From Bacillota bacterium (GTDB lineage: Bacteria; Bacillota; Bacilli; Bacillales; Bacillaceae_B): a DNA stretch of 64,000 nucleotides. This document shows, one piece after another, positions 1-64,000 of this stretch (positions within the stretch are counted from its first letter, which is position 1; each line of letters starts with the position of its first letter). The notes under the pieces are model-generated. The model had not been told where the DNA came from. It made no database searches and saw only the letters and a list, made by a program, of their open reading frames with translations. Position numbers and translations under genes: made by a program. The stretch spans positions 98,901 through 162,900 of the forward strand of contig JBNJJV010000007.1 of assembly GCA_051750565.1 (NCBI GenBank), read 5' to 3'.

Positions 1-825
1 GAAGAAAATTTTCTCGTGCAGGAGAAAGATCGCCGCAATGAGTGTAGTAACAGGCTCTAAATACAGAAACATCGACACCTTTGACGCATCCAATACCTCA
101 AGTGCCTTTCCCCAATACCAGTACGCAACACCTGATACAAATACACCGAGGAACACCAAGTGGGCCCATCCAACATTTGTTAAAAGAGAAATGCCTTCCC
201 AGCCGCGGTTTCGGATTAGAAAAGGGATGGTTAAGCTAAAACCCAGTAGACTCATATAAAAGGTGATGACGAGAGATGGCAGCTCAATACGGAGTTTTTT
301 CAGCAACACTGAGTAGATGGCCCAATTTAATGTACTGAGAATCATCAGGATATAACCGATGTTGACAGCAAAACCGATAGACTGCCCGCTCCTCGCTGTC
401 GTTACCATCAGCACACCTGTAATAGCTATAATCATGCCAAGCGCTTTTGGAACCGTCATTTTTTCATGTAAAAAAATCATGGAAAGGATGATGGTGAATA
501 CGGGAGAAAATGAAATCATCCAACCTGCTGATGATGCATCAATTGTAAGGAGGGCCGTCGCCTGGATCACTTGGTGAATGAAGACCCCAAGGACCCCAAG
601 CACAATCAGATGAGGGATATATTTGAGTGGAATGGTGAGTCGATATCTTTTTAAAAGTAAGAGCATGAGCAGAAACAGAGCTCCGATCGCAAACCGAAGA
701 ACGAGCAGCGTATACGGGTCAAGGGTGTCTAACACTGCTTTCGTTGATACAAATGATAGGCCCCAGAAGCTGATTGACATCGTGGCATATAAAGAGGCGG
801 CAACCTTTGTTTTAACTGGAATCAT
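1..825 (-). CDS. EamA/DMT-family transporter (C-terminal end lies beyond the left edge)
   Basis: The minus strand is open from ATG at 825 to base 1: MIPVKTKVAASLYATMSISFWGLSFVSTKAVLDTLDPYTLLVLRFAIGALFLL... It is multi-TM and EamA-like. It is missing from the ORF track only because its stop is outside the window; the + ORFs 38-898 are its antisense. Confidence 0.8.
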   Translation of the reverse strand, partial: MIPVKTKVAASLYATMSISFWGLSFVSTKAVLDTLDPYTLLVLRFAIGALFLLMLLLLKRYRLTIPLKYIPHLIVLGVLGVFIHQVIQATALLTIDASSAGWMISFSPVFTIILSMIFLHEKMTVPKALGMIIAITGVLMVTTARSGQSIGFAVNIGYILMILSTLNWAIYSVLLKKLRIELPSLVITFYMSLLGFSLTIPFLIRNRGWEGISLLTNVGWAHLVFLGVFVSGVAYWYWGKALEVLDASKVSMFLYLEPVTTLIAAIFLLHEKIFF

Positions 826-935
826 GGGCGATGTATCCTTTCGGAAAAAGGTCTTTGTATCATGCTATGCTCGTCCGGCGGAAAGATGTGGGGATTGAGG
901 TGGAATTTGGTGTGGGGATGGGATAAGGGTTAGGC

Positions 936-1031
936 GGATTTGAAAATAAATCTGGAAATTTGAAAATAAGTTGGGTGGATTTGAAAATAATTCTGAGAAT
1001 TTGAAAATAAGTTGCTTAATTTTGAAAATAA
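936..1031. repeat. Five phased copies of ATTTGAAAATAA (period about 20.5 bp)
   Basis: Copies start at 938, 958, 979, 999 and about 1020, each preceded by a short G-rich variable word (gcgg/ggaa/gtgg/gaga/ctta). Confidence 0.9.
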
Positions 1032-1071
1032 ACTAGAATTAGGTCCTGCTCAGGCATCGCTAATCCATCTA

Positions 1072-1167
1072 AAGTCGATAATATATTTGAAAAGTCGATA
1101 ATAATCATGCCAAACTCGATCATATATCAGGAAAGTCGATTATAAACACACCAAACTCGATCATATA
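1072..1167. repeat. Interleaved direct repeats AAGTCGATWATA (x3) and CCAAACTCGATCATATA (x2)
   Basis: AAGTCGATAATA occurs at 1072 and 1092, and AAGTCGATTATA at 1133. CCAAACTCGATCATATA occurs at 1110 and 1151. Spacings are 20 and 41 bp. Confidence 0.9.
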
Positions 1168-1255
1168 CCCACAAAAACCTATTCCGATACCCCCTCTCCT
1201 CGCCAACTTCACGCAAAAAAGTGCCCCAAATAGCCATTTGAGACACTCTCCTTCC

Positions 1256-2587
1256 TTAACTATGTGTAATTCGCTCACGAAACTGCGGTAAATACTCTTT
1301 ATGCACCTCAAACATTTCATCCAGCAGCTGCTTCGCCTTTACATCACTCGTCACCAACGGATTGATCGTCATGGCAAGCAATGCTTTCTCATAGGACCCT
1401 GTAACCGATGCTTCCGCAGCAACCCGTTCAAAAGATTTAATTTGATGAACAAGTCCACTCACAGCCACCGGCAGCTCACCAACTGCAATCGGCTTAGGAC
1501 CAGACTTCGTAACGACGCAGTTCACTTCCACAGCAGATCCCCTTGGTAGATCACTGATCGCTCCATCATTGCGGACATTCAGCGTTTGAATGTCTCCGCG
1601 ATCATTATAAATGGATGAGATGAGATTACAAGCCGCATCGCTGTAATAAGCCCCTCCCCTTTGTTCAAGCTGTGGAGGCTTAATATCAAGGTTTTCATCT
1701 TTGTAAAGTTCGAAAAGTTCATTTTCTAATTGCTGGACTACTTCGGCCCTGGTGGTCCCCGTCTTGAATTCCTCCAGCTGCTTCTCTAAAATATCACTCG
1801 TTTTATAAAAATAGCGATGATAAGGACATGGAATGATTCCTAGACTCTTGATGAACTCCGGTTCCCATGGAAGCGGCGCAATATTCCTCATGCTGACCTG
1901 CTTGTCAGGGTTACTCATGATTTCCAGAACGTCCCCTAAAACTGACTCACCGTCCACCAAAACGTCCAATCCGTACACCATATGATTCAATCCGGCGAAG
2001 TCGATATGCAGTCGTTCTACCTCCACATCAAGAAGCTTGGCCAATGTCATTCTCGTATTAATGGGAAGATTACATACGCCAACGACCTTAGGATGTGACC
2101 CGTAGCGCAGCAAAGCTTCTGTCACCATGCCTGCCGGATTGGTAAAATTGATCAACCAGGCGTCTGGGCAAAGCTCCTGCATTTCATCAGCGATTTCAAG
2201 TAGAACCGGGATCGTCCTCATTCCCTTGAACAATCCACCGGCCCCATTCGTTTCCTGACCGATCATCCCGTACTTGATCGGAAGCCTCTCATCTTGAATT
2301 CTCGCTTTTAGTTGTCCGACTCTCATTTGAGTCGTAACAAAATCAGCATCTGCGAGCGCCTCTTTCCGATCCAGGGTAAGGTGAATTTCCATCGGAACCT
2401 TTGCTTTTTCTACCATTCTCTTCGCTAAATTTCCTACTATAGTGAGTTTTTCTTTCCCTGCTTCAACATCCACCAGCCATAGCTCACTCACCGGAAGCTC
2501 ATCATAACGCTTGATCAATCCTTCAACAAACTCAGGAGTATAGCTTGATCCTCCGCCAATCGTAACGACCTTGATTCCGTTTTTCAT
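1256..2587 (-). CDS. Glycoside hydrolase family 4 6-phospho-beta-glucosidase (LicH/CelF/ChbF-like)
   Basis: MKNGIKVVTIGGGSSYTPEFVEGLIKRYDELPVSELWLVDV... is a GH4 N-terminal NAD-binding fold. ATG 2587 is preceded by GGAGGGA, so the ORF-track start 2623 is probably too long. Confidence 0.88.
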   Translation of the reverse strand: MKNGIKVVTIGGGSSYTPEFVEGLIKRYDELPVSELWLVDVEAGKEKLTIVGNLAKRMVEKAKVPMEIHLTLDRKEALADADFVTTQMRVGQLKARIQDERLPIKYGMIGQETNGAGGLFKGMRTIPVLLEIADEMQELCPDAWLINFTNPAGMVTEALLRYGSHPKVVGVCNLPINTRMTLAKLLDVEVERLHIDFAGLNHMVYGLDVLVDGESVLGDVLEIMSNPDKQVSMRNIAPLPWEPEFIKSLGIIPCPYHRYFYKTSDILEKQLEEFKTGTTRAEVVQQLENELFELYKDENLDIKPPQLEQRGGAYYSDAACNLISSIYNDRGDIQTLNVRNDGAISDLPRGSAVEVNCVVTKSGPKPIAVGELPVAVSGLVHQIKSFERVAAEASVTGSYEKALLAMTINPLVTSDVKAKQLLDEMFEVHKEYLPQFRERITHS

Positions 2588-2609
2588 TGTGTAAGCCTCC
2601 CTCCTATGA

Positions 2610-2900
2610 TTACTTGGCAACAAAGGCCAATATAAAACTTATTAAGAAACTGACAACCACTGCTAATAAAACTCGCTTCTTTTTAACAGAAGCATCTTCA
2701 ACGGGCCCTTCCATTTTTAAAAGAACAAATGAGAGTCCGGCCGATGCCGATATCCCCGTTGCTAAAAATACACTCCAATCCTTTGCGAGTCCCGCACTCA
2801 TCAAAGGATTGGAAAGAAGTAAAAGTCCAATAGATACGGAGATTAGAAGAACAAACACACTCCTAAAACCGATTCGCTTTGGGACAACCGTTTCTGTCAT
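2610..2900 (-). CDS. Small 3-TM membrane protein, unknown function
   Basis: MTETVVPKRIGFRSVFVLLISVSIGLLLLSNPLMSAGLAKDW... ATG 2900 lies 8 nt after GGAG. It is co-oriented in the PTS/GH4 operon. Confidence 0.55.
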   Translation of the reverse strand: MTETVVPKRIGFRSVFVLLISVSIGLLLLSNPLMSAGLAKDWSVFLATGISASAGLSFVLLKMEGPVEDASVKKKRVLLAVVVSFLISFILAFVAK

Positions 2901-2924
2901 TTGAATCACTCCTAATGCTAATGA

Positions 2925-3262
2925 AGAAGTGGGAATCCTAGGACCCCCACTTCTGCTTTTTGATATGAATGCTTATGTGGAGAGGGATAAGCCCCTCCAC
3001 CTTTCTTTTTGTCCAGCTACGGGGCTTAGAGGCTCGAGGTCATAAGCTAATCCGCTAAGAAGGTTAAAGAGCAACCTTCATGCCGGCTTAGCTTATGCTT
3101 GTCGCCTCTGGGCAAAGCCCTTCCGCTTTTCTATTTGTCCAGCTCCGGCGGCTAGCCCCTCGAGGTCATAAGTCCAGCCCACCAAAAAGGCAAAGAACGC
3201 CTTTCCGGTGGACTTGCCTTATGCTTGTCGGGGCTGATCGAGCCGCCTCCGCCTTTCTATTA
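2925..3262. repeat. Structured intergenic repeat array: two leader hairpins plus two 126-bp tandem long-hairpin units
   Basis: Unit 1 is 3011-3136 and unit 2 is 3137-3262. Both start GTCCAGCT and each is preceded by CCNCYTTTCTWTT. Each unit folds into a roughly 100-nt multi-helix hairpin (CATAAG...CTTATG core). It fills the whole gap between the EIIC stop and the next ORF. Confidence 0.85.
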
Positions 3263-4540
3263 TGCCGCTTGTTGATCGCTTTCTTCCATCTTCATCATCT
3301 TCTTGTCGTACATCTTGAAGAATGGGAAATAGATAGCGAAAGAGATTGCGATATTGATAAGAACCATGACAATGGCTCTCCAGTCACCACCCGTTGCCAG
3401 GTACGCTCCGATTGGTGCGGGCAGTGTCCAAGGGGGCATGATATAGGTTGGTGATACCAGCCCTATAGTTGTTGCTACATAAGCCAGAGTACCAGTGATC
3501 AGCGGGATTGTTACAAATGGAATGATCAAAATCGGATTCAATACAATAGGAGCACCGAAGATGATAGGCTCATTGATATTGAAGATACCCGGTACAATAC
3601 TTGTTCTTCCTAACGCTTTTAAGTATTTTGAGCGGGAGAAGAAGACCATTGCCAGAACTAATCCAAGAGTTGCTCCTGATCCACCTATCCAGATGAACCA
3701 TTGGTAGAATGTTTCGGGTGCGATGTGTGGAATTGCTTCTCCATTTGCAACCGCATCTGCATTGTTTACAAGGAACACTTCCCATAGTGGACGGGCAACC
3801 GTTCCTACTACAGACACCCCATGGATACCGAATGACCAGAAGAACGTAATTAAGAATACCGGAATCAATACGCCGAAAATACTGTCACCAGCGGTAACTA
3901 ATGGAGCAACCGCTACGCCAATTAGATGATGTAAATCTACTCCGGCTACTACGGTTACAGCAGAAACCAATAGAATAACAATCGCTACAGGAATAAGTGC
4001 TTCAAAGCTTCGTGATACAGATGCCGGTACTTGCTCCGGCATTTTGATCGTAATGTTTTTCGTTTTACAAAACCTCAAAATTTCAACTGCCAGAATCGAG
4101 ACGACCATGGCGACGAATAATCCATGACCACCGAGGTTGGTCATTGGCAGGACCCATCCTTCTCCATCCATTACTTTTGGTGTAATCGTTAATAGAAGTG
4201 CAGCTACTGAAATTTGTGCACCGGATAATGGATCCAGGTTATAGCTTTTCGAGAGGTTGTATCCTATCCCGAAGGCTATATAGAGTGACATGATAAACAT
4301 GGTCAGTCGGTAAGGAATCAGGATTTCAACGATGTTGTCAGCGGCCCACTGTTTGATGTCTCCGAATATTCCGCCATCAGGAAGCGGTGGAAAAGCTAAG
4401 ATCAGGAAAAATGAACCAACGATAATAAATGGCAGTGCTGAAATAACCCCATCCCGGATTGCTTGCAAGTGCCTTTGTTCAGAGAGCCGGGCCATTGGAC
4501 CTGACAAGTTGTTCTCTAGAAAATTTACAAACTTTTGCAT
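3260..4540 (-). CDS. PTS lactose/cellobiose-family EIIC permease
   Basis: MQKFVNFLENNLSGPMARLSEQRHLQAIRDGVISALPFIIVGSFFLILAFPPLP... is a typical Cel/Lic EIIC N-terminus; 426 aa, polytopic. Confidence 0.9.
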   Translation of the reverse strand: MQKFVNFLENNLSGPMARLSEQRHLQAIRDGVISALPFIIVGSFFLILAFPPLPDGGIFGDIKQWAADNIVEILIPYRLTMFIMSLYIAFGIGYNLSKSYNLDPLSGAQISVAALLLTITPKVMDGEGWVLPMTNLGGHGLFVAMVVSILAVEILRFCKTKNITIKMPEQVPASVSRSFEALIPVAIVILLVSAVTVVAGVDLHHLIGVAVAPLVTAGDSIFGVLIPVFLITFFWSFGIHGVSVVGTVARPLWEVFLVNNADAVANGEAIPHIAPETFYQWFIWIGGSGATLGLVLAMVFFSRSKYLKALGRTSIVPGIFNINEPIIFGAPIVLNPILIIPFVTIPLITGTLAYVATTIGLVSPTYIMPPWTLPAPIGAYLATGGDWRAIVMVLINIAISFAIYFPFFKMYDKKMMKMEESDQQAA

Positions 4541-4567
4541 GTTTGTACCCCCTTGTTTCCTATTAAA

Positions 4568-4873
4568 TTAGTTGGTTAATTCTTTTACTGTTTTCAGTAA
4601 AGTAGGACCGCCAAGTGGAGTGTACGCTTGTGGAGGAATCGGACCACAAGGAACATTCGCTTCATCAGCGGCTTTCTTCACTTGATCAAAGCGGTGTCTG
4701 ATCTGCGGTGCTACCATACAAACATCCCATCCCTTGGAGATCTCCTCCGATACTTCACCGGTTCCAATTGCATGTACTTCCATCTCAATCCCGGCTTTGT
4801 CCCCTTCTTTTTTCAGTGCATTCACGACAATTGCGCTGGACATTCCACCGGAACATACGAATAATACTCTCAT
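4568..4873 (-). CDS. PTS lactose/cellobiose-family EIIB
   Basis: MRVLFVCSGGMSSAIVVNALKKEG... carries the active-site Cys loop; 101 aa. Confidence 0.9.
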   Translation of the reverse strand: MRVLFVCSGGMSSAIVVNALKKEGDKAGIEMEVHAIGTGEVSEEISKGWDVCMVAPQIRHRFDQVKKAADEANVPCGPIPPQAYTPLGGPTLLKTVKELTN

Positions 4874-4875
4874 CT

Positions 4876-5742
4876 TTACTCTTCCTCCTCTTTCATTCTT
4901 TGAACTACTTCATGTGTATGAATAATTTGCTCGTAAACGCCATGTCCTTTTTTCATGCATAAAGCGACGAATAAAGCGTCAATCACGACGAGTTGAGCAA
5001 TTCTTGCTGTCATGGTTCCGATTCTGATATTGTGTTCTTCCTCGGAAATCGTTAAGACGATATCAGCGAGCTTCCTTGCGGGGGATTTCCCATGCTGTGT
5101 CAATAGAAGGATTGTGGCCCCTTTTTCTTGAGCGACGTTCATGAGCTTCAGTATTTCCTTTGTCTGACCTGATGTGGAGACGACGAAGAGAACGTCTCTT
5201 TCGGTTAAGTTTGCGGCCATCATCATTTGCACATGGATATCACTCGCTTGAAATGCCAGATAGTTCAGTCGTAATAGCTTTTGCGTAAAGTCTTCCGCTA
5301 CTACAGCTGAACCGCCTACTCCATACAGGTATACCCGTCCAGCTTTATGGAACGCGTTCACAGCCCGATCCAGTTCATTTATGGAAAAAAGCTTTTCCGT
5401 GTTCTTGATCGCTTGATAGGTGTTCACCAGTACTTTGTTGAATACGGTTTCAAGATTGTCTTCAAAGTGCAGAAGTGTATTGATGTCATGACTCTTTGTT
5501 TCTTCAATATTCGAGCTTTTGGCCAATTCGATCTTCAAACCGCTGAAACTATTGATTCCGATTCGTTTGCAGAACCGGATGATGGCTGCTTCACTGCTGC
5601 CACATGATTGTGAGAGTTGCTTTGTCGTCATTTCCATTACTTTCTCAGGAAACTCCAACACATATTGAGCAACCGCAATTTCAGACGGGGTGTAGTTCTC
5701 CATCTGACTTTTGATGTGTTTTAATACTTGAAATTCCGTCAT
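4876..5742 (-). CDS. RpiR/MurR-family transcriptional regulator (HTH_6 + SIS)
   Basis: MTEFQVLKHIKSQMENYTPSEIAVAQYVLEFPEKVMEMTTKQLSQSCGSSEAAIIRFCKRIG... plus a SIS domain (VYLYGVGGSAVVA). ATG 5742 lies 5 nt after GGAGG. Confidence 0.85.
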   Translation of the reverse strand: MTEFQVLKHIKSQMENYTPSEIAVAQYVLEFPEKVMEMTTKQLSQSCGSSEAAIIRFCKRIGINSFSGLKIELAKSSNIEETKSHDINTLLHFEDNLETVFNKVLVNTYQAIKNTEKLFSINELDRAVNAFHKAGRVYLYGVGGSAVVAEDFTQKLLRLNYLAFQASDIHVQMMMAANLTERDVLFVVSTSGQTKEILKLMNVAQEKGATILLLTQHGKSPARKLADIVLTISEEEHNIRIGTMTARIAQLVVIDALFVALCMKKGHGVYEQIIHTHEVVQRMKEEEE

Positions 5743-5768
5743 AGTCACCTCCAAAAAAATGATTGTCT

Positions 5769-5782
5769 TGAAAAGGCTTTCA
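5769..5782. promoter_or_regulatory. cre-like (CcpA) site TGAAAAGGCTTTCA
   Basis: It matches WTGNAANCGNWNNCW except for the central C. It lies in the divergent rpiR/EIIA promoter region. A 13-bp palindrome GAAATTAAATTTC sits at 5808-5820. Confidence 0.35.
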
Positions 5783-5902
5783 GTTTAATATGATTATATG
5801 CGATAATGAAATTAAATTTCAATATTATTTTAAAATATTTAAACTTTTATTTTACTATTCTAGTAGAAAATGATTCTAAACAGGAATGAGGAGGAATACA
5901 CA

Positions 5903-6235
5903 ATGGCAGAGGTACGCAACGTAGAAATGGAGATTTTTGAAATTATATCAAACGGCGGGAATGCAAAAAGCATCGCATATGAGGCCCTGACAAAGGCACA
6001 TGAAGGTAAGTTTGAAGAAGCTGAAGAGATGCTGAAAACAGCCCATGCAGAACTGAACAAAGCTCACAAAACGCAAACGAGTCTCATTCAGGCTGAAATC
6101 AATGGAGAAGATTTTGAAAAATCACTTCTGATGATTCATGCTCAAGACCACTTGATGACCTCCATCAGTGAAATTTCTTTAATTGAACAAATGATTCCCC
6201 TGTTAAAAAGAATAGATGCACTGGAAAACAAATAA
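5903..6235 (+). CDS. PTS lactose/cellobiose-family EIIA
   Basis: MAEVRNVEMEIFEIISNGGNAKSIAYEALTKAHEGKFEEAEEMLKTAHAELNKAHKTQT...HAQDHLM. ATG 5903 follows GAGGAGG. Confidence 0.88.
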   Translation: MAEVRNVEMEIFEIISNGGNAKSIAYEALTKAHEGKFEEAEEMLKTAHAELNKAHKTQTSLIQAEINGEDFEKSLLMIHAQDHLMTSISEISLIEQMIPLLKRIDALENK

Positions 6236-6253
6236 TTTTAAGGAGGCATACCA

Positions 6254-7342
6254 ATGAGTAAAAGACTGGGAGTTTCAATTTACCCAAACCATTCCACGAC
6301 TGAAAAGGATAAAGAATATCTTGCTCTGGCCTCATCTTACGGATTTAAGCGAGTGTTCACCTGCTTACTATCAGTGGAGGGGGATAAGGATGGAATCATC
6401 TCGAACTTTAAAGAAACGATTAAATTTGCCCGTGAAAAAAATATGGAAGTCATCGCTGATATCAGTCCCCGTATTTTCAAAGAACTGAACATCTCGTATG
6501 ATGATTTATCCTTTTTTGCCGATCTGGGTGCTCACGGTATCCGCCTTGATCTCGGGTATACAGGGCATGAAGAATCGATGATGTCGTACAACCCATATTA
6601 TTTGAAAATTGAACTCAATATGAGTAATGCAACGAAATACATCGATAACATCATAACGTATCAACCGAATAAGGATCAATTGCTTGGATGTCATAACTTC
6701 TATCCGCACCGCTACTCCGGTTTATCCTATCCATTCTTTATTGAATGCAGTAAAAAGTTTAAAGACTTCGGGATGAGAACGGCAGCGTTTGTTTCTTCTT
6801 CCGATGCAACACTCGGTCCCTGGCCGGTCACGGAAGGATTGCCTACATTAGAAATGCACCGTACTCTTCCTATTGATGTCCAGGCTAAGCATCTTTTTGC
6901 CACAGGGTTAATTGATGATGTCATTATTAGTAACGCTTATGCATCAGAAAGTGAAATGCAACTGCTTAGCGAACTGAACACATCGAAGCTGACCTTTACA
7001 GTCGAAACCCACGAAACGACAACAGACTTAGAAAAGACGATTATATTTGAAGAACCGCACTTCTATCGTGGTGATGTATCTGATTATCTGATCCGCTCGA
7101 CTCAAAGCCGCGTGAAATATCGTGGAAGAGAATTTGCTCCCCACAATACGGTTGACATAAAGCGCGGAGACATCGTAATTGAAAACGACCTATATGCCCA
7201 GTATGCAGGAGAACTTCAAATTGCGCTTCAAGATATGGAGAACTCAGGCAAAACCAATGTGGTGGGACGTATCCGTGAAGAAGAAATCTTCTTAGTGGAT
7301 TACCTGAAGCCTTGGGGTAAATTTGCCTTTCTAACTAAGTAA
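6254..7342 (+). CDS. DUF871 / MupG-family protein (6-phospho-N-acetylmuramidase-like)
   Basis: MSKRLGVSIYPNHSTTEKDKEYLALASSYGFKRVFTCLLSVEGDKD...; 362 aa. The DUF871 assignment is by recollection, supported by the murQ/anmK context. Confidence 0.75.
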   Translation: MSKRLGVSIYPNHSTTEKDKEYLALASSYGFKRVFTCLLSVEGDKDGIISNFKETIKFAREKNMEVIADISPRIFKELNISYDDLSFFADLGAHGIRLDLGYTGHEESMMSYNPYYLKIELNMSNATKYIDNIITYQPNKDQLLGCHNFYPHRYSGLSYPFFIECSKKFKDFGMRTAAFVSSSDATLGPWPVTEGLPTLEMHRTLPIDVQAKHLFATGLIDDVIISNAYASESEMQLLSELNTSKLTFTVETHETTTDLEKTIIFEEPHFYRGDVSDYLIRSTQSRVKYRGREFAPHNTVDIKRGDIVIENDLYAQYAGELQIALQDMENSGKTNVVGRIREEEIFLVDYLKPWGKFAFLTK

Positions 7343-7359
7343 TGTGGAGGTTTCTTTAG

Positions 7360-8274
7360 ATGACTAGAGTAATAGGAATCGATGCAGGCGGGACGAAAAT
7401 TCAAGGACTCGTTCTTGATTTAGAGAAGAACATCCTGTTTCAAAGCTTATCCGGACACGGCAATCCAACGGTTTCCTTTGAAGAGGCATTAACCAATCTC
7501 TCTTCCGTGATTCAACAATGCTTGGATTACACTTCTTCTGAAGAGGTTTCCCATATTGTGATCGGGATGGCAGGTGCCGAGTCCGGTAATCTGGCTCATC
7601 GAATCAAGATGGAGTTACAAAGGATAACTTCCCTGCCTATTATCCTTTTGAATGATGCCACCCTCGCCTATTTCAGTTTAATCGGGAATCAGAACGGTGT
7701 GATGACCATTGCGGGAACGGGTTCGATTTGTTATGGACGAAACGGGAAACAGGAAGGAACTACCGGCGGCTGGGGACATCTTCTTGGTGACGAAGGCAGT
7801 GCTTATCATATTGCAATTGAAGCATGTAAACAGATTTCGATGGAGATGGATTCAGGTAAACCACTTTCCCCTCTTTCCCATAACATTTTAAACGAAATCG
7901 GAGCGAGTGATGGGAAAGGGTTAAAAGGGTTTATCTATTCTTCTACCAAAGGTGAAATGGCAAAGCTTGCGAAAGTGGTTCACAAGCAAGCTGAGGCTGG
8001 TAATGAAGCGGCCTTTCTATTATTTAAAATAGCCGGGGAGCAGCTTGCCCGTCAGACGATTGCCTTATTGGAGAAACTACAGATCGATGTGAATCCGGTT
8101 ATCGCCTTAAAAGGAAGTGTCCTTGAACATAATGTGGTGGTGCAATCCAATTTTAAAGAAATGATTTCAGAGCGATTTCCAGACGCTGCCTATATCGTCG
8201 ACTCAACCTCCCCTGCCACCGGGGCAGTCGATGTGACAGAAGCCATCAGGGAAGGAAGGTTGTCATATGAGTAA
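7360..8274 (+). CDS. BadF/BadG/BcrA/BcrD-type ATPase, probable GlcNAc/MurNAc kinase
   Basis: MTRVIGIDAGGTKIQGLVLD... and GWGHLLGDEGSAYHI are sugar-kinase/ASKHA motifs. Confidence 0.75.
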   Translation: MTRVIGIDAGGTKIQGLVLDLEKNILFQSLSGHGNPTVSFEEALTNLSSVIQQCLDYTSSEEVSHIVIGMAGAESGNLAHRIKMELQRITSLPIILLNDATLAYFSLIGNQNGVMTIAGTGSICYGRNGKQEGTTGGWGHLLGDEGSAYHIAIEACKQISMEMDSGKPLSPLSHNILNEIGASDGKGLKGFIYSSTKGEMAKLAKVVHKQAEAGNEAAFLLFKIAGEQLARQTIALLEKLQIDVNPVIALKGSVLEHNVVVQSNFKEMISERFPDAAYIVDSTSPATGAVDVTEAIREGRLSYE

Positions 8275-9433
8275 GCGTTTAGCTGTTGGGTTAATGTCCG
8301 GTACGTCTGTGGATGGGGTGGATGCTGCCCTTGTTTCAATTGAAGGCAGCGGCACGGATACAAAAGTGGAGCTCGTTCATTATTCGACGGCTCCCTTCCC
8401 TCCACACGTAAAAAAGAAGATCTTCGACGTTATGAGTGTCACAGAATCGTCCACTCCCCTCCTTTCCAGCTTGCATTTTGAGCTTGGAGACGTTTATGCC
8501 GAGGCTGTTTTGAAGGTGTGTACAGAGGCTGACGTTTCAGTAGAGGCGTTAGACTTTATCGGATCTCACGGGCAAACGGTCTATCACCAGCCCTTTCATA
8601 CGGAAGATTCGGTTCCTTCCACTCTACAAATTGGTGAGCCGAGCGTGATTGCGTATCGAACAAACACTCAAGTCGTCTCCAATTTCCGCTCCATGGATAT
8701 GGTTGCCGGCGGTGAAGGGGCACCACTTGTACCTTATACTGAATTCCTTCTCTATCGAAAAAAAGATCAGGGAAGACTTCTTCAGAATATTGGCGGCATT
8801 GGAAATGTGACCGTACTTCCTAAAGATTGCGCTCTTCAAGAAGTATTCGCGTTTGATACTGGTCCCGGAAATATGGTTATAGATGGATTATGCGAGCGAC
8901 TATTCGGTCTATCTTTTGATGAGGATGGAGCGATTGCTGCGAAGGGAACGGTCCGCAAAGACGTCGCACAGAAATGGATGGAATGGGAGAAGGATTTCTT
9001 CCTTAAAGAACCTCCAAAATCAACGGGGCGCGAGCTGTTTGGAGAAGTATTCGTGAATCGGATCCTCGAAGAGTTTGGTGATCTTTCGAAAGAAGACCTG
9101 ATTGCGACGGCAACCTACTTCACTGCTCTGACGATTTCGGTTTCTTATGAGAAATTCATTCTTCCAGAGCACCCTATTAACGAAGTCATCATTGGCGGCG
9201 GCGGAAGCTACAATGGGACACTTCTCCGTATGATGAGGGAGCTTCTTCCTCAGTTAGCCATTCACATTCAGGAAGATTTCGGCTATTCTTCCGATGCCAA
9301 AGAAGCGATCGCCTTTGCCCTCCTGGCAAACGAAACGCTTCACGGAAATCCGGGCAACGTCCCAGGAGCAACAGGAGCAGGTAAACCCGTCATACTGGGG
9401 TCCATCACTCCCCGTCCCGTATTTACAAATTGA
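8267..9433 (+). CDS. anmK: Anhydro-N-acetylmuramic acid kinase
   Basis: MSKRLAVGLMSGTSVDGVDAALVSIEGSG... is the AnmK signature N-terminus. It overlaps the upstream gene by 8 nt. Confidence 0.88.
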   Translation: MSKRLAVGLMSGTSVDGVDAALVSIEGSGTDTKVELVHYSTAPFPPHVKKKIFDVMSVTESSTPLLSSLHFELGDVYAEAVLKVCTEADVSVEALDFIGSHGQTVYHQPFHTEDSVPSTLQIGEPSVIAYRTNTQVVSNFRSMDMVAGGEGAPLVPYTEFLLYRKKDQGRLLQNIGGIGNVTVLPKDCALQEVFAFDTGPGNMVIDGLCERLFGLSFDEDGAIAAKGTVRKDVAQKWMEWEKDFFLKEPPKSTGRELFGEVFVNRILEEFGDLSKEDLIATATYFTALTISVSYEKFILPEHPINEVIIGGGGSYNGTLLRMMRELLPQLAIHIQEDFGYSSDAKEAIAFALLANETLHGNPGNVPGATGAGKPVILGSITPRPVFTN

Positions 9434-9529
9434 AAGGCAGGTACTGTAGAGCATGGACCTTCATAAGATCCTACTGAAACGAGAAATCCTCATACATTAA
9501 ACATAGATACATTAAGCACGGAGAATATT

Positions 9530-10351
9530 TTGGAAAAAATCAATGGAGAAGATCAAACTGTTGCATACGCCGTGGAAAAAACCATCCCTGTCGTGGCAGG
9601 TGTGGTCGATTCCATCGTCGCAGGTTTAGAAAAAGGCGGCCGTCTTCTTTATGTAGGTGCAGGCACAAGCGGACGCCTAGGCATCCTTGACGCATCAGAG
9701 TGCCCGCCTACCTTTAGCACAGATCCCGGCAAGGTGATCGGAATCATCGCGGGTGGTGAAAGAGCCATCCAGTTTCCCCTGGAAGGCGCAGAGGATGATG
9801 AAGAAGGCGGCCGCAACGATATCGCGATTCGTGAAGTTGGCGCAAATGATGTCGTGGTTGGTATTGCTGCAAGCGGACGAACGCCTTATACGATAGGGGC
9901 CTTAAAGGAAGCAAAATCAAGAGGTGCTGTAACCGCGTCTGTTGTGTGCTCACCTCAATCCCTAATGTGTGATGTGGCCGATCATTCGATCGTCGCAGAA
10001 GTCGGTCCGGAAGTCGTCACAGGCTCGACACGCATGAAAGCCGGAACAGCCCAAAAACTGATCCTTAATATGCTCACAACCGCATCCATGATCAAACTTG
10101 GCAAAGTATACAGCAATCTCATGGTCGACGTGATGCCTTCAAACGAAAAACTGAAAGTCAGAGCGCGCAACATCATCATGGAAGCAGCGGACGTCTCTGA
10201 ACGAGAAGCAACCGAAGCCCTTGAAACATACGGCAGCGTCAAACCTGCCATCCTATCGCTTCTGACAGGCCTCGAAGAAAAAGAAGTCTACGACCTTCTC
10301 ACCCTTCACAAAGGCCACCTGCGCTCAGCCCTGAAAGCCGCAATGAAATAA
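9530..10351 (+). CDS. murQ: N-acetylmuramic acid 6-phosphate etherase; 5' end appears frameshifted (see finding)
   Basis: GAGTSGRLGILDASECPPTF, AASGRTPY and GSTRMKAGTAQK are SIS/MurQ motifs. The conserved N-terminal TETRNPHTLNIDTLSTENIL is encoded in-frame upstream (9473-9529) but has no start codon. Confidence 0.85.
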   Translation: MEKINGEDQTVAYAVEKTIPVVAGVVDSIVAGLEKGGRLLYVGAGTSGRLGILDASECPPTFSTDPGKVIGIIAGGERAIQFPLEGAEDDEEGGRNDIAIREVGANDVVVGIAASGRTPYTIGALKEAKSRGAVTASVVCSPQSLMCDVADHSIVAEVGPEVVTGSTRMKAGTAQKLILNMLTTASMIKLGKVYSNLMVDVMPSNEKLKVRARNIIMEAADVSEREATEALETYGSVKPAILSLLTGLEEKEVYDLLTLHKGHLRSALKAAMK

Positions 10352-10359
10352 CCTTTTAT

Positions 10360-10371
10360 GAGGGACGGACC
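10360..10371 (+). repeat. Single arm of the GAGGGACGGACC element
   Basis: Exact 12-mer 8 nt after the murQ stop. Confidence 0.9.
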
Positions 10372-10450
10372 TTGACTAAACGTCAGGTATCGTCTCTTTA
10401 CTCTTTTTATATCCGATTTGAAAAACATGTTAAAAAAGGTGGAAATTAGT

Positions 10451-11863
10451 ATGATCACTCCTAACATCAAAAAACGGTTCATCGAAATCGTTGGCAAAGA
10501 AAGTTACAGGGATACTCCCGCGGAAAAGCTTGTCTATTCCTATGACGCAACTCCTAATTACCAATCCATGCCTGACGCGGTCATCGTTCCCCGCTCGACA
10601 GAGGAAGTATCAGAAATCGTGAAAATCTGCAACGAGCATGGCATTCCAATCGTCCCAAGAGGATCCGGAACGAATCTCTGCGCAGGCACCTGCCCTACAG
10701 AAGGCGGACTTGTTCTCTTATTCACCCATATGAACAAGATTCTGGAAGTGGACGAAGAGAATCTGACGGTTACCGCCCAGCCTGGTGTGGTGACCCTGGA
10801 TCTCATTCATACAGTTGAAGCAAAGGGTCTCTTCTATCCTCCTGACCCAAGCTCCATGAAAATCTCAACGATCGGTGGAAATATCAATGAGAACTCCGGT
10901 GGATTGAGAGGATTGAAATATGGAGTTACACGGGATTATGTACTGGCTTTAGAAGCTGTGCTCCCTAACGGAGACATCATCCGTACCGGGGGAAAACTCG
11001 CAAAAGACGTTGCTGGCTATGATTTAACCCGCCTTTTCGTTGGATCTGAAGGAACCCTATGCGTCATCACCGAAGCGACATTAAAGCTCGTTCCCATGCC
11101 TGAAACGAAGCAAACGATGCTGGCCCTCTATCAGGATATTGAAGCAGCTGCCCAAAGCGTTTCAAGTATCATCGCCAATCGTATTATTCCGACTACCCTT
11201 GAATTTTTAGATCAGCCTACACTTGAGGTGGTTGAGGATTTTGCCAAAATCGGGTTACCAACCGATGTAAAAGCAGTACTCTTGATCGAACAGGACGGTC
11301 CTCCGGAAGTGGTTGCACGTGATATGAAACGAATGGAAGAAGTGTGTTTACAGAACAACGCCGTATCCGTTCAATTAGCCAAAACGGAGATAGAAGCAGA
11401 TGCCCTTCGTACCGCCCGCCGCTCTGCCCTATCGGCACTGGCCCGTCTCAAACCGACGACGATTTTAGAGGACGCGACGGTTCCACGCTCGGAAATCGCC
11501 AAGATGGTGAAAGCGATCAATGATATTTCCGATCGCTATGAGTTGAAGATTTGTACCTTTGGTCATGCCGGGGACGGAAACCTTCACCCGACGGTTGCGA
11601 CAGATGCCAGGGACCATGATGAAATAGAACGTGTCGAAGCGGCATTCGAAGAAATCTTTGCTCATGCCATTGAATTGGGCGGAACCATCACTGGAGAACA
11701 CGGTGTCGGCATGATGAAAGCCCCTTACCTCGAATGGAAACTGGGACCCGAAGGCATTGCAGCCATGAAAATAATCAAGCAATCATTCGATTCGAACAAC
11801 ATTATGAATCCGAATAAAGTATTCGCTAAAGAATCAAGAAAACGTGTGGTGATTTCAAGATGA
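10451..11863 (+). CDS. glcD: FAD-linked oxidase, glycolate oxidase/D-lactate dehydrogenase subunit GlcD-like
   Basis: MITPNIKKRFIEIVGKESYRDTPAEKLVYSYDATP...VPRGSGTNLCAG. ATG 10451 follows AAAGGTGG. Confidence 0.85.
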   Translation: MITPNIKKRFIEIVGKESYRDTPAEKLVYSYDATPNYQSMPDAVIVPRSTEEVSEIVKICNEHGIPIVPRGSGTNLCAGTCPTEGGLVLLFTHMNKILEVDEENLTVTAQPGVVTLDLIHTVEAKGLFYPPDPSSMKISTIGGNINENSGGLRGLKYGVTRDYVLALEAVLPNGDIIRTGGKLAKDVAGYDLTRLFVGSEGTLCVITEATLKLVPMPETKQTMLALYQDIEAAAQSVSSIIANRIIPTTLEFLDQPTLEVVEDFAKIGLPTDVKAVLLIEQDGPPEVVARDMKRMEEVCLQNNAVSVQLAKTEIEADALRTARRSALSALARLKPTTILEDATVPRSEIAKMVKAINDISDRYELKICTFGHAGDGNLHPTVATDARDHDEIERVEAAFEEIFAHAIELGGTITGEHGVGMMKAPYLEWKLGPEGIAAMKIIKQSFDSNNIMNPNKVFAKESRKRVVISR

Positions 11864-13179
11864 CAACCCTTCTAGAAAAACAAAAGATACAACAGGAATT
11901 TAAAGACCGCATGGATGAAGATGAATTATTGAATTGTATGAGATGCGGTTTCTGTCTCCCTTCCTGCCCTACGTATATTGAGTCAGGATTTAAAGAATCC
12001 CACTCCCCTCGCGGTCGAATTGCCTTAATTAAGGCAGTGGTGGATGGTGTCATAGAACCCGATGAAGAAGTCGAACGAACATTGGATTTGTGCTTAGGCT
12101 GCAGAGCCTGTGAACCCGTTTGTCCTTCCGGTGTGAACTACGGTCACCTATTAGAAGACGCACGCGATATCATCAATCAAAATAAAAAACATTCCCTTCC
12201 TGTACGGGTCCTTCGAAAAACCGTTTTTGAAGGATTATTCCCACACCAGGACAGAATGAGAATGGTCACGAACCTTCTTGGAATCTACCAACGCTCAGGA
12301 TTGCAGAAGGCGGTCCACAGGACGGGTGTGATAAAACTATTACCGGAAAGCATGGCGACAATGGAACGCGTACTTCCTCAAGTTCCAAAGTTGAAAGACA
12401 TGAAGGAACGCCCAACGTCTCTTTCCTCGATTGGTGACGTCCGTAAAAAAGTCGCTTTCTTCTCTGGCTGTTTAATGGATACGATGTTTCTGGAAACAAA
12501 TAATGCCACTACGAAACTATTGCAGTTGGCAGGCTGTGACATTGTGATCCCAAAGATGCAAACCTGCTGCGGAGCCTTACATGGTCATAGCGGTGAAAAA
12601 AATGCAGCGAAGGATTTGGCAAAGCGAAACATCGCTGCTTTTGAAGAATCAGGAGTCGATTACATCATCACCAATGCCGGGGGATGCGGAGCCTTTCTCG
12701 TCGACTATGATCACTTACTGAAGGATGATCCAGATTGGAAAGAACGTGCGGTTCAATTTATAAATAAAATCAAAGACATCTCTTCCATTCTTGTAGAATT
12801 AGAGTTTCATAAAAAGAAATTGAACATTTCCTCTCAACGGATCACGTATCAGGATTCGTGTCACTTGCGAAACGTGCAGCGTACATTTGCGGAACCAAGG
12901 CTCCTCCTTCGATCAGTGGAAGGTGCTGATTACGTCGAGATGAAACAAGCCGATCACTGTTGCGGATCAGCCGGGATCTACAACATCGTCGAATCAGAAA
13001 TGTCCATGAAGATCCTCGATCACAAAATGGACAACGTCGAACAAACCCAAGCAACCACCATCATCACATCAAACCCAGGCTGCCTCCTCCAAATGAAACT
13101 CGGCATCGAACGGGAAGGCCTATCTAACAAAATGCGTGCAATCCACATCGTAGACTTTTTATTGGAAGCAATTCAGTGA
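11860..13179 (+). CDS. glcF: (Fe-S)-binding subunit GlcF-like (2x 4Fe-4S motifs + CCG domains)
   Basis: CMRCGFCLPSCPTY and CLGCRACEPVCPSGV. It overlaps the glcD stop by 4 nt. Confidence 0.85.
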   Translation: MTTLLEKQKIQQEFKDRMDEDELLNCMRCGFCLPSCPTYIESGFKESHSPRGRIALIKAVVDGVIEPDEEVERTLDLCLGCRACEPVCPSGVNYGHLLEDARDIINQNKKHSLPVRVLRKTVFEGLFPHQDRMRMVTNLLGIYQRSGLQKAVHRTGVIKLLPESMATMERVLPQVPKLKDMKERPTSLSSIGDVRKKVAFFSGCLMDTMFLETNNATTKLLQLAGCDIVIPKMQTCCGALHGHSGEKNAAKDLAKRNIAAFEESGVDYIITNAGGCGAFLVDYDHLLKDDPDWKERAVQFINKIKDISSILVELEFHKKKLNISSQRITYQDSCHLRNVQRTFAEPRLLLRSVEGADYVEMKQADHCCGSAGIYNIVESEMSMKILDHKMDNVEQTQATTIITSNPGCLLQMKLGIEREGLSNKMRAIHIVDFLLEAIQ

Positions 13180-13261
13180 GAGGGACGGACCTCTTCATTT
13201 ACTCAAGTCCCGTTAAATCAACGTTTTGGTTTCGGATGGGGTGATTGGAGGTCCGTCCCTC
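13180..13261. repeat. Long-form GAGGGACGGACC hairpin element (also a likely glcF terminator)
   Basis: The arms are at 13180-13191 and 13250-13261. The core contains TTAAATCAACGTTTTGGT, and a T8 run follows. It starts directly after the glcF stop. Confidence 0.85.
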
Positions 13262-13268
13262 CTTTTTT

Positions 13269-13427
13269 TTACTTTTTGATTTTTAAAAATGAAAAGTAGA
13301 CGAGAAAGGAAAGGATGATTCCATAGGCTGCTAGTAGAGTAAGAGAATTAGTGGCGTTTGATGTAAGCCAGATGGACATGGCTGCGATGAGGACTATTGG
13401 TGCGCTTATCCAGATTGTTTTGTTCAT
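13269..13427 (-). CDS. Small (52 aa) 2-TM membrane protein, below the ORF-track cutoff
   Basis: GGAGGT-N6-ATG(13427): MNKTIWISAPIVLIAAMSIWLTSNATNSLTLLAAYGIILSFLVYFSFLKIKK, with stop TAA at 13269-71. Confidence 0.5.
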   Translation of the reverse strand: MNKTIWISAPIVLIAAMSIWLTSNATNSLTLLAAYGIILSFLVYFSFLKIKK

Positions 13428-13528
13428 TTTTGGACCTCCTTTTGGTACTAAGTAATTGATATTGATATATACGTTTGGGCTGTGGAATGGTTTCCTTTTT
13501 TATTGTTGAGAGGTGGTTGATTTCGGTG

Positions 13529-13812
13529 TGTACCTGGTACAATTCAGGTGTTTGGAGCCTGGTACATTCTAAGGGTTTGTAACTGGTTCATTCTCGCTTA
13601 TTCGCATCCTTGCAAATCAACATATTGGGGACTTCCATCGGGATAATAGATAAATCAGCAGCTTAAAATCGTCACTTATTCAGCTGCTGATTTTCCTGGA
13701 ATATTCAACAGGTGAATTTCTTTGATATTTCAACAGGAGAATAAACGCTATTATTCTCCTGTTGAAACTCATCTAATTTTGCCACCTGATTCCCAGCGTT
13801 TTTTCACCTGTT
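13529..13812. repeat. Word-repeat / nested-hairpin non-coding block
   Basis: TGTACCTGGTACA is at 13529. A 12-bp stem pairs AAATCAGCAGCT (13652) with AGCTGCTGATTT (13682). A 14-bp stem pairs 13731-44 with 13751-64. This is nested inside AACAGGTGAA (13707) / TTCACCTGTT (13803). Confidence 0.8.
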
Positions 13813-13870
13813 AAACTACCACAAATTCAAACCAACAATCACTACACAAAAAGAGACGAACCCCACCCAA

Positions 13871-13931
13871 GGTCCGTCCCTCACTCTAACGTTTTGATTA
13901 GGGGCGTGGGGGGGTTGGAGGTCCGTCCCTC
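13871..13931 (-). repeat. Two same-orientation arms (GGTCCGTCCCTC) of the 12-mer element
   Basis: The arms are at 13871-82 and 13920-31, separated by a core containing AACGTTTTGATTA. The second arm ends 3 nt from the bioA stop. Confidence 0.85.
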
Positions 13932-13934
13932 TCC

Positions 13935-15302
13935 CTAAACCCCAACCGCTCCCTTCGTTGTGATTTCTATAGCTTCCACCATAATCCCTACCATTTTCTC
14001 AAGCTCTTCTTCGGTTGTGGCGAGTGGCGGCATGAAAACGATGGTGTCTCCTATCGGACGGGTTAGCATACCCAGTTCACGCATCTTGATGGTGGTCCAG
14101 TAGCCGACTCTGTCTTCCCATAGGAACTGCTTATTACTGGCTTTATCCTGCACCAACTCAATGCCGCAAATCATTCCAAGCTGTCTAATGCTGCTTACAT
14201 GTGGATGATCCTTTAATGGAGCTAACAAGGATTCAATGATTCTCGCTTTCTCTTGAACTTTCCCAATCAGATTTTCTCTTTCATAGATCTCCAGATTCGC
14301 CAATGCCGCAGCACACCCAAGCTGGTTTCCTGTATAGGAGTGGCCGTGGAAGAAGGTTTTCAGTGATGTGTAATCATCATAGAAAGCTTCATAGACTTCT
14401 TCGGAGGTTAAGGTTGCTGCAATAGGGAGGTATCCTCCGGTGATCCCTTTTGCCACTGTCATGATGTCAGGCTGGACTTGTTCGTGCTCGACTGCGAACA
14501 TTTTGCCTGTACGGCCGAAGCCTGTTGCCACTTCATCGACAATCAGAAGCACCTCATATTTTCGGCAAAGCTTTTCGACCCCTTTAAAGTAGCCCTTTGG
14601 CATAATATTCATGCCGCCAGCACCCTGTATCAACGACTCCACTGTCATCCCGGCAATCTCATGATGATGCTCTTTCAAAATCCCTTCCAGTTCCTCAAGT
14701 GCACGATCTCGAATCTCTTCTTCATCCTCTAAATCCGGGTGATGTACTACATCAGGGAACGGGGCAACGAGTGATTCGAACATAAGAGATTTGTAGACTC
14801 TATGAAAAATGTCCACTTTCCCTACACTGATCGCACCGACCGTATCACCGTGATAGGCATTTTGAAGAGTGATAAACTTATGCTTTTCCGGCTTTCCTTT
14901 ATTTTGCCAATATTGATAGGCCATTTTAATGGCAATTTCAACAGAGGTTGCACCGCTGTCTGAATAAAAGACTCTCGCTAATATCGCCGGAGAAAGTTCA
15001 ACCAGCTTCTCGGCTAACAAAATAGATGGAACATTGGTGGCACCGAGCAAAGTAGAATGTGCGATTTTATCGAGCTGATCCTTAATCGCTTGATTGATTT
15101 CCTCATTACGATGGCCATGAACATTTAGCCAAAGAGAAGAATATCCATCAAGATATAGGTTGCCGTAGATGTCTCGAAGATAAACGCCTTCCCCGCTTTC
15201 AATCACTAACGGATGCTCATCATAATCCTTCATCTGTGTAAACGGAAGCCACATATACTGACTGCTTTTTTCAATTAGCTGCTGTTGGTTCACTCTGTAC
15301 AT
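13935..15302 (-). CDS. bioA: Adenosylmethionine-8-amino-7-oxononanoate aminotransferase
   Basis: [64 protein letters not shown]... is class-III aminotransferase, BioA-type. Confidence 0.88.
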
Positions 15303-15996
15303 CCTCCTCTAACTCTTCAAGTTTCCAATTTTTAAATAACTCATGTACATCGACTTTTTCAAAAGAATCCTGTGTTATGTATGGCAGTACACCGATTACC
15401 TTTACACCGGTTAATGTTTCGATCATTCGTTTGTTGTCCCGCTCAATCTCAGGCATCTCATCTATGGATGTCTGATTCAGGATGATGCCTGCAATTTCAA
15501 TACTTCGTTGTTTCAATGCCATCACAGACAAGACCGTATGATTAATTGTGCCAAGTCCCGCTCGCGCGACAAGAATGACAGGCAGTGACATTCGTTCTAT
15601 TAAGTCAAGAATGGTCTCTTCTTCGTTTAACGGGACAATCAGCCCTCCCGCTCCTTCAACCAATAAAAGTTCGTGATTGCTTTGTAACTTCTCCACTTGT
15701 TCTAAAATTGGCTTAAGTTCAATCTTCACCCCGTCAATTGAAGCTGCAAGATGAGGAGAGCTTGGCGTTTTTAATAAATATGTATTCCCATCTTTTCCAA
15801 AAGAACGATTAGTGACCTCTTCATAAAATTCAGTATCGGGAGCTACTAGTCTATCTTTCTTCAAAAAAGCTCCACTTTGCACGGGCTTATACGGGAATAC
15901 ATCAATGCCCTTTTCCAAGAAGTACTTAGTTAACAATCCAGTAGTTAAGGTTTTGCCTATATCCGTATCTGTGCCGGTGATGAAAAATCCTTTCAT
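15271..15996 (-). CDS. bioD: Dethiobiotin synthase
   Basis: [22 protein letters not shown]... contains a P-loop. ATG 15996 follows AAGGAGGGA, so the ORF-track start 16137 is too long. Confidence 0.88.
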
Positions 15997-16012
15997 ATTT
16001 TCCCTCCTTTTT

Positions 16013-16043
16013 ATGTTAACCTTATTTACAAATTGGTTAACAT
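16013..16043. promoter_or_regulatory. BirA operator (bioO-like inverted repeat)
   Basis: ATGTTAACC-N13-GGTTAACAT lies between the divergent bioD-bioA and bioY genes, matching the TGTTAACC/GGTTAACA half-sites known for Bacillus BirA. Confidence 0.7.
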
Positions 16044-16085
16044 TTAAGATAATATCAATCATACCACAGTTTTGGTGAGGAGAAA

Positions 16086-16664
16086 ATGAAAATGGGAAAA
16101 ACGAGAGAATTGGTCTTATGTGGTCTTTTTGCTGCATTAATGGCGGTAGGAGCCAATGTGTCTCCTTTTTTAATGATTGGAGGCGTCCCGGTCACCCTTC
16201 AGTTGATGTTTGCCATCATCGCAGGAGGAATGCTTGGGAGCCGGGTGGGAGCGAAGGCGATGACGGTTTATTTAGCTCTGGGATTAGTAGGGGCACCGGT
16301 CTTTGCACAATTTAAAGGAGGACCTTCAAGTTTACTCAGTCCTACCTTTGGATTTATTCTATCCTTTATCTCGGTTGCGTTCGCCGTGGGAATCGTTTTG
16401 GAAAGGAAGCGCACATTTGGAGGATACCTCACTGCAGGAATTCTGGGTTTATTGTTAAATTACATCATTGGAACGAATTTCATGTACCTGGCCCTAACAT
16501 TTTGGGCGGAAGCACCGGGCGGATTCAGTTACACGGTTGCCTGGGGATGGATGGTTGCGTATCTGCCACTGGACGTAGCAGTCACGGCTGTTTCCATGGT
16601 AGTTCTTCAGCGATTGTATAAGGTGGTTCCGTCGAGGAATATGAGTCCTTCTTTTCATAAATAA
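16086..16664 (+). CDS. bioY: Biotin transporter S-component BioY
   Basis: MKMGKTRELVLCGLFAALMAVGANVSPFLMIGGVPVTLQLMFAIIAGGMLG... Confidence 0.85.
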   Translation: MKMGKTRELVLCGLFAALMAVGANVSPFLMIGGVPVTLQLMFAIIAGGMLGSRVGAKAMTVYLALGLVGAPVFAQFKGGPSSLLSPTFGFILSFISVAFAVGIVLERKRTFGGYLTAGILGLLLNYIIGTNFMYLALTFWAEAPGGFSYTVAWGWMVAYLPLDVAVTAVSMVVLQRLYKVVPSRNMSPSFHK

Positions 16665-16786
16665 GGGGACGGTACAGAGAATTTTTATGGATTGGCAGCT
16701 GAGGGATTGGATTCAGCTGCTGATTTCCGCCTGATTTTCAGCATTTATTTAACAACTGAATCACCCATAAAACCAACTCCATTCCA

Positions 16787-16826
16787 CAAAAAGACACCCA
16801 ACACCTTATAACAGGTATCGGATGTC
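16787..16826 (-). terminator. Rho-independent terminator of panE
   Basis: On the minus strand, GACAUCCGAUACC-loop-GGUGUUGGGUGUC (13 bp including 3 G-U pairs, valid only on this strand) is followed by U5. Confidence 0.75.
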
Positions 16827-16834
16827 TCTCATCT

Positions 16835-17752
16835 TTATTTACTTGCTGTTTCATAAATCTTCAAATTCCCATAAATCAAACGCAACTCACGCGCTTCAAT
16901 CCCCTGGGCTTCTGCAGCCTTCAATAAATATCCGTATAAATGCTCCGCTTCCACGGAGAGATTTTTTTCCATATCCCGCTGTAAGGATGACTTCATGCTA
17001 TAACCCATTTGATTGATCTTATCGTATTGAGCTTCTTCTATCTTTTCAGCAAGTGGCGCTTTTAAGCTTCTCATAATCGCCGCGGCTTCATAAAGGACCC
17101 CTTTGATCCTATCTGCTCCCTCTGCTATTTCCCGAATCGGGCCAATCGGTGCCCGGTATAAGGATGTGACACCTGAAAGAGTGGAAATAAATAAATACTT
17201 ATGCCACATTTCCTGCTCGATGGTGTCGGTTAATCGAAAGTTTGCTTTCGTCCCTGATAATGCCTCTTCAAGATGTGCAATTCTTTCGGTTCTTTCACCG
17301 CTTCTCTCCCCAAAAACAAGGTCATGTATGGGACTTGATTGAATGACCTTCCCTGTTTCATCAAGCGTTGACTCCACAAAGCATAAACCGCCTATCACTC
17401 TTTCTTTCCCGAATGCTTTTATAAGATTGTCTACGTGAGACATTCCGTTTAAAAGTGGTAGAATCATCGTATTTTCACCCACGAAGGAGTGAAGGCTCTC
17501 GATTGCTCCCTTGAGATGATAGGCCTTGGTTGAAAGGATGATGGCGTCAAAGGGCTCTGCTTTTTCTTCTGATCTCATCGTTTTCGGCTTGCAGTGAAAA
17601 TCACCATGTACACTTTCAATTTGCAGTCCACGTTCTTTCAGCTGCTGCTCTCTTCGCTCACGGACGAGAAACGTAACATCCTCGCCTTTCTCTACCAATC
17701 TACCACCGAAGTAGCCCCCAACGGCACCTGCACCAACCACTAGTATTCTCAT
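16835..17752 (-). CDS. panE: 2-dehydropantoate 2-reductase (ketopantoate reductase)
   Basis: MRILVVGAGAVGGYFGGRLVEKGEDVTFLVRERR... is ApbA/PanE-like. Confidence 0.8.
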   Translation of the reverse strand: MRILVVGAGAVGGYFGGRLVEKGEDVTFLVRERREQQLKERGLQIESVHGDFHCKPKTMRSEEKAEPFDAIILSTKAYHLKGAIESLHSFVGENTMILPLLNGMSHVDNLIKAFGKERVIGGLCFVESTLDETGKVIQSSPIHDLVFGERSGERTERIAHLEEALSGTKANFRLTDTIEQEMWHKYLFISTLSGVTSLYRAPIGPIREIAEGADRIKGVLYEAAAIMRSLKAPLAEKIEEAQYDKINQMGYSMKSSLQRDMEKNLSVEAEHLYGYLLKAAEAQGIEARELRLIYGNLKIYETASK

Positions 17753-17878
17753 TCCATCCGCCTCCTTTTACTTTTCAATGCCATGTCACTATTCTCCGAT
17801 ATGAAAGCGGATAAATCAAAAATATTGACTTTGCAGAAAAATAAGGTGCCCTCCCAAAATAGTCAGGAGACACCACAT

Positions 17879-18487
17879 TCAAAACATCAACCCGTACACC
17901 AAAAATCGCTCATACTCATTCTTTTCATAATCCCCTGACAAATTCACCTCTTTCCGCAAGACGAAAAGGGGGTGATCTTCTAAATAATGCACATAATCAT
18001 CCGAGCTATAGTACAACACGATCTCGATATCACGTGGTGATTGTTCCACTGAAAAGAGGATGTTATTGATGATCCTCATGAAAATTTGAACGGAAAACGG
18101 ATTAAAAAAATAAAATCGGTTATCCTTTGGATGGATAGTATACTCTTCTGCAAGGCAGTGATAAAAGTAAAGATTATCATGTTTGGTTTTTGCCTTTTTT
18201 AAATAGCTTTCCCGGTTCGCCACGGCTTCTTCATAAAACCCTTCATTCATTTCAATGCCAACAACGGTAGATTGAAATAGATGGTGTATAAAGAAATTCA
18301 ATCTCCCTTTTCCACATCCAAAATCAACCACGCGATCGCTGCCATTCAATCTATAATGTCTGAATAATTCATCCAGTGCTTGATACGGAGTCGGTTCATA
18401 CCGATGATAATGAAAAGACCGGTGAAACCCCATCTGCAACTCACTCGTCCGAACACCTAATAATTCATCATAATTCTCTTCCTTCAT
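17879..18487 (-). CDS. Class I SAM-dependent methyltransferase
   Basis: It carries the VVDFGCGKGRLNFF motif I; 202 aa. Confidence 0.7.
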   Translation of the reverse strand: MKEENYDELLGVRTSELQMGFHRSFHYHRYEPTPYQALDELFRHYRLNGSDRVVDFGCGKGRLNFFIHHLFQSTVVGIEMNEGFYEEAVANRESYLKKAKTKHDNLYFYHCLAEEYTIHPKDNRFYFFNPFSVQIFMRIINNILFSVEQSPRDIEIVLYYSSDDYVHYLEDHPLFVLRKEVNLSGDYEKNEYERFLVYGLMF

Positions 18488-18602
18488 ACATACTCCTTCA
18501 TTTCTTTATTCATATCGTATTCAAAAGCTTGTTTCACTTGAAATCCCCTGTCTACTTTAGCTCATTTCCTTCCTTAAACTCCCTCCATATATAAGCACTT
18601 TC

Positions 18603-18631
18603 ATTGACAAACCCTCAAAATCCTAATACAT
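18603..18631 (+). promoter_or_regulatory. SigA-type promoter TTGACA-17-TACATT
   Basis: TTGACA at 18603-08, a 17-nt spacer, then TACATT at 18626-31. It lies just upstream of the riboswitch. Confidence 0.6.
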
Positions 18632-18638
18632 TAATAAT

Positions 18639-18742
18639 AACAAGGGGAGTAGCGACCGGTAAACGGCTGATGAATCGTCATCCCGGTATGAAAATACCTG
18701 GTTCATCAGGCTGGGCTCATTCTTCAGCACGCAAGACCTTGG
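18639..18742 (+). promoter_or_regulatory. yybP-ykoY (Mn2+) riboswitch aptamer
   Basis: The 5' end is AACAAGGGGAGTAGCG and the 3' end is CAGCACGCAAGACCTTGG. These match the conserved GGGGAGUAG ... AGCAAGACC ends of the motif. Confidence 0.8.
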
Positions 18743-18770
18743 TACAAAAATTTGTGCCGGGGTCTTTTTT
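18733..18770 (+). terminator. Riboswitch expression-platform terminator
   Basis: AGACCUUGGUAC-loop-GUGCCGGGGUCU (12 bp including 3 G-U pairs) is followed by U6. The left arm overlaps the aptamer 3' strand. Confidence 0.75.
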
Positions 18771-18796
18771 GTATGCGCTGGCTTGGAGGAGATTAT

Positions 18797-19756
18797 ATGG
18801 TTTACATTGTTTTTTTACTCGCTGCAGCCATCGTGGTTGCGGCCGCTATTTACCTGAATCAGTTCGGAGATGTCATCAGTAAGAAGTCTTCATTAAGTGG
18901 GGCTGTCGTAGGGACATTCCTCATTGCAGGGGCAACGTCACTCCCTGAATTAACAACGAGCTTAACGGCGGTTTATATCGATAACCCTGATATTGCCGTA
19001 GGAAACATGCTCGGTAGTAATGTGTTCAATCTTTTCATCCTGGCAGTGGTCGATCTTATTTATCGTAAAAAAAGATTGTTCCAAAAGGTGAACAGGAAGG
19101 CAAATATCCCTTCTGCGCTATTTGGATTCCTGTTTCTCATGATCATCATTTTCGCCCTTTTCATGCCGGGTTCCATTGAAGTGTTTGGCGTGGGGATCGA
19201 AATGTTTATCATCGTGTTTCTATACTTCGTTTCGATGAAATTCGTTTCCAGCGATGATGCTGAAGGAGAATCCGTACCTACAAAGGATTATTCCCTCAAA
19301 ACGGCAGTTATCGGTTTTATCATTGCTGCACTGGTTGTGTTTGCATCAGGTAGTGTGTTATCGATTGCAGGGGACCAATTGGCAAAGGCAACCGGCATGA
19401 ACTCAAGCTTTGTCGGGAGCTTTCTCATCGCTGCTTCGACTTCCCTGCCCGAACTCGTGACGGTTCTTGCTGCTTTTAAACTGGCAAACTATAATATGGC
19501 GATCGGCTCTATTCTCGGAAGCAATCTGTTTAACATTCAACTGCTCGTCCTGACCGATGTCCTTTACCGAAAAGGTGCCATCCTTGAAGCAGTCGATACG
19601 TCTCATACCTTTATCGCAGTCCTGGGCCTATTCATGACACTCGTCATCGTATACTTGCTTCTACGACCAGCCAATGTCATGAATAAGTGGCGATACATGG
19701 CTCCTTCCTTTATTATTACCGTTTTGTATATTGTCGTATCGTATGTATTATTTTAA
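18797..19756 (+). CDS. CaCA-family (Na+/Ca2+ exchanger-like) cation transporter
   Basis: Two alpha-repeats are present: GNMLGSNVFNLFILAV and GSILGSNLFNIQLLVL. ATG 18797 follows GGAGGA. Confidence 0.8.
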   Translation: MVYIVFLLAAAIVVAAAIYLNQFGDVISKKSSLSGAVVGTFLIAGATSLPELTTSLTAVYIDNPDIAVGNMLGSNVFNLFILAVVDLIYRKKRLFQKVNRKANIPSALFGFLFLMIIIFALFMPGSIEVFGVGIEMFIIVFLYFVSMKFVSSDDAEGESVPTKDYSLKTAVIGFIIAALVVFASGSVLSIAGDQLAKATGMNSSFVGSFLIAASTSLPELVTVLAAFKLANYNMAIGSILGSNLFNIQLLVLTDVLYRKGAILEAVDTSHTFIAVLGLFMTLVIVYLLLRPANVMNKWRYMAPSFIITVLYIVVSYVLF

Positions 19757-19762
19757 ACACCA

Positions 19763-19785
19763 AAAGGCGTGCCAGGCACGCCTTT
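19763..19785. terminator. Bidirectional terminator hairpin
   Basis: AAAGGCGTGCC-A-GGCACGCCTTT lies between convergent genes. Confidence 0.7.
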
Positions 19786-19789
19786 ACTT

Positions 19790-20029
19790 TTAAATAGGCT
19801 TCAAAATTGTCCGCTGCAACGGAACCCCGCCCATTGATACATTCCGTTCAATAAACAAATAGGTACGACCATCCACAATAAACGTTCGATTTCCCTTGTA
19901 TTTCACATCATTCCCTTGTTGCTCAAGCTCTTTTCTGATTGCCTCAATGTACTCTTCTTCCTTGAAAAATCGTTCTTCAAAGTCGATTTGGATGTATCCT
20001 TTTCGGTAGCCCATCAGCCAATTGAACAA
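19790..20029 (-). CDS. Hypothetical protein; the N-terminal TM helix may be cut off by an in-frame TGA (see finding)
   Basis: The ORF has a TTG start. In the same frame upstream lie ATG(20074) GGA TTT ATA TGA(20062-60) ATT GTA... Confidence 0.5.
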   Translation of the reverse strand: MFNWLMGYRKGYIQIDFEERFFKEEEYIEAIRKELEQQGNDVKYKGNRTFIVDGRTYLFIERNVSMGGVPLQRTILKPI

Positions 20030-20252
20030 GAAGAGCAGAGCGATGACTGCTAGTACAATTCATATAAATCCCATCCATTCTCATCCCCTCTCTATCGTTC
20101 TCTTACCTTATATACGAAGCAGATAGGCCTTATGTTTCAATTTTCCCAAAATTCCAATCAAAATAAAGTTGTTCAGGCACATCACATGATTCACCTCTTC
20201 ACTTATGGTAAATTTAACATGATTGAATCAATGGATAAGGAGTGAATGTTCG

Positions 20253-20927
20253 ATGGCTGATAAAGAACTAGTAAAGCAAGACATTTTAGATGCCTACCAT
20301 TTCAGGCATGCAACAAAGGAATTCGATCCAAACAAGAAAGTATCCGATGACGATTTACGATTCATCATGGAAACTGGCCGTCTGTCACCAAGTTCCTTTG
20401 GATTCGAGCCTTGGAGATTTGTCGTGATTCAAAACCCTGAACTGAGAGAAAAGATCAAGAACACGGCTTGGGGAGCATACGGAAAATTGCCAGAAGCCAG
20501 TCATTTCGTCGTAATCCTCGCTAGAACGAAAAAAGATACGAAATACGATTCACAATACTTACAGGATCATTTTAAAAACGTGAAAAACCTGCCAGAAGAT
20601 CATATGGCAAAATACTTAGAAAAAATCGAGCAGTTCCAAAAGGTTGATTTCGATTTATTGGAAGGTGATCGTCCCCTATACGACTGGGCCGGAAAGCAAA
20701 CCTATTTAGCCCTTGGAAATATGATGACAGCAGCCGCTCAAATCGGTGTAGACTCGTGTCCGATCGAAGGCTTTGACATCGGAAAGATGAATACGCTTTT
20801 AGATGAGGAAGGATTATTGGAAGATGGCCGTTTCAGCATTTCCGTCATGGTGGCATTCGGTTACCGGGTGAAGGATCCAGCACCGAAAACGCGTCGACCT
20901 TATGAAGATATCGTGAAGTTCGTTTAA
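20253..20927 (+). CDS. NAD(P)H nitroreductase-family oxidoreductase
   Basis: MADKELVKQDILDAYHFRHATKEFDPNKKVSDDDLRFIMETGRLSPSSFGFEPWRFVVI... ATG 20253 follows AAGGAGTG. Confidence 0.8.
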   Translation: MADKELVKQDILDAYHFRHATKEFDPNKKVSDDDLRFIMETGRLSPSSFGFEPWRFVVIQNPELREKIKNTAWGAYGKLPEASHFVVILARTKKDTKYDSQYLQDHFKNVKNLPEDHMAKYLEKIEQFQKVDFDLLEGDRPLYDWAGKQTYLALGNMMTAAAQIGVDSCPIEGFDIGKMNTLLDEEGLLEDGRFSISVMVAFGYRVKDPAPKTRRPYEDIVKFV

Positions 20928-20931
20928 TCTT

Positions 20932-20966
20932 AAAATGCCCCCGGTTACAGAACCGGGGGCATTTTT
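20932..20966. terminator. Bidirectional terminator
   Basis: AAAA-ATGCCCCCGGTT-acag-AACCGGGGGCAT-TTTT lies between convergent genes. Confidence 0.8.
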
Positions 20967-20975
20967 CATAAAATT

Positions 20976-22034
20976 CTACTGTTTAAACCAATCGGCTCCT
21001 TCATCCATGTGCACAAAGGGAATATCCGTATTCACCTCACCCAAGATCTTTTCAAGGACAACATCTTCCCCTTCAAGCCACTTGGCAAAATCAAAGACAA
21101 CCGGTTCCCGATCTCCCCCCAGGGCAAACCATGCTTTCATTTCTTTCGGAAAATATGCCGATGTATGGATGGTGCCGGCCCAGCTTCCGTATAAATCGGA
21201 GAAAACGCCTTTATCCGTATCATTCATTAAGCGGAATGCTAAATGGGCATCTGTAGTCTGCTTATCTCGAATAATACTCAATCGGCGTTTCGAATCGACC
21301 AGATGATTTCGATTTTCATGAGTCATCACTTCAAAATGATTTGTACACGCATTGGACTGCCGAACTTCTACCCCACGTGGTGATGTTTCTACAATAAATG
21401 TTTCTCCACTTTTATCGTACACCACATAACTAAACGAATGACGATGTGGAATTTCTTTCAACATTTCAACTGCTTCCGTTACATTTGCACATGATTCCAG
21501 GATCAATCTTCCGATCATACAGCAAATGAAACCATCCCCTGGATTTTTCCGATGCATGAAGTTATATCCGATCGCCAATCCTTTCTCATTCATACCATCC
21601 ATCCGTCCCGTTACCCGCTGACTCGGTCCGATAATACTATACCCGCCGTCCGTCGGCTGGTAAAACGTATACCTTCCCTCATACGTCTTCGGATGATAAT
21701 CATAATTTCGAATCAAATAATTTTCACCCGTCACAATCGAGCAGCCCGACTTCGTATATTCAACACGGTATCCGCCAAACTCCTTCAGCACCTTCTCCAT
21801 CGGCCACCCGAGCGCTTCCTGTAATCCGATAAGCTCATTCCATACCCCCGGAGCAAATTTAATGATCGCCTGCTTCGCTTCCTCAATGTTAATGGAGAAA
21901 CGGGGCTTTCTTACCTTCCACTGATTCTCACGATTTCTCACTGTGATCGATTCCTTTATCTTTTCCCCCTGCATATAGCCAAAATCATAATGAGATCCAC
22001 GGAACTGAATCACATCGCTATGTATTTTTTTCAT
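20976..22034 (-). CDS. C45-family peptidase / acyl-CoA:6-APA acyltransferase-like (Ntn hydrolase)
   Basis: MKKIHSDVIQFRGSHYDFGYMQGEKI...YTKSGCSIVTGENYLIRNYDYHP contains a Gly-Cys autoprocessing-type site. The family assignment is by recollection. Confidence 0.6.
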   Translation of the reverse strand: MKKIHSDVIQFRGSHYDFGYMQGEKIKESITVRNRENQWKVRKPRFSINIEEAKQAIIKFAPGVWNELIGLQEALGWPMEKVLKEFGGYRVEYTKSGCSIVTGENYLIRNYDYHPKTYEGRYTFYQPTDGGYSIIGPSQRVTGRMDGMNEKGLAIGYNFMHRKNPGDGFICCMIGRLILESCANVTEAVEMLKEIPHRHSFSYVVYDKSGETFIVETSPRGVEVRQSNACTNHFEVMTHENRNHLVDSKRRLSIIRDKQTTDAHLAFRLMNDTDKGVFSDLYGSWAGTIHTSAYFPKEMKAWFALGGDREPVVFDFAKWLEGEDVVLEKILGEVNTDIPFVHMDEGADWFKQ

Positions 22035-22144
22035 GTTCGCCCTCATTTTCTGTTTGAAGTTTCTTTTTTAAGGATAATAGAACCATTGGGAAAAATAAAG
22101 ATTGAGAATTGAGATTCCAGTAGTGTTAGCTGAGAGATTCTCAT

Positions 22145-22182
22145 TGTACCAGGTACACTTGAGGGAATTTGTACCTGGTACA
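22145..22182. repeat. TGTACCAGGTACA / TGTACCTGGTACA palindromic words
   Basis: The words are at 22145-57 and 22170-82. The same word occurs at 13529-41 and, partially, at 13558-70. Confidence 0.85.
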
Positions 22183-22330
22183 CGCAATTACGCGTTCAGT
22201 TGCTGAAATTCAACCGCATTGAGGGAGAATCATCACGTGGATATAAAGTTGTACTTGTCACCATTTTGCCATTCGGTTCCGGCCACAAATCAAACGTTTC
22301 GTGCCAGGAACCGAACCCACTAATAAATAC

Positions 22331-22359
22331 AAAAAGGAACGGTCACAACACCCGTTCCC
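22331..22359 (-). terminator. Rho-independent terminator of clpP
   Basis: On the minus strand, GGAACGG-loop-CCGTTCC is followed by T5. Confidence 0.75.
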
Positions 22360-22366
22360 TCTTCCA

Positions 22367-22951
22367 TCATTTCTTCTTCTCGATAATCTCATCGATAATC
22401 CCATATTCCTTGGCCTCGTAGGCACTCATGAAATAATCACGATCGGTATCAAGCGCAACTTTTTCAACGGGCTGGCCCGTTTTTTCAGCTATGATTTCGT
22501 TGATGTGCTGTCTTAGCTTCAGAATCCGTTTCGCAGAAATCTCCAGGTCTGTCGCCTGCCCCCGGGCACCACCTAACGGCTGATGAATCATGATTTCACT
22601 GTTTGGAAGGGCAAATCGCTTCCCTTTTGTTCCTGCAAGGAGGAGCATCGCCCCAAAGGAAGCCGCCATCCCTGTACAAATCGTTCGTACATCCGGATGG
22701 ATGTATTGCATGGTATCAAAGATGGCAAATCCCGCCGAAGTTGAGCCACCCGGGCTATTGATATATAAGGATATGTCTTTCTCTGGATCGTCTGCGGCAA
22801 GGAATAATAACTGAGCGACGATACTGTTGGCCATATGGTCATTCACCTCATCACTCACCATGATGATCCGGTCCTTTAACAATCGTGAGTAAATATCGTA
22901 GGATCGTTCCCCTTTACTGGACTGTTCAATGACATAAGGTATGGTGTTCAT
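22367..22951 (-). CDS. clpP: ATP-dependent Clp protease proteolytic subunit
   Basis: [31 protein letters not shown]...[11 protein letters not shown]...MIHQPLGG. The Ser/His/Asp catalytic context is present. Confidence 0.92.
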
Positions 22952-22972
22952 CTATACTTCCTCCTTCATTCG

Positions 22973-23662
22973 TTATGCAGCTAATGAGAGGACGCTTGAA
23001 GGAGAGTCAGACGTTCGTGCAATTCGGCCTTGGGCAGGAGCGTGTGCAAGCAAGATTGGAATGTATGTCAAAAGAAGGCTTGGATCCTGGGCAATCAGGC
23101 AGCGGTATAAAATCGCGTTCAACTCTTCCTGAAGAACTTCATTCCAGTAAGTTTGAACGCCGCTCCCGCCTTCATCATCGGAGATTTTCTTCAGCCTTGC
23201 CCTCGATCGATTCAGCAAGGCTTTCACAGCGGTTTCCGTCATCCCCAGAACATCTGCCACTTCAGAAATCTTGTATTGAAACGCTTCTTTTAAAACAAAG
23301 GTGACTAACTGTTTGGGGGTCATCTTTCTTGAAAGCTTTTCAATGGTTTCAAGACTGATCCCCTCTTTAGGAATGTCTTCACTCTTCACTTCCGGGACTC
23401 CGCCAATCGATTCCTTACTCTGTTTGCGAACTTTATCCACCCATAGATGATAAGCGATTTTATTGAGTAAAGATGAACTCCAATTCTGTTGAGTAGGGTA
23501 ATGACTCAGTGCCTTACAGATGGACTCTTGGGCCAAATCTTCACCGTCCCATTTGCTCTTCGTCAGAAAATAGCAGTATCGATAGAGCTTGGGCACAAGC
23601 TCTTCCATGACTTCATCATTTTGCTTTCGTTCATTCTTATTTAAGCTAGACCTCGTTTGCAT
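22973..23662 (-). CDS. ECF-like sigma-70 family sigma factor with a roughly 70-aa C-terminal extension
   Basis: Region 2 is LYRYCYFLTKSKWDGEDLAQE and region 4 is KISEVADVLGMTETAVKALLNRSRARL. ATG 23662 follows GGAGTGAGG. It stops 21 nt before clpP. Confidence 0.75.
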   Translation of the reverse strand: MQTRSSLNKNERKQNDEVMEELVPKLYRYCYFLTKSKWDGEDLAQESICKALSHYPTQQNWSSSLLNKIAYHLWVDKVRKQSKESIGGVPEVKSEDIPKEGISLETIEKLSRKMTPKQLVTFVLKEAFQYKISEVADVLGMTETAVKALLNRSRARLKKISDDEGGSGVQTYWNEVLQEELNAILYRCLIAQDPSLLLTYIPILLAHAPAQGRIARTSDSPSSVLSLAA

Positions 23663-23846
23663 CGTCCTCACTCCTTTGAATCCTCTCATGCTTATAACGG
23701 ATGAATAGGTGAAAAAGATATGGGTGAAAAGTATTTTTATCTATATTATATCCAACCGTACTGGATTGGGGAAAAAATTAGTTTATGCAGCGTGAATTGT
23801 GCTAAAGTTGAGTCATAAAAACAGGTGACGGAAAAGAGGATTAGCA

Positions 23847-24515
23847 ATGATTTCAATACTTGTCGTGGATGACGATCCCCATTTACGTAGGCTTATACGT
23901 GTTCATTTAGAGCAGAATGGCTACTTGGTTACCGAAGCACAAGATGGAGACGCAGCTTCTGTCATTCTCGAAGCACAGTCGATCGATTTGGCGATTGTCG
24001 ATTTAATGATACCTAATAAAGATGGATTTCAATTAGCGAAGGAAATCAGGGAGTACTACGATATCCCGATTATTATTTTGACCGCCAAGGATAGTCTTAT
24101 GGATAAAGCAAAAGGCTATGAAGCCGGGACCGATGATTATATGGTCAAACCCTTTGAAAAAGAAGAGCTTCTCTTTCGTGTACAAGCGATCCTGAGGAGT
24201 TTTCATCGTGCCGCTTCCCAGAAAATCCGTCTCAATGATATGATCCTAGATAAACGGTCGTACGAAGTGAAGGATTGATCCAAAACAATCATTTCTCCTC
24301 TTAAGGAATTTGAATTATTATATTATTTAGCAAACTTCCCAAACAGAACCTTTTCACGGGAAGAGATCATTCAACAAGTATGGGGAATGGATTTTGAAGG
24401 GGATGACCGAACGATTGATGTCCATATTAAGAGGCTCCGTGAACGGTTCCGCCATTCCGATGATTTCTTGATTGCTACTGTTCGTGGAGTAGGCTATAAA
24501 TTGGAGGTAACCTGA
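23847..24515 (+). pseudogene. OmpR-family response regulator interrupted by an in-frame TGA (24276-78)
   Basis: The receiver domain is MISILVVDDDPHLRRL...DLMIPNKDG. After the TGA, the same frame continues as SKTIISPLKEFELLYYLANFPNRTFSREEIIQQVWGMDFEGDDRTIDVHIKRLRERF...GVGYKLEVT*. Confidence 0.85.
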
Positions 24516-24838
24516 ATGCGTTCGCTTTATGTCCGGATTGTCTTCGTCACCCTTCTTATCATGTTTACGAGCAGTGTCATTGCTTTCATCGGTTCGAATC
24601 TTTACTATCAGCCATTTTAAAGCCTGCCAACGACGAAAAGAATACTGAAATCGCGAAAGACATCGTTGACTTATATAGTGCTTCTTCAATGGATGCACCT
24701 GCTTTTTTCATCAAACGGCAAAGCTCAGATATCAATTTTATGTAACCGATGGTGAAGTTTCCGGAACATTCTACGGAGAGGACTTTCGTGATCGAAGCAC
24801 CATCATGGACAAGTGGTTTGCGGCGCCAGCTGAATAGA
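24516..24838 (+). pseudogene. Sensor histidine kinase remnant (N-terminal TM/extracellular part only, frameshifted)
   Basis: MRSLYVRIVFVTLLIMFTSSVIAFIGSNLYYQPF* is followed in other frames by KPANDEKNTEIAKDIVDLYSAS.. and YQFYVTDGEVSGTFYGEDFRDRS... No HAMP/HisKA/ATPase sequence follows. Confidence 0.7.
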
Positions 24839-25368
24839 GCATAGTAAACCATTAACACTTCTGAGGAAAGAATCCGAATCAGAATGTGTCTGGCCACTTT
24901 CTTCTCTACTGCAGGTAGGAAAGAAAAGATCGGTCCTACTTCAGATGATCTCATGGCAGATCGAATTTCGGGAATTTGTTGAACGGGGAGGAAGATAAGT
25001 CCCAACTCTGCTGCCAAGAATAATACTTCTACTCCTATCCCGGAATATAGCAGGATGGTAAACGGTGCAAATAATTCTTCAGGAATGATAAATCTGGCTA
25101 ACACAAGCCCGAATACCATCAATCCAACGGCTTGTTTCTTCGACAGTTTAAGCGCGGCATAGGCAAGGGCCGGGGAAATAATCATCAAATCCAGTAGAGA
25201 TCCTATGACTACCCCACTTTCCAATTCAATCGAAAGAAATCGTTGAACTACGGGTTGATACAATAAAAGATTACTAAAGAGAACGACCCCTAACAGGGCG
25301 ATCGCCCACTTGGCTAATTTTGTTTCACGCAGTACATGAAAACTCCCCTCTCCCAACATCAATTCCAT
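24586..25368 (-). CDS. Polytopic membrane protein; the last ~75 codons read antisense through the kinase remnant (3' end probably not native)
   Basis: MELMLGEGSFHVLRETKLAKWAIALLGVVLFSNLLLYQPVV... is hydrophobic up to about residue 185 (...YYALFSWRRKP). Confidence 0.55.
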   Translation of the reverse strand: MELMLGEGSFHVLRETKLAKWAIALLGVVLFSNLLLYQPVVQRFLSIELESGVVIGSLLDLMIISPALAYAALKLSKKQAVGLMVFGLVLARFIIPEELFAPFTILLYSGIGVEVLFLAAELGLIFLPVQQIPEIRSAMRSSEVGPIFSFLPAVEKKVARHILIRILSSEVLMVYYALFSWRRKPLVHDGASITKVLSVECSGNFTIGYIKLISELCRLMKKAGASIEEALYKSTMSFAISVFFSSLAGFKMADSKDSNR

Positions 25369-25444
25369 ATACTTACATTATAACTCTTCCAGCTTTTTTG
25401 GAAATATTGATTTTCAATAAGCTACCATTCTCTTTTTCCTTAAC

Positions 25445-25476
25445 AAAAAAAATCCCCATCCAGTAAAGGGATGAGG
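25445..25476 (-). terminator. Rho-independent terminator of the EamA gene
   Basis: On the minus strand, CCUCAUCC-loop-GGAUGGGG is followed by A-U8. Confidence 0.75.
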
Positions 25477-25483
25477 TATGGAA

Positions 25484-26350
25484 TCATGCTTCTAGTTTTT
25501 TACCTGCTTGATTATTTTTCAAAAACATATAAAACGAAGCAGCAAAGATGATGATGTACCCGATGACACTCAACACATCCGGTATCTGCCCGAATAAGAA
25601 GATGCTGATCATGGCGGAATACACGACGGTTGAATAAAAAAAGATTGATATTTCTCTTGCCGGTGCAAACTTGTAGGCAATCGTAATTCCGAACTGACCA
25701 ACCGTCGCAAATACGCCTGCGGATAACAGATAGATCCACTGTTTCACGCTCATCGGTTCATAAAAACCAATTACGAACGGGAGAAGCACAACGGTCGTAA
25801 AGAAAGAAAAGTAAAAGACGACCGTATAAAATTTCTCCCTGCTCCCTAACACACGAAGGACCGTGTATGCCCCTGCTGCGAAAATAGCCGAGAAAACCCC
25901 TGCGAGATAAGGGATGGTATCGAAGGAAAATGCAGGCTTGATGATGAACAGTGTGCCGATAAACGCAATGATGATGGCCACCACCTGGAACACCCGGGTC
26001 CTCTCCCTCAAGAAAATAGCCGAGAAGATGATGGTCAGAAAAGGACTGAGCTTGTTCAACATATCGGCATCGGATAACACCAGATGATCAATCGCATAGA
26101 AGAACAAGACGATCCCAACAGCACCTAAACTGGAGCGCAGCAACAACAGCTTCTGATTTTCTTTCTTCCCGAATAACCGTTCCTTATGATACCGGACAAA
26201 ACCGAATGCGATGAATGCAGAAACAATGTTCCTGAAAAATGTTTTTTGTATCGTCGGCACATCTCCTGACAGCTTCACAAATGCCGCCATCAGGGAAAAA
26301 CCAAACGCTGATAGAAGTAATAGGAGTATTCCTTTATTTCGATTTGACAT
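25484..26350 (-). CDS. EamA/DMT-family transporter
   Basis: MSNRNKGILLLLLSAFGFSLMAAFVKLSGDVPTIQKTFFRNIVSAF...; 10-TM type. Confidence 0.85.
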   Translation of the reverse strand: MSNRNKGILLLLLSAFGFSLMAAFVKLSGDVPTIQKTFFRNIVSAFIAFGFVRYHKERLFGKKENQKLLLLRSSLGAVGIVLFFYAIDHLVLSDADMLNKLSPFLTIIFSAIFLRERTRVFQVVAIIIAFIGTLFIIKPAFSFDTIPYLAGVFSAIFAAGAYTVLRVLGSREKFYTVVFYFSFFTTVVLLPFVIGFYEPMSVKQWIYLLSAGVFATVGQFGITIAYKFAPAREISIFFYSTVVYSAMISIFLFGQIPDVLSVIGYIIIFAASFYMFLKNNQAGKKLEA

Positions 26351-26710
26351 ATCTTCCTCCGCTTATATCAAAGATAGAGTGCATCAACACTCCTCAGCTG
26401 AAGAGTGAATGCAATGGGCAACCTAACCAGTTTAACAAATTCCCGTCAGAAAATGGAGAATTCAGCCTGACTCAGGTCAAGGAGCCCCATTTTTAGATTC
26501 CCTAGTAAAAAGTTAATTTATCCCTTTTCGTGAGGCCATCTCGAGACTTCACGTCAGGGGATGTGGGGAACCTTGAATTGGAACTTCTCCATTCTACCCA
26601 TAGGTCGTTTGCTTATGGTTACAGGGTTTTTGGGAAAAGCTGGTCCACTGACTATACAGACCTTCATTTGATGAATAAGATACATTATACAAATTAAAGG
26701 GGGTGATTAA

Positions 26711-27154
26711 ATGGAAGAATACTTTATTGCCAGATTGAAAGGAAGAAACGAGGTACCACCTGTCAATTCAGAAGCATTCGGTATTGCAAAATTTGTTGTG
26801 AATAAGCAATGTACGAAGATAAAGTTCATTTTAAAAGTCGAAAACATCCGTAACTTCGTCCAAGCCCATATCCATTTTGGCCGTCGAAACGAAAATGGAC
26901 CTGTACTTGTTTTCCTTTTCGGAGCCGATCTGGATACGTTATCAGAGCAGAATGGAATCTCAACAAGAAAAGGCATTGTTCAGGGAGTCATAACAGATGA
27001 GGATATTGTAAGGAATAATGTAGGGGTCAAAAACGTAAAAGAATTGGTCAGGCTAATGGAAAAGGGGCTTACGTATGTAAATGTCCACACTGAACAGAAT
27101 CCTGGCGGAGAAATCCGGGGGCAAATTCAACCTCTTCATGGAAGATGCTACTAG
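26711..27154 (+). CDS. CHRD domain protein
   Basis: LKGRNEVPPVNSEAFGIAKF...AHIHFGRRNENGPVLVFLF...YVNVHTEQNPGGEIRGQI. Confidence 0.7.
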   Translation: MEEYFIARLKGRNEVPPVNSEAFGIAKFVVNKQCTKIKFILKVENIRNFVQAHIHFGRRNENGPVLVFLFGADLDTLSEQNGISTRKGIVQGVITDEDIVRNNVGVKNVKELVRLMEKGLTYVNVHTEQNPGGEIRGQIQPLHGRCY

Positions 27155-27159
27155 TTTAT

Positions 27160-27183
27160 AGAGCTACCTGATCAGGTAGCTCT
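27160..27183. terminator. Perfect 24-bp palindrome / terminator
   Basis: AGAGCTACCTGATCAGGTAGCTCT, followed by TTCTATT. Confidence 0.6.
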
Positions 27184-27275
27184 TTCTATTCTCAACTTGA
27201 TCTAAGGCGATTGGTTTCCGAAAAGATGACTGACAATTAAAGGGTCAGGCTAAGAAAAACGTTTTTCATCCTAGC

Positions 27276-27713
27276 CTAGTTTTCTAATATTTCCTTGACT
27301 CTTATTAAATCCTTTCTATTCGCTTTTTTCATCATAATTGATATCAAAGGGGTCAACCATTTAGATAGGCCTTTGGGATTCCCTTTGTTTCGGAGGGTCA
27401 TCCCTGTGGTCTTTCCGTCCAAAGCCTCCCATAAATACGTAGTCTCCATTGGGAACGGACCTTTGGCCGTTTTCATCACTAGTCTTCTATTGGGAACATA
27501 TTCTACAATCTCATATGTATAAGAGAGATCACGTCCTAAAAATCTAGCTTTGAAAGCGATCCGAGAGTGGTTGGAGAAGGATTTTTCCGTAAACCACTCC
27601 GCCGAATCGATATTAACATACCAATCGGGTGCGTGATCGGGATTGGCAGTATACTCTGAAACCTTTTTAATTGGACATTTTATAGTGATTGTTGTATATA
27701 CATCTACCATCAT
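27276..27713 (-). CDS. SRPBCC-superfamily (polyketide cyclase/START-like) protein
   Basis: MMVDVYTTITIKCPIKKVSEYTANPDHAPDWYVNIDSAEW... Confidence 0.7.
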   Translation of the reverse strand: MMVDVYTTITIKCPIKKVSEYTANPDHAPDWYVNIDSAEWFTEKSFSNHSRIAFKARFLGRDLSYTYEIVEYVPNRRLVMKTAKGPFPMETTYLWEALDGKTTGMTLRNKGNPKGLSKWLTPLISIMMKKANRKDLIRVKEILEN

Positions 27714-27749
27714 ATTTCTCCTTGAACGAAACGATAAATACTTGTTTGA

Positions 27750-28266
27750 TTATTTCTGTTCAACATAATTTTTTAACAGCGTCCCAAGTAGATAGGTCCA
27801 CCCTTCAGAATGTTTCTCTTCCCAATCGTATTCAATTACTCCGGTTGCTGCATGGGATAATTGAAGTAACGTTGAATCACCTTTTTCGATTAGTAGATAC
27901 GTATAAGCACTATTTACTGCCCCCTGCATGCCAAGGTGCCCGTGAAGACGGATTTCTTCCGGAGCGTTAACGTAATACACCGTCCCCCACAGAGCCCCTT
28001 CACTTTCACGCCATTTCTCAATAAATTGCCCGCCAGGTACAGGATCGAATGTAAATTGTGAACTTACTCCCTCAGGAGCCAATTTAATCCCCCGCTTGTT
28101 CGGTTAACGCTTTAAATACCTGCTCCCTTGGTGCATCTATCATCACTTCTTGTTCAATATGAAACACTTTACTTTGTTCTATTACTTCTTCTCCTCCTTT
28201 GTTTTCTGCTAATGCTCGTAACTTTAATAGCGAATTGGCGGTAGATTCCATGTATTTCCTACCCAC
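27750..28266 (-). pseudogene. Aha1/SRPBCC-domain gene split into two ORFs (28084-28266 and 27750-28082)
   Basis: ...VFHIEQEVMIDAPREQVFKALTEQAGD* is followed one frame over by (L)APEGVSSQFTFDPVPGGQFIEKWRESEGALWGTVYY... These are the two halves of one domain. Confidence 0.6.
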
Positions 28267-28514
28267 CGATTGTGCATTTCCAGCAGTGGAACCGCGTTAA
28301 GGTAATTTCGTCGGTACTTCCCTTCCCGCTTCACCACTACTAAATTTCCCTCCTCCAAAATCGTCAGATGCTTCATAATCGCGTATCTTGTCACTTCGGG
28401 AAAATGCTCATTCAGTTCACCGGTTGTTCTTGCTGACTGTTTCAATAGGTCCAGGATTTCCCTTCGTATCGGGTGCCCCAGTGCCTTAAATAAAGTGGAA
28501 AGTTCGTCTTTCAT
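28224..28514 (-). CDS. ArsR/SmtB-family transcriptional regulator (3' end possibly frameshifted)
   Basis: MKDELSTLFKALGHPIRREILDLLKQSARTTGELNEHFPEVTRYAIMKHLTILEEGNLVVVKREGKYR... ATG 28514 follows AAAGGA. Confidence 0.75.
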   Translation of the reverse strand: MKDELSTLFKALGHPIRREILDLLKQSARTTGELNEHFPEVTRYAIMKHLTILEEGNLVVVKREGKYRRNYLNAVPLLEMHNRWVGNTWNLPPIRY

Positions 28515-28691
28515 ATTAACGATCCTTTCATTGTGATTAACATGTGAATGATTGGTCACATGTAATATGTGACTTAATAGCAACATGATTGATAAAGGTG
28601 AGTCAAGAGCGTCCGAAGGGAGTGGAACATGATGATATTTACATGATTGCCATAATTGAAAAGTGAAAAACGTTGAAGCTTTTCAGTAATG

Positions 28692-28730
28692 AAAAAAACC
28701 TGACCGCAAAGCATTAAACCAGCAATCAGG
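28692..28730 (-). terminator. Rho-independent terminator of lutABC
   Basis: On the minus strand, CCUGAUUGC-loop-GCGGUCAGG (2 G-U pairs) is followed by U7. Confidence 0.75.
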
Positions 28731-28741
28731 CCCAAATCTAT

Positions 28742-29446
28742 TTAATGATCATCCACAATAATATACGTAGCCTTAACAGGACCATGCACACCTACAATCA
28801 AATTCATTTCAATATCCGCGCTGTTGCTTGGACCTGATATGAAGTTCACGCAGGATACGACACGTTCACCGCTTTCAATTTTATTGTGAATGTCTCTGGC
28901 CACTTGGGTCATCCTTGGGACGATTGTACTCTTAGGGATGATGGCAATGTAGACAGCAGGAAGCAAGCTGACTGCCCGTCCCTTGCCCTCACCACTATAT
29001 AAAACAACCGTCCCCGACTCGGCAAGTGTGGCATCGCTAAAGGTTATACCGATATCAGCAGTCGCTGAATAAGCTAGATTCTCTTCTCCGCCATTCCGAT
29101 CCCATACGCGGACATCTATCTCGTCATCTCCAAAATCAGATAGACCAAACTCGGCAAATCGTGGGTCATCCCAGGTCACAACTGTTTTCCCACCGTAACC
29201 CCTTATAAGATGGGGGATCAGAGTGGATAGCTCAGAAGCAACGGTTTCATGTACGTCGGTATGAATAAACTGACACTGCTTCTTTAATATGTCAACGAGT
29301 TGATCCTGAGAGTAATCTTTGTACACTTCCCATTGGGGGTTGTGATTCCATTGAGGCTTATCTACATGATATTTACGCTCTCTTCCCAGATGACCAGCCA
29401 GGTTATTCAAAAACGAATCATGATTCTTGATGTTACCGATGCTCAT
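28742..29446 (-). CDS. lutC: Lactate utilization protein C
   Basis: [26 protein letters not shown]... It is the last gene of the lutABC arrangement. Confidence 0.85.
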
Positions 29447-30872
29447 CCGCTTTTCCCTCCTTCTGTCTCTTTTTATACCAATCTCTGAATCGATCTTTCT
29501 TCGGCGCTGGAAATTCCCGGATATCAGTCCAGTTTTTCAATGGTCCCGGGCCGTTTGAGATCTTCCCGTCTTTTGTAAAAGCAGCAAGTGTTGTTGGTGC
29601 GAGTCTGGACCCGATATTGTACATGGCTGGTGAAGCTGTTCCAAGACTGAAGGCCTTCATCGATAAATTTTCAAAAATAGGAGCCTTTCCTTCCTTCTCA
29701 ACGATTTCCTGACGATGACGGAGTAAATGTTCGTGAAGTGGAATTTTCACCGGGCACGCTTCCGTACAAGCTCCGCATAATGTGGATGCATATGGCAGCT
29801 CTTTGTAGTCTTCATATCCACCAAGAAGCGGAGACAACACGGCTCCCACAGGCCCAGGGTAAATCGATCCGTACGAGTGGCCGCCAACATGTCGATATAC
29901 AGGACACACATTGATGCACGCTGCACAACGAATACAATGTAGAATCGATTGGAAGGCGGTTCCCAAGATTTTCGAACGGCCATTGTCAACGATGACAAGG
30001 TGAAATTCTTCTGGACCATCCACTTCCCCTTCTTGTTTAGGACCCGTCAAAGCGGTGATATAACTGGTCAGCTTTTGTCCAACAGCAGCACGAGTCAAAA
30101 GGCTGACGAGGACTTCCATCTCTTCCCAAGTCGGAACAATTCGCTCCATTCCCATCACGGTGATCTGTGTTTTCGGCACGGTCGTCACCATACGGGCATT
30201 TCCCTCATTAGTCACTAGAGAAATGGTTCCTGACTCAGCAATGGCAAAATTACACCCCGTAATTCCGATATCAGCCTGAAGGAATTCTTCCCTTAACTTT
30301 TCTCGTGCGAATAAAGCCAGTTCTTCCGGTTTTTCTGTCTTGTCATACCCGAGTTTATTTCGAAACACTTCCCGGATTTGTTCCTTATTTTTATGAAGGG
30401 CAGGAGTCACGATATGCGAAGGTGGATCGTGATCATCGACTTGAAGAATCCATTCCCCCAGGTCACTTTCCACAACCTCGCAGCCCGCTTTCTCTAAGGC
30501 TTCATTCATATTGATTTCTTCTGTCACCATGGACTTCGATTTAACGACTTTCTTACCGTCCTTCTTTTTCACAACATTTGTAATGTATTCGTTGGCTTCT
30601 TCTGCGGTTTCGGCAAAAAATACATGTCCGCAACGTTTGGCTACATTTTCACTCAATTGCTCAAGGTAGTAATCAAGGTTTTCAATGGTATGGGAACGAA
30701 TCTCTTCCCCAAGCTTACGCCAATCTTCCCAATTCCCTAATTCTTCCGCCGCGTTTAACCGGCCATTCCGGAAACGCCCTTGAGCAGAGGAAACAGCTCC
30801 CCTCATAAACGTGTCGGCAATCCCGCTTGATACTCGGTCGTTAAAGGATTGATTCCCTATTTTCATCGCCAT
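29433..30872 (-). CDS. lutB: Lactate utilization iron-sulfur protein B
   Basis: [14 protein letters not shown] and [13 protein letters not shown] are 4Fe-4S motifs; 479 aa. Confidence 0.88.
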
Positions 30873-30891
30873 CTTTACTCCTCCTTCCTTA

Positions 30892-31605
30892 TCAGCTATT
30901 TAATACCGAAGCGATATGCATCACCTTTACTGGCTTACCTTGTCTCTCAATGCGTCCACCAATATTCATCAGGCATCCGCAATCGGCACCTATTAAAATA
31001 TCAGCTTCCGTTTCTTCTACATGCTGCACCTTTTCATCTACCATTTGCTCTGAGATCGGGGTCATTTTCACCGAAAATGTCCCTCCAAATCCACAGCAAT
31101 CATGACTGTGTGGCAGCGGTTTCATTTCTAAGCCTTCCACATGACTTAAGAGTTTCATAGGAGCTTCCTTCACCCCCAACAGTCGCGTCATATGACAGGA
31201 AGTATGATAGGTGGCCTTCCCATTGAGCTTCGCACCTACATCCTCAACTCCCAGCACATCAACAATAAATTGAGTAAGCTCATACGTTTTATCCGCTAAT
31301 CTTTCAGCACGCTGCTCCCATTCCGGATCCCCTTTAAAAAGATGAGGATACTCCTTGAACATGGTTCCGCACGATCCGGACGGAGTAATCACATAATCCG
31401 AGTTTTCAAAAACGGATATCATATGCTTCATTGATTCTTTTGCCTTCTCTACATATCCACTGTTATAAGCAGGCTGTCCGCAGCACGTCTGCTTCTCTGG
31501 AAAATCAACCTCACAACCGAGTCTTTCAAGTAGTTCAACCGTATCCATTCCTACATCGGTCTGAAACATGTCTATTAAACAAGTCACAAATAATGATACT
31601 TTCAT
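30892..31605 (-). CDS. lutA: Lactate utilization protein A (CCG-domain Fe-S oxidoreductase)
   Basis: [51 protein letters not shown]... Confidence 0.88.
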
Positions 31606-31700
31606 AGAGTCTCACCTTTACTTTCCGGAGAATTCTTTCATTGGAATCCTCTGCTAGTTGACTAATAGTACTAGTGTAAAATGTAGATCGCCTTAAGTCA

Positions 31701-31718
31701 ACAGGTCATCAGATGACT
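31701..31718. promoter_or_regulatory. Candidate LutR operator ACAGGTCATCAGATGACT (copy 1, upstream of lutA)
   Basis: It is an identical 18-mer to 33778-33795. The core GTCATC-A-GATGAC is a perfect palindrome of the GntR/FadR type. Confidence 0.6.
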
Positions 31719-31928
31719 TGGTGTAAATTATCTTTTAGTATGGAAATTCGATGCATTAGTTTGTAATTCCTCTTTTAAATGAATATTGGTATTTGAATCC
31801 AACTGTTGAATTTCGATTAATTTTGACTGCTGATTATTGTACTGAATTCACCTGCTGGTTAATCCTGTTTTTTCAGCAGCTGAACAAAGCAAGCTCACCA
31901 AGGATGGGAGCCTGCTACATGGCATTCC

Positions 31929-33713
31929 TTATGCTGTTCTCCCGATTTGTTTCATATCTTTCTTGCTTTGTTTTTGTCCTTTTATAATAAGGTTGACAAT
32001 CATCACTACAATTCCAGCCAAGATGAACGTGCCAATGTTAAAGCCGATTCCGTTAATTAAGACGTATCCAATCCCCCCGGCAAATACTACGTAAAAGCCC
32101 ATTGGAATGAGCGTCTTTCTAATCAGATTTCCTTCCTTTCCAATTAATCCTGCAGCAGATGAAGCAGCAACGACATTATGAACGCAAATCATGTTCCCTG
32201 CGGCCCCTCCCACAGCTTGCAGAGCAACAATCACGACAGGTGTTGCCAGGATATTATCCGCTACTCCAAATTGGAAAAGGGAAAACATCATATTACTCAC
32301 AGTGTTACTTCCCGCAGCAAAGGCACCTATGGCCCCGATCGTAGGAGCTGCCAGTGGCCAATAGCTTCCGAACACATGTGAAATCCCTTCGGCTAACACC
32401 AGTGGCATACTTGCATACTCTGCAGCATTGACACCTGAATTGATGAATACTTGAACCATTGGAACGGCGAAGATTAAAGCCGCCATTGCGCTGACGATGG
32501 TCTTAAATGAATCTTTTACGGCGCGTCCGTAATCCTTCATATTCATTTTATAGATGAAAATGCTGATCAGTGAAACGAAGATAAAAATCGTTCCCGGTAT
32601 GTTCAATGGTTTTGATGCCACCGAGATTGCCGTACCAAATACATTGTCTGCAGATAAAACCCAGGCTTGGATCCAATCTGTGAATGGCAACGATTTTAAC
32701 CTCGTAAGAACTAATAGGACCGCTACTAAAATATAGGGCATCCAAGCTGCAAGAAAAGAAATGTTTTTCTTTGGTTTTTCTGTTTCGTCAATAGTAAGTG
32801 AACCATTCCACGCCGGTTCCCAATTAGATGCTTTGTCAAAGTCCCATGTTCGCTTAGGAACGAATAATCCTTTTTTAGCCGCCGGCACCACGATGGCCAG
32901 GCCGACTAAACCTCCGATCAAGGAAGGAAATTCCGGTCCTAGAAAATTTGCGACAAGAGCATAAGGAATCGTAAACGCCAATCCCGCAAAAATAGTAAAC
33001 TTCCAAACGGCCAATCCTTCTTTGATGGATCTATTTTTTCCGAAAAAGTACGTAAGCATGGTGACCATAAAGAGCGGAATGAAGATACCGATGATCCCAT
33101 GAATGATGGCAACCTGACCACCAATTCCATTTATGTAGGCATCCATTGTCGTGCCTTGTTCTGTCACGTATCGCTGAACTAATGGTGAATCCTTTAACCC
33201 TGTATTCACTCCGATGAGAATGGGAGTCCCGACCGCCCCAAAGGAAACGGGAGTCGATTGCAGGATAAGAGCGACCATGACGGCTCCCATGGCCGGAAAA
33301 CCGATTGCAACGAGGAGTGGAGCAACAATTGTTGCTGGTGCTCCCCATCCTGCCGCTCCTTCTAGGAAAGCTCCGAACAACCAACAAACGATGATCGTCT
33401 GCACGCGCCGGTCAGGTGAAATACTCGTAAATCCTTTGCGGATCGTGAAAACAGCTCCACTTTCCTTTAACGTATTTAATAACAAAATCGCACCGAATAC
33501 GATGACGGCTACCTCCAGTGCGGTTACAACCCCTTTCACACTTGCGGCTGCAACCTGATTCCCCGGTACTTCCCACACAAGCATGGCCATCAACACGGTC
33601 ACAATCAGCGAAACAGGCATCGCTCTCTTTGCCGGCCATCTCAATACAACTAAAAACAAGAAAACCGAAAAAATAGGCATGGCCGCCAATAAAGCTAACA
33701 CACCAACACTCAT
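31929..33713 (-). CDS. lutP: L-lactate permease (LctP family)
   Basis: [33 protein letters not shown]... ATG 33713 follows GAGGGGG, so the ORF-track start 33773 is probably too long. Confidence 0.88.
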
Positions 33714-33777
33714 CCTAACTACCCCCTCTAAAAGTAAATTTAATTTCCTCCCACAAACTCCCCAACTAATCATGTTA

Positions 33778-33795
33778 ACAGGTCATCAGATGACT
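33778..33795. promoter_or_regulatory. Candidate LutR operator (copy 2, upstream of lutP)
   Basis: ACAGGTCATCAGATGACT lies 65-82 nt upstream of the lutP ATG. Confidence 0.6.
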
Positions 33796-33866
33796 AATAT
33801 ATTTAACAGTATAATTAAAACGCTTACATACCACAACCTTATTTTTGTAATTTTATAAAAAATCAA

Positions 33867-33938
33867 GAGGGACGGACCTCCATCAGAACGCAATCCCTGT
33901 TAAATCAAGGTTTGGTCTTTTTGGGAGGTCCGTCCCTC
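33867..33938. repeat. Long-form GAGGGACGGACC hairpin element
   Basis: The arms are at 33867-78 and 33927-38. The core CTGTTAAATCAAGGTTTGGT is homologous to the core of the 13180 copy. The right arm abuts the lutR stop codon. Confidence 0.85.
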
Positions 33939-34658
33939 TTATTCTTCGATGTCCTCGAAGTATTTCATGAGGACTTCTTCGACGTTATGTAGGTGGTTGA
34001 GCATGAGTTGCTGTGCTTTTTGACCGTCTTTTGCTTCGATTGCTTCATAGATGTTTTGGTGTTCTTGGTATAAGCGATCCAAGGTCGACTTTTTTGAATA
34101 CAGCCAGAGACGGCGTGTTTCTCTCATGGTGGTGACCATCATTTCCGACACATTGTTCATGAGGCCCGTCAGCAGCTCATTTTGTGAAGCTTTGGCAATC
34201 GCCATGTGGAAACGGAAATCTGCTTCTTCTCCCAGCTCTTCATCACTGGCTGATTGCATCTGATCTAAAGCAGTTTTTATTTCTTTTAGCTGCTCATCGG
34301 TTCTTCTCGACGCTGCTGCTTCAACGGCTCCTACCTCCAGTATTCTCCGCACTTCCAGCAATTGTTTCACGTCATCCTTTTTCATTAAGGCTGCAATATA
34401 AATAGGCAGAGAAAGCATACTTGAATCGAACTCCCTTACATAGGTACCTTCTCCCTGATGCATTTCAACTAATCCCATCGCTCGTAACGCACTCAATGCT
34501 TCACGGACAGCCGAGCGGCCCACTTGAAAATTCTCAGCCAGCTGCTGAACGGAATCCAGCTTGTCCCCTGACTTTAACTGACCCGATTTAATCATATCGA
34601 TTAAAACCTCAGCCACTTCTTCGTATATTTTTCGTGGTTTAATTCGTTTATAATTCAA
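33939..34658 (-). CDS. lutR: GntR/FadR-family regulator (LutR-like)
   Basis: KLDSVQQLAENFQVGRSAVREALSALRAMGLVEMHQGEGTYV plus an FCD domain. It is adjacent to lutP. Confidence 0.8.
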   Translation of the reverse strand: MNYKRIKPRKIYEEVAEVLIDMIKSGQLKSGDKLDSVQQLAENFQVGRSAVREALSALRAMGLVEMHQGEGTYVREFDSSMLSLPIYIAALMKKDDVKQLLEVRRILEVGAVEAAASRRTDEQLKEIKTALDQMQSASDEELGEEADFRFHMAIAKASQNELLTGLMNNVSEMMVTTMRETRRLWLYSKKSTLDRLYQEHQNIYEAIEAKDGQKAQQLMLNHLHNVEEVLMKYFEDIEE

Positions 34659-34878
34659 TCGTTCTCACCCCAATATGTATGTATATATGATTCTATAGTA
34701 TTAAGCGTAGGGGGACAATAATGAAGGTAGCTGTTATTGATTGAGATTAAGGCTGGTTAGCTCTGCTGGGTTGATAATTATAGTAGGAACCAAATGTGGG
34801 AAGGATGATGAGATTTTTTCAGGAGTGGGAAAAGATAATGTTTATTTAAAAAGAATCGAACTCGATGTTATATGGCAG

Positions 34879-34914
34879 AAAAAAAAGCCCCCATTCATGA
34901 AATGAACTGGAGGC
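34879..34914 (-). terminator. Rho-independent terminator of the AraC-family gene
   Basis: On the minus strand, GCCUCCAGUUCAU...AUGAAUGGGGGC is followed by U8. Confidence 0.65.
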
Positions 34915-34923
34915 CAACCATCC

Positions 34924-35781
34924 TTATTTCTTCATTATCGGAATCCAAATCTCACAACGATAATTCTCACCATTCGGGTTTCCTGGCGGGTACAATTCAA
35001 ACTCAGGACCTCCACCATGTTCATACCCTGTCGAAGGAAACCATTCAGAGTAGATTCGCTTCCATACACCTTGGATTGCATGTGGCATTGGACCGACAGA
35101 TTCAAAGACAGCCCAGGTCGCAGCCGGAATCTCTTTTACCTCCAATGAACGATCTTCTTCACTCTTTTTCTCCGCCCCGATAAAATATGTGAACTCTTCA
35201 TTAGGATGGTCAAACTCCATACAAATCCCGAGCATCTCGTTATTTCCTGCTGCTTCACAAATCTTCCTGTCTAAATCAGTCGTGTTCACTTCATCCCAAA
35301 ATGCAGGAATGACTTTCAAATTCTCACTGTTACAGGTAGAAACTCTTTTTCCTTTTCCAATCACTTGAAATGTTTCTTTATCCACAATTTTATAATCCAT
35401 TTCGACTTCTCCTTTAAGTTGTATTTGGAAGGATATTCGCGGAAATGCCTTCAAGGTGGTTCCGGCTTCCCTAACTTGGGATGGCGAAACTCCATGGGCC
35501 TTCCGAAAGGCTTTCGAGAAGGATTCCGGTGTTTCATATCCGTACTTGAAAGCAACGTCAATGACCTTTGCATTCGTGTTGACCAGTTCCTGGGCGGCTA
35601 GTGTGAGTCTTCTCTTCCGGACATAATCAGCCACTGTATAGCCTGTTACAAGAGAAAACAGCCTTTGAAAGTGAAACTTTGAACAGAGTGACAACCGGGC
35701 AAGTTCTTCCATCCCGACTTCCCCATCCAGATTGTCCTCTATATACTGAATGCAATCATTCATCCTGTGCAGCATTTCCAT
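34924..35781 (-). CDS. AraC-family regulator with a GyrI-like effector-binding domain
   Basis: The HTH_18 region is ELARLSLCSKFHFQRLFSLVTGYTVADYVRKRRL...YGYETPESFSKAFRKAHGVSPS. The C-terminal GyrI-like half contains WAVFES...WFPSTGYE. Confidence 0.8.
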   Translation of the reverse strand: MEMLHRMNDCIQYIEDNLDGEVGMEELARLSLCSKFHFQRLFSLVTGYTVADYVRKRRLTLAAQELVNTNAKVIDVAFKYGYETPESFSKAFRKAHGVSPSQVREAGTTLKAFPRISFQIQLKGEVEMDYKIVDKETFQVIGKGKRVSTCNSENLKVIPAFWDEVNTTDLDRKICEAAGNNEMLGICMEFDHPNEEFTYFIGAEKKSEEDRSLEVKEIPAATWAVFESVGPMPHAIQGVWKRIYSEWFPSTGYEHGGGPEFELYPPGNPNGENYRCEIWIPIMKK

Positions 35782-36008
35782 TACGTTTTCTCCTTCCCGC
35801 TATCTAAATGTATCATTCTGAATTTGAGTCATCCTGTCATTCTGTGCTTTTATGTGACCGGTGGTTTTATATGGTTATGCCAACCGTGTTCACCGATTAA
35901 ATTTCACCTGCCAAACATATACTACAAACTACGTCTAATTTTATACGACGAGACTCTACTTCTACAACGTCCATCTATATCCTTCTTTTTTCATTTCAAC
36001 CTATCGAC

Positions 36009-36058
36009 ACGAAACCATATGGTGTTATATTATAAAAAAACGAAACCAATTGGTGTTA
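36009..36058 (+). promoter_or_regulatory. Two direct repeats ACGAAACCAWWTGGTGTTA, candidate ArsR operator
   Basis: The copies are at 36009-27 and 36040-58 (31-bp phase). Each contains an AACCAnnTGGTT pseudo-palindrome. They lie 30-80 nt upstream of the SRPBCC-arsR operon. Confidence 0.5.
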
Positions 36059-36087
36059 CTTATTCCCAAAGAAAGCAGGCGACATTC

Positions 36088-36513
36088 ATGAAATCAAATC
36101 AATTAGAAGATATTAAACAAACCGTTTTATTCAACGCTCCCATCCAAAAGGTATGGGACGCGGTTTCCACGTCAGACGGGATTTCCTCTTGGTTCATGCC
36201 CAATGATTTTGAACCGGAGGTCGGTCATAAATTTCATATTCAATCCCCTTTTGGGCCTTCTCCTTGCAAGGTATTGGAGCTAGATCCTCCTCATAAGTTA
36301 TCTTTTTCATGGGATACAGATGGCTGGGTGGTTTCTTTTCTTTTAAAAGAGGTAGGAGATCAAACAGAATTTACGCTTATCCATGGCGGCTGGAAGCATG
36401 ATGATGCGATTGTTTCCAAAGCTCATGAAAAAAGCTCTGTCATTCGCGACAGAATGGCCAATGGTTGGGTTGGCATCGTGGATGAGAAGCTGAGAAAGGT
36501 TGTAGAAGGTTAA
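36088..36513 (+). CDS. Aha1/SRPBCC-domain protein
   Basis: MKSNQLEDIKQTVLFNAPIQKVWDAVSTSDGISSWFMPNDFEPEVGHKFH... The real start is ATG 36088, not 35767. Confidence 0.75.
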   Translation: MKSNQLEDIKQTVLFNAPIQKVWDAVSTSDGISSWFMPNDFEPEVGHKFHIQSPFGPSPCKVLELDPPHKLSFSWDTDGWVVSFLLKEVGDQTEFTLIHGGWKHDDAIVSKAHEKSSVIRDRMANGWVGIVDEKLRKVVEG

Positions 36514-36870
36514 ATGTCTGCTGTTAAACATGATGTGTTTCAAGCTATTGCAGACCCGACCCGCCGGGAAGTGCTTCGACTACTTTCCGAAAAAGAGATG
36601 CCCATCTCCGCCCTGACCTCTCACTTCCCTATGAGCCGGACCGCCATTGCGAAGCATCTAACCATTCTTTCTGAAGCTGAATTGGTAAAGGGAGAAAAGG
36701 TCGGAAGGGAAAAAATCTATCATCTGCAGCCGGAGCCATTGGCAAAATTACAGGACTGGCTATCGTATTATGAGCGGTTCTGGACCAATAAGTTGTCCAA
36801 GCTGAGACATATCGTAGAGGATAATGATAGTGAACCTCAAATCAAAGTGGTTGCGACTGACGAAGATTGA
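36514..36870 (+). CDS. ArsR/SmtB-family transcriptional regulator
   Basis: VFQAIADPTRREVLRLLSEKEMPISALTSHFPMSRTAIAKHLTILSEAELV... The ATG directly follows the upstream TAA. Confidence 0.8.
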   Translation: MSAVKHDVFQAIADPTRREVLRLLSEKEMPISALTSHFPMSRTAIAKHLTILSEAELVKGEKVGREKIYHLQPEPLAKLQDWLSYYERFWTNKLSKLRHIVEDNDSEPQIKVVATDED

Positions 36871-36877
36871 TCATGAA

Positions 36878-36908
36878 GAGGGACGGACCTTTACAAGGTC
36901 CGTCCCTC
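36878..36908. repeat. Minimal GAGGGACGGACC hairpin (12-bp arms, 7-nt loop); bidirectional terminator position
   Basis: GAGGGACGGACC-tttacaa-GGTCCGTCCCTC lies between convergent genes, 7 and 4 nt from the two stops. Confidence 0.85.
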
Positions 36909-36912
36909 TCCT

Positions 36913-37281
36913 TTAATACACTTTCGCCACAATCACCATGGAGAGGAATACGGTCATGATGGAAATGGAAGTAAGGATGTTTAATAGATTCATTGCCGTT
37001 AGCCCGATTAGGTCGAACTGCAGGACTGTCATAAGAACGACATGAACTGTCATGATGGCAAAGAAGGAGTAAAACATTCCTTTTTCCCGTATCATCTTCA
37101 TCCGCTCATCCTTTTGCTTAAACTGTGGATGAAGATAATGCATGCAAAAGCTTAAAACAGTCAAGGACATAGGTGTAAGGGCATAATAAGGAAACTCTTT
37201 TGTCATGATGCCTGCTATGAACATAAAAACAGTCTGAAGTGCAAGAAACCACCCCGCAATAAGGTAAATTTTTGTTTGCAC
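36913..37281 (-). CDS. Small 4-TM membrane protein partnered with an XRE regulator
   Basis: The GTG start overlaps the TAG of the upstream xre gene (TAGTG). The protein is hydrophobic; 122 aa. Confidence 0.65.
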   Translation of the reverse strand: MQTKIYLIAGWFLALQTVFMFIAGIMTKEFPYYALTPMSLTVLSFCMHYLHPQFKQKDERMKMIREKGMFYSFFAIMTVHVVLMTVLQFDLIGLTAMNLLNILTSISIMTVFLSMVIVAKVY

Positions 37282-37490
37282 TATTTCTCCTCCATTCTCT
37301 CTTCGTATACAAAAATTTCTTCTATTGACATTTCGAACACTTGAGCAAGTTGAAATGCAAGTTTCAAAGAAGGGTCATACTTCCCTTTTTCAATTGAAAT
37401 GATAGTTTGTCTTGAAACTCCTAATTTAGCTGCCAATCCTTCCTGGGAGTATCCCAACGTCTTCCGGTATTCTACTAGTTTATTTTTCAA
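37281..37490 (-). CDS. XRE-family HTH transcriptional regulator
   Basis: MKNKLVEYRKTLGYSQEGLAAKLGVSRQTIISIEKGKYDPSLKLAFQLAQVF... Confidence 0.85.
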   Translation of the reverse strand: MKNKLVEYRKTLGYSQEGLAAKLGVSRQTIISIEKGKYDPSLKLAFQLAQVFEMSIEEIFVYEERMEEK

Positions 37491-37522
37491 AGAAGGATAC
37501 CTCCTTATATTTCCATATCATA

Positions 37523-37558
37523 ATGTAAAGGAAACTTAACGTCAAGGTTCCTTTACAT
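37523..37558. promoter_or_regulatory. Inverted repeat ATGTAAAGGAA-N14-TTCCTTTACAT (candidate XRE operator)
   Basis: Perfect 11-bp arms lie in the divergent promoter region between xre and the 37630 gene. Confidence 0.45.
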
Positions 37559-37629
37559 ATTTTGAACGAAACTTTTTTACCATTCAATCGTATACCTTAC
37601 TAACTAACAAAATAAGGGATGTGAACTGG

Positions 37630-38607
37630 ATGGAAGATGTGATGAGCAAAGTGAAGAAATATAAGGATATTTATTCACAATTAAAGAAGCGATTGCGCTG
37701 GAAGGTATCGGATTCCCGTTCTTTAATGATGGTCGCTTCGTTGTACGTAACGAATGAACGAGCTTTTGACCTCGACCGTTTTGTAGAGGTCAGTGATTAT
37801 ATTAAAAATGAAGTCGGTGCATTTTCGACGTTAAAGCATGAAATCCGATTTACCTTTGCGGCGATGCTTGATACACGTTTTGAAACGCCAGAATCAAAGT
37901 TCCATGAATTCCTTGCCTTATATGATTCTTTAGTAGAAGCTGGATTTTCAAGAGGAACGTTCACCTATATAGCAGCCATGACCCTGCTTTCGAATGATGA
38001 TTACAGTACAGACCTGTCCTATCATGCAATGAAGGTGTATAAAAAAATGAGAGAGCAGCATTTCTTTTTAACAGGGCATAGTGATTATCCCTTTGCCACT
38101 CTGCTGGCTCAAAGAGAAGAGGACCAGAGTGAGTTGATCTATACGATTGAAGGCTTCTATACGAAATTGAACGATGCCGGATTCAGGAAAGGGAATGATC
38201 TCCAAAGCATGAGTCACATCCTTTCCCTGCACGATGAAGCGTCTCAAGATAAGCTTGTCAGCCGCTGCATCTATTTGTTTGACACCATGAAGCAAGCAGG
38301 CATCAAGACGAAGGCGATGTTCTATCCTCAAATCGCTCTATTATCTTTTGTGAATGCCGACTCGAACTTAGTGAATCAAGTAAAGGATGTTTGGGAAGAA
38401 CTTAACTCTGAAAAGCACTTCAAGTGGCGCAAAGATATCAATTTGATGATGGCCGTGAACCTTTTGATCAGTGATAAGATTGAGAACTCTACTATGATGC
38501 AAGCGAGTTTATCGACTGCCATTGAGACACTCATACAAGCGCAGCAAGCAACGATGATTGCAACCATTTCGGCTGTATCCGTGACAACCGCCGGTGGAGA
38601 TTCGTGA
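37630..38607 (+). CDS. Hypothetical protein (possibly DUF4003 family)
   Basis: MEDVMSKVKKYKDIYSQLKKRLRWKVSDSRSLMMVASLYV... The start is ambiguous (GTG 37621, ATG 37630 or 37642). The family guess is from memory only. Confidence 0.6.
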   Translation: MEDVMSKVKKYKDIYSQLKKRLRWKVSDSRSLMMVASLYVTNERAFDLDRFVEVSDYIKNEVGAFSTLKHEIRFTFAAMLDTRFETPESKFHEFLALYDSLVEAGFSRGTFTYIAAMTLLSNDDYSTDLSYHAMKVYKKMREQHFFLTGHSDYPFATLLAQREEDQSELIYTIEGFYTKLNDAGFRKGNDLQSMSHILSLHDEASQDKLVSRCIYLFDTMKQAGIKTKAMFYPQIALLSFVNADSNLVNQVKDVWEELNSEKHFKWRKDINLMMAVNLLISDKIENSTMMQASLSTAIETLIQAQQATMIATISAVSVTTAGGDS

Positions 38608-38608
38608 T

Positions 38609-38805
38609 ATGGATCCGATCTAGGTTTCCCAACAGCCGTAACCATATTGGTGCTGATCGGTGTTTATAAGGTGTTTGTTAAAAAGAAAAGCGTCTCCCTC
38701 TTTTACACACCGTTTGATCAAGTGACTGGACAGACGGAAGTGGAATTTCATGAGGAGCAAGAAGTGATTGTGGATGATGAGGATCAAGATGAAAGGAAAA
38801 AGTAG
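38609..38805 (+). pseudogene. Small membrane-anchored acidic-tail protein, frameshifted after codon 4
   Basis: GGTGGAG-N9-ATG(38609) GAT CCG ATC TAG. The 38608 frame continues as ..DLGFPTAVTILVLIGVYKVFVKKKSVSLFYTPFDQVTGQTEVEFHEEQEVIVDDEDQDERKK* but has no start codon. Confidence 0.5.
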
Positions 38806-38883
38806 GGAAACCTCTTATTCCCCCTCCAAATAAGCCTAAATTCCTGTTACCATTTAATAGCAATTTAATTGGGAGTGGATATA

Positions 38884-39054
38884 TTGAGGTTTTTATTTAT
38901 TTTACTTGGGTTTATTTTAGGAGGAGTCTTCGCTTTCATTGGTCCTGAAGTCGCCATTTGTGCCCTTTTAGGAGCAATACTATTTTTACTTATTTATGAT
39001 GGAATCGACTTTAACTATTGCATGAAGAATGTAAAAGATTCTCAAATGAAATGA
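38884..39054 (+). CDS. Small hydrophobic protein (weak call)
   Basis: It has a TTG start after GGGAGTGG: (M)RFLFILLGFILGGVFAFIGPEVAICALLGAILFLLIYDG... Confidence 0.3.
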   Translation: MRFLFILLGFILGGVFAFIGPEVAICALLGAILFLLIYDGIDFNYCMKNVKDSQMK

Positions 39055-39072
39055 GAAAAAATGAGGGACGGA

Positions 39073-39448
39073 ATTTTATACGTTGTAAACAGTGTTCGTG
39101 ATATCACCGAACTCTTAACATTAAAGCTTCAAATCGATGAGCTGCAAGAACTAAAGAACCTCCTCCAAAGTTCGAATGCCACGTTTTCTAATGAAGCAGA
39201 GAAGTCATCCATCTATTCCAGTGAAGGATGAAGAAGGTATTTACCATCATTGATCGAGTAGCGAAAACCGATGCAAAAGTTCTCTTGCAGGGGGAAACCG
39301 GTGTCGGGAAAACGATGATTGCAAAATACATACACGAGCATTCGAATCGTTCGACCGCCAGTTTTCTAGAGCTTAACTGCGGAGCCTTCCCTCCAAGTTT
39401 AATAGAGGCAGAATTATTCGGGTATGAATCAGGTGCTTTATCTAAAGG
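39073..39448 (+). pseudogene. Fragment copy of the sigma-54 activator gene (paralogous to 51061-51449)
   Basis: It is roughly 90% identical by eye to the 50521-52125 gene over about 376 bp. It has a 1-nt deletion (GTGAAGGATG vs GTGAAAGGATG) and a 12-nt deletion that removes the SFTG of the GAFTGA loop. Confidence 0.85.
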
Positions 39449-39490
39449 CGGAGATTCTTAATATGAAGTCTATCGATCAGCTGAATAACG

Positions 39491-39521
39491 GAGGGACGGA
39501 CCTTTTCAAGGTCCGTCCCTC
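39491..39521. repeat. Minimal GAGGGACGGACC hairpin
   Basis: GAGGGACGGACC-ttttcaa-GGTCCGTCCCTC lies 8 nt from the deoR stop. Confidence 0.85.
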
Positions 39522-39529
39522 CTCTTATT

Positions 39530-40306
39530 TCACCCGATAACCCATTTCTTTTTCAGTATTGCATCTTCCCATTCTTCGGGAGCATCTACGTCGCTGATGA
39601 TGAAGTCAAATTGGTTAAATTCTGCTATTCGATAAGTGGCTTTGACCCCGATTTTCACGCTGTCAGCCAGCAAGTATGTGTGAGTGGCATTGCGTAGGTA
39701 TACTTGTGCTAATTGGGATTTTTCCAGGTCGTAGCTCATGACTCCTTTAGGATGGAATAATCCATCTGTAGAAATAAATGCCTTGTCTGCCCAAAATTCT
39801 TTGGCGATTTTTTCTGTCAGGGATCCTCCCGAACGATAGTGAAGGGGCTGTACACTTCCGCCGATAAAAACGATTTCCCCATCAAATTGGTTATGGTTCG
39901 AGTAAGAAATCAGTGCGGATGCTACTGGAAATGAATTCGTAATCACGGTGATATTGTGCTTAGCACATAACCCTTTTATCATTTGTAACGGTGTACTTCC
40001 TTCATCTATGATAATGACGTCATTGTCTTCAATAAACTGAAGTGCCCTGTCAGCTATCTTCTTCTTTTCATTGATCCGTACGATTTCTCTTTCATATAAC
40101 GCAGGCTCTCCAGTATCTTCCTCTATTTTCACGGCTCCACCGTAGACTTTTTTCAGCTTTTGCTCACTTTCCAACTCCTCTAAATATCTTCTGATGGTTT
40201 CTGTTGAAACATCAAATTTTTCTGCTAGTTCAGCCACACGGACCTGACCATATTCTTCCAGGTCTGACTGGATGATCTTTTTACGTTCTTCTGCTAAAAG
40301 TGACAT
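39530..40306 (-). CDS. DeoR-family transcriptional regulator
   Basis: MSLLAEERKKIIQSDLEEYGQVRVAELAEKFDVSTETIRRYLEELE... plus a DeoR C-terminal sensor domain. Confidence 0.85.
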   Translation of the reverse strand: MSLLAEERKKIIQSDLEEYGQVRVAELAEKFDVSTETIRRYLEELESEQKLKKVYGGAVKIEEDTGEPALYEREIVRINEKKKIADRALQFIEDNDVIIIDEGSTPLQMIKGLCAKHNITVITNSFPVASALISYSNHNQFDGEIVFIGGSVQPLHYRSGGSLTEKIAKEFWADKAFISTDGLFHPKGVMSYDLEKSQLAQVYLRNATHTYLLADSVKIGVKATYRIAEFNQFDFIISDVDAPEEWEDAILKKKWVIG

Positions 40307-40326
40307 TGAAATTCTCCTTAAATCTC

Positions 40327-41508
40327 TTAAGCTTTATAAGGTTTACCTATTATTTCTCTTTTTTTATGTATAAAAATATCCCGTTTTTCTAATTCTTCAA
40401 AAAATTCTTTCGGATCCTGAAAGGCATCCTCAGGAATGATGATTCCTGTGTCTTTTACTTTTCCTTCCGCTATCATCCCAGTGGCAATGGCAAAAGGAAT
40501 GGCTACATTTCGAGTATACGCTCTAAGTCCTTCCCAGCCCATTACTGAGCCATCTGATAATGGATGCGTATGGTAGAGTGTATGCTTTACTTTTTCATCG
40601 TTTTTCTCACCCACTACCTCAATGTGTAAGGCATACCCGTATAGATCCGTTTCGTTCCCTTCCTTGGATTGATGCAAATATGTCGCTAAAACGTCCATGA
40701 CCCCGACCTCCTTTCCGTTGATTTCAACCTTGTCGTTTCTCAAAATACCATATTCATATAAGGACTTAATCAAGTTCATGTTTTTCTCTGGCCATGTTCC
40801 ACGGACTTCAATGAGTTGAACTCCTTTGGATCTTAATGCTTTAGCCAGGGTTTTCGTCTCAGCATGAGGAATGATATATTGAATTCCTTCTCCATAAGGT
40901 TCGGGTAACTCAATTTTTCTTGGACGGGCAAATGGAGGAACCTGAATGAATTTACCATTCTCATATACCACTCTACCCGGAAGTTTAGGATCGTACTCAT
41001 AGGTTGTCGTCTCTGTAATCGATTTAGAAAAGGCAATCGGGCGATAGGAACCATGACTGACCCGCACACTCTCAACCTTATCTAGTTGATTGGTAGCATG
41101 AATAGCCATAAGTTGTGTCAGTCCGGGAGTCATTCCAAATCCAGGGAGACAAGTCCTTCCTTTTTCCTTGAACAGATCGTGATAGGCATCCTCTTCTCCG
41201 AAGCCATTCAGGTTGATTCCGTGGCATCCCGCTTCGGCTATACAAGCCGTCGTTTTCCCATTTAATGCAATGGTGGTGCCATCCATGACAATGTCATAGC
41301 CTCTCATCTTTGAAACCGTATCCTCATGGTCATGAACATTCACTTTCACAAAATTCACCCGGGGATCATTTAACCATTCAACTACTTTTTTTCCTTCATC
41401 CTCGTTATAATCGGCGACTGTAATAAGGTCAAAATCAGAGTGGGTCACTAAATCCAAAATCGCCTCCCGGGCTATCTTCCCGGCTCCTCCTAAACAAAAT
41501 ACCTTCAT
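40327..41508 (-). CDS. Saccharopine dehydrogenase-like NAD(P)-binding oxidoreductase
   Basis: MKVFCLGGAGKIAREAILDLV... is a Rossmann fold; 393 aa. The Sacchrp_dh-like architecture is assigned by eye. Confidence 0.7.
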   Translation of the reverse strand: MKVFCLGGAGKIAREAILDLVTHSDFDLITVADYNEDEGKKVVEWLNDPRVNFVKVNVHDHEDTVSKMRGYDIVMDGTTIALNGKTTACIAEAGCHGINLNGFGEEDAYHDLFKEKGRTCLPGFGMTPGLTQLMAIHATNQLDKVESVRVSHGSYRPIAFSKSITETTTYEYDPKLPGRVVYENGKFIQVPPFARPRKIELPEPYGEGIQYIIPHAETKTLAKALRSKGVQLIEVRGTWPEKNMNLIKSLYEYGILRNDKVEINGKEVGVMDVLATYLHQSKEGNETDLYGYALHIEVVGEKNDEKVKHTLYHTHPLSDGSVMGWEGLRAYTRNVAIPFAIATGMIAEGKVKDTGIIIPEDAFQDPKEFFEELEKRDIFIHKKREIIGKPYKA

Positions 41509-41570
41509 GAGATCATGGCTCCTTCTCTATAGTTGATATTCTTGAATGGCACTTATCAATTTGAAATCTC

Positions 41571-41675
41571 TTACCTCTCTTCAAAGATTTTAATAAATAC
41601 ATGCAGGGGAGCAAAGCACCCATAATCAATGGTTGTTCCAGCCCAGTCAAACATAACTCCGTCTACTTTTCTCAT
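41571..41675 (-). pseudogene. phnX: Phosphonoacetaldehyde hydrolase (PhnX) N-terminal stub, 34 codons
   Basis: AAGGAGA..ATG(41675): MRKVDGVMFDWAGTTIDYGCFAPLHVFIKIFEER*. This matches the PhnX N-terminus (..VIFDWAGTTVDYGCFAPLEVFM.IF..RG). The remaining ~230 codons are absent. Confidence 0.75.
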
Positions 41676-41695
41676 TCTTTCATTCTCCTTTTCTC

Positions 41696-43450
41696 TTATC
41701 TTTGCCATAAGGCATTCCTTTTTCTGATTCCATTTAAAGCCCATTCATATAACACTCTTACCACTATATTTGTCAGAACGATGAGTACGCTCATGGCTGC
41801 TGCTGATGCCAGATTTCCTGCATCGTCCATATTCACAATGGAGATGGCTGCCAGTTTAAAGTCTGCAGAGTAGAGAAAAACAACGGCAGAAATGGTGACC
41901 ATACTGTTAACAAAGTAGAACATGGCAATCTCAAGAATCGCGGGCAGACACATAGGGATCGTAACCCTGAACACCGTTTTATAAAACGGGACTCCCATTG
42001 ATTCTGATACAAGCTCGAATTCCTTATCTAATTTCTTCAATGAAGTGGTAGCCGTAACGAAAGCCACCGAATAAAAGTGCACAATATTGGCAAGAACGAT
42101 GATGGCTATCGTTCCATATATAAAGTGAAACGGATTTGAAAAATTGATTCCTAATAGGTTGATTTCAGGTTTGCTGAAAAAGAAGATGTAGCTGATCCCT
42201 ACCACAAGTCCGGGTACGGAAAGTGGAATGATTGAAAACAAGTAGCCCAGTCTACGAAGCTGAGTCAATTTCCGTATCTTTTCAATGGTATAGGCGAATA
42301 TAAAAGTGAAAATCGTCCCAAAGAATGCGGTTAACCCGGCAGCTAGTAAACTATTCTTATACGCTGCCAATCCATCCCCTGAAAGACTGGTAAACTTGAA
42401 GTGATCGAGGGTAACCCCCATATTATATGGCCAGATTTTCACACTTGCCGCTACCAATACAGCGAAGAATAATAGAAAAATAAATCCTGTAAAAAGAAAG
42501 CAATAAGCGAATGCAAGGAAATCTCTACCTTTATTTCGATTTATTTTGTAAGCCATTGATTTCGAAGTAACGTATGTTGATTGTTTCTTTTGAACAAATT
42601 GATCCACAAAGAAAGCAAGCAGGGCGGGAAGCATTAAAATGACACCAACCGTTGCTCCCATGGAAAGATTTTGTTGACCGACCACTTGTTTATAAATGTC
42701 TGTGGCCAGGACATTGAACTGTCCACCCACTACTTTAGGTGCGCCATAGTCTGTAAAACTTAATGTAAATACGACAAACATCGAACTGATCAAACCATAC
42801 TTTGCGCTTGGGAGGGTTATCGTTGTAAATTGTTTAAGCTTACTGCTCCCTAACGTATTTGCTGCTTCATACAATCGATAATCTGTGTGTTGCAAAGTAA
42901 TATACAAAATAAGGAACGCTTGTGGAAACGTATAAACGGTTTCCGCTAAGATAATTCCAATCGGTCCATACAGTTCAAATTGAAATCCAGGTATCGCCCC
43001 CAAAAAACCATTCGTGATCAACCCCTGATTCCCAAACAGATACATTAGTCCGATTCCATGCATCATCGTAGGAGCAAACAACGGTAGCAATGCTGAGTAT
43101 CGATAAAACGTCTTCCCTATCATTCTCGTTCTCGTCAAGGCATAGGCATATCCGAAAGCCAAGCCCACCGAAAGAACCATCGTAATGCTGGATACATAGA
43201 CTGTGTTCTGCAGGGATGCAACAAGAGTAGGGGTCTTAAAATACTGGATGAAGTTGCTCAATCCAGCAAAATTCCCTTCCCGATCAAATAGGGTTTGACT
43301 GAACAGGGCGGATAAAGGTAGAACAAGTGTCACAACAAATGATAGAATCACGAACACAATGAGAATCGTTTGAATCTGCTCATTTTTCCCCTGACGAGTC
43401 CTCTTTTTATTCAAACGTCTGACAAAATCCAATCTTTTCACCAATTCCAT
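41696..43450 (-). CDS. ABC transporter fused double permease (FbpB/PhnU-like, 12 TM)
   Basis: The protein is 584 aa and contains two BPD_transp_1-type halves. Confidence 0.85.
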   Translation of the reverse strand: MELVKRLDFVRRLNKKRTRQGKNEQIQTILIVFVILSFVVTLVLPLSALFSQTLFDREGNFAGLSNFIQYFKTPTLVASLQNTVYVSSITMVLSVGLAFGYAYALTRTRMIGKTFYRYSALLPLFAPTMMHGIGLMYLFGNQGLITNGFLGAIPGFQFELYGPIGIILAETVYTFPQAFLILYITLQHTDYRLYEAANTLGSSKLKQFTTITLPSAKYGLISSMFVVFTLSFTDYGAPKVVGGQFNVLATDIYKQVVGQQNLSMGATVGVILMLPALLAFFVDQFVQKKQSTYVTSKSMAYKINRNKGRDFLAFAYCFLFTGFIFLLFFAVLVAASVKIWPYNMGVTLDHFKFTSLSGDGLAAYKNSLLAAGLTAFFGTIFTFIFAYTIEKIRKLTQLRRLGYLFSIIPLSVPGLVVGISYIFFFSKPEINLLGINFSNPFHFIYGTIAIIVLANIVHFYSVAFVTATTSLKKLDKEFELVSESMGVPFYKTVFRVTIPMCLPAILEIAMFYFVNSMVTISAVVFLYSADFKLAAISIVNMDDAGNLASAAAMSVLIVLTNIVVRVLYEWALNGIRKRNALWQR

Positions 43451-44461
43451 TTAATAAACCACCTGTTCTTTATAAGATAGAACTTGGGCCTCAGGAAATT
43501 GCACGTAAATGGTAGACCCGATTTGTAAGTCCAACTCTTTAATGAACGAGGCAAATAAATCTGCCTCCACTATTTGGTTGTGTAGTTGGGAAGAAAGATC
43601 TGTAATCTTCAGCTGGAGTCGATAGGTCGAGCCCCTGAATTCCATCGTTTGAACGACTGCTTCGATTCCTTTAATATGGGAAAGCTGAATATGTTCAGGG
43701 CGAATCGCCTGCGTCAAACCGCCTTCTAAGTGATTCCACATATTGATCGACCCGATGAAGTCCGCTACAAAAGGATTCTTTGGACGATAATAGATCTCTT
43801 CAGGCGTTCCCACCTGCATGACTTCTGCATTGTTCATCACGACCACTTTGTCTGCCATCGTTAACGCTTCCTCCTGGTCATGAGTCACCATGATCGTGGT
43901 TATCCCCAGATTATCTTGAATCTCTCTGATTTCATAACGAAGCTTTTGCCTTACCTTTGCATCCAAAGCAGATAAAGGTTCGTCCAATAATAAGAAAGAG
44001 GGGGATAAGGCAATCGCTCTTGCTAATGCCACCCTCTGCTGCTGACCACCTGATAAATGAGCAGGATATTTATCTTTTATATGTTCAAGATCTACCATTT
44101 GAAGTGCTTCAATCGCTTTCTGTTTTCGTTCGGCTTTAGAAACTTTTTTATTTTTCAATCCATATTCAACATTTTGGATGGCTGTGAGATTAGGAAATAA
44201 GGCGTATGATTGAAACACGATGCCAAACTCTCTTCGCGCCGGGGGGAGATGTAATAATTCTCCGCCTTGTTTTTTGATCGACCCCTTGTCCGCTTCCTCA
44301 AGTCCTGCAATGATCCGTAAAAGTGTTGTTTTGCCGCACCCACTGGGACCTAATAAACAAACAAATTCATTTTTTTGAATATCGAAAGAAATATTCCGCA
44401 AAGCTTGGAAATCTCCAAATGTTTTCGAAATGTTCCTGATTTCTAAGAACGGCTGTACCAT
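43451..44461 (-). CDS. ABC transporter ATP-binding protein (PotA/FbpC-like with C-terminal TOBE-type domain)
   Basis: Walker A is GPSGCGKTT, the signature is LSGGQQQRVALARA and Walker B is LLLDEP. Confidence 0.9.
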   Translation of the reverse strand: MVQPFLEIRNISKTFGDFQALRNISFDIQKNEFVCLLGPSGCGKTTLLRIIAGLEEADKGSIKKQGGELLHLPPARREFGIVFQSYALFPNLTAIQNVEYGLKNKKVSKAERKQKAIEALQMVDLEHIKDKYPAHLSGGQQQRVALARAIALSPSFLLLDEPLSALDAKVRQKLRYEIREIQDNLGITTIMVTHDQEEALTMADKVVVMNNAEVMQVGTPEEIYYRPKNPFVADFIGSINMWNHLEGGLTQAIRPEHIQLSHIKGIEAVVQTMEFRGSTYRLQLKITDLSSQLHNQIVEADLFASFIKELDLQIGSTIYVQFPEAQVLSYKEQVVY

Positions 44462-44537
44462 ACTTTTTCCTCTCCATTTCTTGAACCTATCCCCCTGTAG
44501 AAGAGGGGTGTCTTCTGCAGGAGGACATAGGGGTCAA

Positions 44538-45605
44538 TTATTCCTTCGGTTCAGCCTTACTTCCAAAGCTGGAATCCCATTTTTCTAAGATGCTGTCGCG
44601 ATTCTCCGCGGCCCAGTTCAGGTCATTTTCTTTATACATCTTTTCTTCAACCCCGGAAGGGAAGCCATCCGGTTTTGGAAAATCATTTTCCATTGTAGAG
44701 AACCCGTTGGCATCATAATATTTCTTCATCACCTCGTCCGTAATCGCCCAGTCTAAAAATGCTTTTGCTAATTCTTCATTGTTGCCTTCTTTCTTAATAA
44801 GGGCATTCGCTTCTACTTCCCAGCCCAGACCCTCTTCAGGAAGAATCACTTCAACAGGTGCTCCTTGCTGCTTTTGAGTTACTCCGCTGTAAACTAGGGA
44901 GATGCCAATCGGGAACTCACCTGTTGCTGCAAGCTTTGCAGGCTTGGAACCGGAATGTGTGTACGTTGCGACATTTTCATGAAGTTTGCTCATATAATTC
45001 CAGCCTTTTTCTTCACCCATCATTTGCACCCAAGCAGATGATGTCAGGAATCCTGTACCGGATGAAGCTGGATAAGGCATAACGATTAACTCCTTATATT
45101 CAGGTTTTAATAGATCTTTATATGTCTTAGGTGCTTCGATTCCAAGCTTTTCAAGCTCAGCTGTGTTGATGACAATGCCTGTCATGAACGCCGTATTTCC
45201 TACCCATTTCATTGGTTCATTTGAATCTTTGTAAGGATCAAGGATCTTCTCACTGCCCTCTGGCGTATATTTTGCCAGCATATCCTTCTGATCCAGGGCG
45301 AGTAAGCTGGAAGCTGCAAGGCCCCATACCACATCTGCACTTGTATTTTTCCCTTCAGAAAGAAGCTTTGCCGTGATGATACCGGTTGAATCTCGAACCA
45401 TGTTTAATTTGACATTAGGATACATTTCTTCAAATGATTTTGTGTATTCAGGGATTAATTCCTCTTCAATTGCTGTATAGACCGTTAATTCTCCAGAAAG
45501 TTCTTCATTGGCCCCTGCCGCTTCTTTTGACATTTCTTTTCCACAAGCTGCTAGTAAACAGACAGCCATCACTAGAAAAATTAATTTCTTCGTATACACC
45601 TTCAT
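44538..45605 (-). CDS. ABC transporter substrate-binding lipoprotein (putative 2-aminoethylphosphonate/Fe3+-type family)
   Basis: MKVYTKKLIFLVMAVCLLAACGKE carries a lipobox. ATG 45605 lies 10 nt after AAGGAG. Confidence 0.8.
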   Translation of the reverse strand: MKVYTKKLIFLVMAVCLLAACGKEMSKEAAGANEELSGELTVYTAIEEELIPEYTKSFEEMYPNVKLNMVRDSTGIITAKLLSEGKNTSADVVWGLAASSLLALDQKDMLAKYTPEGSEKILDPYKDSNEPMKWVGNTAFMTGIVINTAELEKLGIEAPKTYKDLLKPEYKELIVMPYPASSGTGFLTSSAWVQMMGEEKGWNYMSKLHENVATYTHSGSKPAKLAATGEFPIGISLVYSGVTQKQQGAPVEVILPEEGLGWEVEANALIKKEGNNEELAKAFLDWAITDEVMKKYYDANGFSTMENDFPKPDGFPSGVEEKMYKENDLNWAAENRDSILEKWDSSFGSKAEPKE

Positions 45606-45809
45606 ATTGAACACTCTCCTTTAGATTCTTTGTAATAGTTCAGTAGATTCCTGTAAATTACGGTATCGTTCTTTCATGATAAAAGTTTGATCCTTGCTTT
45701 TGTTTTTGTTGTTTTAATTTGTTTTTGTTTGCTTCACACTTAAAATTTACTTGTTATTTTTTAATCTCAAATAAATACCATATTAATTTATTGTAAATTT
45801 GTTGTTGTT

Positions 45810-46817
45810 TTATATTGTTTTTGGTAGATCTGCCATAATTCGCTTCTTTTTCTCAAACGTGGCAATCTTTCTAACTCCCATACTCTTCAAATCAGACATG
45901 CTCTCATGAACATAAGCTCCTATGTTCTCTGGAAAGTGAGCATCTGATGATAGAGTAAAAGGAACGCCATGCTCTACTAAAATAGATGTGAATGGTTGAC
46001 TAGGACACTTTTCTTTGACCGGAAAGCGGTAGTATAATCCGGAATTCATTTCAGTCGCTACATCATGATCCCTTAAGGCTCTCGCTACTGATTGGTAATG
46101 AGGAATAAGATCCGCTTCATCCGGTCGATGGCCAAAGACCTTCAAATTATCAAGATGTGACATGTATTGAAACAATCCCGTTTTAATCCCTTTCTCAATC
46201 GTCTGATAGAATTGTGAATACAATGTCTTAAGATCATATTGAAGGAATAACCCATTTGCAGACGGGTTATCAAAACCCCAGCCATTAAGGAAGTGCACAG
46301 AGCCGCTGATAAAATCACAGTCAATTGGCTGAATGAAACTAGCCAAATCCTGCTCCCCACCATCAAAATAGTCAGCTTCTATCCCGACTCTTAGCCTGAC
46401 CCCTTTTTCTTCCCATTTCTTCTTCGCTCTTTCAGTTGCGTAAAGAAACTCATCTACTCCCTCTGTCATGACTTGATCTAACCACTTTGTTTGAAGCTTC
46501 CCAAGTTCTGAGGAACCAAGATCGATATGGTGTTCAAAATATCCTCGCATTTCTTTAAATCGATATAAGTGCTCCACAATTCCCACTTCTTTAAGACCTT
46601 TCTCAATGGCCGCTTGTAAATATAGATCCAGCCATTGTTCATCATACGATCCCTTTTGAACCCGATTGAGCATAAGCCTCAATGTATGTTCGAGCCATTC
46701 TTTGGAATGAGTTTGATCATGGACTTGTTTCAGCATTTCATAGGATAGATAGGTCCTTTTCATCCAGTTGAATGAATAAGGACCTTCTTCTAAATGCACA
46801 TGGTAATCGCAATACAA
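45810..46817 (-). CDS. PHP-domain phosphoesterase (HisJ histidinol-phosphatase-like)
   Basis: MYCDYHVHLEEGPYS... and GSVHF.. and SSDAHFPENIG are PHP metal-ligand motifs. Confidence 0.75.
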   Translation of the reverse strand: MYCDYHVHLEEGPYSFNWMKRTYLSYEMLKQVHDQTHSKEWLEHTLRLMLNRVQKGSYDEQWLDLYLQAAIEKGLKEVGIVEHLYRFKEMRGYFEHHIDLGSSELGKLQTKWLDQVMTEGVDEFLYATERAKKKWEEKGVRLRVGIEADYFDGGEQDLASFIQPIDCDFISGSVHFLNGWGFDNPSANGLFLQYDLKTLYSQFYQTIEKGIKTGLFQYMSHLDNLKVFGHRPDEADLIPHYQSVARALRDHDVATEMNSGLYYRFPVKEKCPSQPFTSILVEHGVPFTLSSDAHFPENIGAYVHESMSDLKSMGVRKIATFEKKKRIMADLPKTI

Positions 46818-46936
46818 TGGTTAAACCTCCAGTACGTTTTAGGTAATACTTTTTATTCAATTAACTTCTTTTTCTTGTAGGGATCTATATTCATTAACAC
46901 GCAGCCCTTTCATAATCAAGGCTGATGAACGACCTA

Positions 46937-47689
46937 TTAAGACGTTTTCTTCATACGAATTACATTGTCATCTTCTGATTGTCTTTTATTTCTCTTTTTA
47001 TACACGATCTTTGATAAAGTCACGCTGCATTCATATAGGACCAAAAGCGGCACGATCACCAAGATATCGGATATAAGATCCGGTGGAGTGATGAATATGG
47101 CGATAACCGTCAAGACAAAGTAAGACATCTTTCTCGCTTTGGACAACAGCATGGGATTGATGATCCCTATTGACGTCAGAAACATGACAATGAGTGGGAT
47201 CTCAAATAAAAACCCAAATGGCAATGTCAGATTAATCATGAATTTAAAATATTTTTCTGCCGTGAACATCGTTTCAAATTGTCCATTAGATAAGGTCAAT
47301 AAAAAAGTGAGGACGGTTGGATACACCACAAAGTATCCGAAGCTAAGTCCAGTGATAAATAATGAAAACAATCCCGGTATATACGCTAACGTGGTTTTTC
47401 TTTCTTTATCCGTCAGTCCCGGTTTCACAAACAGCCACGTTTGATGGGCCGCAATCGGAATCGTCAGCGCCATGGCACAAACGCCTGAAATCATGAAATA
47501 CACCCAAAGAATCTCACTTGGCCCCAATACAGCCAATTCCTTATCTAGATCTCGAATAAGCCACTTGTACATGTCCTGAATGAAGATAAAGGAACCAACA
47601 AGAAAAGTAAGAAAAGAGAGTAATGTGAAGATGATACGCTTTCTCAGCTCTCCCAGATGGTTTACAAGTGTTTGCCCTCCAGTACTCAT
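46937..47689 (-). CDS. tatC: Twin-arginine translocase subunit TatC
   Basis: MSTGGQTLVNHLGELRKRIIFTLLSFLTFLVGSFIF...; 6 TM. Confidence 0.88.
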   Translation of the reverse strand: MSTGGQTLVNHLGELRKRIIFTLLSFLTFLVGSFIFIQDMYKWLIRDLDKELAVLGPSEILWVYFMISGVCAMALTIPIAAHQTWLFVKPGLTDKERKTTLAYIPGLFSLFITGLSFGYFVVYPTVLTFLLTLSNGQFETMFTAEKYFKFMINLTLPFGFLFEIPLIVMFLTSIGIINPMLLSKARKMSYFVLTVIAIFITPPDLISDILVIVPLLVLYECSVTLSKIVYKKRNKRQSEDDNVIRMKKTS

Positions 47690-47774
47690 ACAGATACAAC
47701 CTTCTTTCTTATAAAAATAAGAAAGCCAACTCAAGAAAGGTAAAGCTTTCTAACTTGAGTCAGCCTCTAATCAC

Positions 47775-47951
47775 TTACTTGGTACGTTCCTCTTCCTTTT
47801 CATCTGTCATAAGGTCCTTAGCTGAGTTTTTAAACTCTCTTAATGTATGACCAAATGCTCTGCCGATTTCAGGTAACTTGGATGGCCCAAAAATGATCAA
47901 AGCGATGACCAGAATCAGGATCAGACCGGGAACCCCTATATTTTGCAACAT
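47775..47951 (-). CDS. tatA: Twin-arginine translocase subunit TatA/E (58 aa, below the ORF-track cutoff)
   Basis: GGAGGAAAACAT-ATG(47951): [58 protein letters not shown]. Confidence 0.85.
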
Positions 47952-47982
47952 ATGTTTTCCTCCATTTTTACGTATTTGTCTA

Positions 47983-49188
47983 TTATGCTTTTACTTTTTC
48001 TTTTTCATTTAGTGGAAGTGGATCAATGCTCTGATCATTGGCAGTCAAATCAATTCCGTAATCTTTCGCGAATACCATATGAGTATCAACAAGAACTCCC
48101 TCTTTGTTTTCATCTAAATGAAATACTCTTGCTCCACGCAATCTGTTTCGATCTGCCCCTGGTAATCCATAAGTGCCAAACCCTGTATTCCCGGCATACC
48201 CAAGCATGATGCCATAGTAGTTTCCGCAATAGGTGTTGATATGATCATGGCCACAGAAGACACCTTTTACATCTCCTCTATCCAGCATCGCAGTAAATAA
48301 GCCACTATTGATTGGTCCCGGACATTCTGCTTCATTTCTTTCCCCTACAATTCCATGTCTTTTCACTGCAAGTTCGTGGCTTGGGGATGTTCTGCTATCA
48401 ACACTTCCATGCCACATGAAACGGTGTTCCCATAAAGGGATATGAATGAAAACAAGGGACGGTACTTTATACCCGTATTTCTTTTCAATACTTTTTGATT
48501 CTTCATAATACCAATTGACTTGATTAAAACGAAGCCAGTCCCAATGGGGGTATCCATCAAAATTCTGTCCGGCGATTTGTGAAGGAGCATATCTGCCGCT
48601 ATCCAGTAACCAAAGGTTGAATGCTGCTTTATTTCCCTTGGAACGTTTAATAAGGAGATTCATATTTCCGGTTCCCGTCAGACCTTTTTCTCCCGGTTCA
48701 TTCATATTGCATGGATAGTTCATATAGAACTTGAGCATATCCTCTTCATACATCCCGCTTTTCGCTGAAGAGTCTTCATCGTGGTTTCCGAATGTGACAG
48801 CCCACTTAATTTTTCTTTCTTCCATCGGGGATGCTACATTATTCAAGGCTTGTTTCATTTCTAATTCCGTATCACAGCCTCCAGTAATACAATCACCATT
48901 AATCACAACGAAATCTGGTTTCTCTGAATCCAGCACTTTTTCCATGAGCTCAATCGTTCTGCGATCGATACGCTCGTCGTCCTGAGTATCATTAAATTGG
49001 ACAACCTTAAACTTTCCATCGGAGTTAAATTGGAGTTTTGTTGGCTTATGTTTTTTCGCCTCCGCAGTGTTGGTTAGCAAATCCCCCGGTAAACCTGCTG
49101 TAGCAAGCGATAAAGCAATTGTGCTCATTCCACCGATTTTCAAGAAGCTTCTTCTGTCTAACTCTTCGTTCTGATCCTTATGCCTCAT
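47983..49188 (-). CDS. Tat-signal calcineurin-like metallophosphoesterase
   Basis: The signal is [32 protein letters not shown] (RRxFLK). The motifs GDCITGG, GNHD and GHDH are present. Confidence 0.8.
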
Positions 49189-49559
49189 AACACCCTACCT
49201 CCATGATCATTGTTTGTTTTAGTCGGGAGTCTTTCATTCCTCCTGCTCTACTTCTTCATCCTAAGACATAATTATTGAAAGACTATTAAAGACGTTAGGA
49301 GAAAAAGTAAACAAAACACAGAAAACAAATGAAAACAAAATTCCCGTTTAAACGACAAAAACCCCTATTTACTCGACTCCCCTTCGTACTCTAGTAAAAG
49401 AAATAGACAAAAACGCATAAGAAATTGATTTGTTTTCCTTGTTACTTTTGATTAATTTACAAAAGTTAATAATTTCGTAGCATACATTTCATAATCACTT
49501 TTTATAATTGGCTAAAATGTAAGCAATGAAGAAATTGGGGGAAAGGGGAGAAATATCCC

Positions 49560-50330
49560 GTGATGACAGAAAGACAAAAATCAATCGTACGAGAGTTAGA
49601 GATAAAAAATAAGGTCAGCGTGGCAAATTTATCAAAAAAGTTAAAGGTAACCCCAGAAACGATTCGAAAGGATTTAATCCTCCTGGAACAAAAGAAGAAA
49701 TTACGGAGAATTCACGGGGGAGCGATTCCGTACTATGGTTTAATAAAAGAACCTCATTTCAATAAAAAAATTGGAATCTCTCATGATCAAAAAAAGCGAA
49801 TCGGGGAAGTTGCTTCTACATTTATTACTGATGGAGAAACGATCGCTCTGGATGTTGGTTCAACCACCTTGCATATCGCCAGCTCGATAAAGGATGTTCA
49901 AAATGTAACGATTGTGACTAACTCTTTAGCTGCGGCAGACATTCTGAACACACGATTGGAAAACCATCTATTTGATGGAAATGTCATTGTACTGGGTGGA
50001 GCAACGAATCCATTGCAACGTTCAGTAAGCGGCTCGTTAACGAATATATTATTAGAGAATTTTTATTTCGACAAAGCCTTCATATCTTGTGGTGGAATTA
50101 ATAAAGAGGGAATATGTGATTTTAATATTGATGAAGCTGCTGCATCTTCCATAATGATCAAGAAAACAAGGAAAGTGTTTGTTGTTTCGGATTCATCCAA
50201 GTTGAATCAAAATGCTCTGTTTCACATCGGATCATTCTCATCGATTGATTGTGTGATATCGGATGTTTCTATACCTAAAGAATGGATGAAAGATTCAATG
50301 ATTAATAAGGTTGAATGGATAAAAGTTTGA
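49560..50330 (+). CDS. DeoR-family transcriptional regulator
   Basis: MMTERQKSIVRELEIKNKVSVANLSKKLKVTPETIRKDLILLE... plus a DeoR C-terminal domain. Confidence 0.85.
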   Translation: MMTERQKSIVRELEIKNKVSVANLSKKLKVTPETIRKDLILLEQKKKLRRIHGGAIPYYGLIKEPHFNKKIGISHDQKKRIGEVASTFITDGETIALDVGSTTLHIASSIKDVQNVTIVTNSLAAADILNTRLENHLFDGNVIVLGGATNPLQRSVSGSLTNILLENFYFDKAFISCGGINKEGICDFNIDEAAASSIMIKKTRKVFVVSDSSKLNQNALFHIGSFSSIDCVISDVSIPKEWMKDSMINKVEWIKV

Positions 50331-50441
50331 ACCTACAGGACTTCCATACCCAACTCCTGTTGAAGAACCCCTTTTAGAACAACCATTATCATGTGAAATA
50401 TTGGTATCTTTTATTATTCGTATACCTTATCAAGAGCCATA

Positions 50442-50453
50442 GGTCCGTCCCTC
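50442..50453 (-). repeat. Single arm GGTCCGTCCCTC
   Basis: Exact 12-mer with no partner nearby. Confidence 0.9.
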
Positions 50454-50520
50454 AACGCGTTAGTGTATGATAGAATTAATTTAGAGTAATTGATTTTTGT
50501 TTGCTTGGAGGTTGTTTAGG

Positions 50521-52125
50521 ATGCGGCTTTATATGACAGATAAAGTGGAACGTGCGATTGAGTTATTCTCTCAATCAGAGGTGGATGCTCTTGAGGTAGT
50601 GAATCATGAGGAAGAGATTGTAGGAATTCTTACACTAGAAGAATTAGGTACGATTTTTCATGATGGCCATTTAGGTGGTATGGTCGGTGAAATTTTCCAA
50701 AAAAGCATGTCACATCCATCTCCTCTTCAAGAACAAAAACGGAAGAAAAACCAATATAGTGATTTACTAGAGAGTCATGTTTTTAACGATATAATCAATT
50801 CCCTTTATGATGGGGTCTTCATTACAGATGGATATGGTATTACAGTCAAGGTAAACAAATCCTATGAAAGAATAGCGGACCTGAAATCCGAGCAACTAAT
50901 CGGCTATCATATGGAAGAGCTCATTAAGGCTGGATATATATCCAAATCTGCCTCCATCCAGGTCTTGAAAGAAAAAAGACCGATAACATTGATGCAGTCC
51001 ATTCACAACGGAAGAAAAATCATCGTGTCCGGTACACCGATTTTTAATGAGGAAGATGAAATTTTATATGTTGTAAACAGTGTTCGTGATATCACCGAAC
51101 TATTAAAATTAAAGCTACAAATTGATGAGTTGCAAGAACTAAAGAATCTCCGCCAAAGTTCGAATGCCACGTTTTCTAATGAAGCAGAGAAGTCCTCCAT
51201 CTATTCCAGTGAAAGGATGAAGAAGGTTTTCACCACCATTGATCGAGTAGCCAAAACCGATGTAAAAGTTCTCTTACAGGGGGAAACCGGTGTTGGGAAA
51301 ACGATGATTGCAAAATACATACACGAGCATTCGAAACGTTCGACCGGTAGTTTTCTAGAGCTTAACTGCGGAGCCTTCCCTCCAAGTTTAATAGAGGCAG
51401 AATTATTCGGCTATGAATCAGGTTCTTTCACCGGTGCTTTATCTAAAGGGAAAAAAGGATTGCTGGAAGTGGCGGATAATGGCACGTTATTCCTTGATGA
51501 AATTGGGGATCTTCCTTTGGAGCTTCAAGTAAAACTACTAAAGGTCATTGAAGATCAAGCGTTCATCCCCATTGGTTCATCAAAACTCAAACAAATTAAT
51601 GTTCGCATTATCGCTGCTTCCCATAAAAACATTAAGAACTTAGTGGACATAGGGGAATTTCGCGAAGACTTATATTACCGTTTAAACGTCGTTCCAGTTC
51701 AAATCCCTTCCCTCCGTCAGCGTCGCGAAGAAATCATTCCGCTTTCTCAACACTTTTTACAAAGCTTCAATGATGAATATGGATCAAGCAAAGTGATGAG
51801 CATTGAGGCATTGGATTGTTTACATGAATATGATTGGCCTGGGAATATTAGAGAATTAAAAAATTTGATAGAGCGCTTAGTCGTTATCACTCCTTCAGAA
51901 ACAATCGGACGTGAAGATCTACCACCTGAATTAAGTGAAGCCACCAAGAAACCAGGCTCACTTTATGAAGGAGAAATTCTTCCTTTAAAAGAGGCCGTGG
52001 ATCGAGTAGAGAAACAATTGATCACCAATGCAATACGAAAATATAAAACAACGAGAAAAGCAGCAGAAATTCTCGAAGTCAGCCAATCCACGATTGTCCA
52101 AAAAATGAAGAAATGGGAGCTTTGA
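50521..52125 (+). CDS. Sigma-54-dependent transcriptional activator (N-terminal sensor + PAS + AAA+ + Fis HTH)
   Basis: Walker A is GETGVGKT, the GAFTGA-type loop is ESGSFTGA, GTLFLDEIG is present, and the C-terminal HTH is RKAAEILEVSQSTIVQKMKKW. ATG 50521 follows GGAGG. Confidence 0.88.
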   Translation: MRLYMTDKVERAIELFSQSEVDALEVVNHEEEIVGILTLEELGTIFHDGHLGGMVGEIFQKSMSHPSPLQEQKRKKNQYSDLLESHVFNDIINSLYDGVFITDGYGITVKVNKSYERIADLKSEQLIGYHMEELIKAGYISKSASIQVLKEKRPITLMQSIHNGRKIIVSGTPIFNEEDEILYVVNSVRDITELLKLKLQIDELQELKNLRQSSNATFSNEAEKSSIYSSERMKKVFTTIDRVAKTDVKVLLQGETGVGKTMIAKYIHEHSKRSTGSFLELNCGAFPPSLIEAELFGYESGSFTGALSKGKKGLLEVADNGTLFLDEIGDLPLELQVKLLKVIEDQAFIPIGSSKLKQINVRIIAASHKNIKNLVDIGEFREDLYYRLNVVPVQIPSLRQRREEIIPLSQHFLQSFNDEYGSSKVMSIEALDCLHEYDWPGNIRELKNLIERLVVITPSETIGREDLPPELSEATKKPGSLYEGEILPLKEAVDRVEKQLITNAIRKYKTTRKAAEILEVSQSTIVQKMKKWEL

Positions 52126-52155
52126 TTACTTCTTGAATCAAAGCTCCCATTTTTG
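52113..52155 (+). terminator. Terminator of the activator gene
   Basis: ATGGGAGCTTTGATT-acttcttg-AATCAAAGCTCCCAT is followed by T5 and overlaps the stop codon. Confidence 0.8.
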
Positions 52156-52234
52156 ATTATTTTTCTAATCGGATTTGACTATTTTTTGACACCCTCTCAC
52201 GTGTCCCTCCTTCTATTCCCACTTTTCAGAAAGT

Positions 52235-52250
52235 TGGCACAGAACTTGCA
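52235..52250 (+). promoter_or_regulatory. Sigma-54 (-24/-12) promoter TGGCAC-N5-TTGCA
   Basis: TGGCAC (52235-40), agaac, TTGCA (52246-50). This matches the consensus exactly and lies 38 nt upstream of ATG 52288. Confidence 0.85.
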
Positions 52251-52287
52251 TCCTTTTTTATATAAGAATCGAAAGGAGATACTTTTC

Positions 52288-53436
52288 ATGACAATCTCAA
52301 CTTTTAAAATTGCAAATAAATTGGTGACAGGAAAAGGGGCAACAGAAGTTTTACCCGACGAAATCAAGCGCCTTCAAATTCAAAACCCACTAATCGTCAC
52401 AGATGAAATCCTCCAAAAAGTCGGGGTGGTAGATCAAATCATACCCTTTTTGAAAGGGCTTACTTACGGAATATTCACAGGTGTTAAACCTGATCCTGAG
52501 CTTTCTATTGTGGAAGATTGCACGAAAGTATTCATCGAAGGGAATCATGATGGCTTGATTGCTATAGGCGGTGGAAGTGCAATTGATATCGCAAAAAGTG
52601 TGTCTGTATACGCTGGTTTTGATGGCAGCCTGTCAGAACTCATCGGTACAGACCTTGTTCCACAAAAGGGCGCACCTATCATTACACTCCCGACAACTGC
52701 AGGAACAGGTTCAGAAGTAACGAATATATCGATCCTTTCTGACAAAGAAGCTCAGCTCAAAAAAGGAATCGTGAGTGACTATCTGCTTCCTGATGTGGCG
52801 ATTGTCGCACCGGAAATGACGCTGACCATGCCGCCTTCAGTCACAGCAGCAAGCGGTGTGGACGCATTGGTACATGCCATTGAAGCATATATCTCGGTTC
52901 ATGCTTCACCCATAACAGATGCCTTGGCCATTTATTCGATACGAATGATTTCAGAGAACCTGCCAAAAGCATACGCCAATCCTAGCCATGTGGATGCCCG
53001 TGAAAAAATGGCGACTGCAAGCTTAATGGCCGGTATGGCTTTTGGTAATGCTGGAGTCGGTGCCGTTCACGCTCTCGCCTATCCTTTAGGCGGCCGCTAT
53101 CATATTCCTCATGGAGTCAGTAATGCTCTCTTGCTTCCATATGTCATGGAATGGAATAAAATTGCCTGTATGGAGCGCTTCAGGGACATTGCGGCAGCAC
53201 TAGGCGAAAACGTTCGCTCCTTATCGGACGCAGAAGCAGCAGATAAAGCCGTGAATTCCATGAAGCGATTATGCACCGCAGTCAATATCCCGACTGGATT
53301 ACGCTCCTTTGATATCCCGGAAACGGCACTTTCTGATATGGCTGAAGATGCAAGCAAGATTGAAAGACTATTAAACAATAACCCACGTCAGTTAAACAAA
53401 AGTGAAATTGAACAAATCTATCAATCTGCTTATTAA
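52288..53436 (+). CDS. Iron-containing (group III) alcohol dehydrogenase, 4-hydroxybutyrate dehydrogenase-like
   Basis: MTISTFKIANKLVTGKGA...GGGSAIDIAK...TTAGTGSE...H..E...H. ATG 52288 follows AAAGGAG. The ORF-track start 52153 would swallow the sigma-54 promoter. Confidence 0.85.
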   Translation: MTISTFKIANKLVTGKGATEVLPDEIKRLQIQNPLIVTDEILQKVGVVDQIIPFLKGLTYGIFTGVKPDPELSIVEDCTKVFIEGNHDGLIAIGGGSAIDIAKSVSVYAGFDGSLSELIGTDLVPQKGAPIITLPTTAGTGSEVTNISILSDKEAQLKKGIVSDYLLPDVAIVAPEMTLTMPPSVTAASGVDALVHAIEAYISVHASPITDALAIYSIRMISENLPKAYANPSHVDAREKMATASLMAGMAFGNAGVGAVHALAYPLGGRYHIPHGVSNALLLPYVMEWNKIACMERFRDIAAALGENVRSLSDAEAADKAVNSMKRLCTAVNIPTGLRSFDIPETALSDMAEDASKIERLLNNNPRQLNKSEIEQIYQSAY

Positions 53437-53487
53437 TATAAAGGATTTCAGTTCATTGTTATCAAATTAAGAAAAGGGGTATATAGG

Positions 53488-54876
53488 ATGTGGAGAAATC
53501 GAAAAGATGGTGAGGAATCACCATATATTCCAATGGGACCTTTTAAATTAAGACTCCCGTTTATTCACTACAAATTTGAATGGCCGGATTATGTCCAAGG
53601 TTTGCTAATGTGTGCAGTAGATTTAGCTGCGATTCCATTAATGATTGAACTTCTGGGCATGCCTTTTGAAGTCGCATTAGCCGTTGTACTGTTGAATGGA
53701 ATTCTCTATTTAACTCATCACTTACTCGGCGATCCCGTCGTTCCCGGATGGATCACACCAGCGATTCCATTAATCATGGCTTATGTATCAGCATTCCCAG
53801 AAGGACCGGAACGTGTGCATGCACTAGTCGCCTTCCAGCTTACACTCGGCTTACTTTCCATCCTGTTAGGGGTGACAGGATTAGCGAAAAAAGTCGTTAC
53901 ATTCGTTCCCCCGGCGATTAAATCCGGGGTAATCTTAGGAGCAGGATTTGCAGCAATCATTTCTGTCTTCCAGGTTGGTGGACGTTTCGAAAGCTTTCCA
54001 TGGACCATTTCCATAGCGGTAGGGATTGCCTTTTATATTATATTCTCTCAACATTTCAATCAACTGAAAGCCAAAAGTGCACTATGGGGACTTATTGGAA
54101 AACTGGGAATCTTTCCGATTATTATTCTCGCTGTTATCATCGCACCTCTCTTTGGAGAAGCACCTTGGCCAACGATTGAGTGGGGGCTCATTAATCCTGA
54201 CTTCGGTACACTTTGGAGTGAATACACCATCTTTGGGCTCGGTTTCCCTCCGGCAATGCTATTTGTAACGGCCTTGCCTACTGTATTAGCCGCTTATATC
54301 GTCCTATTCGGAGACGTTTTACAAAGTAAAGCGCTTATCGATGAAGCGGACCTTGTGCGCCGTGATGAAAAGATCGATTACAATCCGAATCGTGCCCATA
54401 TGGTCTTCGGTGGACGTAACACCATTATGAGTATACTTGGTCCTGATGTCACAATGGCAGGTCCACTATGGGCAGCCATGCAAGTTGTCGTAATTGAACG
54501 GTTTAAAGAAGGTAAAAAAGCTATGCATTCTATATTTGGAGGTTCCGGATCCTTCAGATGGGGTACAAATACTGGACTCTTACTTCTCCCCATTGTAAGT
54601 TTAGTACAACCGATTCTAGGTATCGCCCTTGCCTTAACTTTGCTGATCCAAGGCTATGTAAGCGTTCGCGTAGGGATATTAGAATCCCGAAGTCACCGTG
54701 ACCTTGGCATTGCCGGAGTTATAGGGGCAGTACTCGCCACCAAAGGTGCTACTTGGGCCTTCGCAGTTGGAATTTTGTTATGCTTATTGATTTACGGTAA
54801 AAAATTCTTCATCGGTGAGAACGATGAAATTTTTACAAAAGATCTAGAAAATAAAGATGCCAAGAAAATCTCATAA
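53488..54876 (+). CDS. Polytopic permease of uncertain family
   Basis: The protein is 462 aa with about 12 hydrophobic segments. It sits in the sigma-54 operon between the ADH and ALDH genes. Confidence 0.7.
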   Translation: MWRNRKDGEESPYIPMGPFKLRLPFIHYKFEWPDYVQGLLMCAVDLAAIPLMIELLGMPFEVALAVVLLNGILYLTHHLLGDPVVPGWITPAIPLIMAYVSAFPEGPERVHALVAFQLTLGLLSILLGVTGLAKKVVTFVPPAIKSGVILGAGFAAIISVFQVGGRFESFPWTISIAVGIAFYIIFSQHFNQLKAKSALWGLIGKLGIFPIIILAVIIAPLFGEAPWPTIEWGLINPDFGTLWSEYTIFGLGFPPAMLFVTALPTVLAAYIVLFGDVLQSKALIDEADLVRRDEKIDYNPNRAHMVFGGRNTIMSILGPDVTMAGPLWAAMQVVVIERFKEGKKAMHSIFGGSGSFRWGTNTGLLLLPIVSLVQPILGIALALTLLIQGYVSVRVGILESRSHRDLGIAGVIGAVLATKGATWAFAVGILLCLLIYGKKFFIGENDEIFTKDLENKDAKKIS

Positions 54877-54897
54877 AACATTACAAGGAGGATCACT

Positions 54898-56316
54898 ATG
54901 CAACATTACAATATGATTATAAACGGAGAAAAAATCGGAGCGGATCTTTCGAAGGTGGAGGTGACCAACCCCGCCACCTCAGAGGTCATTGCCACCATCG
55001 CGAACGGAGGCAAAAAAGAAGCTGCCAGCGCTGTTGACGCGGCTTATAGTGCATTCAAGGACTGGTCCCAATACTCTTCATACGAACGAAGTGAGCTTAT
55101 TCGCAAATGGTATGATTTAATTGATGAGAACAAAGAGGATCTTGCCCGTACCATGACTATGGAGCAAGGGAAACCATTAAAGGAAGCGCTTGGTGAAATC
55201 CAGTACGCCAACGGCTTCATCTCCTGGTACGCTGAGGAAGGAAAGCGTGTATACGGTGAACAAATTCCTGCTACTCAACGAAACAAACGTCTATTTGTTC
55301 ATAAGCAGCCTGTCGGGGTTGTAGCTGTTATCACCCCATGGAATTTCCCTGCTGCCATGATCACCCGTAAAGTCGCACCGGCTCTTGCGACTGGCTGTAC
55401 AGTCGTCATCAAACCAGCGGGACAAACACCCTTGACCGCTTTAAAAATGGCTGCTCTAGCCGAGGAAGCAGGCATCCCTAAAGGCGTAATCAACGTGGTG
55501 ACAGGCGATTCAAAATCGATCGGAGAAGCCTGGTTGGAGGATGCCCGTGTACGTAAACTCACCTTCACGGGTTCAACGGAGATCGGGAAGACCTTAATGA
55601 AAGGATCGGCTGATACTGTCAAGAAAATATCATTGGAACTGGGCGGTCACGCACCAGTGATCGTGATGGCTGACTCCGATCTAGAAAAAGCAGTCGAGGG
55701 AGTCATTGCCTCCAAATTCAGAAATGCAGGTCAAACCTGTGTCTGCTCCAACCGCATCTATGTTCATGAATCCATTGTTGATTCATTTACCGAAAAACTA
55801 GTTGAAAAAGTGAAGGATCTCAAAGTCGGTAACGGACTTGAAGAAGGTGTGGACATTGGTCCATTAATCGATGAGAATGCAGTAGAAAAAGTACAGAAGC
55901 ATGTGGAGGACGCTGTGAGCAAAGGAGCATCCGTTGTCTACGGAGGCAAAGGTAAAAACGGTTTATACTTTGAGCCGACTGTCATCACCAACGTACATGA
56001 TGACATGCTTTGCATGAAAGACGAAACATTCGGTCCAGTCGCTCCAATCACTACGTTTAAAACCGAAGAAGAAGCCATCGAACGGGCAAATAATTCCATC
56101 TACGGTCTTGCTGCTTATGTATTTACCGAAAATATCACAAAGGGCATACGAATCAGCGAGCAACTGGAATATGGAATTGTAGGATTGAACGATGGATCAC
56201 CTTCCACCCCACAGGCCCCATTTGGCGGATTCAAGCAAAGTGGTCTTGGCCGTGAAGGCGGACATCATGGCATTGAAGAGTATTTAGAAGTTAAATATAT
56301 TTCAGTAGGGTTGTAA
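54898..56316 (+). CDS. NAD(P)-dependent aldehyde dehydrogenase (succinate-semialdehyde dehydrogenase-like)
   Basis: FPAAMITRK, ELGGHAP and GQTCVCSNRIYV (catalytic Cys) are present. The RBS is AAGGAGG. Confidence 0.88.
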   Translation: MQHYNMIINGEKIGADLSKVEVTNPATSEVIATIANGGKKEAASAVDAAYSAFKDWSQYSSYERSELIRKWYDLIDENKEDLARTMTMEQGKPLKEALGEIQYANGFISWYAEEGKRVYGEQIPATQRNKRLFVHKQPVGVVAVITPWNFPAAMITRKVAPALATGCTVVIKPAGQTPLTALKMAALAEEAGIPKGVINVVTGDSKSIGEAWLEDARVRKLTFTGSTEIGKTLMKGSADTVKKISLELGGHAPVIVMADSDLEKAVEGVIASKFRNAGQTCVCSNRIYVHESIVDSFTEKLVEKVKDLKVGNGLEEGVDIGPLIDENAVEKVQKHVEDAVSKGASVVYGGKGKNGLYFEPTVITNVHDDMLCMKDETFGPVAPITTFKTEEEAIERANNSIYGLAAYVFTENITKGIRISEQLEYGIVGLNDGSPSTPQAPFGGFKQSGLGREGGHHGIEEYLEVKYISVGL

Positions 56317-56516
56317 ACGTTAAAGGCACGCATTCAGTTGTGTGCCTTTTTTCAAAATATCTTAATGCCGCCAGCCCTGCTGTTAACCAGAAAAAACGAA
56401 TATCCATTTTCATAACTCCCCTTTTCTAACGAATCTGTATCTTACCAATTTTTACTGATTGAAATAATCATACAAATCTAGAAAAATAGAAATTGATATT
56501 ATATTAGGAAAACTTA

Positions 56517-56828
56517 TTGACTGCGCTTTCTTCCTATGCTAGATTGTGTTTAATAATTAAATTCCACGACGAGAAAAAGTACGAGAAGGAACATGTTCTA
56601 AAGAGAGTCGGTGTATGCTGGGAGCCGGTGGACAGATCTTTACCGAAAATCATCTCCGAGATGCAAAGCTGAATTGGAGTAGGCTTTGACGGAATTCCAC
56701 CGTTATCAAGGGACATGTATGATTGTACATAGATAAGGTGCCGGAATGTTTCTTTATAGATCAACTTCCGGAATATGGGTGGTAACGCGAGTCCTAACTC
56801 GTCCCTGATCAGGGGCGGGTTTTTTTAT
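56517..56828 (+). promoter_or_regulatory. T-box leader (promoter TTGACT-17-TAGATT, stem I, T-box, terminator); probable Ile specifier ATC
   Basis: AGAGAG/GCTGGGAG stem-I elements are present. The specifier loop reads AGTA...GAAAATCA, with ATC at 56649-51 followed by A. The T-box is AATATGGGTGGTAACGCG (56772-89). The terminator is at 56797-56822, followed by T7. Confidence 0.8.
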
Positions 56829-56893
56829 GTGAAATAATCAGAATAATCAATAGAAGCTAATCATGATTTGGCTGAAGATTAGGAGGGGTTTGG

Positions 56894-58213
56894 ATGAGAA
56901 AAAAAGATGTGCTGGTTTCAGGTTTTATGCTTTTTTCTCTATTTTTCGGGGCTGGAAATTTAATATTTCCGCCATATCTTGGAATGGAATCAGGAGCTTA
57001 CTTTGCCGCAGCAATTGCCGGGTTTATTTTAACAGCAGTGTTCCTGCCTTTTTTAACGATCATTTCGGTATCGTTATCTACTAACGGATTATTGTCAATT
57101 GGCCAACGGGTCCATCCTGTCTTTGGACTTGTGTTCGCCATCGTGATTTATATGTCGATTGGAGCACTATACGGTATTCCAAGGGCGTCGAATGTTGCCT
57201 ATGAATTGGGATTTATGCAAGTGATTAGTGTGGATGGACAATTACCCTTGTTCTTATTCTCTCTTGTCTTTTTCGGATTAACCTACTTGCTCAGTATCAA
57301 TCCCAAAAAAGTGATTGATCTTGTCGGGCAGTTTTTAACGCCTGCCTTGCTCATTGTATTAGCGATACTCTGTGTACGGGCCTTTATGATCTTTGATTAT
57401 ACGGACGCTCAAGCAACTGAAAATTTCCAGTCCGATCCGTTTCTCAAAGGGTTTCTGGAAGGGTACTTCACCATGGATGCCGTGGCAGCCCTTGCCTTTG
57501 GGATTGTTATCATCAATGGATTGAAAGATAAAGGAGCGACGGATAAAAGGGAGCTGATAAGAGGGACAATCAGTTCAGGTATGATTGCAGTAGTCGGCTT
57601 AATCATGGTGTATCTTTCACTCGGATGGATCGGACGGGTTGTTCCGCATGAAGAGCCACTTCAAAATGGAGCAGAAATATTGGTTCTTGCTTCTCATCAA
57701 TTATTTGGATACAGCGGGAATGTGTTATTTGGAGCCATAGTGATGATTGCTTGTTTAACGACCTGTATCGGCCTCATCAATGCTTGCGGACGTTTTTTCA
57801 ATGAAAATTTCCCCAGGTATTCATATAACACTTATGTAATGATTTTCATCCTCATCGGGTTGGCCGTGACCAATCTTGGCCTGAATTTGATATTGAAGGT
57901 GGCTACACCGTTACTCGTTCTAATTTATCCTGTAGCTATTGTGCTCGTAGTCCTCTCTCTCTTCCAGCATTTCTTTGGGGAAAGTAAGAGAATGTATGTG
58001 TATGGAGTAGGGGTCGCAACATTATTTGCCTTTTACGAAATGCTGATGACGCTAAAAATTCAGATGGGTGGAATTCAATCTATCTTGGCATTCCTTCCCC
58101 TCAGTGAAAACGGCCTGGCCTGGACCCTTCCTACCCTCTTGGTAGTCGTGATTGGGTATGCCATAGACCTGGCCCAAAGGAAAATCACCTTTCCTTCAAA
58201 GTTTAACTCTTAA
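56894..58213 (+). CDS. brnQ: Branched-chain amino acid transport system II carrier
   Basis: MRKKDVLVSGFMLFSLFFGAGNLIFPPYLGMESG... Confidence 0.9.
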   Translation: MRKKDVLVSGFMLFSLFFGAGNLIFPPYLGMESGAYFAAAIAGFILTAVFLPFLTIISVSLSTNGLLSIGQRVHPVFGLVFAIVIYMSIGALYGIPRASNVAYELGFMQVISVDGQLPLFLFSLVFFGLTYLLSINPKKVIDLVGQFLTPALLIVLAILCVRAFMIFDYTDAQATENFQSDPFLKGFLEGYFTMDAVAALAFGIVIINGLKDKGATDKRELIRGTISSGMIAVVGLIMVYLSLGWIGRVVPHEEPLQNGAEILVLASHQLFGYSGNVLFGAIVMIACLTTCIGLINACGRFFNENFPRYSYNTYVMIFILIGLAVTNLGLNLILKVATPLLVLIYPVAIVLVVLSLFQHFFGESKRMYVYGVGVATLFAFYEMLMTLKIQMGGIQSILAFLPLSENGLAWTLPTLLVVVIGYAIDLAQRKITFPSKFNS

Positions 58214-58221
58214 TTTCAAAA

Positions 58222-58233
58222 GAGGGACGGACC
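58222..58233 (+). repeat. Single arm GAGGGACGGACC followed by a conventional terminator hairpin
   Basis: It lies 8 nt after the brnQ stop. AGCAACAAGG...CCTTGCTGCT followed by T6 sits at about 58243-58290. Confidence 0.85.
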
Positions 58234-58295
58234 TCTAAAAAAGCAACAAGGCAATGGGTGAATTTCTCACGCATTCCTTGCTGCTTTTTTGATTT

Positions 58296-58760
58296 TCAGG
58301 AAGTTTGATTTGTTGCTTTTTGGTAGACGTTCATGGAACCACCGCTCAGTCCAATGGCTTCTGCCGTGTGAGTCCATCCGTATTTTTCATAATAACCTAC
58401 CAGATCCGTTGTTAGGTATAGATGTTTGTAGCCTTTTTCATAGGCTTCCCGTAATGCATGCTTGAGGAGGCTCGAACCAAGTCCTTTCCCTCTGTGGTCC
58501 GGGTCAATGTAGAGGCAAGCAAACCATGGAAACAGGTCTTGCCTACTATTCAGATCGTTTCTGAGCAGCGCGTACGTCCCTATGATTTGTTCTTCCTCTA
58601 AAGCGATATAAAATCGCGGTAAGTCCTCTTCGGTACGGCAGGAATGGAACATACAATCGTGATAGAACCTGTAATTCTCCTCACTTCCCCACTGTCCCCA
58701 GAAAGCTTTCACTGCTTCCTCAAAAATACTTGAATTCTTTTGTAACTCCAATATTTTCAT
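58296..58760 (-). CDS. GNAT-family N-acetyltransferase
   Basis: MKILELQKNSSIFEEAVKAFWGQWG...HRGKGLGSSLLKHAL. ATG 58760 follows GAGAGGA. Confidence 0.8.
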   Translation of the reverse strand: MKILELQKNSSIFEEAVKAFWGQWGSEENYRFYHDCMFHSCRTEEDLPRFYIALEEEQIIGTYALLRNDLNSRQDLFPWFACLYIDPDHRGKGLGSSLLKHALREAYEKGYKHLYLTTDLVGYYEKYGWTHTAEAIGLSGGSMNVYQKATNQTS

Positions 58761-58906
58761 TGTTACTTTCCTCTCTTTACTGAATAAACGTATTTTTATA
58801 GGATTCTTCATTGAGGAAGGAAAACCTCTATTTCAATAAAAAAGCCACGCTCTGCATTGAGCGTGCCCTTATTAATTGATCAGTAAGCCCCATCTGAATA
58901 CGTTCA

Positions 58907-59310
58907 TTAGTAGCTATGTGAGTAAATCTCAAAAATATTCCCGAACGGATTTTTTACACCATACGGTAAGGCTTTTCCCCGGGATAATACTCACGGATCG
59001 GCATGCGCTGTTTACCGCCGTGCTGTTTGATTTTTTCAACCACGCCTTCTACATCAGGGTTCTGGATACAGAAATGGAATAGTCCTGTTTTCCAATACTC
59101 GAAGTTATTCTCCGGCTTTTCGTTGTGAGGAAACTCAAACAGCTCCACTCCGATTTTATCACCGTTGCCAGGTGAGCAATTCTGAATTTCTCCCCATCAT
59201 TCCCGAATACATCACCGACATCTGCACGAAACCCGAAGAAGCCAATACATTTTACACAGAGGTGTTCGGATGGTACACCATCATGGAGCCTTCCGATGTG
59301 GATCCTTTCT
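58907..59310 (-). pseudogene. VOC/glyoxalase-family gene remnants (two frameshifts; N-terminal piece readable on the opposite strand)
   Basis: The minus strand reads ..GNDGEKFRIAHLAT / GDKIGVELFEFPHNEKPENNFEYWKTGLFHFCIQNPDVEGVVEKIKQHGGKQRMPIREYYPGEKPY / YGVKNPFGNIFEIYSHSY*. The plus strand (59172-59300) reads ..PEYITDICTKPEEANTFYTEVFGWYTIMEPSDV. Confidence 0.5.
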
Positions 59311-59324
59311 TAACAAAACGAAAA

Positions 59325-59945
59325 TTATATCAGGTCAATGAGAATATAAGAACTGAATGTCGTAATGATGATTCCCGCCACCCGATTGATCATCGTTAAC
59401 GAGTCCGATTCAATCCGACTGCTTAACCATCCTCCTACCAAGGCAACCGTCCCCCACCATAAAGCGGATCCACAAAAGACACCCCAAACGACGAGCAATG
59501 CGGATACTACGCTGCCATCAGAACCGGTTACGCGAAAGACACCAAATATGGCTATAAATGCAAGGATGGTCAACGGATTCGTAAGCGTCAAAAGAAAGAC
59601 TGAGAGAAACCCTTTCAAAGAATAAGTGGTTTGCGATTCACCAGTCTTAAATGGTGCCGTTTGTGAAGTGAATGTCTTCCATCCTAATAAGAATAGAAAC
59701 ACCCCTCCCCATAATTGAATCCAGAACTGGTGATCAAGAAGGAAATCGGAAACAATCGTAAGCCCCATGACAGCGACCAATCCGTATAGTGCATCTGCAG
59801 TAGCAGCACCCAACCCCGATACAAAACCTGTCCTTCTCCCATATGTCAATGTCCGCTGAATACAAAGGATACCGACTGGACCTACAGGAGCAGCAATGGT
59901 GACTCCTATGATGAAACTCTTTAAAAATAAAATAGGATCGATCAT
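59325..59945 (-). CDS. LysE/RhtB-family amino-acid exporter
   Basis: MIDPILFLKSFIIGVTIAAPVGPVGILCIQRTLTYGRRTGFVSGLGAATADALY... Confidence 0.85.
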   Translation of the reverse strand: MIDPILFLKSFIIGVTIAAPVGPVGILCIQRTLTYGRRTGFVSGLGAATADALYGLVAVMGLTIVSDFLLDHQFWIQLWGGVFLFLLGWKTFTSQTAPFKTGESQTTYSLKGFLSVFLLTLTNPLTILAFIAIFGVFRVTGSDGSVVSALLVVWGVFCGSALWWGTVALVGGWLSSRIESDSLTMINRVAGIIITTFSSYILIDLI

Positions 59946-59955
59946 GGTCCTGCCG

Positions 59956-60153
59956 CTAATCTAAAGAAAACTTGTGTGGTGGTAGTGGTAATGCAGAACT
60001 CACTATGAACGAATCCATGACCATCGTCATTTTGGACCTGGTTATTGCCGGCAGGCTCTTAACTTCATCACTGATGACACGACCCAGATCCTTTGTATTT
60101 CTACTCCGTATTTTCAAAAGATAATCATCCTCCCCGGCGAAATGTGTACATCC
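59956..60153 (-). pseudogene. Lrp/AsnC-family regulator, C-terminal (RAM) domain only
   Basis: It has no start codon: ..GCTHFAGEDDYLLKIRSRNTKDLGRVISDEVKSLPAITRSKMTMVMDSFIVSSALPLP..*. The stop lies 11 nt before the lysE ATG. The HTH half is missing. Confidence 0.65.
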
Positions 60154-60207
60154 ATGTGATTACCCCATTTCATTAAATTATAATATTATAAATTGTTTTT
60201 TGTAGAA

Positions 60208-60219
60208 GAGGGACGGACC
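60208..60219 (+). repeat. Single arm GAGGGACGGACC
   Basis: Exact 12-mer about 55 bp beyond the break in the lrp fragment. Confidence 0.9.
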
Positions 60220-60393
60220 TTCAATTGGTTTCCCCTTTAAAACCTTGGTCAGGCTATAAAGTAATTCATTTAATATATGCGGAGTTTCTAATCCTTTATG
60301 TACTTTTTCCGAGAAACCATATAAAAGATCTTTGCTTCATTCTTCGATTCAATTTATCCTTAAAGTAAGTGAACAAGGATTGGAGGAAGATCG

Positions 60394-60750
60394 ATGTCTA
60401 TCGTTCTAAAGAGAATTTATAATGAACCTCCCCAATTAGGCGGTCATCGCATTTTGATTGACCGGGTTTGGCCACGTGGAATTTCAAAAGAGGTTGCCAA
60501 CTTGGATGAGTGGATGAAGGAAATTACGCCAAGCCCACCCTTAAGAAAATGGTTTAATCATGAGCAGGAAAAGTTCGAGGAATTTAAAAAAGCCTACAAA
60601 GAAGAACTTAATCAAGATGATAAAAAACAAAAGAAGCTGCAGGAACTGAAGGAAATGTCTGCTAACGAACGCTTAGTCCTTCTCTACGGTGCAAAAGATG
60701 AGCGGCACAACCATGCCGTTGTGTTAAAAGAAGTATTAGACGATTTGTAA
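60394..60750 (+). CDS. DUF488 (YeaO-like) protein
   Basis: MSIVLKRIYNEPPQLGGHRILIDRVWPRGISKEVANLDEWMKEITPSPPLRKWFNH... Confidence 0.75.
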   Translation: MSIVLKRIYNEPPQLGGHRILIDRVWPRGISKEVANLDEWMKEITPSPPLRKWFNHEQEKFEEFKKAYKEELNQDDKKQKKLQELKEMSANERLVLLYGAKDERHNHAVVLKEVLDDL

Positions 60751-60816
60751 GAGGGACGGACCTCTAAAATCAGCAGAAAACCATTAGGTTAATCACTTAT
60801 TGGAGGTCCGTCCCTC
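60751..60816. repeat. Long-form GAGGGACGGACC hairpin element (sub-family with AACCATNAGGTTAATC core)
   Basis: The arms are at 60751-62 and 60805-16. It starts directly after the DUF488 stop and ends 5 nt from the tauE stop. Confidence 0.85.
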
Positions 60817-60821
60817 TTAAA

Positions 60822-61538
60822 TTAAATGCTTTCTATCAGCAGATAGATTCCCGTAAATAGCAGGAGGAGATAGGTAAAGATATGAAAGATTTTTTGATTG
60901 ATTTTGCTGAATAAAGCTTGTCCTAACACGAGACCTACGGCTACTACGGGTAATGCCTGCAAGCTTGATTTCCAAACCGTAAGAGTAGTCCCCGCCACTT
61001 TCACTTGGATCACTAAACTGACGAGATAGATGAACAAATAAAAGGCAAGGGTTGTTCCTCGAAGCTTCTCTTTTCTTGTCTCAGTGCCTGAAAAATATAG
61101 AAGCAGGGGCGGTCCAGGCATACCAATACTTGTGGTCAGTACTCCAGACAATCCCCCTGCCAGAAAGTCCCGCATTTTTGACTGCATGATGCGGAATTTC
61201 ATGATAAGTAAAACCGTCAGCAGTATGATGATCAAGCTAATTGAGATCTTTAAGAGACTCATATCAATAAGAATGAAAACCAATATACCCATTGGTAAAC
61301 CAGGAATGCTCCCAATTATAAACCTTTTCACAAGAGGAAAATCAATGTCCCGTCTAATTTTCACTAGTAGTGCCAGTGAGATCACAAGGGATAAGATCAA
61401 ATTAATCTGTATCGCTTCTTTAGCTGGAAACAAGAGCAATAAAAATGGTGTTGCCATTATGGAAAATCCGAAACCGGTACTAGTTTGCAATATTGATGCA
61501 CATAAAATGATAGTCATAAACAAGATAAACGTACTCAA
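60822..61538 (-). CDS. TauE/SafE-family anion exporter
   Basis: (M)STFILFMTIILCASILQTSTGFGFSIMATPFLLLLFP... TTG 61538 overlaps the upstream TGA (TTGA) and follows GGGGGAA. The ORF-track start 61637 is too long. Confidence 0.75.
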   Translation of the reverse strand: MSTFILFMTIILCASILQTSTGFGFSIMATPFLLLLFPAKEAIQINLILSLVISLALLVKIRRDIDFPLVKRFIIGSIPGLPMGILVFILIDMSLLKISISLIIILLTVLLIMKFRIMQSKMRDFLAGGLSGVLTTSIGMPGPPLLLYFSGTETRKEKLRGTTLAFYLFIYLVSLVIQVKVAGTTLTVWKSSLQALPVVAVGLVLGQALFSKINQKIFHIFTYLLLLFTGIYLLIESI

Positions 61539-62572
61539 GAAACATTCCCCCTGGTGATTCTTTCGAAATGATAACCATTCGAACCCACCCATAAACCAAT
61601 TTCGGTTATTAGAAATAGGAACACAATCCACGCCCAAAAATGTAAGAAGCCTCTATGAAAATCATAAAACGCATTCAAATAATAAGGGTTCTCATGCATG
61701 GTCATGGTAAAAGCATAGAACATTCCGAAGGTGAAATTCCGCGACCATTGACTTATATGATAGGTAAAAACCCCTTTTTTCCATCCCAGCATCTGAATCC
61801 GTTTGACAGCTCTCACCATTTCCAACAATTCCACACTAATTAGGAGGACAAACACAAGGAGCCAAAAAACCATTATAAACATCCCAGACATCATCTGTGA
61901 AGAAACGATTGCCAGACCAGTAATGGATAAAGCACCGTGAATGATACAGTTTGTGCTCGACCAATCGTCAATGATGGTCCAAGGATTTCCTATCGCATAA
62001 CGAAGCACAATCAATGTTATTCCGATCAAATAAAAAAAGATACCAAGTGACATCACCCCAATCAGCAATCCCTCCGGTAGAGCAGGAAAGATCTTCACCC
62101 AAAAAATCACCAATGATTGGGTAGCAACGGTAGACAGTAGCACAACCCCATGAGCAGAATGCGCTGTCGGTCGTTTCATCATCTCTTTAAAATGGTAGAA
62201 GCAGTTTGCCAAAAAGCAGACCCACAAAAGAGTATTTATAAGCATAATGACCTGTACACCCACGCTCATATCAGGAAAATATTTGACGATCACATTACTC
62301 AATACCGAAATGCCCGCAACCCACGATCCAATCACGAAAGAATGAACAGGATTCCGTATAAAAGCAAATAAAAATGGTTTAATTAACAATTGTTTAAAAA
62401 GAGATTTATAAATAATGGCAGCCAACACAATCAAGGACACAGTCAGTATTCTTCCAGTGATGTGGTTAACCCATGTAAAAGCATCAATGGCAGCATAAAG
62501 AAAAATTCCTAGAGCCATAATGATGGCACCTGAAGCCGGATTGATGATTTCTTCGTTTTCTTTACGTTTCAT
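61535..62572 (-). CDS. 10-TM membrane protein, TDT/TehA/SLAC1-like (tentative)
   Basis: MKRKENEEIINPASGAIIMALGIFLYAAIDAF... ATG 62572 overlaps the upstream gene by 11 nt. The family guess is by eye. Confidence 0.6.
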   Translation of the reverse strand: MKRKENEEIINPASGAIIMALGIFLYAAIDAFTWVNHITGRILTVSLIVLAAIIYKSLFKQLLIKPFLFAFIRNPVHSFVIGSWVAGISVLSNVIVKYFPDMSVGVQVIMLINTLLWVCFLANCFYHFKEMMKRPTAHSAHGVVLLSTVATQSLVIFWVKIFPALPEGLLIGVMSLGIFFYLIGITLIVLRYAIGNPWTIIDDWSSTNCIIHGALSITGLAIVSSQMMSGMFIMVFWLLVFVLLISVELLEMVRAVKRIQMLGWKKGVFTYHISQWSRNFTFGMFYAFTMTMHENPYYLNAFYDFHRGFLHFWAWIVFLFLITEIGLWVGSNGYHFERITRGNVS

Positions 62573-63158
62573 CCTGATGCTCAGAGACCTCCCTTCTATC
62601 TTTTGAATCGCGAAGCCACATAATAAGATCATCATGTGGAAAATGAATCCTTGTACCAGAGATAAGCTTTGGAAGAAAACTACCAAGGCTATCAACTAAT
62701 ATTTGCAATTCCTCCAGCACATACCCGTTCTCAAACTCCTCCATGGAAACGGGTAGCTCCTCCTCATCCAGAACGGAAGCTTTTCCATCGGCAAATACGA
62801 GGACATCTATGATGAGATCTTCGAAAGACACTACTTCATTGTTTATGTTAGTATTTCTGACAATATTAAAATAGGACCCTAAATACTCACCCCTATGACC
62901 TCTCCAAATATACACATTATAAGCACGATCCTTCCAATAGTACGCCAGGGTGTAGCTTCCCTCAGGGATGGTTAAGCTTGATTGGTTTGTTGTCATGGTA
63001 AAGGCATCTTCTATTTTATGAAAAAGGACCACATCTTCAACTCCCGCCTTCAAAAGCCGGCAGTGATGTTCCACCACTCTTCCGTCATAACCTATCTTTC
63101 TCTCTATAATCGGGTCACCAACCTGAAGGGGACTCCCCATCGCATTCTCATTCACCAA
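62562..63158 (-). CDS. DUF402 (FomD/Ntdp-like nucleotide phosphatase family) protein
   Basis: ...YTLAYYWKDRAYNVYIWRGHRGEYLGSYFNIV...EDLIIDVLVFADGKASVLDEEEL... The start is TTG/GTG at 63158/63155 after AGGAGGGA. Confidence 0.65.
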   Translation of the reverse strand: MVNENAMGSPLQVGDPIIERKIGYDGRVVEHHCRLLKAGVEDVVLFHKIEDAFTMTTNQSSLTIPEGSYTLAYYWKDRAYNVYIWRGHRGEYLGSYFNIVRNTNINNEVVSFEDLIIDVLVFADGKASVLDEEELPVSMEEFENGYVLEELQILVDSLGSFLPKLISGTRIHFPHDDLIMWLRDSKDRREVSEHQDET

Positions 63159-63218
63159 TCATCCCTCCTAAACTCTAATTACTTGCTATATAAGTTTATC
63201 ATTTCAGCAAATTTGGAA

Positions 63219-63281
63219 GAGGGACGGACCTTTGAGGAGCAAGAACCATCAGGTTAATCGCTCATCAAAGGTCCGTCCCTC
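63219..63281. repeat. Long-form GAGGGACGGACC hairpin element (same sub-family and orientation as 60751)
   Basis: The arms are at 63219-30 and 63270-81. The core contains AACCATCAGGTTAATCGCTCAT. Confidence 0.85.
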
Positions 63282-63297
63282 TCAGATTACTCACGAA

Positions 63298-63639
63298 TTA
63301 TATCTTTTTCACAAATTCGGATTTTAGTTTCATGGCTCCGAAGCCGTCGATTTTGCAGTCGATGTCGTGGTCTCCTTCGACGAGTCGGATGTTTTTGACT
63401 TTGGTTCCCATCTTGAGGACGGATGAACTTCCTTTTACTTTCAGATCTTTAATGACCGAAACGGAGTCACCATCGGTTAAGAGATTTCCGTTTGAGTCTC
63501 TAGCCACCTTTTCTTCTTCTACCGTTTCAGTTGCTGCTTCCGTTGTCCATTCATGAGCGCACTCTGGGCAGACGAACAGACTTCCATCTTCATACGTGTA
63601 TTCTGATTTACACTTTGGGCAATTTGGCCATTCTGACAT
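63298..63639 (-). CDS. phnA: Zinc-ribbon PhnA/YjdM-family protein
   Basis: [31 protein letters not shown]...[56 protein letters not shown]. Confidence 0.85.
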
Positions 63640-63776
63640 CGTGTTCATTTCATCCAATGATTGTTTATTCATGATAAATTTAAAAGACATCGCATTCCAT
63701 TATACCTGACCCACTGTGAGTTATATATCATTTTCGTACATCCATTTAGTCGGAGCGCATTCGTCACATCCAATTA

Positions 63777-64000
63777 CTACTTTAAAACACGTTCAGAATG
63801 TTTCCTTTCCCATTTCACCAAGAACATTTCTAATAAAGGTCCAGGCAATGGCCGGCTAAAGTGGTATCCTTGACCTACCTGACAGGCATTCCGTTTCAGG
63901 AACAATACTTGATCTTCTGTTTCAATGCCCTCAGCAATAGTGGTAAAGTTCATATTTTGACTCATATCAATAATCGCTTTTACGATTGAAACTTGATGTG
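63777..64000 (-). CDS. EAL-domain (c-di-GMP phosphodiesterase-type) protein, C-terminal part; continues beyond the right edge
   Basis: ...TIAEGIETEDQVLFLKRNACQVGQGYHFSRPLP is the EAL-domain C-terminal motif (EGVE.. / QG..f..P). Confidence 0.7.
   Translation of the reverse strand, partial: HQVSIVKAIIDMSQNMNFTTIAEGIETEDQVLFLKRNACQVGQGYHFSRPLPGPLLEMFLVKWERKHSERVLK

Follow-up and report, generated by a model that had tools for sequence, protein, structure and literature searches.

A probable recent deletion of phnX and phnW from a seven-gene aminoethylphosphonate operon in a Bacillaceae genome

In a 64,000-nucleotide stretch of Bacillaceae DNA (the window), genes for a putative aminoethylphosphonate (AEP) importer are followed by a 34-codon open reading frame, a saccharopine dehydrogenase-family gene (SDH), and a gene for a DeoR-family regulator (Table 1). 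What has become of the enzymes that break down AEP, and did SDH and DeoR take their place? An earlier note offered two readings, a dead AEP catabolic locus or a new route built on the SDH-like enzyme. In AEP breakdown, PhnW transaminates AEP with pyruvate to yield phosphonoacetaldehyde (PAA), and PhnX hydrolyzes PAA to acetaldehyde and phosphate. The importer is of the type that normally precedes phnX and phnW, as the note had proposed, with PhnS2, PhnT2, and PhnU2 profiles scoring above their cut-offs. The SBP carries a lipobox read from the sequence (LLAAC) and is 93% identical in amino acids to that of the closest intact relative, locus L001; the ATPase contains PF00005 and PF08402 (TOBE_2), and the fused permease has two BPD_transp_1 stretches. 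On recheck, what the note had read directly from the letters (stub, importer genes, SDH, and DeoR) was borne out.

Table 1. Features of the locus at window positions 39530 to 46817
Feature	Position	Strand	Basis or remark
PHP/HisJ-family phosphoesterase	45810..46817	-	NF005235, 469 bits vs cut-off 442
Candidate control region, conserved, noncoding	45600..45821	-	Upstream of SBP gene
AAAACAA repeats	45821-45815, 45811-45805, 45725-45719, 45715-45709, 45706-45700	-	
PhnS2-type lipoprotein SBP, intact	44538..45614	-	TIGR03261, 466 bits vs cut-off 393
PhnT2-type ABC ATPase, intact	43451..44461	-	TIGR03265, 458.0 bits vs cut-off 457.7
PhnU2-type fused two-domain permease, intact	41696..43450	-	TIGR03262, 743 bits vs cut-off 593
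phnX remnant, 34 codons + stop	41571..41675	-	TIGR01422, E=6.9e-13, profile positions 2-30 of 251, 48 bits vs cut-off 220
Deletion junction, ~17 nt filler	41561..41577	-	blastn vs L001
phnW 3′ remnant, …LISAIQEYQL then TAG	41527..41560	-	Aligned to L001 phnW end
Saccharopine dehydrogenase-family oxidoreductase (SDH), 393 aa, intact	40327..41508	-	PF03435 + PF16653
DeoR-family regulator, intact	39530..40306	-	PF08220 + PF00455
GC-rich hairpin, 15-bp stem	39490..39522		Strong; directly after DeoR stop

The short open reading frame encodes MRKVDGVMFDWAGTTIDYGCFAPLHVFIKIFEER on the minus strand, with its ATG at 41675, its TAA at 41573-41571, and its native RBS, AAAGGAG, at 41691-41685. It matches the phosphonatase profile TIGR01422 and is 91% identical to residues 1 to 34 of the intact PhnX of L001 (tblastn, E=1.4e-16). 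HAD motif I (FDWAGTT) is retained; the Schiff-base lysine and HAD motifs II to IV are missing. The similarity is far beyond chance and, in agreement with the earlier note, identifies the frame by alignment as the N terminus of PhnX.

Relatives do carry an intact phnX-phnW pair at this site. The gene order SBP-ATPase-permease-PhnX-PhnW-SDH-DeoR (S2-T2-U2-X-W-SDH-DeoR) was found in 14 complete nonredundant loci from at least six genera (Bacillaceae and Paenibacillus), including the B. cereus group, Fictibacillus barbaricus, Pseudobacillus wudalianchiensis, Neobacillus mesonae, and Paenibacillus swuensis, and about 10 partial contigs agree with it. L001, about 88% identical to the window in nucleotides, shares its Metallophos-TatA-TatC-PHP flank and has PhnX (267 aa) and PhnW (370 aa) exactly at the position of the stub. 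In the four loci checked (L001, L003, L017, and L018), the phnW stop and the SDH start overlap. Because the 14 intact loci carry SDH and DeoR directly downstream of phnX-phnW, gene order indicates that both are ancestral, conserved operon members and not replacements; the note's statement that they stand in place of phnWX does not hold. What looked like an extra dehydrogenase and regulator are ordinary parts of an AEP operon.

The window and L001 align by blastn in two segments, 46847-41578 with L001 2884-8168 and 41560-39519 with L001 9950-11987. Between them, a filler of about 17 nt, GAGGTAAGAGATTTCAA, stands in for 1,781 bp of ancestral sequence, namely, phnX codons ~34 to 267, the spacer, and phnW codons 1 to ~353. 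The stop codon of the stub falls inside the filler, whose best match (14/17) is to L001 9633-9649, within phnW; the alignment revealed no inserted element at the gap. About 17 codons of the phnW tail persist at about 41560-41527, where they close on a new TAG and align with the final ~50 to 55 nt of L001 phnW. The earlier report of no phnW is thus correct for an intact gene but overlooks this tail, and the locus described there as remodelled differs from L001 by a simple internal deletion of 1.78 kb.

We consider it highly probable that this is a standard Bacillaceae seven-gene AEP operon, phnS2-phnT2-phnU2-phnX-phnW-SDH-deoR, hit by a recent internal deletion of ~1.78 kb. In the ancestral operon, the ABC system would import AEP, as family assignment and gene context suggest, PhnW would make PAA from it, and PhnX would then cleave the PAA. 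SDH, translated from the start overlapping the phnW stop, would be an NAD+-dependent amine dehydrogenase or opine-type enzyme that channels an AEP-related amine into this route in the form of PAA or AEP, and DeoR would repress the operon via an array of AAAACAA repeats as long as no phosph(on)ate ligand is available. The deletion would have taken everything in phnX past codon 34 and spared only the final ~17 codons of phnW. Because phnX is cut to 34 aa and phnW is nearly all gone, the locus should no longer be able to cleave the C-P bond, and SDH cannot substitute for PhnX in that step. With the phnX-phnW core deleted, the dead catabolic locus is the better supported of the two readings first offered. 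The 64-kb window encodes no further PhnX, PhnW, or PhnA; since these 64 kb are the part of the genome in view, a second phnWX locus may lie elsewhere, and Neobacillus mesonae carries two.

That the SDH-like enzyme and DeoR were instead recruited in exchange for phnWX, opening a non-transaminase route, is barely conceivable. The local appearance, with SDH starting 62 nt past the stub stop, invites this idea, but in every orthologous seven-gene locus SDH and DeoR lie downstream of intact phnX-phnW, the last ~50 nt of phnW still precede SDH in the window, and, compared with L001, the window has lost 1,781 bp and gained no inserted element. We rejected replacement on synteny, the intact state spanning at least six genera. 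As biochemistry, a non-transaminase, NAD(P)-dependent role for SDH is still conceivable, but the enzyme normally occurs together with an aminotransferase and does not stand in for one. It is also very improbable that mis-assembly produced the 1.78-kb gap and that the real genome has intact phnXW. The window is a single sequence, and direct support for an artefact is none; the junction is clean, its flanks are well-aligned unique sequence, and collapse would be unexpected because neither phnX nor phnW is a repeat. Moreover, a second, independent genome from this species-level group, Bacillus sp. CH30_1T (L016, about 97% identical to the window in nucleotides), has other deletions in the same operon, which argues that decay of the locus is real in this lineage.

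The L016 deletions correspond to window positions 45796-41001 and 40698-39652; of the operon, just a piece of SDH (aa 162-269) and a C-terminal piece of DeoR survive, next to the retained flank and PHP. Because this close relative has deleted most of the remaining operon, the locus appears to be in the course of loss in this species. A clean internal deletion with 5′ and 3′ stubs, together with the patchwork losses in L016, resembles operon decay in free-living Bacillaceae; nothing about it is unusual, and the surviving genes of the window are as yet without decay. All five are full length, with dN/dS values of 0.081 (SBP), 0.114 (ATPase), 0.091 (permease), 0.093 (SDH), and 0.118 (DeoR), the same for operon survivors (0.08 to 0.12) as for flanking genes (0.07 to 0.12). 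No excess of amino acid changes was seen on the window branch relative to L001 (46 versus 67 and 38 versus 50). Both the control region and the RBS of SDH are intact, and cotranscription of the transporter, SDH, and DeoR genes probably continues. These genes most likely represent a remnant in decay, although this is unproven because the survivors are intact, their dN/dS is normal, and operons of a regulator, a transporter, and SDH exist naturally. The deletion may be too recent for decay to show, or what is left may still serve a purpose.

A remnant in which importer, SDH, and DeoR still function together would import an AEP-type amine and use NAD+ to oxidize or break its C-N bond, leaving the C-P bond intact and releasing ammonium or an amino/keto acid as a nitrogen or carbon source. 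We regard this as unlikely, though it has natural parallels in the compact RpiR-SBP-ATPase-permease-SDH operons of L066, L082, and L089. In two of them, L066 and L089, the stop of the permease gene and the start of SDH overlap, the 10 kb to each side encode no PhnW or PhnX, and the operon lies among housekeeping genes; the RpiR proteins of the three loci are only 63 to 67% identical to one another, which suggests that the arrangement is evolutionarily stable. The five intact genes of the window, with dN/dS values like those of purifying selection and no rate acceleration, the full set of invariant SDH residues, and the preserved control region and SDH RBS agree with continued function, but intact genes are equally expected after a recent deletion. 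The destruction of transporter, SDH, and DeoR in L016 argues that the set is dispensable in this species, and SDH mostly occurs alongside an aminotransferase and a C-P hydrolase, which suggests that it feeds that pathway. More speculatively, if the DeoR inducer is the PhnW product, the remnant would stay repressed.

The SDH gene keeps its own RBS (GAAGGAG, 41525-41519), and its product is 89% identical to that of L001. The family is a very tight clade (61 to 89% identity) tied to phosphonate clusters, and the window copy has all 136 of the residues that are invariant across phyla. It is found in phosphonate gene clusters of several phyla and recurs in at least eight cluster architectures, including modules of transporter and SDH only. 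Among 40 loci with long flanks, SDH was linked to phosphonate genes in 35, among them a PbfA-MFS-SDH-PhnW-PhnA arrangement, and accompanied by an aminotransferase in 29; in L058 the gene adjoins PbfA. This near-universal linkage suggests that SDH acts in phosphonate catabolism. Foldseek placed the AF2 model (pLDDT 87) near carboxyspermidine dehydrogenase (TM 0.80) and the lysine dehydrogenase 3abi (TM 0.71 to 0.80) at ≤20% identity. The protein has an N-terminal GxGxxG Rossmann motif and an invariant Asp33 at the end of β2; in Rossmann folds, an Asp at this position confers a preference for NAD, which SDH would be expected to share. Since its fold neighbors (carboxyspermidine dehydrogenase, Lys 6-dehydrogenase, and saccharopine reductase) all act on aldehyde-amine imines, we propose for SDH an NAD-dependent C-N oxidoreductase activity, with an AEP-type amine as the substrate. 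Literature open to search yielded no description of this protein, and we find this uncharacterised enzyme of phosphonate clusters more interesting than the deletion.

Orthologous loci share PhnW, PhnX, and an AEP ABC importer with the phosphonatase pathway of B. cereus and Salmonella (phnR-phnSTUV-phnWX), whereas phnX is reduced to 34 codons and phnW to ~17 in the window. The Bacillota operon also differs in having a DeoR regulator in place of the GntR or LysR type and an SDH-family gene outside the textbook pathway. SDH shares both Pfam domains and the predicted fold (TM 0.71 to 0.81) with the saccharopine reductase/carboxy(nor)spermidine dehydrogenase/L-lysine 6-dehydrogenase superfamily, but identity to solved members is ≤20%, and it scores 27 bits against an equivalog cut-off of 800 for carboxynorspermidine synthase. 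Known phosphonate breakdown factors comprise a PLP lyase (PbfA), FAD amine oxidoreductases (PbfB/C/D), a pf02826 racemase (PbfF), and HEP dehydrogenases (PbfG/PhpC), ancillary enzymes that convert AEP-related compounds to PAA (PMC8154272, PMC10590968, PMC12366243, PMC13576164). Like them, SDH is a recurrent added enzyme gene within phnWX or phnWYA-type clusters; unlike them, it belongs to a different fold and family (PF03435/PF16653), of which the Pbf literature open to reading makes no mention (PMC8154272, PMC10590968, PMC12366243, PMC13576164), and it also occurs with a transporter alone.

Five AAAACAA repeats with 9- to 10-nt phasing lie in the control region, where 5 of the 33 matches in the window fall within 122 nt. 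Ahead of the SBP gene, 16/16 seven-gene loci hold more copies of the motif than expected (1 to 6 versus 0.06 to 0.24), and the region contains a conserved block, TTTACAATAAATTAATATGGTATT, common to L001 and L017 (spacer, 9 nt). It is a candidate promoter and DeoR operator; DeoR, the last operon gene in all seven-gene loci, is the predicted regulator of the phn operon. The hairpin behind it probably terminates transcription of the operon and may be bidirectional.

The PHP gene adjoins the operon on the same strand and had been taken to head the gene string. It is absent beside the operon in the B. cereus group, Fictibacillus, Pseudobacillus, Neobacillus, Paenibacillus, and L017, the last of which shares the control-region block yet has no PHP upstream, and it is intact in L016, where most of the operon is gone. 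By this distribution, PHP is an unrelated neighbor, outside the phn operon.

The ORF listing and direct reading of the sequence placed a co-directional string of genes on the minus strand of the window (see the table). All three importer components, a lipoprotein substrate-binding protein (SBP), an ATPase, and a fused permease, exceeded the curated NCBIfam equivalog cutoffs for the putative 2-aminoethylphosphonate (AEP) transporter PhnS2/PhnT2/PhnU2, PhnT2 only marginally, which bears out the transporter type proposed in the earlier note. The DeoR regulator has an N-terminal HTH_DeoR domain (PF08220; E = 1.3e-13) and a C-terminal DeoRC sensor domain (PF00455; E = 1.6e-41), and a GC-rich hairpin of 15 bp (39490-39522) lies 3′ of its stop codon. 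The 34-codon ORF behind the permease, read in that note as the start of phosphonoacetaldehyde hydrolase PhnX, is the PhnX N terminus well beyond chance. This stub matched profile positions 2 to 30 of 251 of TIGR01422 (E = 6.9e-13; 48.4 bits against a cutoff of 220), is 91% identical to residues 1 to 34 of intact PhnX, and contains HAD motif I with the nucleophilic Asp (DxAGT) as FDWAGTT at residues 9 to 15. The full-length HAD core and cap domain are absent from the 34-aa ORF, which falls below the PhnX cutoff; the cap-domain Schiff-base lysine (Lys53 in the B. cereus enzyme) and HAD motifs II to IV are missing, as the stub stops after 34 residues and the DNA that would encode them has been lost.

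Genes of the window locus and architectures of surveyed loci encoding the saccharopine dehydrogenase-family protein (SDH). L-numbers denote surveyed SDH loci; S2, T2, and U2 stand for PhnS2, PhnT2, and PhnU2, X for PhnX, and W for PhnW.
Feature	Position	Strand	Remarks
PHP/HisJ-family protein	45810-46817	minus	
Lipoprotein SBP	44538-45614	minus	PhnS2 TIGR03261, 466 bits vs cutoff 393
ABC ATPase	43451-44461	minus	PhnT2 TIGR03265, 458.0 bits vs cutoff 457.7 (marginal)
Fused permease	41696-43450	minus	PhnU2 TIGR03262, 743 bits vs cutoff 593
34-codon ORF MRKVDGVMFDWAGTTIDYGCFAPLHVFIKIFEER*	41675-41571	minus	RBS AAAGGAG in front
SDH, 393 aa	40327-41508	minus	Sacchrp_dh_NADP + Sacchrp_dh_C
DeoR regulator	39530-40306	minus	PF08220 + PF00455
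Architecture A			S2-T2-U2-X-W-SDH-DeoR
Architecture B	L019, L045; L005 (order rearranged)		W-DeoR-MgtC-SDH-X beside BMC shell/Aldedh/PTAC/EutN, with or without AlaDH
Architecture C	L074, L075, L079		S2-T2-U2-W-SDH-X; RpiR gene upstream in L075
Architecture D			X-W-SDH or SDH-X-W, lower identity
Architecture E	L066 5172-11164; L089 5212-11164; L082 2813-9154		RpiR-S2-T2-U2-SDH
Architecture F	L087 1116-11164; L069, L070, L076, L084, L096, L097		LysR-PhnX-like (TIGR03351)-AT3-AT3-ABC-SDH
Architecture G	L015		AT3-AT3-SDH-ABC, AlaDH + PhnW-like gene nearby
Architecture H	L058 7188-13568		PbfA-MFS-SDH-PhnW-PhnA

The best match to SDH, in L001/L002, is 89% identical to the window copy and lies in the order Metallophos-TatA-TatC-PHP-SBP-ATPase-permease-HAD(267 aa)-Aminotran_5(370 aa)-SDH-DeoR, which is the order and flank of the window except that the permease and SDH are separated by intact PhnX and PhnW. 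The seven-gene order SBP-ATPase-permease-PhnX-PhnW-SDH-DeoR was found in 14 complete nonredundant loci, with ~10 partial contigs consistent; it occurs in the B. cereus group, Fictibacillus barbaricus (intact in strain CCM 4982), Pseudobacillus wudalianchiensis, Neobacillus mesonae, Paenibacillus swuensis, a Logan assembly, and many metagenome contigs, and the SDH start codon overlaps the phnW stop in L001, L003, L017, and L018. The importer lies beside phnW and phnX in all 14 complete loci and not in the window, where both genes are deleted. The ancestral core of the window locus is the classical phosphonatase pathway, which consists of PhnW and PhnX, plus the TIGRFAM-defined PhnS2T2U2 importer. 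Since intact phnX-phnW precede SDH and DeoR across orthologous loci, these two genes are ancestral members of the operon. They do not stand in place of phnWX, as had been suggested, and the synteny of the relatives refutes a remodelled locus and indicates an internal deletion instead.

Comparison of the window with L001 by blastn gave two collinear blocks, window 46847-41578 with L001 2884-8168 (88.9% identity) and window 41560-39519 with L001 9950-11987 (87.3% identity), separated by 1,781 bp in L001 and by ~17 nt (41577-41561) in the window. The lost segment runs from ~codon 34 of phnX through the spacer to ~codon 353 of phnW. The stub's TAA falls inside the junction filler, and no IS element or other insert was found at the junction in the base-level comparison with L001. 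The statement that phnW is missing stands insofar as the 64-kb window encodes no PhnW, and likewise no other PhnX and no PhnA; the 3′ end of the gene, its last ~17 codons (…LISAIQEYQL), survives before SDH and is followed by a new TAG. The SDH gene's own ribosome-binding site, GAAGGAG (41525-41519), is kept. The best match of the 17-nt filler, 14 of 17 positions, is to a site within phnW, a sequence likeness that hints at a compound deletion and is too weak for a claim. We conclude with high confidence that the window locus arose by deletion from the seven-gene operon. Nothing about the feature is out of the ordinary: a conserved AEP operon was recently inactivated by an internal deletion in a lineage losing the locus, and a nutrient-scavenging operon of known type has been caught being lost. 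In annotation, phnX and phnW should be marked as deleted here, with no new pathway to infer.

Further loss was evident in the sister strain Bacillus sp. CH30_1T (L016; NZ_VTUY01000010.1), which is ~97% identical to the window at the nucleotide level across the flanks and keeps Metallophos-TatA-TatC-PHP. This strain lacks window 45796-41001 (control region, SBP, ATPase, permease, stub, and SDH N terminus) and window 40698-39652 (SDH C terminus and DeoR N terminus), and all that is left of its operon is an SDH fragment (aa 162 to 269) and a DeoR C-terminal fragment. These deletions indicate that the operon is dispensable and eroding in this species-level group. Of the options raised earlier, a dead AEP locus is the one supported.

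The surviving part of the window operon could be a decaying remnant or a still-working unit of transporter and SDH. The five surviving genes are all full length, the upstream control region is intact, and the window SDH keeps all 136 family-invariant residues. Values of dN/dS against L001 were 0.081 to 0.118 for the surviving genes and 0.072 to 0.118 for flanking genes and were indistinguishable; a Tajima-type relative-rate test gave no excess on the window branch (46 versus 67 with L017 as the outgroup; 38 versus 50 with L018). Relaxed selection on the surviving genes was thus undetected by pairwise dN/dS or the relative-rate test. All of these results are compatible with a deletion that happened very recently and equally with genes that are still of use. 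On balance we favor a decaying remnant as the probable state of the locus and regard a working transporter-SDH unit as unlikely.

The PHP/HisJ-family gene, described earlier as heading the gene string, does adjoin it on the minus strand and is outside the phn operon. Apart from the window, only L001/L002 have it upstream of the operon; it is absent in the 12 other complete seven-gene loci and is intact in the sister strain, where the operon is gone. Conserved co-occurrence with the operon, seen for SDH and DeoR in the seven-gene loci, does not extend to PHP. The PHP-SBP spacer is 195 nt long and has a noncoding block, TTT[A/G]CAATAAATTAATAT[T/G]GTATT, common to the window, L001, and L017, the last without PHP. 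It also carries an array of AAAACAA motifs phased at 9 to 10 nt, in which 5 of the 33 matches in the window fall within 122 nt. In 16 of 16 seven-gene loci the region 5′ of the SBP gene is enriched in this motif (1 to 6 copies versus 0.06 to 0.24 expected), and the array is a candidate DeoR operator. A consensus scan of the PHP-SBP spacer gave no match to a minus-strand promoter; TTTACA/TATTGT was rejected as a −35/−10 pair, with a spacer of 9 nt.

Homologs of SDH number more than 1,000, and the best 120, which are 69 to 89% identical, belong to Bacillaceae, the B. cereus group, Brevibacillus, Paenibacillus, and Aneurinibacillus; a look-up of the exact sequence of the window SDH returned no record. 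A genome scan with a single sequence yielded only 10 loci, and the census, which comprised 96 nonredundant SDH loci, had to draw on an alignment-based metagenome scan as well. Context was counted in the 40 loci whose flanks span at least 12 kb. A phn-like marker was present in 35 of these 40, a PhnW-type aminotransferase in 22, a PhnX-type hydrolase in 19, and some aminotransferase in 29. Colocation of SDH with phosphonate genes is recurrent and nonaccidental across taxa, taking at least eight architectures in which SDH is linked to AEP transporters, PhnW, PhnX, PhnA, and PbfA. No phosphonate-related gene was found within ±10 kb in 5 of the 40 long-flank loci (L008, L042, L043, L054, and L071), whose SDH homologs are 64 to 71% identical; their partner genes may be at another site, or else the enzyme also acts in contexts other than phn clusters. 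One of them, in Lederbergia lenta NBRC 16444 (L008), has SDH among nucleoside-catabolism and helicase genes.

The compact operons of architecture E combine an RpiR regulator (HTH_6 plus SIS), a PhnS2-PhnT2-PhnU2-like transporter, and SDH; no PhnW or PhnX was found near them (10 kb on both sides in L066 and L089; the L082 contig is shorter). The permease stop is overlapped by the start of SDH in both L066 and L089, whose flanks hold IleRS, helicase, and similar genes. The RpiR proteins of L066, L089, and L082 show 63 to 67% mutual identity, and that of L075, an architecture C locus, is 47% identical. In architecture F, a PhnX-like protein matching TIGR03351 below the cutoff accompanies two class-III aminotransferases and an ABC system distantly like PhnS2T2U2, and this is probably a pathway for a different aminophosphonate. 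At L058, PbfA, PhnW, and PhnA (phosphonoacetate hydrolase) score above equivalog cutoffs, the MFS protein is an organophosphate transporter, and a probable aldehyde dehydrogenase (PhnY-like) is next to the cluster; SDH is thus also found, as this locus shows, with genes of the PhnY/PhnA branch by which AEP is degraded. The Neobacillus mesonae locus L019 (KV440949.1) has PhnW, DeoR, SDH, and PhnX beside BMC shell, aldehyde dehydrogenase, PTAC, EutN, alanine dehydrogenase, and Ldh genes, and subsets of this microcompartment-associated set occur in L045, L005/L006 (Brevibacillus), and L030. Clusters of this type are candidates for an AEP-utilization microcompartment, in which acetaldehyde from the PhnX reaction would be confined; in the literature searched, an AEP-microcompartment link appears as passing speculation only, in a MAG paper (PMC9324843).

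An alignment of 23 SDH proteins has 136 invariant positions among ~390, and SDH proteins from Bacillota to Desulfobacterota share 61 to 89% identity with the window copy. The invariant residues include Arg and His at R14, R50, H152, R156, R179, R195, H215, R236, H295, H313, H315, R329, and R376, which may form a phosphonate pocket. In these loci the neighboring PhnW, PhnX, and transporter genes reach only 25 to 65% identity, making SDH the most conserved gene of the cluster. Because it is more conserved than these neighbors, SDH probably has a single conserved function. Such conservation is unusually strong for an accessory catabolic enzyme, and horizontal spread may account for it instead.

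Both SDH domains score above gathering thresholds (PF03435, 57.0 versus 25.1; PF16653, 75.0 versus 31), and a PDB sequence search returned only distant relatives (E = 1e-15 to 2.5e-5). An AlphaFold2 model (pLDDT 87, pTM 0.87) compared by Foldseek resembled carboxyspermidine dehydrogenases 8deb, 8h4z, and 4ina (TM 0.79 to 0.81, 16 to 20% identity), Pyrococcus L-lysine 6-dehydrogenase 3abi (TM 0.71 to 0.80, 20% identity), and saccharopine reductases (TM 0.71 to 0.78, identity ≤20%). L-Lysine 6-dehydrogenase is the label that JGI gives to some SDH homologs; 3abi, the only solved structure of that enzyme, was not recovered by sequence search at E ≤ 1e-3 and matches at the fold level only. Carboxy(nor)spermidine dehydrogenase was rejected (26.9 bits against the NF043000 equivalog cutoff of 800).

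To our knowledge, all characterized enzymes with this fold form or cleave a C-N bond via an aldehyde-amine imine and depend on NAD(P). By the general Rossmann-fold rule, the invariant Asp33 that closes beta-2 suggests that SDH prefers NAD to NADP. SDH is predicted to be an NAD+-dependent C-N oxidoreductase whose substrate would be an amine related to AEP, perhaps an N-substituted AEP not accepted by PhnW, and its product, phosphonoacetaldehyde (PAA) or AEP, would enter the core pathway. We infer this conversion tentatively. In the main alternative, which we consider unlikely, SDH would be a direct AEP dehydrogenase releasing ammonium in parallel to PhnW. A role as a replacement for PhnW is disfavored by the aminotransferase that usually co-occurs (29 of 40 loci). 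SDH is probably not an alanine dehydrogenase recycling pyruvate for PhnW, given a separate AlaDH in L019 and L015, nor an acetaldehyde-handling enzyme, given separate Aldedh/PTAC genes beside it in L019, L045, and L005. That SDH is a widespread new NAD-dependent enzyme of phosphonate catabolism, performing C-N redox on AEP or N-substituted AEP and workable with the importer alone, is conceivable, and we put it forward with some reserve. If true, the window would be a natural phnXW knockout isolating transporter and SDH function in a Bacillus.

As an accessory gene, SDH follows the logic of the phosphonate breakdown factors (Pbf) described by the Parma group, a series (PbfA to PbfG) in which genes recurring in such clusters have of late proved time and again to encode new enzymes. 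These include the PLP lyase PbfA (PMC8154272), the FAD enzymes PbfB/C/D (PMC10590968), the pf02826 racemase PbfF (PMC12366243), and, as HEP dehydrogenases, PbfG (pf00107) and PhpC (pf00465) (PMC13576164). None of them belongs to the SDH family, PF03435/PF16653; PbfF, as a pf02826 protein, is of a different family. The literature searched, including the Pbf-nomenclature papers, gave no link between the saccharopine dehydrogenase family or PF03435 and AEP, PAA, or phosphonate; "PbfE," unexplained there, may be reserved for an unpublished enzyme. The part worth follow-up is not specific to the window: it is a highly conserved, uncharacterized SDH family recurrent in phosphonate clusters of several phyla, among them operons with just a transporter and SDH. 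SDH is an obvious next enzyme candidate, and its study could uncover a natural aminophosphonate not seen before or a way into phosphonate degradation that needs no transaminase.

The flanks of the window locus contain a 373-nt direct repeat (39067-39439 and 51055-51428), whose copies are 93 to 94% identical, lie 11,989 nt apart, and bracket the whole block from DeoR through Metallophos to a second DeoR. The copy at 39.1 to 39.4 kb, with a 77-aa ORF at 39228-39461, represents part of the sigma-54 activator gene located at 50497-52125. Because the sister strain L016 lacks this fragment copy, we regard the zone as rearrangement prone. L016 8443-10800 is a patchwork with at least four deletions relative to window 37.8 to 45.8 kb, and a ~0.5-kb insertion between TatC and PHP (L016 8443-8961) is not present in the window. 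Upstream of the second DeoR-family gene (49560-50330), intergenic sequence at 49214-49436 contains AAAACAA four times, two of the copies (49322/49332) being phased at 10 nt, and so resembles the array of the phn control region.
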